DNA of 64,000 nucleotides from Vezdaea acicularis (Eukaryota): the NCBI GenBank assembly GCA_026025075.1, contig JAPEUI010000022.1, forward strand, positions 62,001 to 126,000, written 5' to 3'. Below are positions 1 through 64,000 of this stretch, piece by piece. The notes under the pieces were generated by a model. It was not told the origin of the DNA and did not search any database. It was given only the letters and a program-made list of their open reading frames with translations. How positions within the stretch are numbered: position 1 is the first letter of the stretch; every line of letters begins with the position of its first letter. The position numbers and the translations under genes were made by a program.

Positions 1-3000
1 TCATGTACACGCGCTTTGCCATTGTGAGGTTCAAGCCGACACCTCCTGCTCTCAGACTGAGTAACAATACGACGCCTTTGGCGCTCTTCGCGAACTGGCC
101 GAGCACCGCCGCTCGGGCCTTCTGAGCGATTGAGCCGTCGAATCGTAGGTACGGAATGCCGTCACGAGCTAGCGCCGGCTCAATCATATCCAAAAATGAG
201 GTGAATTGACTGAAGACGACACTCTTCATGAGCGGTGCTTCCCTTCTCGTGCTCTTTAAACTCGCGACCAGGGCTGCGATTTTCGCAGACGAGTTTGCAC
301 CAATCCGACGTAGCGAGACGCGCGGTCTCTCTGCATTATCGTCATACATATCGTCGTCGTGCTTGATAACCTCGAAGATGTCTCGCGGGTTGAGCGCTTC
401 GCGACAACTGAAGCAGCGCGGCCACTCGCCTTTGTCTTTCTGATGCTCGATGTAGTCGAGTAGGCACTTTTTGCATGCTGAATGCCAGCAGCCTGTAACA
501 GCTTGCTCGATCATCGGCTCTTCGCTGCAAATGGGGCATTCGTTGGAGGATTCCTCGAGGATTTGCGTAAGGACATGCGCGCCGTATTTGTTCGCATCTG
601 TTTCTTCGGAGTCGAGCGTAAAGCGGTTGATGAGTTCTTGGAGGTCCATGTCATCTGCTAGCCCATTTGCGATGTCTGCCGCTGCAGCGGCGTCTTCTTC
701 GTCAGCGACGATGCTTTTGTTACGAGTCAAGATCGGGTGACAGCAAGATTGGCGAAGGCGAAGAATCTGTGCGAAAATCGTCGTGTAGCTTTTAAGCAGT
801 GTGCCAGCCTCCACGTTTGCGGCAAATGTCCTCTTTGCGCGGGTGAATATATGATCATAGACCTCTCGCTCCGGTTTCGATAGCTCGATCTCAGAGATGT
901 CGATGGAGCGGGGTGGAAGCGGGACCAGGGCCTCGCCATTCGGGGTTTTCATGTCTTTCGTCCGGCGAAGAACAAGAGGTTCCAGGACCGTTTGCACGAC
1001 GTCCAGGGCGCGGATGAAGTCCTTAGATTCAAACGGGACAGTGATGAATGTTTTCCAGAAGCTGAAATTGCTCCATGGCTCCACACGTAAGAAGCGGACA
1101 AGACTAAAGAGATCCTCTAGTCGGTTAACTATCGGCGTTCCCGTAAGAACCCAGCGATGCTCAGCTGCAAGCTCATAACATGCCTTTGCAGTCTTCGACT
1201 GCCGGTTCTTGATGTGATGGGCCTCATCCAAGATGATACGGAAATATTCGAGAGAGAAGAGACCACCAAGCGAACCACGATTGCCATGGCTCGCAGCTAC
1301 TTGATTGAATTCGGACAAGACAACACCGTAGCTTGTTATGATTAGATCGGGAGCTGAGGCAGCATTTGCCTCACAGCACAGAGTCTGAAGATTAGCTGTT
1401 TTCTCATTGCCATAGTATACCATCGATTTCATCGTGCCCGGTTTGGATGCTCTTTCCGCCTCGCTCTGCCACTGGGCTAGTAGTGACATTGGCGCAATGA
1501 CTAAAGTAGTGCATGGTGCTCGCTCAACGGATGAAGAATCCTTCGGTAGTCTTGGGAGATGATTGACAGAAGATGTCGGCCCAACTTGCCTGCCAGCAAC
1601 GTCGGATTTGTGGGAATGAATTAAGCTGAGCATTTCGATTGTTTTTCCAAGCCCCATTTCTACCATTGTCAATCAGTGTCAAGAGCCATATTTGACCTAC
1701 AGGGAGACTCACCATCCGCCAAGATACCACCCAAGCAGTTCTGTTCTTGGACGGGAAATTCTAAGGAGAGCTCGCCTGAGTAAGGATTCACATAGAAGCT
1801 CTCCTGATCAATCACTATAGGGAGCTCCTGTCCATCGACATCTTTTGTGGGCCAGGCATACTGCTCCCAAAGTGGGTGCATGGACACAGTCCTCTCAGCT
1901 TTCTCATCTTTCTCTTTGCCCATCATCCAGTGCAGGGCCTGCTTCTGATAGTGCCTTAGATCCATATCAAAAGATCCTGCGGGCTGGGCAGCTGGTGTGT
2001 TGAAGTCAAACGATTGAGCTTTCTTATAGAGAGTGTCAAGCTGGTCTTGCTCCAGCTCTTTTCCATCTTCCTCCTCACTTTCCTGTGGAGTAGCTCCAGT
2101 TGTCTCTGTCGTCGGCGCATGCTCTTTCTCTCGCTGCTCCGTAAGCTCAGCTGACTGAAGCAAGCCTTGTCGTTTATGCTCCTCCGCTTTTTGATTTGTC
2201 TTAGAGGGAAGTAAATTTATCTCGTTAAAGAGCTTGATTAGAGCAACCTGCCGTAGACGTAGCTCTTTCTCCTCTTCAGTCTCCTTTGCCTCGAATATAC
2301 CCGTCGTACGATTGTTATCCGCAGGCTTGAAATTGGCCCCTTCGAATGCGGTTCTGAGTAAGGAACATCTAAGTTGAAGATAGATGGTGTCATTTGTTCG
2401 CACCCGATCAGGAGCAAACACACAAAGACCTTCAAACGCGCAAACCTTCTGATCGATTAGTGTCGACACCCAGGCGGCAGTCTCCTTTGGAAGTCGCCCG
2501 ATCTCATCGCCACGGGAATTGGTAAAGCGGACGATGATGTCTCCCCGCTGGTGAAGGTGAGATGCGCGAGGTGGTTGATTTGTTGATGCCTTACCCTTAC
2601 CGCGTGAAGACGTGGCTTTAGATGGTTGGATCTTAGACCGCTCTATCCTGACAGCTTCTCCATGCTTTATCACATTTGTCCCACTTCGAGTGGTCCATCC
2701 GTTCACGCCAAAAGCTCCAATATATCTCGACTTTAGCGGTTCCCTGCGGGTACTTGACTGTTTTCGGTTGGCGCCGCCGCCAATACCTTCGACACCGCTA
2801 CGCACAGAGATTCCCTCGTCTGACTGCTGCCCATTGAGCACAGTCAACGGCCTGGATTGTCGGGACTTTATTGGAGACGGGTTTCTAGCAGTGTCTTGCC
2901 ATGAACCGTCAAAGTACATGTTGATTGCTGATCAAGAATTAGCCACGTCATCTTTCGTATCACCAGCCCTCATGCATGTCCTACCACGCTCTATATTATC

Positions 3001-3354
3001 CCCTGCGGCTTGCCTCAATTTGGACAACGTCGCAGAGGAGATACTTTCACCAACAATACTCTGAAAGAGCTCCGTGTCGAATCCAAGCCCTGTGCTACCT
3101 GGTCTGTTATCGACATTTTCAGATGGGGCCAGTGCCTGTTGACTGATTTCAGTCTGGCTGGACGAATGTGCAAGACCATCATCAGACGTTTCCCGCGTCC
3201 TGACGGAGGAGTTATCGAGTAGATTCTCGCCGTCTTCCGGAAGCACTGGACCTAGTGATGTTGAGGCATCGTGAATAGACTCCGGCTCAGAGTCTTCTTC
3301 GATGAAGAATCTCCGTTTCTTCGCGGGACGGGGATTGTCGTTCGCATTGTGCAT
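1..3354 (-). CDS. RAD5: DNA repair helicase / E3 ubiquitin ligase Rad5 (HIRAN, SNF2 ATPase, RING); 3' end runs off the window
   Basis: Introns at 2928-2984 and 1660-1712 join the ORFs. HIRAN-like region IVRFTNSRGDEIGRLP; motif I GGILADEMGLGKT (split by the intron); ILDEAH; LTGTPIVN; RING CPIC..CWHSACKKC..CFSC; C-terminal SLRAGGVGLNLT. Confidence 0.96.
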
Positions 3355-3734
3355 CGTTCACTTCTTCGGCCGAATGAGTCAAGAAGCGTTTGTGACTTGT
3401 TGACGAAAATCCTCCATCACTCTGAAGTAGCCGAGTTCTTTAAACACGAAAGCCACACGCTCTCACGTGTCTCAATTATAGTGGTTTCCATAAAAGAGCA
3501 GTGCATTTCAACAACGGTTAACTCGATAGAAGCCTCATACAATATGCAAATAATCCTTCAGGAGATATATTTGTTTTATCAACTAATGCTAGCGTACGTG
3601 TAAGATCACAGTGTTCATAGTCCGTGCAGAAGTCGTCAGCCGAACACAATGTAAACCCCTTTTAGCCGGCTAATCACCATCTCGCATCAATACAGGTTGA
3701 CTTAAGGTCTCATCTAGTGCCCTTTATTGATGAG

Positions 3735-5132
3735 TCATAGCGTTTTGATAGGACACCCGTAGCCCTGGAAGATAGGATTGAGATGTGTGAGAGCAAACTC
3801 TAGCACCTGCAAGGGCAGCTGGATCAAATTACTCAGAGAGGCCGGGACTCCGTCTACGATGATTTGATACCACAAGCACAAGACAACCTGCGGATCGAGG
3901 GGAACTTTTCCCTGCTGAATTGATTGAAAATTGATCGCATCAAACGAGCCAGCTGCGGTATTCCCTCCAAGAAGAACCGGGTACGTTGTGTACTGTCTGA
4001 CGATATCGATGTCAGTCTCGGCAAAATCTAGAGGTGTATGTCTATTGTGCCAGTTATCAGGAATCCTTTCAGGCACATGGGTCCAAGTGCCGTCAGGAGC
4101 TTGACTTGCGCCAAACCAAGAACTGGTGGTAGCAAGGTCGGGAGTTCCGTCAGGGCCGTAATTAGGAAATAGTCTGTAAAGGCTGCATCATCCTGGGTAT
4201 CAGTTGGGCTCTAAAAATATACAGGGTGGGGGAGCTGACAAGACTGCGGCTGCGAAGAGGACGAATGCTATAGGTCCGTAGAAGAAATTTGGGTTCTCTT
4301 GAAGTGACTGGTTGTAACGTTGATTTTTGAAAACAGAAAGGCCATTGTAGTCGAATAAGGAGTTGCAAGTTTTATCCATCATGGCGAAGAGAGTGCCATT
4401 AAAGCTATGAATAGGAGTCAGCCGTGGTCAAGACAGCTGCATAATACACTTTCGTACCTGTAGTCGTCACCTCCACCAGTAAAGAAATCGTTCCTAGTCA
4501 ATGACGTGTCTCCCTCAAACTTATTGTGGGTGTTCAAGCCCGTCTCTTGGCCCAGGGCTATTCCCAAGGGGGCAGTCCTAGAGGTGGCATCGCAGCCAAT
4601 AGAAAGCTTGCCGGTTATAACATCTCCATCTACCGTAACTCCCAAGACCGCCAGTGTGATAGCAAAGTCGTAAGCAAGGTTGAAAACGTGCTGCTGTGCA
4701 TCTGTCAGCTCGGCGAGCGTTGTTATACCGTCGTGGCTAATGAAATTGTGATTTGCCAGCGCATTCAAACCAGGACATGGTCCGCGGATGTCATTGGGGC
4801 CTATTAGAGGCAGGTTAGTGGAAGCTGCCCGCTTATGCGCGAGGGATATAACCTGGAGGTGTGTAGTAGTGAGCCGTATCACCAGGAGCAGGGACCTGAT
4901 AGCCGCCAATTCCGGTCCCTGGAAGCGGAAACTTGGCCCCTGAGTATGGGTATTGAGAAGTTATCGGGGCTGCCCCTTGGTGGTTTGAGTTAAAAGGACA
5001 GGAAGATTGCCGCTTGCTTAGATCATGTTCCATGAGCAATGAAGTATCGATACCATGCTCTTTAGCAAGAGAGGGAAAGGCCAAAGATGGTCCTGCTGTA
5101 AGAAATAGTAGGAGGAGCAAGTAAAATGCCAT
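3735..5132 (-). CDS. Secreted heme-thiolate peroxidase (unspecific peroxygenase/chloroperoxidase family, long type)
   Basis: Signal peptide MAFYLLLLLFLTAGPSLAF; proximal motif RGPCPGLNALANH; HNKFEGDTSLTRND (EGD motif); PERIPDNW. Introns about 4801-4852, 4405-4457 and 4183-4239. Confidence 0.92.
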
Positions 5133-7549
5133 GATGCTGGATTTCACAGCTTGAAAATCGAATACGGATAGAAAAGGATAACTACAAGAGGAAGAGGGAC
5201 AGCCGTACGCCTCTTGTTATAACCGCGCACTTTTAACTTGCAATGTCCCTGGCGAAGCCCCGATTCAGGTGCAGAACCATGTTCCCAGCGACAGAAGTGG
5301 AGAGCGCGAACCCCGCAACCGGAAGGATGAGAAGATTCATTGGCCGTCTTGGATGCAGGTCAAGGTTGGTGACAGGCATGGGAGATGGATGCAGTCTGAA
5401 AGGAGCGAATTGGAGTGGGGGTCTCGGTTGAGCGGCTTCCCTTCGGCCCATCTCTTCCCTTTTGAACAAGCAGCAAGCTGATGAACAACGAACGAGTGCT
5501 TCAAAGGTTCGTACTTCCTGTAACCAAAACAGGTTCTCACCCGATCGAGCAGGATCGTTGGGCAGCTGGGAGGGTTGACTTATGCACTAGAAGGAAGAGA
5601 AGCTGCAGGTTGTGTCAAGGCCAGCCAATAAAGTCTATCGCAGAGCCGAGTGGTGGCTTGACGTGGCAAGGACCGGCATTAGACAAGCATATCATTCGTC
5701 CATCCAAGCACGGATTTTCGTGCGGGTCGTCCCGGAACAAGCGGGGTGTAGATCATGGGCGTTGATAAGGTTTTCGGAACCGGGCCCATCGCGCCAGGAT
5801 TCAACCAAATCCCTGTTCAGCGAGGTTTCTGGCCCGACCACGCAATGCGATCACATAAGTCGATGTTGTCCGTTCCTAATCTCTCTTCCAACGCGCATCG
5901 TTACGTAAAAGATCATCATAGCTGCTAGTGTGGCCCCGACCTTCATGACTGTTGGAAGCAGGTGTGAGTGAGAGGTCGCAGCTCATGCATCGGATGTCAC
6001 ACCAGAAGGCAGTCTTAGCTTTCAAGCGCTTGATTTCGTCATGTCCAACATAATGGACATGTACTGTCTCACATTTCCAATTTGGGTCTCTTAATAGCCA
6101 GTAACCAAAACTTGCTTGTTCCGTCTATGTTTCCTTGGTGTTGCTAGTTTATGACATGAACGAGACCCGTTCGAGTTGCTATGAAGCAAAATGCCTACCA
6201 AGGTAGTCTCAGCTACCCCGGATCTCCATAGGGCGCTTGAAAGGAATTTCTACCAATCAAGTTTTGAATCTTTCAAGACCGTGTTTTCGCGCTTATTTAC
6301 TTGTTCGAGAGGTAGCATATCACAATGTGCGTTATGATTGATCCTGGAGGTCTGTGGTGATTACTCTCAATTATATTGAGAGTACCATTATTTGTGGCCG
6401 TTTGCCCATACAGGGTTCATGACGAAGCCTTCCCTTGGAAAGATTGGGCGACTGCTCCATAATGACCAGTGGCCCGGCCAGCACCGACTACCAGGTCGGC
6501 ACACTCTGTTCTGTCGGCAACAACTACTAGGATGAGGCCTTCTACTCAAATACCGCCAGAACGATTGAGGACGTGGTAGAAGATGAAAGTGTAGTATCTT
6601 ATACAGTCCGGGATCGCAGTGCATAGCAGTCGTTTTTGTGTAATTGAGTATGAGCTAGCGCCAGGACCGAATGTCGTTCGTTGGATTCCTATCGTAGGAT
6701 AGCTGCCGAATAGTCTAGCAAAGGCAAGAGTTAGCTGGACTCTACACCGAGCAGCCGCAGGAACAAAATGTCTATTACAATTGTCTTGAACTACATTATG
6801 AGCGTGCGGGAACACGACCTCTAAGGGTTTATCGTTGGATGTTGCTTTCCAGAGGTCGATGAGACTCCACCATCGAACTCAAGAGTATGTTTCCACGACA
6901 GCGACAACGACTTGCCCGTCCGTGGCTACGCGCTTTCTTGGATTTAAGTACAGCGATGTATGGTGGTACATCAGCTGCGGCCTCTTCTAAGCACCCTCTG
7001 AACTGTGAACGAGATGCGGGGGCCATTGTACAAAGATCTACGGACGATTGAAGCAGGGCGACGATGTGCACAGCTTATCGTGCGCATACTCCCATTGAGA
7101 TTTACACCTATTATGGCATGGCCATGTTCTGTGGTATTTATTTTGCTTTAGGCAGACAACTTTCATCTTGTGGGCACCGTATCGTAGTGGGTAAGGGGCC
7201 GCATCACTGGAATCACACGTGTGGTGTCGTTAAGGTGGAAATTCGAAGCTTGTCTTGTCTTTCGGGGCATGGCAAGTAAGAGAATCCCCTTTCGCCTACA
7301 CATTAGTGCAAGCCTTTGGCTTGAGTTGAATTACCACTTTACTACGGAGTGGCGAGTAAACTTGAACCTCCAGTTAGATAGGGCTGTCCCCCAAGTCATA
7401 ACTTTTTGCAGTTTGCGTCTTCCTTTGTGCCATTCTGTTTTGGTGGTGAATGGGATGCTTCGGGCAAAAGGTACCTGCCAAGACCATCACGGCAAACAAA
7501 GGTACTTGACTGAAATCGCTCTGATTGGTCAAATTCTAGCTGGCCGCAA

Positions 7550-7626
7550 GCCCTGACTGGCCGAATGCGGCCTTGTCAGCCTAGCCCCGACATGCTGAGG
7601 CCTAGGTTCGACTCAAGCTCAGGACA
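7550..7626 (+). pseudogene. Degenerate tRNA-like / Pol III-like element
   Basis: A-box-like TGGCCGAATGCGG and B-box GGTTCGACTC; GCCCTGA/TCAGGAC acceptor-like stem (6 of 7 pairs); TTTCTTTT tract downstream. The T-stem does not pair. Confidence 0.25.
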
Positions 7627-8168
7627 ATATTTCTTTTACAGAAAATTGCTACCCCAGATTATTTCTTGGGGTGTCTTCCTACCACTACCATTCCAGATTT
7701 GGTCCGCAGTTAAGTCAACGTAAGTAAAGTGTAGACACGACAGCCTCTGGAGCTTATACTTGGGCCGAGGACACGAGAAGCCACCTAATTATACCTGCTA
7801 CCCTCGCTTGTCGTGTCAGACCTAAAGCCCTGTCTTTGTATATCAGCAGAATCATACGAGTAGGCATAGGAGATCGGCCGGCAATTAGACCAGATGAGGT
7901 CTAAGTGCCAAGCACAATGTTTGTGTCTAAAAGATTGGCCCAATCTCACAGTGGCCGATCAAAGCACAATTACACCATGACAAGAGGGCCTGTGCTAGCA
8001 CTTCCAACCATGCAACAGCTAAGAAATATCGAAAGTAGGCCTCCATAATGCATCACGTTACAAGTCAACGAAATGTAAGGTGAACAAAAGCTGTGACCAA
8101 CTTGAACCTATAACGCTGATCCTGTCTATGGATCAGAACGCACGTAAGAAGCAGGAAAAACGGAAAAA

Positions 8169-10080
8169 TCAGAAATACTTCGAGGGTTCTCCCAGGTACA
8201 GCTGCCATTCATCACACATTTCTTCCTGCCAGTCGATGAACTCTTCGCCACTATTATCGCTGCTATCTTCATTGCTCTCCTTTACTGGCATCCCTTCCAT
8301 CCCATTTTTCTTTGCCAGGAGGACACTTGGGTTTTCGAATGCAGTCCTTAGTACCCTTGCTAGCGCCAACGCTTGCTGGATGCCCAACCCATGTCCGATC
8401 TTCTCCAGCTGCCGAATAATCCAGAAACTCATCGTCCTGCGAGCCCCTTCCATACTGGCAGCGGTGTATAGCGGCCATAGAAGAGAGAAGCCGCCAGCAG
8501 ATCGGCGGGCAGGCGCAAGAGGGGAGCGCGGGTTGCTTACGTCACTTATGTCGAACAGGTAAGGCACGCTCGCACAGATATCGGAAGCCATCTGATCGAG
8601 AATAGTGCGAGAACGGAGGCGTAGGCGGTTGCGTTCGTCTTCGTCAAACGAAGATGTCGCTGGAAGTCGCTTTAGGCAATATAAAAGGCATTCGTTCACA
8701 AGGATCCGGATAGTGCGGTAATTATTCCACACGGAACTATTGACGAAGCTGGCATAGATGTGGTATTGACCTTCAAAGGTATCTTCAGACTCGTCCATCT
8801 CCTTGACTGCCGTGTAGGCCCAGTCAACCTTGATCTGTCTGACCCATGCCGCTAAATCACCGTCCACGGCTAGGACCGAGTTGATGATTTCAGCTTCGTC
8901 GACGAATAAACCGTCTTTTATTGAAGCACGCAGGTTGCAAAGCCGAATGACGATTTCGGAAAACCGGTTGCCGGGTATGTCGGCTTCGTTTTGGAAGTTC
9001 TGGGCGAGCTGTGACAACTCTATGATAATAGAGGGGACATAGATCTCTCTTTGAAGACAGCTAGTGAGCTATTCGATAGTAAGAATCATCATCTCACACG
9101 TGATAGGAGAATGGAACATACAATTTGACGTCGGAGTTGCAGAAACATCATCAGTCCGGCTCTACGTTCGAACTGCTTTTGGCCCCTCAGCTTAAGCAAA
9201 GCAGCTGCACCATCAATGTGGCTCGACCAAGATTTCATTGATTGGGGCGTGTTGCAGGTGAGAGTCTGGGCGAGGGGTCAGTTCATGGGAGGTCTTCGCC
9301 AGACTCTACATTGCGCCTCACTTCAAACATGCCTAGCAGCAAGACCGCGGCAAGAGTCTCGTCTTTCCCAACTTCTACAGAATTCTTCAGTGCAGCATTG
9401 GTCAGGCTCAGAGCTGAGGCGTATTTCGCTCTTGCGGTCAGCAGGGCATCTGAATTATGCTGTATATTCGACAGCGCCGCCATGCCCACGGAGGTGATCG
9501 TGACTGATAGAGCGCCCTTCTCGTGAGACTTGTAAGGAAGCGCGGGAAGATGGGTCAGTTGGCCTCTGGTGATGCCGGACTCTACATAGCTGTGGAAGAA
9601 GAAGCAAGTGGCTTGCTCTTCAGCCGATGGGGAGAGGACTCGGCCTCTTAGAGTCAGTTCCAACTCCTCCGTTGGTAACAGGCCAGGTTTGTTTGATTGG
9701 GAAGAGGCTGCGGCCTCGACACTCGGATCAGGGGCCTTTTTCTGCGCAGTGGCAGCTCGGCGGCCCCTTTGCGGTCCTTTGATGGCCTGTCGAGCACGCG
9801 CCTTACGTGCGACGTCTTCCGACTCGTCCCTGAACATGAGCTCTAGTTGATCCCTGTAACCTGGGCATATCTGGTGTGCTCTGATGCATTGCGTGCATGT
9901 TGGCTCGATTTGGTCACACTAGTATACGTTAGGGAAACAGCGCGATCAAGCCTCGATTAGGGATAGTTGGCCGCAAATGCAGGCAAACGCAAAAAGCGGG
10001 GCAAGGACCATTGCACGTACTTTAATCTTCCGGGCACGGCAATTTGAGCAGCCTCTACTGGGCTTCCCGCAGAATACCAT
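8169..10080 (-). CDS. Zn(II)2Cys6 binuclear cluster transcription factor
   Basis: MVFCGKPSRGCSNCRARKIK, intron 9919-10020, then CDQIEPTCTQCIRAHQICPGYRD gives a complete C6 cluster. The middle homology region lies in ORFs 9283-9837 and 8169-9017 (WNNYR..ICASVPY..LLWPL). Confidence 0.93.
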
Positions 10081-10787
10081 AGTAAAGGGGTATATGACGA
10101 GGAGGGCGATGATGATCGATGAATGAGGCAGGAGTTGCGATCACTATGCGGCGGACGGTGTTGTATGGTGGGTGACAGGCGGGCTCAAGGTAAGCCGATG
10201 ACCGACCTGGAACGCCTCAGGACAGCCGCTTGCACTTCCCTCATGTTGAGCTTAATTCCACAACTCGTCAGCTAGCGGTCCATCCGAAAAGCGGGTAGAC
10301 AATAAACAGGGTGACTAAGGTGCAGCATGGCGATCTCTACCGCGTCGAGTATGCACTGCGAATACAGACGACGTTGTCGGCAGTGGTCGGGCCTATTATT
10401 GCGGTCTTTCTTCCTTTACCGAATCCGGCTAGAGCTAAGCCACGTCGCAGACCCTGACGACCCTCCATCAACGATGCTGTCACCGACAAGGCACTATTTC
10501 CCTCGCAATACTCACCAGATCGAGCTCTGTTCAATTTGGGCTTCACCGTGGATTTTTGGGTTGATGCGTTAAACCGTGATGGTGTCCGTCTTGAGCCTTT
10601 ATAGCCATGGCGCTTTTCATCTTATATATACCGCTGGATATATCATGGCGATGTCTATTGTTCCGATATCTCCATCAAACTCATCTCCCATCTCCCTACT
10701 GCGTTTGATTCTTTCTTAAATCTGCCAGACCGCATTCTGGTCTATTCCAAACGATCTCATAACAGTTCAATTGAAGATACGTCCCTG

Positions 10788-11817
10788 ATGACGATCAACT
10801 ACCGCCATGCTCTGTCCATTCTTGAGCTTGTCGTCTATCTCCCTTGCTTCTTTGTGGCTCTCTTTATCGCCGTTCGCCATGGCTTTGGCAGAAGTTCTGG
10901 CTGGATCTACTTTGTCATATTCACCGTAATTCGGATCGTAGGGTCTGCCACCTCCATCGCCTCGATACCAAATCCTTCAAAGGGCCTGATCACTGCTGCA
11001 ACCATCTGCACATCTATCGGGCTCTCTCCCCTTATCCTAGGATGTGTGGGGCTTCTTTCTAGAGTGTAAGTCTCTCCGATTCTACAAGAGGCGCAGAAGC
11101 GAAAGTTCTAACTCTCTCAACAGTAATCAAAGTATGATATTCAACTTCAAAGCTGCGGTGCACTCTCTGTTCTTTCGCGTCGTTACGCTCGTCACTATCA
11201 TCGCCCTGATACTCTGCCTGGTCGGCGGAATCGATACCACGTCGAGCACGTCCGGTGACGACGGGAAGATCGACTCCAAAACCAAGATCGGCGTCCTAAT
11301 CTTCGTCGCCTCATACATCGGCCTCTGCCTGCTCTACGTGATGGTTGGCGTCCACGTCCGGGGCGCAGAGAAGGGGGAGAAGCGTTTGATCATCGCTGTT
11401 GCGGTGTCCATACCACTCATTCTTGTCCGGCTCATCTACTCCATCCTCACGGCGTACTCGAAGAACCCATCTTTCAACTTCTTCACCGGCTCCGTCACGC
11501 TCAAGCTCGTCATGTCGACCCTTGAGGAGTTTCTCGTGGTGACTACCTGCCTGAGCATCGGCCTCACCCTTCATGTTATTCCTCGCTCCGGTAGCCTGCC
11601 GTTGCGCAGCACTGCCAGCGATCGCGGAGCTCACCACAATAAGAGCCTAGCCGACGATGATACGGCTTATACAAACGCAGGGGCCTTCCAAGCGAATACG
11701 CCTCCTAATGCTTTTTATCCAGATTCAAGCCCGAAGAAGGGACCGTCGAGGTTGGCAAGAGGCGGGCCGATCTCGCAGCTAATCGCCTTGGGAATGAATC
11801 GTTATGGAAGCCGATAA
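10788..11817 (+). CDS. Fungal multi-pass (about 7 TM) membrane protein, RTA1/DUF7702-like
   Basis: Two exons with an in-frame intron at 11066-11123. RHGFGRSSGWIYFVIFTVIRIVG, SIGLSPL, EKRLIIAV..PLILVRLIYS..MSTLEE; about 7 hydrophobic segments. Confidence 0.85.
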
Positions 11818-12347
11818 ATCCAAGAGAAAGAGAAAGGCGGAAGATTATAGAGGTACCGCGTAGCCGAAAATGAGATCTGGATCGAAAGGGGCAATTGGGG
11901 AGTATTGCAGTTGCAGCATCGTCATAGTTAGCGTTTGCATTTCTCATCCCCTTGGTTCTCTCGACTGAGTAGCTGTGTATTTGTACATTATCCATAGATC
12001 TTAGACTCACACTATACGACAGATTTAGAGCAACCGGTCGTTCTCTCCAAATATGCTCCGGGGACACTACTTCATCTATCTTGCTTGCGCTATCGCCAAT
12101 ATCAAACTTGAGGGAAGCATCAACCAGATACTCCCACCTCTAAGCAGGAGCCATTGAAGCCACATCCCTCTTCAAGCACGGGCAGGTACCCCCAGCTTAA
12201 AAGTTATCATCATGTCAACCCTCTCCTCTCTCTCTCCTCCAACTCTCATATACGCCTAAACAGTCATTTATCCAATAAACAGTCCACATATCCAACTACC
12301 AACCCTCCTTCAATCCACCAAAAAAAAAAACGACAACAACAACAAAA

Positions 12348-13361
12348 ATGCGCCCCCGGCCCCATCCCCGTCCCCATCCCCGTCCGCACTTCGCGCCGCC
12401 GCCGCAACAACAGCAGCAACAGCAGCAGCACTTCCCACCTCGCCCTCACCCTCTCCCTCTCCGTCCTCGTCCTCTCCAGCCGCAAGCTCGGCCCTACGTG
12501 CCTCTACGTCTCCTTCTACCCCCTTCACCACCTTCACCACCTTCGCAGCAACCGCAGCCGGAACGACTGCAACAACCGCAGCGATTGCAACAACCGCAGC
12601 TCCTCCCTCCGCGCCCGTTCGAGGGTCAGATTCCCTCGCCTCCGCCGCCGCTGCCACAGCAGGGTGGGAATGGGCTCGCACGACCAACTTCTCACGAGCG
12701 CATCACGAGCCAGCAGACTTTGCCACGGATACGTACATCTGGTCCACCTGCCTGGTCTCCAGGTTCACAGGGCGGGGACAGCCGTGCGACAGCAGTGTCA
12801 GGAGCGGGGTCCGCGGTCCGGGGGGTTTGGGTTGTACATCCCCCCTTCCCCCTCCCTCCCCTTTACCTTGCAAACGGGGCTCCGAACTGACATATCCCCT
12901 TGTCCCAGGACCAACAGCCCTCCACCTTACTCCAACAGGAACGACTCCCCCCCGCACACCTCGCTCTCCCGCCCCCCCTTCCGCAGAGAGTAGAATACGT
13001 ACCTATCCCCACGCATCCCCTTCCCCCTGGGATCTTATACGCGTCTGCCCTCCTCTCCCCTGCCGCAGGTGGTGCAGCAGCAACACCAACACCAACACCG
13101 GCTGTACCTCCGGCCCAGCTCGCGCCGCCGCCGAATACGCCGGGGCCGCTCCGCATCGAGGTCGGTGGGAGTCAGGTTGTTAGTAAGAAGGGAGCGAGGC
13201 GGGAGAGGAGGGAGGAGCGGGTGAGGAGGGAGGTTGAGTGGTTGGAGGGACGGATTGGGGAGGTGGCGATGGAGCTGGAGGGGTTGAGGAGGGAGGTGCG
13301 GCGGTTGAGGGGGGAGGGAGGGGAGGATGGGAGGGGGAGATGGAGGGAGGTAGGGAGATGA
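12348..13361 (+). CDS. Pro/Gln-rich low-complexity protein with C-terminal coiled coil
   Basis: A-rich start context (ACAAAAATG). Intron 12834-12908 (GTACAT..ACTGAC..CCCAG) joins ORF 12348 to ORF 12900 in frame. Ends VRREVEWLEGRIGEVAMELEGLRREVRRL. Confidence 0.6.
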
Positions 13362-13635
13362 GAGTGAGGAGGGGTAAGGGCGGGCTTTAGTATAAATCAC
13401 ACAGGAGTATTCACATCACAGAGTGGAACAACAGGGAAGCACACAAGTCAGCTCAACATCCCATTTTTGGTAGCTCCCGAGAGAGAAATTAAGAATTATA
13501 GACATCAACTGAACACCCCCCCGGGGCAAGCCGTTCCATCCAACCCTCCCATCTTGAAAAAGTCGTCATCTCCGTCAAAGGCAATAAGCAGCAGCGAGGC
13601 ACCCCATGCAGCAGAAAGCAGGTGGAGGTCAACGC

Positions 13636-14541
13636 TTACAGGAGCTGGGCGATGGCACCGACGGCACCGGCGACCATGGCGGCACCGCCGATGACGTTCT
13701 GGGCGGCGGCGCCGGTGAACTGGACGATCGGGGAGGAGACGGTGGCGCTCTTGACGGAGGTGAAGGCGCTGGCGGTGCCGACGCTGGTGAAGACGGGGGC
13801 CTTGGTGGTGACGGGGGCGACGGGGGTGGTGGTGATGACGGGGACGGTCACGACGGGGACGGTGGTCACGGGGGCGGGGAGCGTGGTGACAGAGACGGGG
13901 ATGGTGGTGACCGGGACAGCGGTGACGGGGCAGACGGTGGTGTAGGCGGCGATGGTCGAGGTGATGACGACGGTCGACGAGGCCGGGCAGCTGACCACGG
14001 TCGCGGCGCAGCTGGTGACGGTCAGGAGGGTGGTGGTGTAGACGACGGAGGTGGTCATCGACGAGTTGCTATAGGACGAGGCACTCGGGGCGGGGGTGGC
14101 CGACGGGAGCGGGGCCGTGTTGAAGTCAGACGGGAGGGTGACACCGTTGTTGATGGCGCACGTGGCCGGGTCCTCGCCGGCTGGGCAGCAGTAGCCTTGG
14201 ACCAAGCAGAAGGAGTCGGCCGGGCAGGGGTCTAGGGGGGAGGAATGTCAGTCATTCAGGTCATCACGTGAGGGGGTGAACGTTCGAAGTCACTTACATC
14301 CGCCCTGGTCAGCGCAGCAGGACTGGCCTGCATCGGGGTTGTAGCACTCGATGCCGGATCCGCAGGAGATATAGCCAGCACCGAAGGCGTCGGCGCAGGT
14401 AGCACCTTGGCCGGTGGTGGAGCCAGGGATGAAGGCATCGCCCTGGGCGGAGCGGCGGAGGATCTTGGAGATGGGCGCGTTAGCCATGGCGGAGCCAACG
14501 GCGAGGCCGAGAACGGCAGTGGAGACGCTGATGAAATGCAT
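13636..14541 (-). CDS. GPI-anchored cell wall protein with N-terminal Cys-rich domain and Thr/Val/Pro-rich stalk
   Basis: Signal peptide; TCADAFGAGYISC..CYNPDAGQSCC..YPCP..FC..YCCP; intron 14232-14297; TVTSCAATVVSCP repeat-like stalk; hydrophobic GPI signal FTGAAAQNVIGGAAMVAGAVGAIAQLL. Confidence 0.9.
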
Positions 14542-17500
14542 TGTGGATGGAGTAGCTGAATTGATTATAGTTTGGGGTTAAAGAGTGTGGGGTTGCTAAA
14601 GAGCAAAAGAACGATCGAGACTGTTCTGAAGACGAAAAGAGTGACTGTGGTTGAAAGCGGATGAGGAAAGAAGAGAGGAAAGAGAAAGAGCGGGTGGGAG
14701 GCGGCCGGCAGACTCTTATACGGCAGGCACAACACAAGCATCAGGAGGGAAGAAGCCAAAGCCAAGCATCCAATTTGGGACGGAAGATCCCCGCGCAGCT
14801 TTTGATACGGGCTGATTGTTCCCCCCCCCGGGGGCAAAGGCAAATTCCTCGCTCCTCGTCACTGCTCGTGTGCCCATCGTCGGCGCCGGATCTTGCCGGA
14901 CTCAGAGCGGCGGCCACCTCACTGGCTGTCGCGGTCGCGCGCATGCGAGCGGGAAATGAGCACGAGCGACGGATGGGCCGACACTCTTGGCTGGAACAGA
15001 GGAGGGGGTGCTTTTTGGCCGTCCGCGTCCGCCGACACGGCAGCGACATCGCGGAGGACGCTGGGAGGAGGATGCCCGTATCGCGCCGCGAAAGCAGACG
15101 GGGGCGAGGGGCGAGGGGCTCGAGGGACACCCCGGTCGCCGAGCCGCGCTCCTCGTCCAGTGTCGAGTGCCTGCCCTATCTGGTGCCTGCCAAGGATGTG
15201 ATGTCCGGCTCAAGGCTGCTTTTGCGGAGCGGCCAATGGGTGCGCGCGCCCCTATCGTCATGGGCGGACGGTACCTTGCGCTTGCCCCAGTTACGCTTAG
15301 ATTTAAAGTTTCCGGTCGCCGTCGTTCGTTCAGGGGTATCTCGCCAAGCCTCGGGCGCCGAGCCAATGGGCCTTGGCGCAGCGTTGATCCCCGCCCGGCC
15401 CTCGCCAGTCGTCGGCCAGCCGTTTCAAGAAGCGCTGGCCGGGGGGCGGGCACTTGCCGTCTCATTTCCTTTGGGGGCGGAGCAGCCATTGACGGCACCG
15501 GCTCTGCGTCCTGCTCTTCACCTCTCTCCTCGCGCACCGCAAGCTCCGAGGAAGGTCAATTTCGATCCCGGTCGCGAACGCTGATGAACGACAGTCTCGG
15601 CGATCTGAGAGGCTTGGCTTTTGCCGTTAATTTGACGCCCCGCGTTACCCAGAGGGACCCGACACCAGGGGAAGACGTTGCGTTCGGTGACTCTCCCTGT
15701 CGTCCACCGACACTGGTCGCGTGCCCCAACGCGGGCCCGTGATTGGTGGGCTGCGGCCATGAAGCGCGCAGTGCCTCAGCCTTGCCAAACACGGACGCCG
15801 ACCAAGCATTCGCTCCGTCAGGAGCACGGGCAGCGGTGAGAACGCTGCAAGAGCCGTGCGAGCTCTGACCCGACCAGCACTCCTGAGCTGGCGCCGACCA
15901 ATGCTTTTTCCGCGCTAGAATCAGGAGCTTGACTCAACGTCGTGACAATACTGGGACCTCCCTCTCGCCATGCACACGTACCCAGGCGAGTGGACCAGAA
16001 GAAATCCGCCGATTCATGCTTTCGCCTAGCAGGAATACGAAAGCGTGTCCCTGAGCCGTTTGAACCATGAGGAAGATTTTTCCCTTTCTTGCTTTTTAGG
16101 TGTAGCGGTACCTGAGATTTGACTCAGGTACGCGACCAGAATTTTCTTTCTGTGCGGTGCGCCTTGCGAGCATATCCGGGACGCAAGCTCCCTCCGAAGT
16201 CGCCTTGAAGAACTCCCTTTCATTTCGTAAGGCTGAGCGGACGGTTGGATGACAGAGGCTTTCAGTCATTATCTAATAACACGGAGGTCCCCATCCACGA
16301 AGGTTGCCAGGCATTGCATTCCACCAAGCTATCAAGAGCCCGCATGTTGCAGCGGGAGCTGGTCCATCGCAGCGAGAAAGCGACCTCAGGAGAAAGAGGG
16401 TGCTAAACAACGTAACGACATCTGGATAAACTGCGTGCTCCGTCTAGCCCAACCGGCAGGCCGATCAGGATGGGTTGACGATGGATCAGGAGCGATACAG
16501 CATGCGAGTCTACTTCATCACCGCTGGTCCACTGTGACGCTTTTGAGTCTCTCCGGTTAACCCTATGATCCTCTCTTCACTGACCATACCTTTGAGCAAC
16601 GCCAATGGACTCGCTTCCACCTTCGATCAAGAGCGAACATACAACACCAGAGGGCTTAGTCAAGGATCAGGTCAGAACTGGCGCATGCTGGAAGGCTTCG
16701 AGTGCGGACAGTGGCATGCGGTCTGCTTGAGCTAAGAATGCTACGTGGGTGTTCTCTCAGAGGGCTCTTTCCAGTCCTGCCAGCTCCACCTCCTTGGTTG
16801 CCATTCGACTGCCCCATCGAGCTCTACATGCCATCAGCAAGCGCGCCCTGAGTAAAGCTTAGACGTCTCGAATGATTTAGATAGCTAGAACAACAGCATG
16901 CTTCTTTGTCGAAGCAATCAGACACTATCCCTTGTTCGCTTTGGTCAAATCTGATGCGGTTTCTACGCAGCGCTATAGCTTGATGCCGCCCATCTGTAAC
17001 CCAAGCACAATCTTTTAAAGTCACAGCCGTTTGGATGATATATCGTGGCAATGCCTTGTATTAATCATTCATAGTATCAACTGTCCATCGCTCATGCTGT
17101 ACCACTTCCATATCACCCACCAAAAAAAAGGAGGGAATTTTCATCAATGGGAGCCCAAGAAGACACTTGACAACCACCATTTGCCGGCAATCATCCCCTA
17201 CAACTATGATGGAGTCAGAAGAGCGAACGGGATGTCCAGTCTTTGCTGCCTGCGGCCAAATGTCGTGGGGAGTCCCTTCAACTTGCAGTATATGCCCATT
17301 TTCTCTGAGCATCTTCACGCTCTAGATGGGGGGGCCTGTCATGGCGCTCGACCTCTCCCATGCAAACGACAGAATGCTGATTTCCACGTTCAAATTCCCA
17401 TTTCAACATTGGAGAAAGAGCTCGGAGTCGCAACAGTCTTAGGCTTTTCTTTCCCGACCACGACGTTTAGCGCTCTGCAGATCTCACCTCGAAACGGGGT

Positions 17501-17894
17501 TTTGCAACCAGGCGAAGCTGAGCCGGGTCGGGACGTCCAATTGGCTCTCTCTACCTTGAATCGTTGCCTAAATCATGAACGCGCAACCGGATTGCGAATA
17601 CTGTGGTACGTACGTGCACGCCACGGCTCAAGGCATAGTTTTCGGGGGATCCAGAAACACATCTAATCTGGCTTCTCCAAGATTGGTGTACTAGCGCTGC
17701 TCACCGAGATCTGGATGATCGCTCGTTCGGGAGCGTGCGCATTCGCCATTTGGTAACAGGGCCGTGCGAAGTTGTATGATACATTGGCATATATTCAGGC
17801 CCAGAATAACCAGCCGCCCTCTGCACGGCTGAGGGAAGTTCTCGCTCCTCTCGATACCGGGAGAGGAGATATCGATCTTGTTACGGAAGTCACG

Positions 17895-18976
17895 ATGGAT
17901 CGCAAAGGCGCGCCACCCTCAGGTCAATCCGATCAACCCGTTCAGCCAGTTCACCGCGCGACGGATTCAGTCCCTCTCACTCCCCTCCAGGTTGACTATC
18001 AAGGGAACCATCCCGTAGACAATGTTCCACCTCCACTCTACTCCAGTCCATCTGGGCAACAGTCACGGACGCCCGCCCCACCACAGGTCTTTCCAGGTCT
18101 TCCAAAGCTGAACTACGCCTGGTACTCGCCCCCGACCTTCAAGTTGAGCTCAGACGAGACGACGGTGATTTCACACAAGCCCGAGTATAGCAATTCTCCA
18201 ACCACTCTGCATTCATTCATTCAAGAGCAAGCTCAACTGCCGCCCAAGGCGCAGATACGTATAAAGGCTACGAGGGATGGGAACGTAGACTTCGACCTCA
18301 AACTGAACATGATGGCACTCCTCGTCGGTAATGACGATCAGAATCAGAGGTGGAATTACCTCAAAGTTGTCGAGGATCCCAAGCTGGCTGCGCGGAGGAA
18401 ATCGAGCGTTCCGCCTTCTTCGACCCAGAGAGGTATTGGGGATTGGGTGAAGCAGTACTGTGACGATCCCGCTGCCATCAAAGAGTGGGGGTTTACTGCT
18501 CAGGCGTATGAAAGTCGATGCTAACAGGTAGCAGGTTCACCATCGAGCGTCAAGTCCATAACTGGGATGTCGGATATATAGAAGGCCAACTACGCACTCT
18601 GATCGCTTCCATCGGCTACAAATACGCCGTCGACATCACATTCCCTTCCACGTACGGCAGAGTGACCGTCCACTCTCCAGACAAGATCAACAAAGTATTC
18701 ACGGCCGTGGAAAGCTTCTTCTCCGGCACGAAGAAGTACGAGGTGGTGAAAGTGGTGTGGCCGTATGCGTCGGCCCCGCCTGGAGACCGAGACCGACGGT
18801 TCGCCGTCCAGAGCGAGGAGAGCTGGTGGCACGACTGGAAGGATGTGATCAGATACGCGATTGTGACCAGGAGACAGGGCTGGGTCACGGTGGAGGATCG
18901 ACTGGATTCGCTGATGGCGCCGGAGCCGGACAGGAAGCTGAGGAGCCAGAAATTGTGGAGTGTAGGCATTCCATGA
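17895..18976 (+). CDS. Conserved-looking fungal hypothetical protein
   Basis: ATG at 17895 (MDRKGAPP). Intron 18485-18534 (GTGGGG..CTAAC..GCAG) joins two ORFs in frame. Globular features VDFDLKLNM, WVKQYC..KEFTIERQVHNW, VVWPYA, SEESWW. Confidence 0.82.
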
Positions 18977-19653
18977 ACAATGATGAATGCACTCCATGTC
19001 TTAGCCCCGCTTGCTGTTGAACGAGTGTCATGTTGTGTGCTAACGCGATTGTCACGCTGAAGTCAGGACAGCTCGGCCAATGCCGCAGCGAAATCTTTCA
19101 CATTTCATCGTCCCCGTGGACAGTCTGAGCGCTTTCTTCGGGAAACAGGTCATCCACCAATCAGCGGAGATTACTGAAGGCTGCACGCACGTCAAAACTA
19201 AGCCTAGGACTACCAATTGACCATTCAAGAATTGGGAGAACGAGCAAAAAACAATCAACATAGTGAACATCACGAAAGCGCCATTCCTGACAATCTGAAG
19301 GATTACCACAGCACCATGCCACCACGAAGGCCTAAGCGCCCAAAGCTACAACCAGCTCCTGTCACTCCCTCGGCGTCAGCGGCGTAAAGCACGCTTGCGC
19401 TTCCTTTCTCTCTCTCTCTTATCTCGCTCTCGCGATAAATAACCCTCCATTCGTCTATCACTTATGCCCCTGCACAAGAAAAAAATGCGGCACTTTCCCC
19501 TTGCTGTGCCGCAGGACGCGCGAATTTGTTTCTCGCAGGCTACGCGACCGTCGAAGCATGGCCTATCCTCCTTAGGCTATAAAGGAAACCCCTTCTTAAC
19601 CTCTGGCTTCGAAATGATGATGACTGTTATGTACTCATCGCCGGAAGCAAAAA

Positions 19654-20340
19654 ATGCCATCACCTACCCTCCCCCTCCTCCTCTTCTTCTTCCTCCTCTC
19701 CACCCTCTTCCGCCCCACAACCCCCTCCCCACAGCCAGACACACACGCCATATGGTGTCAACCAAACAGCAGTCCAGGCCTCTACCCACCGCCCTCCGTC
19801 CTCGCCAGCACCCTCACCAGCACCCATCCAACCCCCAATAACCTCCCAAGCACTCTCCTCCCGAACCTCCTCCCCCCCTCCGCCTACGAGACCTGGACCT
19901 CCTTCTGCGCCGCCCATCCCTACGGCGGGCTACCCACTAGCAACATGGGCGGGATCTGCGATCCTCCCCCCTTCTCCTTCTCTTTCCCGGGGAGGAGAAA
20001 GGCAGGGTTGCTCCGTTTCGATACGACGCTCGGCGACCATAGGATTCTGGCCGAACGAGCCTTTCGTGAGATTTGTTGGGAGGTGTGTTTTTGTGCGGGG
20101 GTGCCGGATGAGAGCGGGTTTGTGGGGGAGGTGCAGGTGGTGGGTCAGTCCGCGCTTTTAGGCCAGGGGGAGGGCGGCAGGAAGAGGGGGTGGGATGGTG
20201 TTGGTGTTGGTGCTGGTGGGGGGGTTTGCGCGGCTGGGAAGAGGTGGAGGGGTGGGGGGATGGAGGGGGTAAGGGAGAGGAGGGGGGAGAGAGGGTGTAT
20301 GCTTCAGGCGATAGGAAAGGGGTCGGTGGGGGGAGGATAG
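19654..20340 (+). CDS. Small secreted cysteine-containing protein (effector-like, orphan)
   Basis: AAAAATG context; hydrophobic signal LPLLLFFFLLSTLF; Cys scaffold IWC..YETWTSFC..NMGGIC..CWEVCFC; Gly-rich tail. Confidence 0.7.
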   Translation: MPSPTLPLLLFFFLLSTLFRPTTPSPQPDTHAIWCQPNSSPGLYPPPSVLASTLTSTHPTPNNLPSTLLPNLLPPSAYETWTSFCAAHPYGGLPTSNMGGICDPPPFSFSFPGRRKAGLLRFDTTLGDHRILAERAFREICWEVCFCAGVPDESGFVGEVQVVGQSALLGQGEGGRKRGWDGVGVGAGGGVCAAGKRWRGGGMEGVRERRGERGCMLQAIGKGSVGGG

Positions 20341-20533
20341 TTCGTTCTTTTGCAGTGGCCGGCCGAGAGACATAGCGCTGTGCGCTGAGTCCCGAGAAAG
20401 GGTTTAATGACTCCATATCCCGCGATGGTATCAGGCGCGAAGCAAGAAAACGCCCGGACGGAATGACACCTCTCTCTCTCTCTCCACCCCCTCCTTTCCC
20501 ATCTTCAGCGCTCCAAACCCCAAGAACATCGTA

Positions 20534-21670
20534 TCAAAGCTTATACGCTGCCACCTCGGGGCTCTCCTCACTCAGCACATCCAGAATCTCATTCCAGACT
20601 TTTTTCTGCAGGGCCCTGCCCTTCTCTCCCGTAGCGAGGCCTTCCCATCTAATCCCACCAATCGGTCTAGTCAGCCAGCCAGTCCGCACTCCACGGCGCC
20701 CTCTAAAAAAGAGGGAAAGGCGCAAAAGCAGGGAAAGGGAGAAAGTGGGAACTCACTCATTAACCCGCCCCTTCTTCCAGAACGCCCCATGCGCCTCGAC
20801 GCCTGCACTAGCCGCATCCACCAGCGTCCTACTGCCCAGCTCGGCGCTCCGCGCTACAGTCCCATATGCCAGCGCTTTCACCGTCTTCCCCACGACGCCG
20901 TCGAAGCCGCGGCCGAGCTCGGTCGCGCAGAAGCCCGGGCAGAGCGAGGTGACGATGACTTCTGGCTGAGCGGTTTCGTCGGGGGCGTTGGCGTTGGCGT
21001 TGGTGGCGGGGCCGAGCTGCGCGGCGAGGCTGTTGGCGATGTAGATGTTGAAGAGCTTTGTCAGGGCGAAACGGGGTTGGGGGCCCATTGCCTTGAAGGA
21101 TTTCTCGGTGTTGAGTTCGGCGAGGAGGTTGGGGGCGTCCGGGAAGGGGGGTTTTTTGAATTGTTTGTAGGTCTCCGAGCTGAGGGTGACGAGGTGGGGG
21201 ATGTGCTTGTCGGAGCGGGAGGCGCGGAGTTTGGGAAGGAGGAGGAGGGCGAGGAGGGCAGTTGAGAGGACGTTGACTTGAAGGTTGGACTCCCAGCCAT
21301 CCGGGGAGAGGGCGTAGGTGGTTGCGACGAGGCCGGCGTTGAGGACGAGGGCGTCGATGCGTTTGAGCTCTGCGTTGGCGCGGGCGGCGAAGGCGCGCAC
21401 GCTGGAGAACCGCGAGGCGTCGAGTTCCCAGACGCGGATGATGCCCGTGCGGTTTGTGCTGGCTTCGATGCTGCGTTGGGCGGTGGCGCCTTTGGAGAGG
21501 TCGCGCACGGCGAGGATGACGGTGCTGGCGCCTAGGCGGACGATGTGTCGGGCGGCTTCGAGGCCGAGGCCAGTGTTGGCGCCGGTGATGATTACCGTTT
21601 GAGAGGTGTAGTCGCCGGTGGGGGTGGGCTCGCCGTTGTATTTTGAGTCGAGGAGGGCGATGAGACCCAT
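20534..21670 (-). CDS. Short-chain dehydrogenase/reductase (retinol-dehydrogenase-like classical SDR)
   Basis: TGANTGLG, LAVR, LVLNAG, LQVNVLS, SLCPGFCAT. One intron starts at 20756 (acceptor about 20650 or 20667, both in frame) before the ..LQKKVWNE exon. Confidence 0.92.
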
Positions 21671-22426
21671 GTTGAGGGTTTAGTTGCCGGGGAGAATTGG
21701 CGTAGCAGTGTCGTTAAGGGGAGAAGCTTCCTGATTCTTCAAGCTCGGGGGAAGCTTCGGCAGCTTAAAGCAAGTCTAGCTTTCACAATTAGCATCAATC
21801 GAAGACCCAGCGCATACAGGACGACACTATACCAAGCAATTGAGTAGATAGCAGAGAATAACGCACACCACAAACACCTTAGAGACGAGCGTTGAGGTTA
21901 CCAAATACCACCATGGGAGCTATCCGAAGCCACGGCGTGCCTAGCGCGACTCGGCAAAGCCCCCTCGCCGAAAAGGAGGCTGATCCTTTTTAGCTTCGTG
22001 TGGCTGTGGCTTTAAACGGACGAAGCGGGACAAGAAACACTGTCTCTCACCCTCCATCCCACTACAGTACGAGAGCGCGCGGGTAGAGGAGGGATGATGT
22101 GTAGTGGTTGTTCACAAATTTTAGACTACCGTAGGACTTGGTTTCGTTTGCTCGCTGCTGTCAAAGGATGATGACTTGTGATCGACCAGCTGGAACCCTC
22201 AAGGCATTGTCACTGTTCATGTTCGAGAAACGGTGTAATATTGCCTGTGATTTACATGTATGTGAGGAATGCATATACGGGAAGCGCCGTCGGGAAGCCG
22301 CTTCAGCAAAGTACTGTACATGGATAGTTCTAGCAACGATTCCAGCCAATGATCGAACGAGTCCTGTGCTCCATACGCCACGCTATATGCACCCTCCCCC
22401 CCCCCCATTCCTTGGAGCGCCACTGC

Positions 22427-23931
22427 TTACCCATCCCTATCCAGTGTGAGCTGGGTACTGACCTCCCACCTCAGCCCGCCAACGCCATACCCCCCACCCA
22501 GCCGATTCCTGACCAAACTCGCGATGCGCTCCCTCAGCCTACCCACGCCCTCTTCTCCTCCTAAGCCCCTGACCCTAATCTTGAGATTAGCCATACAAAG
22601 CCCATAATGGACCTGCCAGAAGCGTGCCTCCTCGACCCTAGCCACATCGCCATCACGCTCAATCTCGCGCATGACGCCCTGGACATCGCGCTCGCGCGTC
22701 CCGGCGTAGCTCATGAGCAGCATGGCGCCAAGGACGCGGACCAAGCGGGCGCCGAGCACGATCATGCAGGTCGCGATGGTAGTGGAGAGCAGGCGGTCGA
22801 GCCAGACGTACATCTGGACGCTGAGGAGCGGGAGGAGGAGCAGCAGGGCCGAGCAGGAGAGGGTGAGGAAGTGGCTTGGGTTGCTGAGGACGCTGGGGAG
22901 ATTCTCTATGGCGGCGAAGCGCATCGCTTTGCCGATGCGTGCGTGATTGCCGAGGCCGATGGCGGATACAAGCGTGCTCACGATGGCGAGGAGGCTCGCT
23001 AGGTCGACGCTGCCGGGCGAGACGCGCTGGTGGTCATGCGCGCGGTGGGGGGTGTGGTTGCCCCAGCCTTCGAGGATGTGCTGAAGATTGTGCGAGATGA
23101 GGTCGAGACCCATGAAGAGCAGGAAGACGCTCATGGCGAAGCCGGCGAGGACTTCGGCGCGCTCGAGCCCGAAGGGGTGGCGGATGCTGCTGCGTTTCCA
23201 GACGTCAAAGTTGGAGAGCACGTCGACGAGGACGCAGAGGGTGGTGCCTAGGGCGTCGAAAAGGATCAGGTGGGAGAGGGCGGTGAGGGCGAGGGAGCCA
23301 GACGCAGAGTAGAGCGTGTAGGCTGCGACGAAGGCGTGGGCGAGGCACCAGACGGAGCGGTTGCGTTGGTTGGGAGTGATGCTGTGGTAGCATTCACGAA
23401 GTGTGGGGATTGGGAGAGATGCTGGGAGGGACAGAGGTGGGCGGGGAGTCGGTTCGAGGAAGATCTGGTGGGAGACGCTGCTATGTTTGTATTTGTGGCC
23501 GCGGCGTTGGCCGACGTTCTGCAGGGACAAGAGGGTTAGCACGTAATTGGAGGAGTGGCTAAGTATAGATGATGCAGGGGGAACTTAGAACTTACAGATT
23601 TTGTTATCGGCGACTTGCCGAGTGTGTAGCTTGTCGTTTGGAAGTTGAAGGGGTTAGGCGCATCGCTCGAGTTGGTGCTGGTCGTACTTTCGCCGTAGTT
23701 GGAGCTGGGCGTAGTTGATGAGAGAGGATCTGCTACTGTCGCTGACAACGAGCCATATGAAGGAGCAAGATTCTCCTCCGACATGGGGGCCAGCGAATTG
23801 GGATCGTATGTGACAGTGGAGTTCGTAGCTTGATTGACGCCGCGTAGGCCTAAACCGGCGATTTCTCGGTCCTCAGGGGGAGGAGTTGGCGTTCGGGGAG
23901 GAGCCGGAATGGGCATTGCATTAGACGCCAT
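22427..23931 (-). CDS. ZRG17: Cation diffusion facilitator zinc transporter, Zrg17-like
   Basis: Intron 23519-23595. RRGHKYKHSS, SHLILFDALG, WKRSSIRHPFGLERAEVLAGF, His-rich loop and C-terminal FWQVHYGLCMANLK. Confidence 0.85.
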
Positions 23932-24444
23932 TACTACCCAGGTGCCCGCCCTGAATAAGTGCTGGCTGCTGCGTCGCTGAATGCAGGGACGTCAAGTGGT
24001 TTTTGTTTATGGCTGACGTCGGGGACTTCGTTATGCCGGTCAACAGATTATGGCAAATTCGGCTAGACCATTCGAAGCGAGTTAACCGCGCGAGAGCCAA
24101 GACGCGCTGCTATACTCCCCACAGGTGACAAAAAATAACGGCACACTGTACAGCCCGTATTTACATGGGAAGTCAAGTATCCCACCAAACAATTTTTGTG
24201 GTCAGATACCTCGCTAAGTCTATATTGTGACGTTTTTTTTTTGGCAACCGTGTGACTCCAAGTACGCTGTCATTTTTCCAGTTTGCAGTCCGTTACATCT
24301 CATCAAGATTTCAAATCCCTTACTTGCTTCTTGAGTTACTGAGCTTATCTTTTAAAAGTGTAGAAAAAAGCTGATTTTAGGGGTGGCGCAAGGTCGGGAC
24401 TCACGGATGGCGTACACGGTAGGATCTTTGATGAAAAAGATTAC

Positions 24445-24582
24445 ACTTTGGGATATGATTATGTGAGTGTCCCTGTCCACAGGATCCTGGGTACATGATT
24501 GTATGAATGCCTTTGGTCATCGGGTCTTGGGTAAATGATTTTATCAATGCCTTTGTTCACGGGATCTTGAGTACAAGATTTT
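24445..24582. repeat. Degenerate 40-bp tandem repeat (about 3.3 copies)
   Basis: Units start at 24451, 24491, 24531 and 24571 (partial); consensus approximately GTACATGATTNTATGAATGCCTTTGTTCACAGGATCTTGG. Confidence 0.85.
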
Positions 24583-24902
24583 GGAAAGAAACTGGTTTCA
24601 TTTTGCTATCTGAAATAAGCCTGAGCCGTCTTCCTCATCGTCCGGATGAAGAGTCCTCCAGTATGCTTGATCGGGATCAGACATGAAGACTAAGGCTGGT
24701 CGTTCATATCTTCCTTAACCACTCGGCGGGCTTTCTCTAAAAGTATGGATCAAGCTTCATCGGCTGGGCGACAAGATTGCTGGTTTCCCCAGGCCCTAGC
24801 CAGCTACTGTAGAAAAAGTTCATAGGGACAATATCAGCCTTAGGACTCGCACACCACCTGATGAAGCGTCGTATACGATAGTGGTCTCATTGGAGATGGT
24901 GT

Positions 24903-27237
24903 CTAATACCTCCTAGGCGGTGGTGGAGCGCCATAGCCGCCCTGCTGGGGCGTGTATCCTCCTTGAGGTGGACCAGGTTGCTGGCCATACTGCTGCTGAC
25001 CATAAGGTTGCTGGCCATATGGAGGAGCGCCAGAGTACTGCTGTCCGCCGTAGGATTGCTGCGCTGGTGGAGCGCCCGGTTGTCCAGACGGATATGGCGC
25101 TTGGCCGGGTTGGCCGTAACTCTGACCTCCTCCATACTGACCCTGGCTACTCTGTCCTTGAGGAGGTCTTTTGCCTTGTTCATCTTTCGTGTCGTATGAT
25201 GAGTCAATAGCACCAAGCAGCAGTTTTGCAAGCTGCGAGCGAGTCAGCGGCCTCTATAGGACCCACAAGTCTATGCACGCGTGGAAAGAGCATACCCATA
25301 GCTCCGGTGTAAGGTCAACCGGCGGGTTCGCCCTCATCATTTCATCTTGCTCAACCTCGAAGTCTGCGAGGTATTAGCCCGTTCTTATCAATTCACCAGG
25401 ATGAACTCACTAGAGGTACAATCGATCAACTCCCCTATGCCCGGCTCCTCGTCGAGCTTGCCAAGGAATTTCCTAGCGGAGAGGTCATTGCCGACTTGCG
25501 CAAACTGGAATGAGATTGCGCCGATCCCGTATCGAGGCATTCGCGCCAGCTCCGCCGCTGCAGCTCTGATGGTATCGAATACGGCGTCGTGAGGCTCTCC
25601 AGCCGGCTGACCGTCAGTGATGGTGATTATGAGGACTGGCTTGTCAAGGTGTCCTGCACGTGCACGGTGCAGGACAAGTGGCTCGACGACTTTGTTCCTT
25701 AGATTGGTACCCATCGGCGTCAGCCCCTTAAACTGGGCCCTCGAGATGAGTTCCTCAACTTGACGTTCGGAAGCGATATTGTTGCCCTGGAGGTCAGAGT
25801 TCATAAAGCGAACCTCAATGCCATTGGCATCGAAAAGAGCAGAAGCGTATGCAACTCGGGATAAGATGAGCTTCAAGTCTTTGATGCGCTCCCCGTCCTC
25901 TTCGAACTGCATCGATCCACTGTCATCTGATAAGATCTTAGCTATTGCGCCTGCCGAGGTTCAGTCGATCCTCACCGATGTATAAGATGATATCGAAGAG
26001 AGCTAGCTTGACCAAGTCCTGCCCAACTTCTCGGGGGACGCGCCAAGCCGCACAAAGTTGGTCTACTTGGGTATGAACCTTGCTAGCCACTTGATCTAGG
26101 TAAGGACTGTTGGGAGGGAACATTTTGTGCAATTTCTTCTCGTCGATGACACTCTGCAGCACTCGTCGATATGCAGCGGCTTGCTGCTGGCCACTCGGTT
26201 GAGGCGCACCATACTGCTGGCCCTGAGGCGGATAGCCCTGCTGTTGAGGCGGATATTGTCCCTGTTGGCCCTAAATACCAAGTCTTTGTCAGCCTCAATT
26301 CACTCCGTTCCGATACATGATTCAGAGATCATGAAAGAAACACAGACGTATCCAGCCGGTGATTGCTGCTGTGGTGGATATTGCCCCTGGAGACCCTTAT
26401 AGACACATCGCATCACCATCAACCCGATGTTCCCCGAGCATTCGGACAAGAGTATGTATGAGGAAGACTGACATGTGCAGACGGGGGTTGCTGAGGGTAG
26501 GGTGGACGAGTATGGTTAGGGGGTACCGGCGGCGCCTGTCCATTGGCAGAAGGGTAATAGGGCTGCTGTTGTTTGCCATATCCTCCCCCTTGCATCGGAG
26601 ACTGCTGATAGGGGTAAGGAGGTTGTGCTGCCGACGCAGACCAGCCGTCAGATCTCGGCGGAGTGTAGGGTCCTTGTGGAGTCGCAGAAGGATACGGCGA
26701 CAGATTCGGGTAAGGTGCTGGAGACCCCTTCTGGGCAGGATGTTGGTCGTAATAGGCCCGCCCAGCCATGGTGAATCGTCCGGCCAGGAGCGATCGGGTT
26801 GGAGAGTCTCAAGTTGCAGCGCTTTTTGACGAGGGAGGTAGGGGGTATTTAGGTAAGGTATGGCTGACGCAATGGGGAGGAAGGTGCGCAGGAATCGCTT
26901 ACGGAAGAATACGCTTGGTACTGCCCTGGCTAGGGTGAGTTAGGATATGGAGGACCAGTCGAAGTGAATCGATGGCGCGTACCTGACCTGGGCGCTGACC
27001 GGCCTGCAGCTGGCCTGGATATTGTGTTTGTGATGCTCCGTATGCTCCACCAGGAGGCGCACCGCCCTGGCTCGCGGCCAGCTTCGATGCTAACTGCAAC
27101 AGTGATGTGAGCTCTCCCTTCAAGTTGCTTCAAAAAAAAAAAAGGCGCAAGTTTGCGGGCGTAGGGCGATGGTGGGGCAGCAGTAGCGGGGTACGTTCCA
27201 GAGGCGAGTGAACCGAGGGGCCAGAACTTACACCCAT
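24903..27237 (-). CDS. vWA-domain protein with Gln/Gly/Pro/Tyr-rich termini (RfeF-like)
   Basis: 6-nt first coding exon ATGGGT, then LASKLAASQGG. MIDAS motif YIDDSGS (intron-split), GLTPMG, ITDGQP, QFAQVGND. GQQPYGQQQY tail ends at TAG 24903. Confidence 0.88.
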
Positions 27238-28710
27238 GACAGCTGCGTCGTCGAATGAAGGATGGGAAGTGAGAGTGAGGCGGAGAAGGGATATTGAGCA
27301 GAGTGAGTGCGGGTTTGGTTTGATTAGAGATGGATGTTCAATCTGGGAGGAGCAAAGTGAAGGAGGCTCAAGCGGATCTTATGGTTGGAGAGGAAAAGCC
27401 GGTAAGGCAGGACCGACAGGTAGGCTGTGACAGGACAAGCGACGTTTGGCGCGCCACTGCCCAACGGCGGACATGACGCAGTCGTAGGGAGGATCGATGG
27501 CGGTGCTGTGGCGCGCGTATGATGGAGTGAAGCTATTCCCCGTTTGATCTCGCATACAGGAGTTGCGCCGCTGCCCACCAGAACATCCAGCCAAGCTGTC
27601 CACCGATACGAGGAAAGCCTAAGGCACTCTTCCAGTATGCGAGGTTGAGTCGGAATGAGAGAGGGCCGGCATGATAAGATGTGGAGGATTCATCGGAGAA
27701 GGACTCCCTTTTGACTACAGTTCTAGCACCAACAACATCCGCAGTTCAAGGCTCAATTCTGTACGCGCAGACCCCTCCTCTACCCATCTGGGGATGCGAA
27801 AGTCCCGAATGAGACTTTTATAGTCCTAATAGGTTGATAAGTGGTGATTAATTGAGAATAAATCGGGATTTAATCGGAGTGAACAGATTGGACGAGAAAA
27901 TCGCAATGGCAACGAGCGACATCCATCGAATGAACAGCGCCGGCACACGCGCCACGTGGAGGGATCCAGAGGCGTCAACTTTTCTTCTGGCAGACGTTTC
28001 TTTGCGGGGCAGACCAATGAAGACTGCGGGCCATATCGAGCCACTCGGCCAGCGCAGGCGCACTGATCTGCCGGCCGTTTCGTGTGGTGCGATGATGTGA
28101 TTGCTTGATGCCGTCGAAGTCTGCGAGGTCTGCAAAGCCCAGCATCGCAAAGGGATATACGGTAGTCAGCAATCTTCGTGTCCACGAGGAATGCGGAGAG
28201 AGAGAGTCAGGCGCCGCAGTGCAACAGATGATGCTGTTTGCTGGAGCAGCACGCGCGCTGGCGGCTGCTCGTGTTCGTGGTCCGCGGACAGGGCAAGGTC
28301 CCGCGTTTCAGGCAAGCGAGTGGTTGCAGCGCGGCCCTCCTCTGCCCACAGTAGCGCAGCAGCTTATGATCGCCTCGCCTACCGAAAACGACTCAAGCGG
28401 CGCAAGCGACGACAGTAGCGACGAACAACTCCGTCGTCACTCCTCGACCGTCTCATCAGCTTTGCATTCGCTCGCCATCTTCTCCATCGCTCCTGCCTCC
28501 TCTCCGCCAGCAAACGCCCGTTGTCCTTCCTGCTCGAACACTGACGGAGCGCCTTTGTAACACCGCCTCCGTCCTCTGCTTCTCCAGAGCTTAATACCTC
28601 ATCTGAGCCAATCCCGAGAAGCTCCAACCACCGATCGAATCTCTCATAGTTGGGTCCACCGACGTCTACAGGTGGCTGGGTCGCCAGTACACCAAGACGA
28701 TCCATTGATC

Positions 28711-30765
28711 ATGGGTAACGTCTTATCATCTTGCTGTGGAGGTACCTCAATATTGCCCGATTTGCTGGCGGTGGCACAAGCTGACGAACCCTTTCAGGTC
28801 GACACAGGGAGGGCTTGAATGAGCCGGTGCTCGCCGACAACGAGCGGGAAGCCGTGGCAGACCTACTGCAGTATCTCGAGAACGTACGAGCCCCCGAGAT
28901 GATGGTGACTCCATCTTTGACTTGAAACTAAACTGAATCGTTACTGCATCTAGCGAGCCGAGACCGATTTCTTTACGGGAGAGCCACTTAGAGCTCTGAG
29001 CATCCTAGTATACTCGGACAATGTCGATCTGCAACGCAGCGCGAGCTTGACTTTCGCCGAGATCACCGAACGAGGTACGCATTTGGTATTCATGAGCTAA
29101 ACAAGGACTGAGCTAACAATTATACCGTTGTGGCAGACGTCAGAGAAGTCGACCGAGAAACCCTTGAGCCTATCCTCTTCCTCCTCCAGAGTCCTGATAT
29201 CGAGGTCCAACGTGCCGCGAGCGCCGCCCTAGGCAACCTGGCTGTAAACTGTAAGCTGTAGTCAAATGTCAAAAGCAAATTAATTAGCTTACGATTTGAA
29301 AGCGGAAAACAAAGTGTTGATAGTACTCCTGGGCGGGCTTGCCCCTCTTATTCGGCAAATGTTATCACCAAATGTCGAGGTTCAGTGTAATGCGGTGGGA
29401 TGCATCACCAATCTTGCAACGCATGAAGACAACAAAGCCAAGATCGCGAGGTCGGGTGCTTTAGGGCCGCTAACGCGGCTAGCAAAGTCGAAAGACATGA
29501 GGGTGCAGCGAAATGCAACGGGGGCATTATTGAATATGACACACTCAGGTATAGTTCATCCATCTCGTTCGATGCATGGCTGGGATGGCCCACTAACATC
29601 TGGCATGAAGATGACAATCGACAACAACTCGTACACGCCGGAGCAATTCCAGTCCTCGTACAGCTCCTGTCATCGCAAGATGTGGATGTCCAATATTACT
29701 GCACCACAGCCTTGAGCAATATCGCCGTGGATGGAGCGAACAGGAAGAAGCTGGCTCAATCCGAAAACCGACTTGTCCAGTCCCTCGTCAATCTGATGGA
29801 CTCGACTTCCCCCAAGGTTCAATGTCAAGCGGCGCTGGCACTGCGTAACCTCGCCTCCGACGAAAAATACCAGCTCGAGATAGTTCGGGCTCGTGGCCTA
29901 CCTCCTCTCCTTCGTTTACTCCAATCTTCATATCTACCGCTCATCCTCTCTGCTGTTGCATGTATCCGGAACATCTCCATCCATCCGCTTAATGAATCAC
30001 CTATCATCGATGCTGGCTTCCTCAAACCTTTAGTCGATCTCCTCGGAACGACAGATAATGAAGAGATCCAGTGTCACGCCATATCTACCCTTCGTAACCT
30101 CGCTGCGAGCTCGGACAAGAACAAGGAGCTCGTGCTAGAAGCTGGAGCGGTGCAGAAATGCAAGGAGCTCGTCCTCAAGGTTCCGCTCAGCGTCCAGTCC
30201 GAGATGACGGCAGCGATTGCGGTCTTGGCTCTCAGCGAGGAATTAAAGTCGACGCTTCTGAGCCTGGGCGTGTTTGATGTCCTCATCCCGCTCACCGCTT
30301 CGGACAGCGTTGAAGTCCAAGGCAATAGTGCGGCTGCACTGGGGAATCTATCGTCAAAAGGTGAAATTCGCATTCCTTTAACTAACGATCTAAGGCTGAT
30401 GTTAAGCAGTTGGTGACTATTCCATCTTCGTTCAAAACTGGACCCAACCTGAAGGCGGCATCCACGGCTACCTCCGCCGGTTCCTCGACAGCGGTGACCC
30501 AACCTTCCAACACATTGCAACGTGGACCCTCCTCCAGCTCCTCGAATCCAGCGACAAGAAACTGATCACCCTGATCGCCAAGTCTGAGGAGATTGTCCAG
30601 ATGGTCAAGATCATCTCCGACAAGAGCGTCAAGAGCGCCATCGAATCCGACGACGAGGAAGCCGAAGACGGCGAGGGCGAGGTCATCACCCTCGCGAAGC
30701 GCTGCCTGGAGCTGCTCGGGCGCGGACCGAAGAATAAGGTCTTCAACCAGACGATCGAGGGTTGA
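28711..30765 (+). CDS. VAC8: Vacuolar armadillo-repeat protein Vac8
   Basis: [11 protein letters not shown] acylation N-terminus; [17 protein letters not shown] repeats ([43 protein letters not shown]); multi-exon; stop at 30763-30765. Confidence 0.97.
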
Positions 30766-31787
30766 GCAGGGCACCTCCTCGCCACGCACCATCTCCAGCT
30801 TACTTTCCCCTTCTCTCCCTCTGCCTTCTGTTTCCCTCTTCGATGGGCCGCTTGCATATCGGACGCGCCGCTGGTCATGGGCAGTGGCTGTCCTCGGCGT
30901 TTCGGGATGGCGGCAGCGCGTTTTCCTTGTCTCCCCCCTTCTCTTTCCCCTGTCCTGAATCGAGCGAGCATTGGAGGAGCAGCAGCAGCAGTAGCAATAG
31001 CAATATCACACAAAACTAGTCCTCCCATGCGTGGTCCGAGCCACTAGGCTATACACATCGCAGCGGAGACAGATATGGAAGTGGGGCGTCCTCTCATCCA
31101 CCAACACATCCGGCGTTTTGCTTTTTCCTCTTTCCTCTTTCCTGTTCTTGTTTTTTTTCTCTCTGTCCTCTTTTTCTCTCTCCTTTCTCTTACCTGAATA
31201 GACTTTAATCCGCCCCACCTTTCCCCCCTCCCTTCCTCTAGAATTCTTTCGCGAGCGGGGAATGCAATGTGTCTCTGTGCTTGTATTCCTCCGACTCCGC
31301 CGATGACGACAAGGGGGAAGACGAGGGCGAGAACTAGGCCCAGGATGAGGACGCAGACGAGGGCGAAGAAGAGGAAGACGTCCGTCTGAGCTCGATGCCC
31401 CCCTTGATACATGGTATATCAATATAGAAAAAAGGCAGTATTCCGATACCTCATATCCCGTGCATTGCTACAATATACAATATACAATATGAGGATGGAG
31501 ATGGAGAGATGAGATGAGATGCAAGTATCATCAAAGTAACGTAGAATATATCTATATCATCTCTCGTAGCTTCATTGAGTACACGACGGGCGATAGATAT
31601 AGCGCTCGATTATGATTCCTTAGATCCGGGCGTCCATCCATTAAACATGCTTCCTCCTTTCCCTCCCGCTAGTTTCAGGCATGAATAAAAGCTCACACAT
31701 AACGACAAGAGTTCCCGCTCGCTTTTTCCCATCTCAGATAACCGCCCCCTTCTCCCCTATCCCGTTCAATTCCAGCAAAAGCATGAA

Positions 31788-33701
31788 TTAATAATACAGC
31801 CCCAGCTGCCACCACGCGCAGCGCTGCTTGCTACTAACATCCACGACGGCCTCGATGCCCTGGGCGCCCAGCTGCTCGATCTGGCTGGTATTGCCATATG
31901 GCCCGAAGAAGGGGAGGACGCCCTCTTTCCCGCCCAAGGGGGTGCCCGTCTGTGCGAAATTGACGAGGTAGTCCTGCAGAGTGACGGCGATGGTGGCGTT
32001 GACGGGGAAGCCGATGCTGTCGAGCTGGCCGGGGGCGGCGTAGTAGGTATAAGCGACGTCCTGACCGTGGAGGGCCGGGGGGGCGGCGAAGAGGTAGGCG
32101 TAGGAGGGGGCGATGGCGGCGAAGGCGTCGAGGAGGTAGAGCGTGTTGCAGACGATGCCAATGTCGCCGAGGAGGAGGGCGGTGCGGGAGATTTGGTCTT
32201 TGTAGCCGAAGGAGCCGTTGAAGGAGGGTGGGTAGAGGGTGTTTTCGATGTAGGACAGGACAGGGGGCGCGGCGCTGGCGAAGAAGGTGGACAGGTCTGT
32301 GTTGAAGGCGGAGGGGGTCTGGAAGGCTGGGTCGGCGAAGATGAGGCCCTCGTCGGCGTTGTGGCCGACCATGATGGTGACGTTGTGGTCAAATTGGCCG
32401 TGCAGGAGGAGTTCCCCGGGGAGGGCCGGGGCAAATATCCCGTCGACGGCGGGGCCGTACGTGTACTGACCGTACGGAGAGGCGGCGACAGTGAGGGCGT
32501 TGGCGGCGACCAACTCAAGGGTTGGGAGGGAGCGAAGCTGGGTCAGGTTGGTGGCATTGGCGGCCGCCAGGAATTGCTGGTAGATTTCCTCCTGAACGTA
32601 ATTGCTGCCCAAGGGGGTGAATGCGGGGGATTGGGGAATGATCTGGGCAAATGGGGCAGGGCCATTGAGGCCGCCGTAGGCCGTCAATTGGTGGAGGATG
32701 GAACCTCCGCCAGCGCTTTCTCCAAAGACCGTCACGCGGTTGGGATCCCCACCAAAGAGGTGGATATTGGACTGCACCCAGTCGAGGGCGAGGCGCTGGT
32801 CAAGGAGGCCGGCATTGGCGGTGCCATTTATTTGAAAGGTAGGACCTGAAAGGAACCCGAACGCTCCCAACTAGAAATTAATAAGCATATATATTCTGTT
32901 ATAGAAATTCTAGTCCGTCAAGCGGACTAAATATTGTGATGTGGTCTCGAACATGTTGAATGGGCTCAAAGCATCGCAAAGCGCCTGCAGAAACCTTGAT
33001 TGGAAGGGGCTGATTCTTACCCGATAGTTCAATGCAACAAAAATCACGCCCTCTCCCGGGCCTATGGTCGTATTCTCTGACTGCTTTAAAAGGCCAATTG
33101 GATTATAACTCGACTTTTGGCCGGTTGTATAACCTCCGCCATAGATCCACACCATTACGGCCACTCCCCCAGAGGAGCAATTAGGGTTGAACACATTCTG
33201 AGGAACTATCACATCCAGAAAGAGACAGTCCTCCGAGCTCTGCGGGTCGACCGGAGGAAGCTTTCCGCCGCCATTAGGAACGGGATAGCTCCCGTTTGCG
33301 GGCAAGCTGGTGTAATTGCTGACGTTCTGGCCGGTGAGGTACTGGGTAAGGAACTCAGTTTCGGTCTGTATCCAAGCAGGATTTGCTTGATAGCAGCTGC
33401 CCCCAGTCTGGCCATCGTTGACAGTCGATCGATTCGTCAAGGGAGGTACTGGTGCAGCAAAGCGTAGATCTCCTACCGGAGGCTGGGCGTATCGGATGTT
33501 GCTGAAATTGTAGTAACCACCCTTGGCCTATCCCAGTCATTTATTACTGTTCATTAAATTTCAGGGCACCAAGCTTCATACATTTGTAGTCGCCTGGTAA
33601 AGCCCATAGCCCAAGTCCACGATTGGCGGGGTAGAGTTGCTCGAACTCTGCGCCACAGCCACGACAAAGAACAGGCCGAAAACGAGCACTTGAGGAATCA
33701 T
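31788..33701 (-). CDS. Secreted type-B carboxylesterase/lipase
   Basis: Signal [53 protein letters not shown]; nucleophile GESAG, catalytic E (ADEG) and H (HGQD); three exons. Confidence 0.95.
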
Positions 33702-34997
33702 CTTGCATGGAATGGAGCCCTGTAACCAGAGTTGTAGTCTCGACGAGACATGGCGACGCGGCCACGAGAGTGACCTATATAGCTCTCCGGCCCCGTCATC
33801 GTTGGCACCTGCGCTAAACAGGTCAAACGACGTAATACTTTCAGGTGCCCATCACGGTGGCTTGGGTACATGCACGGCCGAATAGGGTCGAGCGGCCGCA
33901 GGCCGGCGCAAGTAGGTTCCAGGCTTTGGCAGGAAGCTTATGCAGTTGCCTCTTCGTACCGTTGGCAGCTTCTCGTCGGAGCTTCGCTAGTTCGCAGTGG
34001 GGGAAACAGCTGTCCTCGCGTCCTGCCAATCAACGCGCATTTGATGATTGGCGGGGATGCGCTAGAATCGCCCCGTCCGTGGAAGCCTCAGCTCCTCACT
34101 TCCTTGGAGTCGAGGATCCCCAAATAAGGAAATGGTCTATATGCAAGCTCCTCTGACCAATGCGTCGGAGCCCTAACGAAGCCCGTCAATGCGCGGCATG
34201 GCTGGCGGACTATACACTAGCGATCTCTTGAGGGTATCCGGCACGTAACTGGATACCTCGGCGAAATGTGGGGCCGAGGTTGAGTGACAAACCACCTTGC
34301 TGGCCACCATGAACGCGATCGAATACATCTCCACGCGCTCCATCTCGTACACGCTCTTCGAACGCGACTCGCCCGCTGGGCATAAGCTCCACAACATTCA
34401 GGCATAAGATGATTATGACTTGCGCGGCTGTAGGTTAAGCTTTCCCTCGTGGTTCCACGTGAAACCCGTGAGAAATGTACGTCATGGCGTTCGCACGGCG
34501 ACGTTGCACCGCTCCTTCTATCGAGCAGGTATATCTTTGTGGCCTGTTCCCTAGCACGGCCAAAGACATCCTGTTGGGCGCACATGGTACGACACAGTAG
34601 GGCTGTACGCATCGAGCCTCTATTGAGGGGGCCGTGGGGGTTTTCCTTGCAAAAACAAAGGTTCGAACCAGTTCGTTTGTATGCGCCGTCATGCAAAACT
34701 CCTTGGCGTGTCTGATATGGAGTTGGCCCCGCACCGCGTGGGCGATGATCTGGCGAGCTGCTCTCAACCCTGACAGGACGCATTGAGGCAAGTGTGAAGG
34801 AATCTGTAGGAGAGTTTCCTGAGGTACCACATCCGTAAGCTTACTTGTGAGGCTGCTTATTCGTTGTCGACCCTGCCGTAGCTCCAAGTATGATCATGCC
34901 GGGGCTACACCTAAGAGCTGTTTGGAAAATCTCAGCAAACATTGATGCTCCATCGAACTCCATCCATGCAACACCGTTGTTACAATCAATCCACCCC

Positions 34998-36774
34998 TTA
35001 CCATGCATCGAAATTTCCAAAGCCGCCTCCACTCTTAGCCTTCTTCTTCACAGGCTGTTCCTCAGCCCATTCGAGCTCCTGTGATGGCGTAGTTGCTGGT
35101 TCATCTCCCGCGTTCGCTATCTTGAGATACTTCCCTACACCCCCTGTCTGGCCCTCACTCTCCCCTGTCGTCACCGGCCTAATCCTCTTCCCTGTCCAAG
35201 TAACTCTCTCATCCTCTCGTCCCCCCTTCCTCTCTATCTCCTCCTTCTCCCTCTCTTTCTCCTCCTTCCTCCCCTTCTCCTCCAAAAACTCCTCGAAGGG
35301 ATCCACAAACACAATCACCTCCTCAATCGTGATATCCTCCCTCGGCCTGTCCGTCCCCTTATCTGTCTCCGCATTCTCCATCCGCGTCAGGACATCCAGC
35401 CCATCGACCACCCGCCCGAAGATCGTATGCTTTCGATCCAAATGCGCCGCCTTGCGATACGTGATGAAGAACTGGCTCGAGTTCGTGTTCTTCCCTTTAT
35501 TCGCCATACTGACGACACCTCTCGCGTCATGCACCAGCGGGCCATCGAACTCGTCCTTGAAAGTCTTGCCCCAGATACTCTCTCCGCCTTTGCCAGTCCC
35601 AGTCGGGTCGCCACCCTGGATCATGAAGTTGCGGATATTCCGATGGAAGGCGACGCCGGAGTAATAGCCCTTCTTGGCGAGCTGCACAAAGTTCCAGACC
35701 GCGCGGGGGGCGTACTCGGTTTGCAGCTCAAGGGTCAGCGGGCCTAGATTAGTGACGACGCGCGCGTAGCCTTTGTTCTTGACCCGGCGCGGACGCAGCA
35801 TGTATTCTTCATCTGTGAGGAGAGCACGCTCACCGGAGGTATGTGGAGTCAGGCCGGTGCTGGTGAAAGAGGCGGCAGCTTTACCGGTGGTGTGTTGTGC
35901 TGCGTTATAAGGCACAGCTTTTGAGGTGTGCGCCGAGGGTTTGCTCATCACGGTCGCCGAGGGCTTAGACATGGCTCCAATTGGTACCGAGTTATCAGCA
36001 TCTGCAGTGCCCCTGCGAGCTTTCTCCAGGGCTTCTTTCGTCTTCAAGACCTTTTCAGGGACAATGTTCTCCCCATCAGCCTTGACTTTGATAGCGCCCA
36101 CGCCATCCTTGAGGTACTGAAACGAGCTTAGGTCCCGCGACCCCACATTTTGCGGATCCTGCAACGTTATGATGTCCTTACGTCCGAATTCCATATCGTC
36201 TACCAGATCCCGCCAGATCTTTGCCTTTACATTCAGCCGTTCAACGGTATCCCCTGCAAACACATTTCCTGTATTGCGAAGTGCAACGATGTGCGTGTTA
36301 TCCGTGAAGACTTTGAACGTGACGGGATCGATATATTCGCCCCCCTCATTCTCATGAAACTTCAACGGTATCAGGTCCTCTACCACCAGCGACGATCCAT
36401 CTACTGGGTTTTTATTCGGGTGTTTTTCAAGCCATTGCAAAATTCGTTGTAGGTCGAAGATTGTGCCATTTGCGGTACATACAGGATGTCGAAAGGGCTG
36501 GAGAGAGACGGCGCAGAAGTTGAAGGGCAGTCGCTTGAATGAGGAGCCAGAAACCTTAGACTTTCCGTTCGCAGCGGAACCAGCGCTCGCAGAATAGGCG
36601 CCATCGGAAGCCCATTCGGAGTGCGTGATCTAGAATCTAAGCTCAGCAAAGCTCGAATGCTCGAAGTTATGGGTGAGGAGCTTACGTAGAGCTTATCTGT
36701 TCCTACATGGCAACGCTAATGTCAGCAATATGTATGAGAGGTTTTTAACAAGTGCTTCACATACCTTTCCCCAT
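34998..36774 (-). CDS. cyp8: U-box/cyclophilin peptidyl-prolyl isomerase-like 2 (Cyp8/Cyp60/PPIL2)
   Basis: Two micro-exons give MGKGTDKLY|ITHSEW; FKRLPFNFCAVSLQPF; cyclophilin domain FHRNIRNFMIQGGDPTGTGKGG, SMANKGKNTNSSQFF; ends FGNFDAW. Confidence 0.95.
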
Positions 36775-37378
36775 TTTGTCACACTTGCACTAACGCTCGT
36801 CGAGATGCGAGAAGCTGTAGTCTCGCGTGAAACATTTCTGGGATATTTGCCTCTTCAGGACTAGCTTAAATTACGCCAGCCCTACGGGGTTTCGACCGAG
36901 GACAAAGGAGCTACAATAATCATTTGTATACAGTCTTGACCTACATTGTATATAAGTCGGCTGGCTACAATAGTGTATAGCAGAGTAAATCATGAGTTCT
37001 TCAATAGAAACAGATCTCGTATATTTCTTTTAGGGGTTGTCACCTGGTGGCAGGCGGGTTACTTGTATTCCCCCTCCTATCGTCATACGGCAATACCAAG
37101 GGAAATTGGGGTCATGATATCCCCCTGAGCCTTTTACAATCCACGTGGGCGCCCAAGATCATTCACGAGCTCACCAACAGGACGGCTCAAGCGGGAACAT
37201 TAATGGTTTTAAGCAGCTAGTATCGCTCACGAATTCCTTGCCCTAGAACATAAAAGCCAATACACCCCCCAAATTCCGGCCTAGATGCAAAGCCCACCCA
37301 CCAACCAGCAAAGTCTCATAGTACAAAGCAGAGCCACTCTAGAAAAGCTCAAGCCAGCTCAGGAAACACAACACCCCA

Positions 37379-40063
37379 CTACTCCACGCCTGCGTCGTAT
37401 CTGAGGCCCACAACCCACTCGCTCCCGAATTCGACCCCGTACCTTCTGCGTGTGCCGTACTTCTTCCACACGATGTTACTAATGCCAATGTCGGCGACGA
37501 AGAGCTGCCACCCGCTGCCGGCGCCGGTTATGCATGCGTTCAGGACACCGGTCTTGGGTGCACCCATTGCAACGACGAATTTGGCGCGGAGGTAGATGGA
37601 CTGGTCGCCCTCAATCTTTGTGATCTCGCCTGCACAGATGTTATTAGATCGTTTCTTGCACAGTGAAGGGGGAAGTGTGGAAAGGTGAGACTTACCAGAG
37701 GAAGCATCACATCCGCTGGGAATATCGATGGCTAGTACATTGGCATTGTTCATGTTGGCCCACGAGATAAGTTCGTATGCTGTGTTCTGATCATCGTTGC
37801 GCAAGTCCTCAAAAGCGACATGCATACCAAGCAGGCCATCAACAATAAGCTCCGGTGGAGAATCCGTCATTTCCAACAAGGCCGTTAGGGATCGCCAGTT
37901 CGGGACTAGCTTTCCGCCGGTCTTACGGGAAATGTTCAGTTGAAGACGGACATTCTTTAGTAGTTCTTCTTCTCTCTCGAGACCCATGACACAAGTGATG
38001 ACGCGGATGCCATGGTTATAGAGATGGCGTCCGGCAGCAATGGCACGCGCTCCACTCTTGTTGTTTCCGGCGAGGATTACAACGACAGGGAGTGAATTCC
38101 GGTTTTCTCTTGCCATACGCCTCCCGCCAGGGCTGATTACCGACAGAGCAACCTCAGCAATTCCCCGGGCAGCATTCTCCGTCATCATGTCCTCCGTATA
38201 TTCAGTTTCAACCTCGGCAATCCGTTCGACATCGAGCATCTGCAGAGGGTTGATGACAGAACATGGGCGATCATTTGCCAGTATACGAAGAGATGGTTTG
38301 GAAGGTAGTATACTTGGGACTGGGGATCCTGTTAAGTTCTTTCTGCTCGGTTTCGGGCTAAGCGTATTGGAAGAAGATACCTGCCCTCGAGCAAGAGAGT
38401 TAAGGATTGCAGAATTTGACAAAGCTGAATGGTTTGTGACGCCAGTGATGGCACTGCCTTTACGTGAGGATCTCTGGCGAGTTGACTGCCGAGACATTGG
38501 TTGGTTTGAAATTCCTCGTCTTGAGTCTCTTTCACTCTCCGATTCGCTTTCGTCATCTTCAGAGTCACCAGCTTCGCTATTCCAGGCGTCTTTTGCGCCT
38601 TCGCTATCCAGTACATTCTCAGTAGGGTGCAGGTTCTTTCCACCGCCGGTCCCAGGCTTTGCCTGAGCAAGACGATTGAAGCTGACTAGGCGTTCCTCGT
38701 CAGCGGTAGTGTCATCTGCACGTATCTGGCTGAAGACTGATTTCTTATCAAACTTAGAAAGATTTTCAGCAAAGTCAAAATCACCCCTTGTCTGAATATC
38801 AGTGGCGTCACCAGTAGCCCACCCATCTTGGTCATCATTGGCAGGAGCTCTTTGCTTGCGGCCTCTCTTACTAGATGATGAAGCTGCCTGGAGTCCGACT
38901 GGCCCACCGATGACCCCAGCAACTCGCTTCTCTGGTGCTCCCGGGTGTTCAGTGAACGCGTCTTGTCGCCAGCCATTCGCTTGCAAATTGCCCCGTTTGC
39001 TTTTGCGTTGCTGCACGGGCGAGGATCCAAGCGCATTCTGCGTTTGGGACCCAGCATGCATGGCCTCCTTCTGCGTTCGTCCCTTCCCACGGCGGCTCCT
39101 CTTTCCAGTATAGCCGTCTTTCTTGACGTTTGAAGTAGCCTGGGCTGGTTCTCCTTGTCTCCCCGCCTGAGTTGACCCACCGCGAGGCTTTGCCGGTGGA
39201 AGATAGCTGACATCTTCTGCATCCTCGAGGTCGTCCGTTTCAATCCCACGACCACCAGTGTTCATTGACTTCGCGAGCGAGTTTGCACTTGCGTCTTCAA
39301 AACCGGCTGCTGAAGGAAGCGATGGCTGGGTTGTGGGCTGGCTTTTAGGTTGACGAACTTGAGGATCCAAGAAATGGCGTCCCATGATTTTGTCATTTTC
39401 AGTTGATTGATCCCCTCCAGGCAGAATTGAGGCCGGAATCGGAGGGATTGTAGTTGACAACGATCCTTGAGGTGTTGATTGTCCATTTGTTGCTTTTGGC
39501 TTTCGGTCAAAGCTCACAATCGCTGGATCAATTGCATGTTGCAACCTAGTCGGAGTAACAGAAGAGGGCCGTTCCGCTCCTTTCACGTTGATCGGCAAGT
39601 TTTGCAACGGGGCGGGCGGATACAGGGGTGACTTCGGTTGTGATAGATTTGGATTAGGTTGACTGGCGTAAATCTGTTGGTAAACGGAAGAGTTAGGGTG
39701 GGCTTGAGGCCTAGCATTTGATATCGAGGTAGGGGCTGGAGTCGGGGTAGGTTGTTCTTGTAGTACAGGGTTGTTGAAGCTGGTAGGTCTTTGTTGTGAG
39801 CGAATTTCAATATCGGTAAGTTGAGCTGCGTCAAGGCGATACTCATTCACATGATGACCGGTTTGAAGGAAATGAACTGCGATCAAGGTCAGCAAAAGCG
39901 CCAAACTGCGAAATCTCCAAATCATTAAGAGACTTTTTGCTTGAGTACCTTTGTTGAGAACTAGAGTGGTGCCATCGATCTGCTTGACGATGCCCTCAAC
40001 CTGAGCATTCGGGGGAGAAGTGAGAGTGACCAGAACCTCGAGCCCAATAAATTGTTCCGCCAT
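37379..40063 (-). CDS. EDC3: Enhancer of mRNA decapping 3 (LSm, FDF, YjeF_N)
   Basis: MAEQFIGLEVLVTL; DFDFAENLSKFDKKSVF; YjeF MMTENAARG, AGNNKSGA, IVDGLLG, LAIDIP. Introns 39877-39948 and 37630-37695. Confidence 0.94.
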   Translation of the reverse strand: MAEQFIGLEVLVTLTSPPNAQVEGIVKQIDGTTLVLNKGTQAKSLLMIWRFRSLALLLTLIAVHFLQTGHHVNEYRLDAAQLTDIEIRSQQRPTSFNNPVLQEQPTPTPAPTSISNARPQAHPNSSVYQQIYASQPNPNLSQPKSPLYPPAPLQNLPINVKGAERPSSVTPTRLQHAIDPAIVSFDRKPKATNGQSTPQGSLSTTIPPIPASILPGGDQSTENDKIMGRHFLDPQVRQPKSQPTTQPSLPSAAGFEDASANSLAKSMNTGGRGIETDDLEDAEDVSYLPPAKPRGGSTQAGRQGEPAQATSNVKKDGYTGKRSRRGKGRTQKEAMHAGSQTQNALGSSPVQQRKSKRGNLQANGWRQDAFTEHPGAPEKRVAGVIGGPVGLQAASSSSKRGRKQRAPANDDQDGWATGDATDIQTRGDFDFAENLSKFDKKSVFSQIRADDTTADEERLVSFNRLAQAKPGTGGGKNLHPTENVLDSEGAKDAWNSEAGDSEDDESESESERDSRRGISNQPMSRQSTRQRSSRKGSAITGVTNHSALSNSAILNSLARGQVSSSNTLSPKPSRKNLTGSPVPSILPSKPSLRILANDRPCSVINPLQMLDVERIAEVETEYTEDMMTENAARGIAEVALSVISPGGRRMARENRNSLPVVVILAGNNKSGARAIAAGRHLYNHGIRVITCVMGLEREEELLKNVRLQLNISRKTGGKLVPNWRSLTALLEMTDSPPELIVDGLLGMHVAFEDLRNDDQNTAYELISWANMNNANVLAIDIPSGCDASSGKSHLSTLPPSLCKKRSNNICAGEITKIEGDQSIYLRAKFVVAMGAPKTGVLNACITGAGSGWQLFVADIGISNIVWKKYGTRRRYGVEFGSEWVVGLRYDAGVE

Positions 40064-40595
40064 CGTAGACTGCGAATTGAAGGGAGCTGACCGCCGCAAT
40101 AGTAAATATCGGCCTTAGTCGCTATCGTTTTAACACGGTAAAAGCATTATCATCCCTGGGGTGGAGGAGTTCTCCTGTTCATAGGAAGCTGTCGTTAAAG
40201 GCGCGAGGGAACTTTTCTGCCACCTGCGTTCAAGTGCCAAATGATCTCGGGAAGTACCGTCGCCGACAAGGCCTATCGCGCCGACGTCACATCCAGATGA
40301 TCGAATGCAGTGTGTTGCCCGTCGCTCTGAAATGCAGCAAATGATAATGGGATGTATTCAAGCAGAGATTTCGGATTTTTAGTTCGTTCTAAAGCCTGAT
40401 TTGATGAAGATGGAGTGCTATGTAATGCCAATTTGTATCAAATTAAGCTTGTGTGGGTCCAGGCAGTCAAATAGGCCAAGCTTCCACTCTGAACATTGTG
40501 ACAACACTTTCAAGGATTGCGAGCAGGCTAAGAGCGAAGCAGATCATATCTCCCCGCCACCTAAAGCCCGACCTAGGTACACCATACGCCAATAT

Positions 40596-43448
40596 CTATC
40601 GACCATAGAGTGCCTCCATCGCGTCCGCATCCTCATCTTCCAAATCCTGCACTGGCGCTGGCGCTGCTTTCTTCTTTGCAGCAAGCTCAACATTGTACAG
40701 ACTATTGTAAAACCCGCGGACTTTTTCGTGCGCCATCACCTTCTGCGGGTTAAATCGTAGAACCTGCAACCCCTCCTGGCACGTAGCACGACTCAGCGCC
40801 ACATATGCCTGCCCCTTTTCGAAGACTTTCCCTAGATCAACCTTTACGCGCTCGAGGGTTTGACCCTGTGCTTTGTGAATTGAAAGTGCCCACGCCAGAA
40901 TGAGAGGTATTTGGCTTCTAGCCGCCTGTATCTCTCCGTTTGGCAGTTCGATTTTCCAGTCTTCGTGCTGGACTAACATATCTCGACTTGTACCATTTGC
41001 AATCTGAAACCTTACAAGCGGCCAAACTCTTCCAGTCGTTGCGACCTGGTCCTTTAGCATTCCTTTGAGCTTCTTGCGGGCTTTAATATGCTTGTCGTCT
41101 TCATCAGACTCGACACTATCTCCAGCGTCAACCTCCCCTTCATGGTCTTTATACAGATCGTAGGTGTTCTCGTTCATGAAACCAATGACTTTACCGAGAG
41201 AACCATTGACGAGCGTATCGTCCATATTTTTGATCAGCATGACCTGCGCTCCTTCCTTCAAAGTGATACTTGCAGGAGCCATGCAATTGGACAATAGCCT
41301 ATCTCTCGCCATCTTGTCGGTGACTGTGCCTGAGTCTCTTGCGTCAAACACCCTCTCCTGGCCAGGAAGGACTTTCATTTTTATATTGTTCGAGTAGTCT
41401 ACCTCCCCTCGCGTAGAGAAACTACAACAAAATAAGCACAGCTAGAGCCAAAACGTGGATGGAGTCTTACAGTTCAGTTGCGTCTAACCCATCATCGAAG
41501 GTAAGGGGACGCTCTAACTTCTTAAATGTTTGGAGACACTCTGGCGATATTCTGCCCAACCGCATCTCATTTAGCAAATTGGCGAAAGTAGGATCTCTCT
41601 GCCGAAAGACTTGTGTCAAACCTATAGTATGTTCAATTGAAGTGTTCCAAGTCGACGCTTCGAACGCGAAACGAGAAATCTTTCCTCGATCAGGAACAGG
41701 AGGAAGCTGGAAGAAGTCGCCAGTAATGATAATTTGGATACCCCCGAAAGGTCGTCCGTTGGTCCGGATAGTGCGAGCAATCTCTTCAAGCTTGTCAAAA
41801 AGTTCGCCGTCTACCATAGATATTTCATCAATGATCAAGACCTTGGTTCTCAACCAACGCATCTTCGACTTCTGTTGCTTCTTGATCTTTCTGACAAGCT
41901 CTTGTGCGTTTTCTTTCCCCAGTCCTATGCCGCTGAAGCTATGCAGCGTGACGCCTCCGACATTACATGCTGCCAGACCCGTGGAAGCTGTGACGGCAAC
42001 GCGGTCAGGCTCCTTGAAGTACTTCTTCCGTAGCTCTACAATTAACTCCCGCATGAGAACAGATTTACCGGTACCTAATAATATAAGTACAAGCCCACAA
42101 ACCCTAAGCATGGATACGACTAACCTGCAGAGCCTGTGAAGAAGACACTCTTGCCCTTGTTGACAACCAGATCCAGGACGTGCCTCTGTTCTTCGCTTAA
42201 GAACATTGCTGGTACCCTTGTCTTTCGGCCACTCAATGCTTCAGAGTGATACTCTGCTGGGGGGGCGATGGGTTTGAATTTTAGCTTATTAGTCTGTCTG
42301 AGGCGTTTCTGCTCTTCTTTTACGGCGCTAGCAGTGGTATTCCACGGATAGGCACTCTTTGTGTTATCCTTCGGTAGAGGTGTGAAGTCACTCCTTACAC
42401 CCGTGCCTACTCTACTCTTACTGTTTCTCGGTTGGGGAGTGTCGTCCGAGTTATGAACTTGTCGCAGGGGGTTCCCTCGCGGAAGCCCTGAATGGGTTGC
42501 ATGCGATATCGAAGAGACCTCTTGAAGATCTTTCGTCTCCAACGACCCCGAAGCAGTTGGTCGCGGAAATGATACGGACGGCTCCAAGCTGGCAGTCTGA
42601 GAACTTCGATGACTCCACGGTAAAGTCCTCCTATTTCTCTTGGTGGGGGGGTCAGAATCTGCGGAACTTTGCAACAATTCATGCTTTTGGGAGGTCAATC
42701 TAGCGGCTGGCGGCTGTTTATGCTCGAGGGGAGAGGAAGACCATGTTGCCTGACCACTTGAAAGGGGAACTGGAGGCCCAGTTGCTTGGCGTACAGCAAT
42801 ACGCGGATCAAATGCTGGAGGCAGGGGCGGCTCGATCGAAGTTATTCCTCTAGGTATGCTTCTAGAGAGGTTTGGTGACTCGTCATCAAGATCTATATCG
42901 TCATCAAAGTCATTCTCTTCAAAATAGACTTCGGCATTCTGTGTTGTCTTTGACGGGTTCTCCCCTATTGTGATCGCCGACTTGCTCTCGGAGAACGAAT
43001 CCGGCTTATTGAGTGTATTTTCCAACCCTCGAGCTTGCGATGCGGTCCACTTGTGACCAGTCAATGACTTAGCGGGCCCGTTCAGAGCTGATGGAGAAGT
43101 GGGTCTTAATACAGAAGTGCTATGCGCTGTTTGTGCCATTTCAGTTATGGCAGGTTTCCGGACCCCACTAGGGACTCTAAACGCGTCCGAAATCGTGGGA
43201 CTGCTTGACGCAGAGTCCGACTTCGCTGCTGGAGCCTTCGGTGGAGGCGCTGACTGCTCATACTTTTTGACGCTTCGAGCGAACATGGGGAGATGGTCTG
43301 AGACAACCAAGTCGGTTGTGGTCGCAGAATACCGGATCAACGTAGGCCGAATAGGGAGATGCTGAGGAAGGGGGCGCGTCGTGAGAACCCTGGCACTTGG
43401 GCCGCACAGCACATGCAAGGCCGCAACGTGCCGGCTTGCGGCCAACAT
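40596..43448 (-). CDS. PIF1: ATP-dependent 5'-3' DNA helicase Pif1
   Basis: Walker A GSAG|TGKS split by intron 42075-42124; [39 protein letters not shown]. Confidence 0.97.
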
Positions 43449-43552
43449 ACACCAAGGGGAGTCTCCGGGAGTCTTGACTGCGACGAAGGTTGAATGGACT
43501 GTTGCTACATTGGTAAGAAGCTCACGATACTACTACAAAAGACGAGACACGG

Positions 43553-43918
43553 TCGCGTTGCAGGTTTCGCTTGGAGGTCGCAATCGTCTTTGGCCGGACC
43601 ATCGTTTCCCCGCGAACACCGCCTTGTGCAATCACAGGCCTGAGAGGCGAGTTGTCGGCCAACGCGAATCACCAATTGTCCTAGACTCATTAGATTAGAT
43701 ACAACGAGGTCACGGAAAAGAACTAATCCAGCAGAGAGTCTCACATCATTTTCTCATTGAAGTTTTAGAGGCAATCGGGTCTGTTTGGCATGCATTTTAA
43801 GGTTGGCCTATACTCATCCCCTACATACACTCGAAACCACTGGCGCACATGAACGCGTCGTGTCTCGCAAAATGTCATCTCATAGCTTGTGCTTCAAGAA
43901 TGAGTTGCCCCTTCGCGT
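43553..43918. promoter_or_regulatory. Cluster of MCB/SCB-like (ACGCG/CGCGAA) elements upstream of PIF1
   Basis: TCGCGT 43553, CGCGAA 43611, ACGCGAA 43662, ACGCGT 43853 and TTCGCGT 43912, all within 470 bp upstream of a DNA-replication gene. Confidence 0.5.
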
Positions 43919-44526
43919 AAAAGACGGGAGGGATTGAGGAAAGAGAGAATTACATTGGATTTACAAAGAGAATTCGTCAAATTGAGTGAAAGGGATGAGA
44001 AGATGAGCTTTACACATGAGAATGATGGAGTATCCTAGACGGCTGTAAAACAAACAAAGGTGCAGAGAGTTGAGAATGCAGTTTTGGCACGAATTGAAGG
44101 CTGAAGCGTTGATGAAGTCACACCCAATCGAATCATGCAAATGATGCGTCGACTAATGAAATTCGTAACCCGAGGCACAGCCCAGACTTATAGCCATGGA
44201 AAGAGAAATTAATTGCAGAAAGGACAAGTTGACTGCTCAAGATGTCAGGGACAGGAGACCAAGAAATCAAGACAGAGAACAGAAGCAAAGAGACGCGCGT
44301 GCTTTTCTCCCATCTCAAGATACACAATCTTCCATCCTAGCATTTTGGACCATGGAGAAACCCGAATTTAGTGACCCTGCACGCATACCGAACTACCACA
44401 GATGCTTTGTTGAACAATGGAGAACAAGAAGTATCCAACTTAATGATCGGACCCTTGGTGCAGCCAAAAGGTGGCGTGATGTCGCAACTGAATGGTGGAC
44501 GAGTGGCTGGGGAAACAGGGGGTAGT

Positions 44527-46620
44527 CTAGCCTGGGTAGCCGAAGCCGTTGCCTCCAAATTGACCTTGAGGTTGACCTGGCTGAGCCCACTGTGCATTAG
44601 GAGGCTGATTACCACGACCATAGCCTCCTGCACTAGCAGGCATCTGACCATATCCACCCTGAGCCCCCATAGGAGGGCCTGTGAAGGAGCCTTGCTGATC
44701 TTGACCCCAACGCTGCGCGCCAGGGTTTGGTCCAGCCGATTGGGGGTTGGGCATCTGCCCTTGGAAAGAGCCAGTTGCAGATGGCATGCCCCCTTGCGGA
44801 GTCATAGGACCACCAGGCCCAGGATACTGGGGGAAATAAGCAGACGGTGTAGCTGCATAGCCACTAGGAGTCGGTGGTGCCTGCGGTGAATAGCCTTCGA
44901 ATTGGCCTGTTGCGGTAGGTGGCCGATCTTTACCCCACTATTAAAGGCGTTAGTATCTCCCAGAATGTTAAGGGCTAGGGCACAAGATTAACTTACAGAG
45001 CATTTAAGAGGTCGACCATTGACGGCATAGCCACTCAGCTGACAGATAGCCATAGCTGCGTTCTCATGAGTATCCATCTTGATGAAAGCAAATCCGCGAT
45101 CGGCCTGAAATCTGGTTTCTACAACGAATCCGAAACTTTGGAATAAGGGGATCAAATCGTTCTGAGTAGTGTAAGGAGTGAGGTTTCCAACGTAGCAAGT
45201 AGTCTGCCATTGAGGAGTTTGTTGGTTAATCACATCAAAGCTTGCCGCGCCATGAGTTGGAAAGTGATGGTGGCCGAAAGGAGTCGTGGGGGTGAGACCC
45301 ATGGCAGCCATCTGCTGCTGTTGCTGAACGGACGGCTGGCCCTTCTGGTTGGCCCAGTTGCAACGTATAGCTCGAGACCCAAGCCATTCGCCATCCATTG
45401 AGCTTAAGGCTTTCTCTGCATCTTGACGTTCACGGAAGGCAACGAAGCCGTAGCCACGAGAGCGGCCGGTCTTCATGTCCCACATGACGCGAGCCTCAGA
45501 AACGGACCCAAAAGCTGAAAAGGCCTGGAGAAGGACTTCATCGTTGACCTCGTTTGAAAGATCACCCACAAAAATATGGAAGTGGTTAGAGGTGTCTTCC
45601 TTGTTGGTAGTATTGGACTGGTATGCCCAATTCACACGAATTTCCTTACAAAGAGTCAGCATGCTTGCCTCCGCACACCCATGTATGCATTGGAAAAGAT
45701 CTGGAGTAAGGAACTTACAGTATTGTGAACGCGGCGGCCATTGAGTGTAGACATAGCTCGTTCTGCGGCACCTGGATCGTCGTACTCAACAAAACCGTAA
45801 TTAAACCCTTTACTCTGAAACTTTATTCGAATTAGAGACTACTCTTTGCAAAGACAACGAGTTGGACGTTCAAAAGGTAGAGCAAAAAAGCTCGATGAGG
45901 ACGCAAACAGGCAGAGAGGAGAATTGAGGACGAGAAGAGAGGTGCACGCGGTTGCTTATTTATTTTGGGTGAGAACACGCGACTGGCACACCCAAAGGGC
46001 CACACTTTGGGCAAACCGAGGGACGCCGGGTATTTACGCCTCTACAAATGACTTCTCAACACTCCCCCAAAGTGCACATCAAAGGCTATAGCTTCAAGCT
46101 ACGACAGAGGAGAATCGCATGATGCATAAGCTGCATCTGAGGTTGTGGGTGCAGGAAAAGGTAGGCAAATGGGAGGGAGGGAGGAGCTGACAGAAGAAGA
46201 GTTGATACTGACAGTACCTACATTCTTGTCAGGAATGATTTTGACGTTCTGAACATGACCAGTCGTCTCGAATATCTGCCGCAGCACATCTTCGGTGACA
46301 CGAGGGTCCAATCCTCCCACATACAACGCACGTTTGTTAGGCTCCGGTGCAGCTCGACGCACGAAGCCGCCGGCGCTGGTTGGCGACATGACTCCTCCGC
46401 TGCCCCCCATTGGCGACGAGATTGCGGTAGGAATTGGATTGGTGTTTTGCGGTATAATAACCGGTGGAAGAGGTGGTGGAGGCATGTGAGACGGGTTTCC
46501 TTGGCCTGATGCAGATTGTCCTTGTGCGCCGTTGCTGTCGAATTGTTGCTGACCTGGGGCAGCCGAGGTTTGAGGAGGCGGCGGGAGGGAAGCGGACTGT
46601 TGTGTTGCGGTATCCGCCAT
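44527..46620 (-). CDS. PUB1: Three-RRM poly(U)-binding protein Pub1 (TIA-1 family)
   Basis: RRM1 LYVGGLD..NYGFVEY, RRM2 IFVGDLS..RGYGFVAF, RRM3 CYVGNL..RGFAFIK; Gln/Gly/Pro-rich C-terminus; four coding exons. Confidence 0.95.
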
Positions 46621-48365
46621 CTTTTTTTTATGTTCCGCCCGAAATATCCGACTAAAGAGAGGCTTAGATGACCAACTTTGTTATTTCGAAAATTTGCTAA
46701 GACTAGCTTTGCACGCCGACCGATGGAAGTAACGAGGATAGATACTCTGGTCCCGGGTTTATGCAGAAAATTCCCACGGCTGTACAGCAGCTATATATGC
46801 GAGGTTGGAAAGCTCAGATGACCTTCATGGACTCGGCAGGATTTAAATCGAGAATGAAATGGCCAGCAGCACTTTTATGGGACGGCAATCTCGAGTCGAT
46901 GTCGTCCGGAGATATAGCTGAGCCGTCCACGCGGTCAACAAAGCTTCAGCGATGGGAAAACAGCAAAAGCAGGCTGAGCGGCGGGTACTGAAGAAGATTT
47001 CGCGGAGATGGACGGCGACCTCACGGCTGCAGGTGAGGGAATGATGAACAGGCTCGAGACAATGAGACTCGTGCGGCGGCGGAAGGTCCCAGCGGGCGAC
47101 AGCTACGAAACGAGAAGGAGACGAAAAGAGATCAAGGAGACAGGAGAGAGAACAGCAGAAGAGGAGGAAACAACCGCTCTGCGTCCCAACGCCACGCTTG
47201 AGATGGAAGAGAGGGGGAGTGGAAAGATGGGAGATGATGGACGGCAAAGGGAAGAGGGAAAAGATGAAGCAGTTCACGGTGGCTTTTTTGGCCGGCGTCT
47301 GATCGCCTTCCTGTGCCTCTTGCGGTCTACGGCGCGCCGTGTGCGGTCTGCGGTCTGCGGTCTACGGTATGCAGTCTACGGTCTGCCGGTCTGTGGCCCG
47401 CGCCTGCAGGGTAGAGCAGCAGAAAGGCGGAGGGTCAGCACGAGGGCGGCGAGAGCAGGCGGACGAGGGCTCCCGAGTGGAGCCTTAGGCGAGTCGGCGC
47501 GCCGAAAGGAGGGGCTAACGCGATGGGGACTGGCCGGCCAGAGAGAGCAGTGGCCGTGGCGCCGCGCAAGGGGGAGGCTACAACGGACAGGTGCGAAGGG
47601 CCGCAACGGGTGGGAGGGGGACGGCTTTGCTGCAGGGCGCCCGGAGAGGAAGGAATGGGGAGGCGTTCCGGATGAGCGCGGGGGGGCCGGCACCCTTGGC
47701 ACGAGCAAGCGAGTCGGGGCTCCCGCTGAACCCTACCGGAACCCTGACGGGGCGCATCGGAGACAGAGAGGGAGAGTGAGCAAGTGAGCCCCTTGGAAGC
47801 ATGAAGACGTGGAGACAAAGAGTCGAAGCCAGCGATGAGCTTGAAGCATCCCGAACCGCATACAAAGCACAAGTCTGTTGTATATGGGGGCTAAGGCGGC
47901 GGAAAGGGGCGCCGATGGCTTAACCTCTGGCACAATATTCCAAATCTCCGCCTTCTTCTAAAGTGGGTCCGAGACTCGTGACACGAGGGTTCTGAAGCCC
48001 TGCGTCTGTTCCCTACGTCCAAAGCGGAACTCTTGATGAAACCTTGGACGAGGACAGCTTGAATGTGCCGTGCCACCAGCTACCCAGATCCAGGGAAACC
48101 AGGCAGCTGCAAGCGAGGTGCTGCTCTTCTCAACGCATGCGGGTATTGCCGCTGATTCACTGTCGATCCACCTGAACCATCTTTAAATAAGGAAGAGGCC
48201 TTTCGAACTCAATGAAACTGCTACTTGTGGCAGCTGGAGCCATCTAAGAAGGTTGCTTAGAGTTTGCAACGCTTGCTTCAATCTTGACGCGAAGTCGGTC
48301 TGTTGGCCAACGCTACTAGGCAGTTATCCGGGCTGTTAAGCTTCATTGCATACTCCTTCCTCAAT

Positions 48366-49631
48366 ATGGTGGCCCAGCCACAAACCCAGACGCCTTTGAA
48401 CAGGCTCGAAGCAATGGTCAACGGAGTCGTAAGTTGTTCTCCGTATGACCGGGCGTCATTCGGATATTAACCCGACTGGTCTCGCAGCTCATTCAAACGG
48501 GCAAAGTCTTCAAAGGCCCAAAGTCGCCATCTTCGAGTGACCTTTTCCACACAACTTCGGAAATCCATCAGGCCATTCCCAAGGCCACTGGAACATTTCA
48601 CAGTGCGCTGGATGAGCTTGAGACCCAGCTTGTATGTAATGGCGACCCTCCTCCGAAGTAACTTCTACTTTCTCCTGTTATCGTAGCTGCGAAGCATTTG
48701 TCTCCACTCCATATGCTGACCACCCTTCCAATCGCAGTTGGAAGCCAGCGCAATTTTGACTAGAGATCTCAACGTAGTACGGGCTCGGAGGGCTGAGGAA
48801 GAACGAAAAGCTGCTGCTGCTGCTGCTGCCACGAAGAACATGACTGCCACCCATCCCACCCAGCCTGGGGCGAGAGACAACGGTGTTTCCAACGCTATAA
48901 ATGCCCAAGATATGGGTTTCAAATCAAGTGATGGCGACGTTCTTTCAGCTGAGAGGAACGGCGATAAGCCCATCACAACGCCAGCGGCGCAAGGCGGGTC
49001 AAATGTCGTCAACAAGGATTCGACAAACCCCCGACGAGATGAGAACGCCAAGACAGGTCTCACTGAAACATCTACAGGAAAGCCACAGCTTGGGGTCACA
49101 ACTACAGGAGCTGGCGGCTCAGAAAGTAAACCTGGGAGCCAAGTGGATGAGAGAAAGTCTAGCATTGCTGCTACTGCAGATGAGACGCCAGCAACAGCCG
49201 GTGCGAATATGGCCGATCTAGAATCGATGTTCAACAATGACTTCAAGATGGAGTTCTTAACTGATGAGAACGGCGATCACAACATGCTCGGTACTGAGTT
49301 CAGTCACGAAGATAATCACAACCCCCAATTGTCAATGGATCCAGATGCTCATATAGATCATGACGACTTAAACTCTCTTTTACCGGGATTAGAGCATTAT
49401 GCGAATGGAGGTTTAGATACAGCAGATGTGCCGACGGCCACACATGGACCGACTGATGCAGAGACTTCTGCGATGAGCTCGCAACTTGCGCCTCCAGATT
49501 CTAACTATGATGAATCATTTCTAGACAGTAGTTTCGTAGGCGCAGACGGCTCAGCAAACGGGCAACTCCCTGCTTTGCTGGATAATGACGGAGAACTATT
49601 TGATGACCTGTTTGATATGGTTGTTGAATAG
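48366..49631 (+). CDS. Putative Mediator tail subunit Med2-like protein
   Basis: Three exons (GTAAGT and GTATGT introns) give MVAQPQ..LEAMVNGVLIQTG..FHSALDELETQLLEASAILTRDL..RRAEEERK, resembling yeast Med2 FHGILDDLETSL plus a coiled coil. Acidic, Phe/Leu-studded tail. Confidence 0.7.
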
Positions 49632-50278
49632 ACTACGCAGACAGAACCAAAGATCTGTTCCCACGTCACCTACCAATATAAACTCACCTATCATCTTCTC
49701 GAGCCTGATCAACGCTTTCTCCAGTATCAATTTAGGTTGTGGGAAAACTCATGGGTGTTGGGCTCTCGGGTATTTTGGTTACTTCGATATTTTCGAGATC
49801 TTTTCTGCAGTGTGCAAACATATGATCAGGCATCGATGAAGCCTTTGAATCTCACATCATTAGATTTACGGCATGTTTCTTCAAGTTTGTGTGCCTCCCA
49901 GACGTCATCGAGTCCTGTCCACGGCCTCAATTCAAGGCGTTAAAGCTGCCTTGCCTACTGCCCCACTACTGCATCGCGTCTGCTCGCCTATTGAGCTTAA
50001 AGTGATAATCCCTGCATGGCGGGGGAGGAAACAATGAGCCGCCAAAAAGCTCCGAGAAAAGTAAGGTTTCCGCCGTGGCCCGGGAGCCGGACATAGTGGA
50101 GAATCTGAAGTTGGACCTAACTCCACCGCCATGAAGATACATGTCCCTTGCGGCAGAATACGACAATTGGGTTTTGGGGCCCAATCACTCTCGGAAAAAC
50201 CGCGTGAGTGCTTATGTAACGAGTGCGAGTCGCTACGGTACCGTGGGCTGAGCGTTGTAACGAGCAACTGCGGGAGCG

Positions 50279-53200
50279 ATGGCATCCGACACACGACCTG
50301 ATGACACACCCTATGTAACCCCAGATTCGAGCCCGCGGCAACATGATGAACCTCGCCAGGAGGGTCCGAACGATGAGGCCCCCATGCCTTCAAGCAATGA
50401 GAAGGATAAATCAGGCAATGCCTCGGGGCGGTCTCCGGAAAAGAAAGAGTCGGTGTTCAGAAGGGTATTGGGCAAACTCGGGCTGGATGCCCTAACGCTG
50501 GTGATGATGTTCAAGTACGTCGTCGGACATCTTCTCTGGGCAGAACGCGCTCCGATTGACCAATGATGCATCTAATAGGGCGACGATTCCGCCTGCCATC
50601 GCTCTTGCAATGTAAGAGCTCTATAATCACTGGTTGTCCTATAATCTGATATCATCACAGGGTCCAAAATAAGAAAGTTGCCGCTGTATATGGCAGTCTT
50701 GACTATCTCTTTGCCATAGTTTCAGTTGTATCCTTTCCCATCTTGCCACGAGCCCAATTTATTCAGCGATTGGTGTCAAATTTAGTAAGGAGGAACCCAA
50801 ATCGAAGCCCGTCGCGCGAGTCCAGCTGACACGCTGAAGATAGGTGTCTGCCTGGGTGCTGCTATTTCGCTGCTGGGTATTTACTGTGCTACGCAAGCTC
50901 GAGCTCACACCTCCAAACCTACGACAGGGGCTATTGTGTATAACCCAAGCCAGAGTGCAGTTTCTGCGATTTGGCTCTTTGCTTCTGTTTGGATCGCCAA
51001 CACGATAAGCGGCCCTCGCCCTCAGTTGATGTTTCCAGCCATCATTTACTCCATCTTCGTCACTGTTTGTTTGACAGCTGCACCCCAATTTTCGACCATG
51101 GCATTAGGTATAGCTTTTGTCAAGCGCGTTCTCAAGGCTTTCTTGAGTGGGCTCGGTCTTGGTACTTTTGTTTCGCTCCTCATATTCCCTTTGTCTTCTA
51201 GGCAGTTATACTTTAAAGAACTAGCCGCCCAGATTCAGGCGATCAAGGGAGCTATGAGGGCTCAGATTGCCTACAACCAGAGCCTGGAGCTCCCTAGTAT
51301 ATTTGATGCGGACTTAGTGAGTCCCGAAGCACAAAAGCTTAAAGCTGCTGTAGCGGGACTCAGTACACTTCTCGGAAAGGTACGCGCAGACTTGACGTTC
51401 GCGAAACGTGAGGTGGCTTATGGAAAATTATGTGGGGATGACCTTGGAGAGGTTGCGAGGATACTACGCAACGTTACTCTACCAATTCTCGGGATGAGTA
51501 CTCTAGCAGAAATCGTCAACAAGATTGCTGTCTCAAACGGCTGGAGACAAGAAAATGACAAGACGGCCCATTCCGAATATCTCAGTCGTTTGACAGTTAA
51601 TGAGTCAACAACGAAGGAGGATGTGATTGGAGAATTCAACGCAATGATGAAGATCCTTAGAGAGCCATTCGATACGGTCACAGGTTTCATGGAAGAGGGC
51701 TTAGAACACGCCTTAATTATTCTCGAACTTGGGGAGAAACCTAAGAAGGCCAAGAAGGCCAAACAAGCTAGCAAGTCCGCTGTGGACGACGATATTGAAG
51801 CTATCGGAAATGAACCAAGACCAGGTGATAAGGACTTCTTCAATTGGCTGCAAAACCGGGTACATAATTATCACCGTGACCGTGCTGTCCCTCTTCAAGA
51901 GTGGATCAAGCAAAAAGGGGTAGAAATCACTCCATCTGATCGAGTAAGTCAGACCATTAAGGAGCAGTAGAACTGTCCGGACGCTAATGCACCTAAAGAA
52001 TCAACGTCAGCTGTATACGATCCTCTATGTGAGTAACCTCTGTTCACCTCTCTAAGTTCGTCTGTCCTAAACCTTCCCTACCAAGATGGAGCACCTTGTG
52101 TTTTGTGCAGCAACGGCCACCCTTGACCTCGTTCGCTTTGCGGATCTGAAAGTTGAAAGTGGTTCAATGGAAAGAAACCGCATGATCCTCCCAGGATGGT
52201 TTGTCCTTATGAGATGGGCAAAGGCCGCCCTAAAAGCCCACGACCCCGAGTCGACAGAGCACGAAGACACCCAGGCTAGTCCTGAGTTCAACTCCGTGCT
52301 TATTGGGCAGTCTCTGAAGAAGAAGAAAGACCCCGAACGTCTTCCGCCAGCGACGGCTTGGGAGCGCTTTGGTAATAGCCTTCAGGTTTTCCCAAACTTC
52401 TTTGGGTCACCAGCTGCCGCCTTTGGACTACGTGTCGCGTGCGCTACATTAACGATTGGCATTGTGGCATACTTGCGCACGAGTGCGCGTTTCTTCGTTG
52501 AACAAAGGCTAATATGGGCTTTGATCATCATCACCATTAGCATGACTATGACTGCTGGCTCGAGCACTTTTGGCTTCTTCTGTCGAACCTTAGGCTCCTT
52601 CTTCGCGATGATATTTAGTATCACCAATTACTATATTGTGGACGGAAAGACAGGGTATGGCGCCCCCCGGTTCTCAAAGGCAGTCATCTCACTGACCTGC
52701 GCAGTGGCATCATTCCAATCTTGTGGCTGATCATATTCTGCGGTATGATAAATTTAATCATTAAACCGCCTCGGCTGCTGACCCTCGGGACAGAATTCTA
52801 TTTCGCTCTCAAGTACCCTCGCTTTGTCATAATGGTGATACTGACTATTGTCACCCACATTTTAATCATAGGGTAAGCCAATCCGATGAGCCTGCTATAC
52901 CAAACATCCATCTTAACCAAGCTGTACTGTAGATATCAACTTGAGAGCCGGCAACTGGGTCCCGCGCTGCAGAAAAGTAGCGGACAACCATACTACCCTA
53001 TATATGAGTTAGCTCCATACCGTCAGTCTGCGCAGTCCGCCTCCTCACTCTTAGCCACTGACTCTAGATCTCCTCAGGTCTGGCCACGGTCGCTGCCGGC
53101 TCCCTCGTAGCCTTCTTCTGGACGATCTTCCCCTACCCCGTGACGGCCCGCGCAGAGCTCCGCAAAGGCCTTGGCGCCTCACTCTACCTCCTCGCGCAAT

Positions 53201-54079
53201 TCTACTCTAACGTGCATGCCACTGTCGTCAGCAGGCTGGAGGGCACTGAAGGCAACCCTGACCTCAAAGAGAGCCCCGCCGCCATGCTGGAGAAGCAACG
53301 CACGAAGCTTCTGTCCAAGCTGCTAGTGCTACTCGACCAGCTGCGCGCCCACTCCTCCTTCACGAAGTGGGAACCTTCCCTCGGCGGCAAGTATCCGAAG
53401 GAACATTACGATGCCATCATCTCCAAAGTCTCAAAGTAAACGCTCGTTCTCCTTATGTTCCCCTTACCCAATTTAACTCCCAGACCTTCAAGTCCTCGGC
53501 AGGCGGCTGACACCCACAAACCTGCAGCATCCTTATCTACATGTCTCTCATCAGCTACTCTACCCGCTCCTTCATGGCCAACCGCAATGCCGAGCAATCC
53601 TGGATCAAAGACTTCTCGCACGTCATGGGACAAATCGGCCGCACCACACAGGGGATCTGCAGTACGCTCTCCGTGCTTTCCAACAGCATCGTGACTGGCC
53701 AAGCCCTCCCGCCCTATCTGTCCTTGCCGCCGCCGTATGAGTTGAGCGAACAGCTGCAAAGACTCGATCCACAGATCCTGAGCACCGCCCACGTCATAGA
53801 GCCCGGGTATGCTTCGTTTGCCGTCCTGCAGATCGCGACGACGCTGATCAATGATGATATGGAGAACCTGATCTGGTGAGTCTATCTACAGGCGGACGTG
53901 GTTTGGGGCTGTGGGCTAAAGGTTGGCGACGTAGGCATGTCAAGGCGCTGGTGGGCGAGGTGGACTTCTCCTTCAAGGTCGTTGGGCCGGATACGACAGC
54001 GCCCGCGGCGAGCGGGAACGAGTCATCTTCCAACGAGGATGTGGCAGGCGGCGTGGCTGGGAAACGCAAACACGCTTGA
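50279..54079 (+). CDS. Aromatic acid exporter (ArAE)/FUSC-like multi-TM transporter
   Basis: Many GT-AG introns. LGLDALTLVMMFKG, FAKREVAYGKL, KDPERLPP..WERFG, FGLRVACAT, QRLIWA, ELAPYRL, WEPSLGGKYP, LPPYL, LVGEVDFSF; two TM blocks. Confidence 0.85.
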
Positions 54080-54462
54080 ATAGACGATGGCGTTTCGGGT
54101 GGGGTTTTGGGTGGGTTTTTTGGGAGGACTTCAACCGTCATGAAGCTACGCCGTAGCCCCTACTTGATCAACATTCAGGGTTCCTCGATGAGGAGATGGC
54201 GGACTACATGAGGACCCATCTGTCACGAAAGATGAGGCAGACACGAAGTTGACCACAAGGAGGATACAGCGTAACCAAAGGAAAGGAAGAATAGAGAATA
54301 GATTGGGCGTACGCCAAAGCGGGTCCAGGAGTCCAGCCGCAGAGTCTTGGTGCAAATGATATCTCGTTCGTGATTAGCGGAACGCCCTTCAGTTCGCCGT
54401 TTGGCCGTTGGTGAATGCAGCTAGGCCGCTTGGAGCCCAAATACACTCACCATCCGTGGGTG

Positions 54463-55044
54463 AACTGAGACGCAAAAAGATCTATATCACGTGTATTTCC
54501 GATTATTCACGTGATTCGAGACTTTTTGCGTACGAGTTTCACCTCGATATAAGGATATCGTTGCATCCAGATTTTGCCTCATGTGGCAGGCTTATAAGGA
54601 TATATCCTTATACCATAATTGAGATACAAAAAGGGCTGCATCACGTGCGTACGTGCAATCTCACATGATAAATGACTTTTCGCGTGCGAGTTTTGATCTC
54701 GGAATGAGGATATATATCCCCTCCAAATCGGTGTTTGGGCCGACGGTGATACGGCGGTGATCAGCGACGACCAGCGGGATCGAATTGAGACGCCAAAAGC
54801 ACTATATCACGTGCATATGCAGCAGTCCACGTGATGCGGGACTTTTCGCGTAGGAGATAGACCTCGATATAACGATATCGCTGTATCCAGGTTTTGCCTC
54901 ACATGGCAGGCTTATAAGGATATCCTTATATCACAATTGAGACGCAAAAAGGACTGAATCACGCGCATATGCAGCGCCGCACGTGATTAGTAACTTTTCG
55001 CGTGCGAGTTTTGACCTCGTCGCGAGGATATATATCCTTATATC
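54463..55044. repeat. Higher-order array of four palindromic units (A-B-A-B, about 320-bp outer period)
   Basis: TGAGA unit starts at 54466, 54620, 54786 and 54938. 54463-54719 aligns with 54783-55037. Confidence 0.93.
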
Positions 55045-55385
55045 TAGGTATTGTGCCGTACGCGGCAGCACGAGTCAAAACAAGAGCCTCCCATGGCGAC
55101 AGGTAGCAGCGAGTCTCACTGAAGAAAAATAAGGCAGGAAGCAGGCATGCATTTGATTTGATGATTATTAATGTGACTAAGGTGATATGCTGGTGAATGA
55201 GGTGTATGTTTTGCAGTCATATTATACGGCAACTGGCAGATAGCCAAGAACCGTTCACTCCCCCACATTATTACCCCATTTTATCAGAACTCCAGGACAC
55301 CCCGATCCGTGAGCGCATGCCGCTCTATCCATCCAACAACCTAAGCCGCTCAGCCCTTCCCAAGTCCATCTCAGTATCCTATTCG

Positions 55386-56661
55386 TCAGTCCTTTCGCGG
55401 CTCAGATTCCACGCTGGCAATGCTACCGTCGGGCGTTGCGATGGAGGGAGGCGATGTGGCTACACTCGCACTAGGAGTGTATTGGAAGCCATCCGCGATT
55501 CCTACGTCCTCGGTTTCGCCGTCCTCATACGTAGGCGGATCTCCAAGGATGCTGCTACCCGCCTCGCTCCTATAGTCCGGTAACGAGTCGCTATACGGCC
55601 TCGCTCTTCCTTCCTCGGCTTGCACCAGATCAGACACGACATCTGCTGCTTGTCTCAACTGGCGGATCTCCTCTTGCATCACGCTTTCCAAGATGTCCTC
55701 TTGCCGGGAGACGTGGCAGGCCTTTTCGTGCCTGGGGGCAGTGCGATGGGGGCAGAAGCGATTGAAGAAGCTTTTCAACTTCTGGCGATAGGCGGCGCGT
55801 CGGTATGCTCGCCTGTTTCGGCGTTCTATACGGCGGGCCAGACGTTCTTGTAGCCGGCGGGGCGAACAGCAGCGGCGTGTGAAAAGGAGATAAACCACGT
55901 AGACGCCTATCACAAGGAAAAGTAGGCCAGGGATATGCCGGGCGAACCTAGAGTGGAGATGTCCCGGGCGATGTCGGTAAGGGAAAGGCATGCCATTAGG
56001 GAGACGTCCTGATGGTGAAAGATCATAGTCGCCATCCTTTTCAAAGGGGCGCTGGTGAGCCCCTAATGGACTTGGGCGTCCGTCGCACAAGAGATGATTG
56101 TGTTCAGGGGGCCCATAACCAAGGGAAAAGACGACTTTATGTATGGTTCCATGCATATGCTTGCCAATAGCTCCTAGCATACATTTAAAGCTCTTGTCGC
56201 ACTCCTTGAGCTCAGTCTTCAGCTCTTTCTCGTCCTCGCGCTCTTCGAGATCACCTTGACACTGTTGAGGTCGATGTTGGCGAAGTTCCTCTTCCTTCGC
56301 CCAGATTTGACATTGTAGCTCTAGAAGGGCTTCGCGCATGTTTTCCAATTCCCGGAGTTCAACTGCCATTTGGGGATCATCAATCTCGTCGTATTCGTCG
56401 TGATCTGCCGGAGGAAATTGTGGAGGAGGGATTTCGACGTAATCGTCATCGTCGAGGTCTGGGAGTGGTCCATAGTCCGGCCAGTCGGTGCCTGCTGTAC
56501 CAAGTCAGATCATCGCACAGCTACTTCATTCAGGGGCAAGGACACAAACTTGAGTCGACTGGCTTTGATGGCTCAGGTAACAGGTCTGATGGCGGAGATG
56601 CAGGGGTCGCAGCGGCCAGCGCTGAGCCCAGCCAGGCAAACGCAAGTAAGGACAAACGCAT
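55386..56661 (-). CDS. Type I membrane protein (signal peptide, coiled coil, His/Pro-rich, one TM, PY-motif tail)
   Basis: MRLSLLAFAWLGSALA signal; a phase-1 intron (GTTTGT..CTGAC..TACAG) joins in frame to ORF 55386-56369; TM IPGLLFLVIGVYVVYLLF; basic stretch; LPDY and PPTY. Confidence 0.85.
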
Positions 56662-58053
56662 GGTGAGAATGAGGGATACAATGGTGGGGACAATGATACG
56701 TAACGTGACGCGCGCAGGTCAGTGAGAGAGGTTCAAGCAGACGTCTGCCTGAGAGATGAAGCAAACGACCATGGAAGAGGGCAGGCAGCCACCTTATGAT
56801 GGGAGGTGGGGAAGCTTCGACAGCCAGGGCGGCAGTGCAACGGAGAAAAGGACAAGTCCGCGTAAGCTCGAGAGACTTCCAGGGAAGCTTCAGCCGAGCT
56901 GGTCGGCGCATCCTCGAACCCGACCTCCGTCAATAGCAACTTTACGCTCATGATGTACTCCTAATTTTCTTGACAGAAAATAAATAATTCAGGTTGGAGC
57001 TTCAGTATCCAGCTGAACTAGATATTGTTTAATTTAGGTGTCATTGGCATTCTTGATCCTCGATATTTACTCTGTGATGGTGGTAGAGTGGGATGAAGGT
57101 TTCGCATCTCGCTCGTGATCCTCGCGGGAATAACCGACCCCGAAATCGATTCAAAACCCTGGGCCTTTTTTCAAAATTATCATGATAAATATACATCCAT
57201 GATTACACCCACAATAAAGTTGCAGATAATTCAAGACTTGCTGCTGAGTTTTGCAAGGCCAACAGATGATTGATCGGCGACTTCACCAGGATATTCTGCT
57301 CGATGACTCCCTGATTGGGCGGATCTTTGTCGACGAAAAGCAAAATCACATAAAAGCAATAATCGCCTGGGAGGACGGCATTTTAGGTACATCCTTATCG
57401 ATGTAAAACTCTACACTCCACAGTTACTCGCTCATGATTGTCACAGACCGCTTGTGCAAGACGTTCGCAGGATGACACCCCCTGATTCATGCGCGTCGAA
57501 CAGTCGGAGTGGGCGTAGAAGCATTCCTTCCAAGCCATGCAGGAGGACGATGGCTCTGGAATTTCTCCCCTTGACGTCAGGTAGTCTCATATCACTTACA
57601 CGAGGATGATACTGGTCGAAATGTGATGGCCCCCCTCCACGATGCAGCTGCAAGTCTATCGTAGCGCTCCAAGAAACTTTTGCGGACCCTGGCCTGATCG
57701 CTTGTCGGCTTTTTCCCCCCTGCTTCGACTGGTCTGTTCCTGGCAGCTGGTTTTATCCAGAGAGCCGCCCCAACTTGACTTTTGTATGAGTACTATCAAC
57801 CCCTCCTTGCTGAAGTCCCTTTGCGAACAACCTCCACCCATCGCAGCATCCGTAGAACAAATGGCCTAACACCTAGCAGCTTAAGGTTGTCGATCATGAC
57901 AATCCTCGCGCGACCCTTGTCACGCGTCTCCACAGTAGAACCTTCGCCCTGACCAACCCAAACGAGACTTCGCGCCTAGCTCAGCTTAAGCGATTGCTTT
58001 TCGCATCTACAGTCCGATCTGCAAACACCAGTACCAGCTGTTGAGAGAACGCA

Positions 58054-61000
58054 ATGTCTCTCAACGGCCTGGATAATGCGAATATATCGGAGGCTTATGA
58101 TGTTGCTGTTGCTGAACCAGGAGGATGGTAAGTTGAACACGCGGTCCGCAATTATTTGCGCTTGTCGCACCATCCGCAGTGCAAGTACTTTTCAATTCAC
58201 AAACTAACGGTGCCCTTATCGAAGGTTCCTCCTAAAATATGCGACTCGAGATGAGGCGGAGCTTCTCTCCAGGGGCAAGGGCGGAGTGTCAGAATTCAGG
58301 GATGCCATTGCCAAATATACCGATCCATCACCGCTCTATGGCTTCATTAGATATCGTAGGAGGAGCGTGCTGGTCAAATATGTGCCGGAAGGCACGTCCC
58401 GACTTCTCAAGGGTGAATTCCTGTTACTTCCCAAAACTCATACGCAGCTACTGATCGTTTAATTTAGCACGACTGGCGGTTCACTTTCAATCTATCACCG
58501 ACAGATTCTCCCCGCACGACACGATCTTCACCATTGACGCCCCTGAAGAGCTCAAAGAGTCCACGCTATCTGCGGCTTGCTCGCTCCACGCGGCGTCTGG
58601 GTCTACGTCCTCTTCTACGAGCTCGATAAAGCGTCGACAATTGGTAGAGATTGCGGAAGACGAAGAGGAAGGAAGTACGATTCGTGACCAAAGCGACGTT
58701 GTCACACCCACAAACAGTATACCAAAGCGGCAAGCGTCTCTCAAGGAGATCGATCTTACAAAGAAAGAGGATACCAGTGCAGCTGAAGCCGAGAGAGATC
58801 GTCTGATGCGAGAGGAGGTCAGAGCGAAAGCTCTTTCTAGCTCGCCTTCTAGTGACACCAAGCATCCAGTCACAAACTCCTCTCTTTCGTCCGTTCCGCG
58901 GATGAGCGCAGACTTCCGTGCATCTACGAGTTCAGCACGGCCATCGATGTATGAACTCGGTGAAGGAAACTCATATTCCAAAAAGCCAAAGGTGAGGATC
59001 GGAGCGCGACCGTCCCTGGATCCTGGGAAGCGCCCTCACACTGCAGGCTCACTCTCGACGGTTGGCGAAGGAAGGCCAGTGTCGACTCTTCCGCCAGGCA
59101 TAAGGCTCGCACCGCGAAAGAACGATACGTCACGGCCTAAGTCACAGCGATCAATTGCTCCCCCAATTGCAGGCTTCACACCACCTCCAATACCACAGAC
59201 GACAGGGATAAGTACGCCTGTACGACCAACAACAAGCCCTGGGAAGTTTTCCTCAAGTGCCTCGGTTCCCATCATGACAAAATCAAATGCTGTAACTCCA
59301 GAGAAGCAGAGGCTGATGAAGGCGCTACAACTTCGAAAGAGACAGATGAATAAGCCTGAAGAGGCGAAAGAGCAGAAGGTCGATAAGCCTCTTGCAGATG
59401 TACCACAATCAGGAGATGCGATAGATCCCACCGAACCTCCTGCGGCGAGTCCAAACACGAAAAGCGAGGATACTGTGACAACGCTGGACACGATGACAAA
59501 GCAAGACTCGGAGGTATCAATGCGATCGCTCGATGAACAAGAATCGATGCAGCCAAGAAGATCAGATTCTTCGCCTATCTCTGGTGCCGAGTCTTTAGAC
59601 ATAGAATCAACGGAAGCATCTTCTATTTCTGAGATGGTAGATCAACATACCCTTGTGGTTGCTACTGAAGTAGAAGTCTTGATGCCAGTGGAAAAAGAGG
59701 GAGATATCAGTCAGGAGGAATTGCCAACAAGCGCAGATAGTGCCAAGACACTTTCTCCGCCCCTTGAAAACCTCCAAGAGCCTGTATCAGTTGAGATTCC
59801 TGATGGCCAATCAACTCCGGATTCGCCAAAAGATGTCGATGGTCGCCTTATATCACTAGAGGAGGAAAGCGTCAGCAAAGAGGTTGCTGAAGGCGCCGCG
59901 TTGCATGATAATGATACCCAAACTCACTCATCTCTAGAATCTCCGAAGGCCAGCGAGAGCATCATAATACCCCAAGGAGAAGCAGTCGATGATGGTGGGA
60001 GCGAGATGGTGATATTGCCCGAGGATCATCACAAACCACAGAATCTGCCAGAGCCTTTGGATTTTACTGAGGGCCAGCGGGTGGCACCTCTAGAGGAGCA
60101 TACTGATAATGTTGGAAGCAAGGGGACCGAAAGTTCGTTGCCGAATAAATCTCCGGACCTGTCTAAAGCCGTAGCCGAAATCTATTCTGAAATAGTTGTT
60201 GTCGAAGCATCCCAAGACGAGCAGACTGTCATAAATGGCTTACCTGATCAAGAAGGAACGCTTGACAGCCATAGCTTAACGCAGGCATCATCGTCTGGGA
60301 CTGCCGGAAGCGATGCTCTCACCCCTGATCCAATTAAGCATGATCGAAAGAAGAAGCGACGAGGAATCATAGACCCAATACGAACAAACGTTCCGGCCGA
60401 AAGTTCTGATGACAACTTTCTCTCAGACGATTCTTTCATGGATGAGCTGGATTCCGCTGTCGTACATGAAGCGCAGCCGATCTCTGTTACCCGGTCTCCG
60501 ATACAACCTTCATTTCCAAGCTCCCCATCCCAGGTGGGCCAGCCTGAAGGCTCGCCGATGTCGCTTCGGTCTGTATCAAACCCGCCCGAGAGCACTCTGA
60601 GCGTCAAGAAGAAGCGGTTTTCTTCCGAGCTTGGTGTGCTTGAGACCGCTCGAACGGTTTCAGCTTCTCATCTCAATAAGGCACGATCACCCAAAGGACC
60701 GGTCCCTATTGCCAAGAAGGTGAATGTTTCCTCGGGCATATCTCAGAGAATTAAGGCTCTCGAAATGCGGAGTGCGTCGAATACACTACCGATCTCTACT
60801 TCAGCTTCCCCCACTAGCTCTCCTGCTTTTCAGACGCTCAGGAACCAGGCTCTCAGCGCCCCTATATCTAGATCTGGCTCCGCAGCCAGCCGTCAAACAA
60901 CTGTCGGCAAACTAAGTCCTTCTCAGTCGCCTTCTTCATCACCCGAACAACCGACCCCACCAGCAAGATCTCCGATTTCGCCGCTGCCTAATCACAATCT

Positions 61001-62062
61001 GGCCTTCGACAAACCAGTGTCTAAGCCACAGCTACGGTCAGTCTCGGTAACAGCTCGGATTATCAGAGATCCTAAGGGGAAGAACCTACCAGGCTCCGAC
61101 GCCAAACCTGACGTTCCGTTGGAGCTTTACGAGAGTCCCCTTATCGTTGAGCATCAGCCAGCAATTCCAACATTGAATACCACCATGATACCATCCAGTG
61201 ATGGACCTACGTCTCCTGTAGCTGCTTCTCCCTCTCAACAAGAACCCGATCAAAGACGAGGATCTACATCGAGCCGACGCTCAACCTCAAGTCGTGGTAG
61301 GAGCGAGCCACGCTCACCTCCACCAGCCGGTCCCTCTCCTGACAACGCTTCTAAGGACAAAAAAGAAGGGAGACGTGAGTCTGCAAAAAGTAGATTGCTT
61401 CGACGCATGTCCTCACTTTCCTCCCAGTCACGAAAAAGTCTCAATCACACCGTCAGCCCAACTGTTGAAGAGGAAGATCCCACCGTGGAGATGGAGAACG
61501 TTAGAGGCTCTCGGACTAAGAGCACCACTGTTCCTGTTGGCGAAGTTAACGTTCAGTTTCCTGATAACCTTGTGAGTTTGCATCGTAATGAGCGTCAGCA
61601 TAAGCTAATCATGCTATCAGCTATGGAAGCGGAGGTGTCTGAATCTAGACAGTCAAGGTTACATAATTCTTACCCACTCAAAGTCCGACGAAGTAAATAA
61701 ACCCCATTGCTGCACAATGCATTTTGCGATTGCTGACCTTGCATCCTCTAGAATTCAAAAGCCGCCGCAAAGCGTTATTACCTTGGGGAATTTCTAGCAC
61801 CATTTGCGCCAGACCAAGATATGCAAGAGCTACCCTACAGTAAGCCACACGAACCCCATAATCTAGTCGGCGTACCTGACGATAGCTAGGTGTGATTTTG
61901 GACCACATCGAGGGCGGGACGCTTCAATGTGCGTGTGAAAATGGAGCCAGACAAGAGCAACTACTACGCCGTATGTGACCCCCTGCTCTTTACAAAAGAA
62001 CTTGTTACTGACGATAAATAGTACTCCGAGAAGCCCACAATACTCTTAGCTCTACTGATTGA
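58054..62062 (+). CDS. Large protein with N-terminal ADF-H (cofilin-like) domain, Ser/Pro-rich linker and PH-like C-terminal domain
   Basis: MSLNGLD..GGW|FLLKY..PLYGFIRYRRRSVLVKYVPEGTSRLLK|AR; long disordered ORF 58641-61570; VNVQFPDNL|LWKRRCLNLDSQG; four short terminal exons ending at TGA 62060-62062. Confidence 0.85.
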
Positions 62063-63241
62063 GCAATATTGACTCTCATTTAACATTTTCCAAACACTCA
62101 CAGTCAGCTCTCTGCCAGTGTAAAACATCAGACGCACTACCTTCATTTTTTCACATTCCTCAAACTTGGATAGCTACGACGGTATTCTTTCTCCTAGTCT
62201 TAGGCTTGAGGCTCTCCTTGAGTTAAGCGTAAAGCGTGAAGCGTGTTGCTACTGAAACTTCCCCAATTTCCTTACACGATCTTGTGGCATACGACTTTCA
62301 TGACATTTTATTCTGTTTGATATGCTTTCTTGGTCTCTGTCCTGAATTATTCTATGTATGATGGTGCCCGCCTATTTGGTATAAATTGGAAAGCGGGAGG
62401 TGGACCATGCGAGGTTGTTTATCAGCCTTAGGGTTTTTGTAGGAGAATAGGCAAAGTGATGGAAATAGGTGCGTGTGCGTCAAGAGCGGAGGAGAAAAGG
62501 TACGAGGCGTATCATATCCTATCAAGAAGCAAGCTATCGAGCAATCGATCCTTAGGTTACCAAAAAAAGAAACAATCTCTCCAATCCTTGGCTGTAATTC
62601 GAGTTCTCACGCGTCCATTTCGGGTAAAGAGTTTTCGATATGATGCTATACATACATGCCCGGATATTCCGGGTGCATGTAGAAACTAGGGATAGGCCTA
62701 ATACTTTGAAGTGCATGTCTGCAGAGAATGGACTCGGTGTATTTCGCACGTTTGAACGGCTTGGAATGGCGGAGAACCATTTGGGGAAAAAATATGGAAA
62801 TGGGGGTATTTGGATGCCCACTAAGGGGAAAAGAGGGATGCTGTGTCTGTAACTGATCGTAGGTCTAATCTGGAGCCCTGGGCGGCCAGTATGGGGGACC
62901 AAACTAGCTAAAATGCCATCGTGATGACTGGAACGAAGCTGACTCGGCTTAACATGTGCGTAAGAAGCACCACTTCTGGTATTGTCTGGAGGTATGTATA
63001 CATCTCAACTTTTTACAACATCCGTCATGAGGATGACACCAACATTGACGCCCGCAAGCCCATTTTGCTATAGCCCAACGCCTGCACGCGAGAGAAACCT
63101 CCATCACCACCGCCACGGCTGATGTTTGCCGTGTTGCAAGTGCAAGGCTCTACGCCTCAAGCCAGCACGCCGACCAGGCCCGGAATGCGGCAAGAAATGG
63201 CCGATGCATGAGCACCTCCAGAAAGAATGGCCCATAGAGCC

Positions 63242-63844
63242 TCACCGCCAGTTCAAAAGTCGCCGTATGCCCTCCGCTCCGCCTCGCCAGTGATCGCTGT
63301 TGTAAAAGGCGGCCCCGAACTTGCGGTTCTTGAGCTTCTCCTCCAAGTCTTCTCTTTCTTCGAATGCTTGCGAACGCCAGCCGCGCACCCGATTGGACTT
63401 TGCCAATGCTGTCTCATTGGCGCCTAAGGTACCCTCGTGGTTGTCATACTCAGGGCCACTGGCACCAAAGCGACACTCGCAATTGGACCTGCACCAGGCG
63501 ACGTAATTGGGGAATTTCCTCTCAATGGGCCCTTTGCAGCCAAGACGGCCCTCTTGAGAAGGTATGAATGGACCGACGCACTCACAGCCAACAGAGGGGA
63601 GGTCTGGCCTGTGGTGAAATCGGCAGAACTGGTTCAGGTCGCGATAATCATCTCGTTGTGCGTGTTCGGGACCCAGGCCTTCAGGAGGCCAGAAGTTGGG
63701 GAGGTCTCCGCTGCAGTCTGGCTCGGGAAAGCGTTCCACTGTCAGGAAAGGATCGCTTTGCCCTGCATTGGTGCTGGCGAATACGAAGGTAGAGGTGAAG
63801 GCGATAGCAAGCAGGGTGTAGATGTTGACTGTGAGGACCTGCAT
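63242..63844 (-). CDS. Small secreted cysteine-rich protein (effector-like, orphan)
   Basis: Signal-like MQVLTVNIYTLLAIAFTSTFVFA (upstream in-frame ATG at 63901); 8 Cys: PDC..YRDLNQFC..SVGCEC..LGC..WCRSNCEC. Confidence 0.75.
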   Translation of the reverse strand: MQVLTVNIYTLLAIAFTSTFVFASTNAGQSDPFLTVERFPEPDCSGDLPNFWPPEGLGPEHAQRDDYRDLNQFCRFHHRPDLPSVGCECVGPFIPSQEGRLGCKGPIERKFPNYVAWCRSNCECRFGASGPEYDNHEGTLGANETALAKSNRVRGWRSQAFEEREDLEEKLKNRKFGAAFYNSDHWRGGAEGIRRLLNWR

Positions 63845-64000
63845 TGAGACTGAAGTCGGTGAAGAGTGTTTGGGCGAGGTTCTTACAGTGAGTGCGGGCA
63901 TGCTGTCACTTTAGAAACTAATAAGGCTCAGGGCTGGGGCTCAAGTACTCGGTGGGGCGTCCGTATGGAAATCCCGCAGATACTGTTAGACATAGCTGAG

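Follow-up and report, generated by a model that had tools for sequence, protein, structure and literature searches.

The array of palindromic modules in the window, by which we mean the whole 64-kb stretch of DNA analyzed here, is one locus of a genome-wide repeat family, and the earlier view of it as a feature of a single locus is not supported. We think it probable, if not strongly so, that the array is a copy of a repeat family, dispersed through the genome in the form of a short non-autonomous mobile unit, and that the family's four-box module is today retained as a platform for proteins on double-stranded DNA; the spread and the present retention are both read from the ends of the repeats, their pattern of conservation and a syntenic copy. 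The earlier note had offered two readings, a protein-binding platform and a mobile element; each of them holds in part, and the two are not exclusive.

The window array comprises four units, starting at 54466, 54620, 54786 and 54938 as previously described, and has the following layout:

51029..54079, + strand: left neighbor, an ArAE_2/FUSC-type transporter gene (PF10337 and PF13515) with its 3' end facing the array; the gene starts further upstream than 51029
54462..55044, unstranded: the array in full, in which a two-module unit of 320 bp is repeated head to tail about twice
54466..54531: module 1, type A; outer box 54470-54478, E-boxes 54488-54493 and 54508-54513, 14-nt spacer, inverted outer box 54523-54531
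54532..54619, unstranded: tail A, copy 1; absent from the other subfamilies examined
54620..54685: module 2, type B; outer box 54624-54632, E-boxes 54642-54647 and 54662-54667 (CACATG), inverted outer box 54677-54685
54686..54785, unstranded: tail B, copy 1
54786..54851: module 3, type A; outer box 54790-54798, E-boxes 54808-54813 and 54828-54833, inverted outer box 54843-54851
54852..54937, unstranded: tail A, copy 2; the part 54863-54902 is doubled in run X1
54938..55003: module 4, type B; outer box 54942-54950, E-boxes 54960-54965 (CACGCG) and 54980-54985, inverted outer box 54995-55003
55004..55044, unstranded: partial tail B, copy 2; the direct repeat ends here
55386..56369, - strand: right neighbor, a conserved hypothetical fungal gene of which this is the final coding stretch, with its 3' end facing the array

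The starts of the two E-boxes are 20 bp apart in all four units, and six of the eight boxes are perfect CACGTG, both as first reported. The A-B-A-B order is real, with 142 nt matching at 82% at a spacing of 320 and 118 nt at 79% at a spacing of 318, and TTTCGCGT is found in units 2-4, that is, in the three units claimed; its assignment as an MBF/SBF-type site is doubtful, however, since most outer boxes of the family do not retain CGCG. The 14-nt spacer does vary, but its first 9 nt are common to units 3 and 4, and the four spacers are thus not all independent. A profile built without the window modules scores the four at 43.6, 31.3, 38.8 and 27.1 bits, in order, and the next-best site in the window at 6.5 bits. 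The window holds no further such pairs at two or fewer mismatches over two 7-mers, and it has two exact pairs compared with a mean of 0.005 in shuffled windows (n=200). The array indeed lies between two gene 3' ends, with stops at 54079 (+) and 55386 (-); the right neighbor has 14 homologues at E<=1e-10 and matched no Pfam family.

Searched across the fungal genome assembly (18.9 Mb in 315 contigs), DNA similarity recovered only the window locus, and the dispersed copies came from motif and profile searches, to which alone the family is visible. The closest named match to a protein encoded in the window is labelled Vezdaea acicularis and is 95% identical. Exact CACGTG pairs 4-30 bp apart number 86 genome-wide versus 14 with a reversed-pattern control, and 59 of the 86 have a spacer of 14 nt (22 pairs) or 15 nt (37 pairs), lengths at which the reversed controls gave 0 and 0; a 4-nt spacer occurs six times, and the other spacings average about 0.8 each. 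The module that emerges is about 65 bp long and consists of an outer box, an E-box, a spacer, an E-box and an inverted outer box, with the consensus ACGCRAAAA, about 8 nt, TCACGTG, the spacer, CACGTGR, about 8 nt and TTTTYGYGT. In 435 kb of selected loci, the profile matched 83 times (61 above 25 bits) at 33 intergenic loci on 26 contigs, 18 of them holding several modules and the richest 16, all of these module and locus counts being lower bounds, with contigs C300 and C312 known from pattern matches alone. With both spacer classes taken together, the family comprises about 45 loci and about a hundred modules. The outer box starts 18 nt away from the E-box in 39 of 56 modules, a count that holds for each side, and the lengths of the left and right arm linkers correlate weakly (rho 0.25, p 0.06). 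The near-nucleosomal period proposed for the array is weak across the family, 31 of 37 start-to-start distances being 103-184 bp and the others longer.

The arrays are mostly co-oriented and have unrelated housekeeping genes with no common function as their neighbors. They form several subfamilies with unrelated tails and only the module in common, and the module is likewise all that the window array shares with the other subfamilies; local tandem and inverted duplications are centered on the modules. At three loci, on contigs C55, C119 and C160, perfect inverted duplications of about 100-330 bp are centered on or near modules, and a second palindromic motif, common to the three, adjoins modules (L026:4810-4990; L033:4830-4940; L036:1620-1730). 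No switch in base skew was consistent across 25 loci (p 0.09 and 0.16; a weak test), and ARAGORN called one tRNA among 37 loci, far from any module. On C250 near 28 kb (L040:4950-5010), what appears by eye to be a tRNA-like remnant, for which ARAGORN makes no call, abuts a single module. In collections of other organisms, one pattern matched singly 12 times in metagenome contigs, once in viral contigs and three times in prokaryote genomes, and a looser twin pattern gave 56 single matches in viral contigs; no locus in these collections had two matches, and the best profile score was 22 bits, but the collections are poor in fungi and may miss close relatives, so that no restriction to this lineage is implied. 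A literature search, with subscription journals and Repbase-type repeat libraries outside its scope, nowhere met such a family, which is apparently undescribed so far.

The spacing of the E-boxes falls into two classes. A mismatch search revealed, at about a dozen more loci, modules with the same outer boxes and a spacer of 4-5 nt, and a pattern anchored on the arms, with 2-9 nt permitted between the boxes, matched 39 times versus 9 in the control, with 4-5 nt in 34 of the 39 by manual count and in 25 of the 30 with loci by script, some modules having been matched from both arms. At 17 selected short-class loci, each of the 16 two-armed modules has a spacer of 4 or 5 nt, and when strict arms are required and any CANNTG box is accepted, 56 of 58 modules lie within the two classes, at loci preselected by such patterns. 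The E-box starts are thus 10-11 or 20-21 bp apart, equal to one or two helical turns. Many boxes of the short class are variants (CACATG, CAGGTG, CAGCTG, CATATG), which suggests either a looser constraint there or binding of another bHLH protein. On C1 at 151.8 kb (L017:4990-5015), one module has three E-boxes 10 bp apart and is possibly an intermediate between the short and long classes. The earlier identification of CDEI-type Cbf1 sites is borne out by the presence of RTCACRTG-type boxes and of a Cbf1 orthologue (E 1e-18, on C270), one of seven bHLH matches in the genome, which also encodes APSES and Ndt80-family proteins. A degenerate module (C270, near 71.7 kb; L178:998-1066) is found about 1 kb downstream of the orthologue gene. 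The motifs of the module resemble known fungal factor sites, and the outer box may fit an APSES or Ndt80-family protein. According to the excerpted account in PMC7229839, the cooperativity of yeast Cbf1p peaks at 11, 22, 32 and 41 bp with a period of 10.65 bp. The spacings of both our classes come close to these peaks; the 20-21 bp between the boxes of our long-class modules is 1-2 bp off its 22-bp peak, though distance may be defined differently there.

The boxes are far better conserved than the DNA around them. When arm pairs were located blind to the boxes, all 24 carried both boxes within one mismatch, and 41 of the 48 boxes were perfect. In an alignment of nine two-module elements, all but 2 of the 36 E-boxes are intact, whereas the identity of the spacers is 0.36-0.44, the linkers are near saturation, and the outer boxes and tail are at 0.61-0.77; CpG is kept at 36 of 36 positions in the boxes versus 89 of 170 outside. 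The two type A copies of the window behave alike, agreeing at 5 of 14 spacer positions against 50 of 60 in the tail (p ~1e-4 for these two), and at 8 of 8 in the boxes. Most loci were found through intact boxes, and the ascertainment is biased toward conservation; half or decayed modules do exist in some cases. All 11 exact matches to tail 13-mers and all 22 whole-element BLAST matches fall in known arrays, however, which argues that decayed copies are not the majority.

Four sequencing runs from three studies (X1, X3, X5 and X6) were compared over positions 52800-56600. X6, with flanks about 9% diverged, has modules at the same site, identical over 30 of 30 bases of the arm and first box and with a 14-nt spacer of altered sequence; 263 adjoining intergenic bases are replaced by 386 that cannot be aligned, and in the aligned array pieces, 21 of 199 bases differ, no better than in the gene-rich flanks. 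In X1, a close relative, two copies of 54863-54902 are separated by 320 extra bases, which probably make up two more modules, and the junction letters of X3 are as in X1. Either the copy number varies naturally, or the assembly of the window has collapsed at this place. X5 includes a portion of unit 1, and no empty site was seen in the four runs where covered. The protein-binding platform proposed for the array draws support from the spacer classes one turn apart, the intact boxes amid diverged linkers, the arms without covariation (see below) and the persistence in a relative; the nucleosome-length period is not supported.

The case for a mobile origin comes from a sister subfamily. Beyond the module, about eleven loci share their leader, their tail and a fixed 3' end, and in several copies of this main subfamily, where ends are recognizable, an AGCGCT-like hexamer stands at both of them. 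Two-module elements elsewhere measure 293-301 bp in three of four cases, close to the 320-bp period in the window. At C1:283k, one hexamer is common to two head-to-tail copies, and at C68, the joined flanks resemble one uninterrupted repeat of a resident foldback element at 22 of 30 bases, where controls at 1548 sites reach at most 16, as expected, in this one case, after an insertion that duplicated the hexamer. Judged by sequence, the fixed ends and the 6-bp repeat point to a mobile origin of the sister subfamily. The hexamer ends were not found around the window array, whose tails differ, and a mobile origin of its own subfamily would follow by extension. The suggestion that the modules are the termini of a mobile element therefore stands only in that the sister subfamily has defined ends; the modules themselves are internal, and the window array lacks those ends.

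None of the classes of element compared here fits the family fully. We found no terminal inverted repeats above about 10 bp, the ends having only a 6-7 bp palindrome in common, and none of the many near-identical dispersed copies of a MITE, the best matches between loci being 80-86% over at most 160 bp. Cryptons have short terminal direct repeats, of 4-6 bp, without terminal inverted repeats, as described in PMC3212892; this arrangement is seen in the main subfamily and is absent around the window array. The spacers, at 4-5 or 14-15 nt and unconserved, do not match a Crypton-type recombination site, in which arms of 11-13 bp enclose an overlap of 6-8 bp. The genome has two genes for DUF3435 tyrosine recombinases, similar to Starship captains (C108, L077/L080; C293, L078/L079), and one Helitron gene (C267, L163), all with internal stops that introns or decay may explain, and no modules lie near them (within the 3-4 kb loci for the DUF3435 genes). 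GCR1_C, NDC10_II and Phage_integrase gave no match, with the controls for the first two matching nothing either, no autonomous partner with matching ends was found, and no consistent CTRR of Helitron-type ends was seen by eye. Solo LTRs were rejected after comparison of six LTR-type repeats, whose common part is only a short repeated CCGCAG motif; matches to the leader motif elsewhere are Gypsy LTRs and solo LTRs without modules.

Some other repeats in the genome deserve a record. Contigs C79 (L083:616-8841) and C106 (L082:782-8867) carry Gypsy-type retrotransposons with identical or near-identical LTR pairs of 378 and 269 bp; among these, one integrase has a chromodomain and one LTR family a single GTCACGTGAC site. 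On C82, a 1.66-kb foldback element (L029:3492-5153) is inserted beside the local array, 17 bp away from its first module; the element has an AT-rich core, inverted arms of about 420 bp with many AGCGCT repeats, and a target duplication of 8 bp that is hAT-like, and parts of it recur at L041:1-601 and L073:1-135. An inverted-repeat element of about 270 bp (L031:3578-3849, L025:4953-5191, L037:146-329, L084:6247-6510, L077:319-590) is inserted within or alongside three module arrays and occurs in other places as well, among them the neighborhood of a DUF3435 gene.

Several explanations compete with the one that we favor. The array could belong to a selfish non-autonomous element whose module is the cis-site for its own copying or integration, bound by a recombinase or transposase complex with Cbf1 as a host bending factor; its boxes would look conserved because only intact modules get copied, with no need on the part of the host. 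We regard this as a possible but minority reading. It is well served by the defined ends, the 6-bp repeat and the head-to-tail copies with one common hexamer, as in the Cryptons excerpted from PMC3212892, by the subfamilies that share the module alone, by the local duplications centered on modules and the varying array length between samples, and by the presence of the recombinase and Helitron genes, stops included. It sits badly, however, with the want of young dispersed copies, one segmental duplication excepted, of empty sites in the runs, of modules near those genes and of domain matches (subject to the two silent controls), as well as with spacers that misfit the 6-8 nt overlap of simple recombinase sites. 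A bolder view, to which we give a smaller though real chance, is that the module is a sequence-defined, self-copying chromosomal site of a type so far undescribed among filamentous ascomycetes, a eukaryotic counterpart of the baculovirus hrs, in which a phased four-part complex would start replication or site-specific recombination and the module would copy itself along with adjoining DNA; this would explain why the tails are many and unrelated, why duplications occur in both tandem and inverted form, and why the two spacer classes differ by one turn.

The remaining alternatives are less likely. Clustered Cbf1 and MBF/Ndt80-type sites might simply regulate the neighboring genes; the factors are encoded in the genome, the motifs resemble fungal factor sites, and some arrays lie 5' of a gene (BMS1, UTP13, RPS21), but the neighbors are functionally unrelated, the 14 loci oriented by eye are convergent in six cases, tandem in seven and divergent in one, and the window array is more than 1.3 kb from the nearest 5' coding end, making ordinary transcriptional control unlikely. 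No better is the chance that the arrays are neutral minisatellite remnants with boxes that survive through shielding by protein from mutation or through search bias: the ascertainment through intact boxes, the 0.61-0.77 identity of outer boxes and tails, compatible with neutral decay, and the presence of DNA methylases would suit it, but box-blind detection still yields intact boxes, the tail and element matches stay within known arrays, and the spacer length is held in two classes despite saturation of the sequence. Short sequence-defined centromeres with CDEI-like Cbf1 sites appear improbable: the RTCACRTG-type sites, the Cbf1 orthologue and the 18 multi-module loci, set beside about 19 telomere tracts and so at least about 10 chromosomes, invite the idea (TTAGGG tracts at 17 contig ends, from 113 overlapping matches or about six per tract), but there is no AT-rich core for one nucleosome (G+C 0.41-0.55 at 25 loci; spacers of 4-15 nt), several loci share a contig (three on C1, two on C24), and HP1, DNA methylases and AT-rich, LTR-rich islands are present as expected for regional centromeres. 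A search for Ndc10 of CBF3 gave no PF16787 match, and its control matched nothing either. Most improbable of all, we think, are structured RNA or single-stranded DNA hairpins, such as a microRNA-like cluster, a ribozyme repeat or an attC/REP-like site. Every module can be folded, one strand folds better in 53 of 63 through G-U pairs, the arrays are mostly co-oriented, and the outermost arm positions pair at 0.436 versus 0.368 in a swapped control. Against this, the linkers pair at 0.279 versus 0.256 +/- 0.020 with arms swapped between modules, the folding energy is -26.5 versus -25.8 kcal/mol in the arm-swapped control, RNAalifold retains just six E-box pairs with a covariation term of -0.01 and no compensatory change, Rfam gave no match, and a hairpin gives no reason for a loop in two sizes 10 nt apart; arms without covariation make a hairpin RNA unlikely. 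Four further likenesses were set aside by informal comparison: the yeast ACS, as the arms face outward; the V(D)J RSS, as the nonamer orientation is wrong; the integron attC, which needs covariation; and hammerhead retrozymes, as no CUGANGA core was seen.

Returning to the mobile unit retained as a protein platform, we envisage that two bHLH dimers, most likely of Cbf1, would bind in phase on the two E-boxes, with a second factor, for which APSES and Ndt80-family proteins are candidates, on the outer box about 18 bp from each E-box. The resulting complex of about 65 bp would bend the DNA and exclude a nucleosome, and tandem modules would create an open intergenic patch that might act as a chromatin boundary or anchor, or as a site promoting replication or recombination. 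As a rough division, a boundary or open-chromatin anchor is a tentative first choice for this downstream job, an origin- or hr-like site somewhat less likely, and anything else unlikely. The model predicts that binding tolerates a 10-bp change of the spacer but not one of 5 bp. With about a hundred modules and just two spacer classes, the family provides a natural example of helical-phase constraint, and it suggests that a mobile repeat has turned into a phased transcription-factor platform in a little-studied fungal lineage with a small genome. Origins, boundaries and recombination sites of filamentous ascomycetes are generally not defined by sequence; if the arrays are any of these, they would offer a rare sequence-defined handle on the function of their chromosomes.

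We file the array as a repeat-borne and, we believe, selectively kept factor-binding array; its features either contradict or fall short of what would place it among centromeres, MITEs, Cryptons, solo LTRs or structured RNAs. Five systems come closest, each compared here on excerpts of its description. Paired Cbf1p promoter sites of budding yeast (PMC7229839) share the two CACGTG boxes and a cooperativity in helical phase, with peaks at 11 and 22 bp, and the protein has its orthologue here; our modules differ in setting the pair within a four-box dyad of fixed form, which recurs in tandem at about 45 loci, often flanked by the 3' ends of genes, and the neighboring genes have no function in common. 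The baculovirus hrs (PMC4535591), which function as origin and enhancer, are likewise dispersed loci with a variable number of repeats of about 65 bp that hold an imperfect palindrome, but they are viral and have one short palindrome per repeat as far as excerpted, and kinship in sequence was judged by motif scans of viral contigs alone, which gave single matches at chance level. Cryptons and other tyrosine-recombinase elements (PMC3212892) resemble the main subfamily in the 6-bp end repeats without terminal inverted repeats and in tandem copies compatible with a circular intermediate; on our side, no autonomous partner was found, the window array lacks those ends, the spacers are unlike recombinase overlaps in length, and the boxes have been preserved much better than the other parts. 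Point and proto-point centromeres (PMC13017519) offer Cbf1 sites of mobile-element origin, conserved boxes and a fast-changing spacer of fixed length, whereas our arrays lack an AT-rich core and CDEIII, occur at several loci per contig and have LTR homology limited to the short CCGCAG. The major repeat sequence of Candida albicans (PMC6896093), finally, consists of dispersed, length-variable and recombination-prone arrays of 80-170 bp subunits with a common short sequence, and its function, too, is unclear; it differs in taking up about 50 kb per locus at nine loci, with a 2-kb unit, and the excerpt describes no twin E-box module. By analogy, the family would work most like phased Cbf1 pairs and is laid out like the baculovirus hrs or the major repeat sequence of C. 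albicans.
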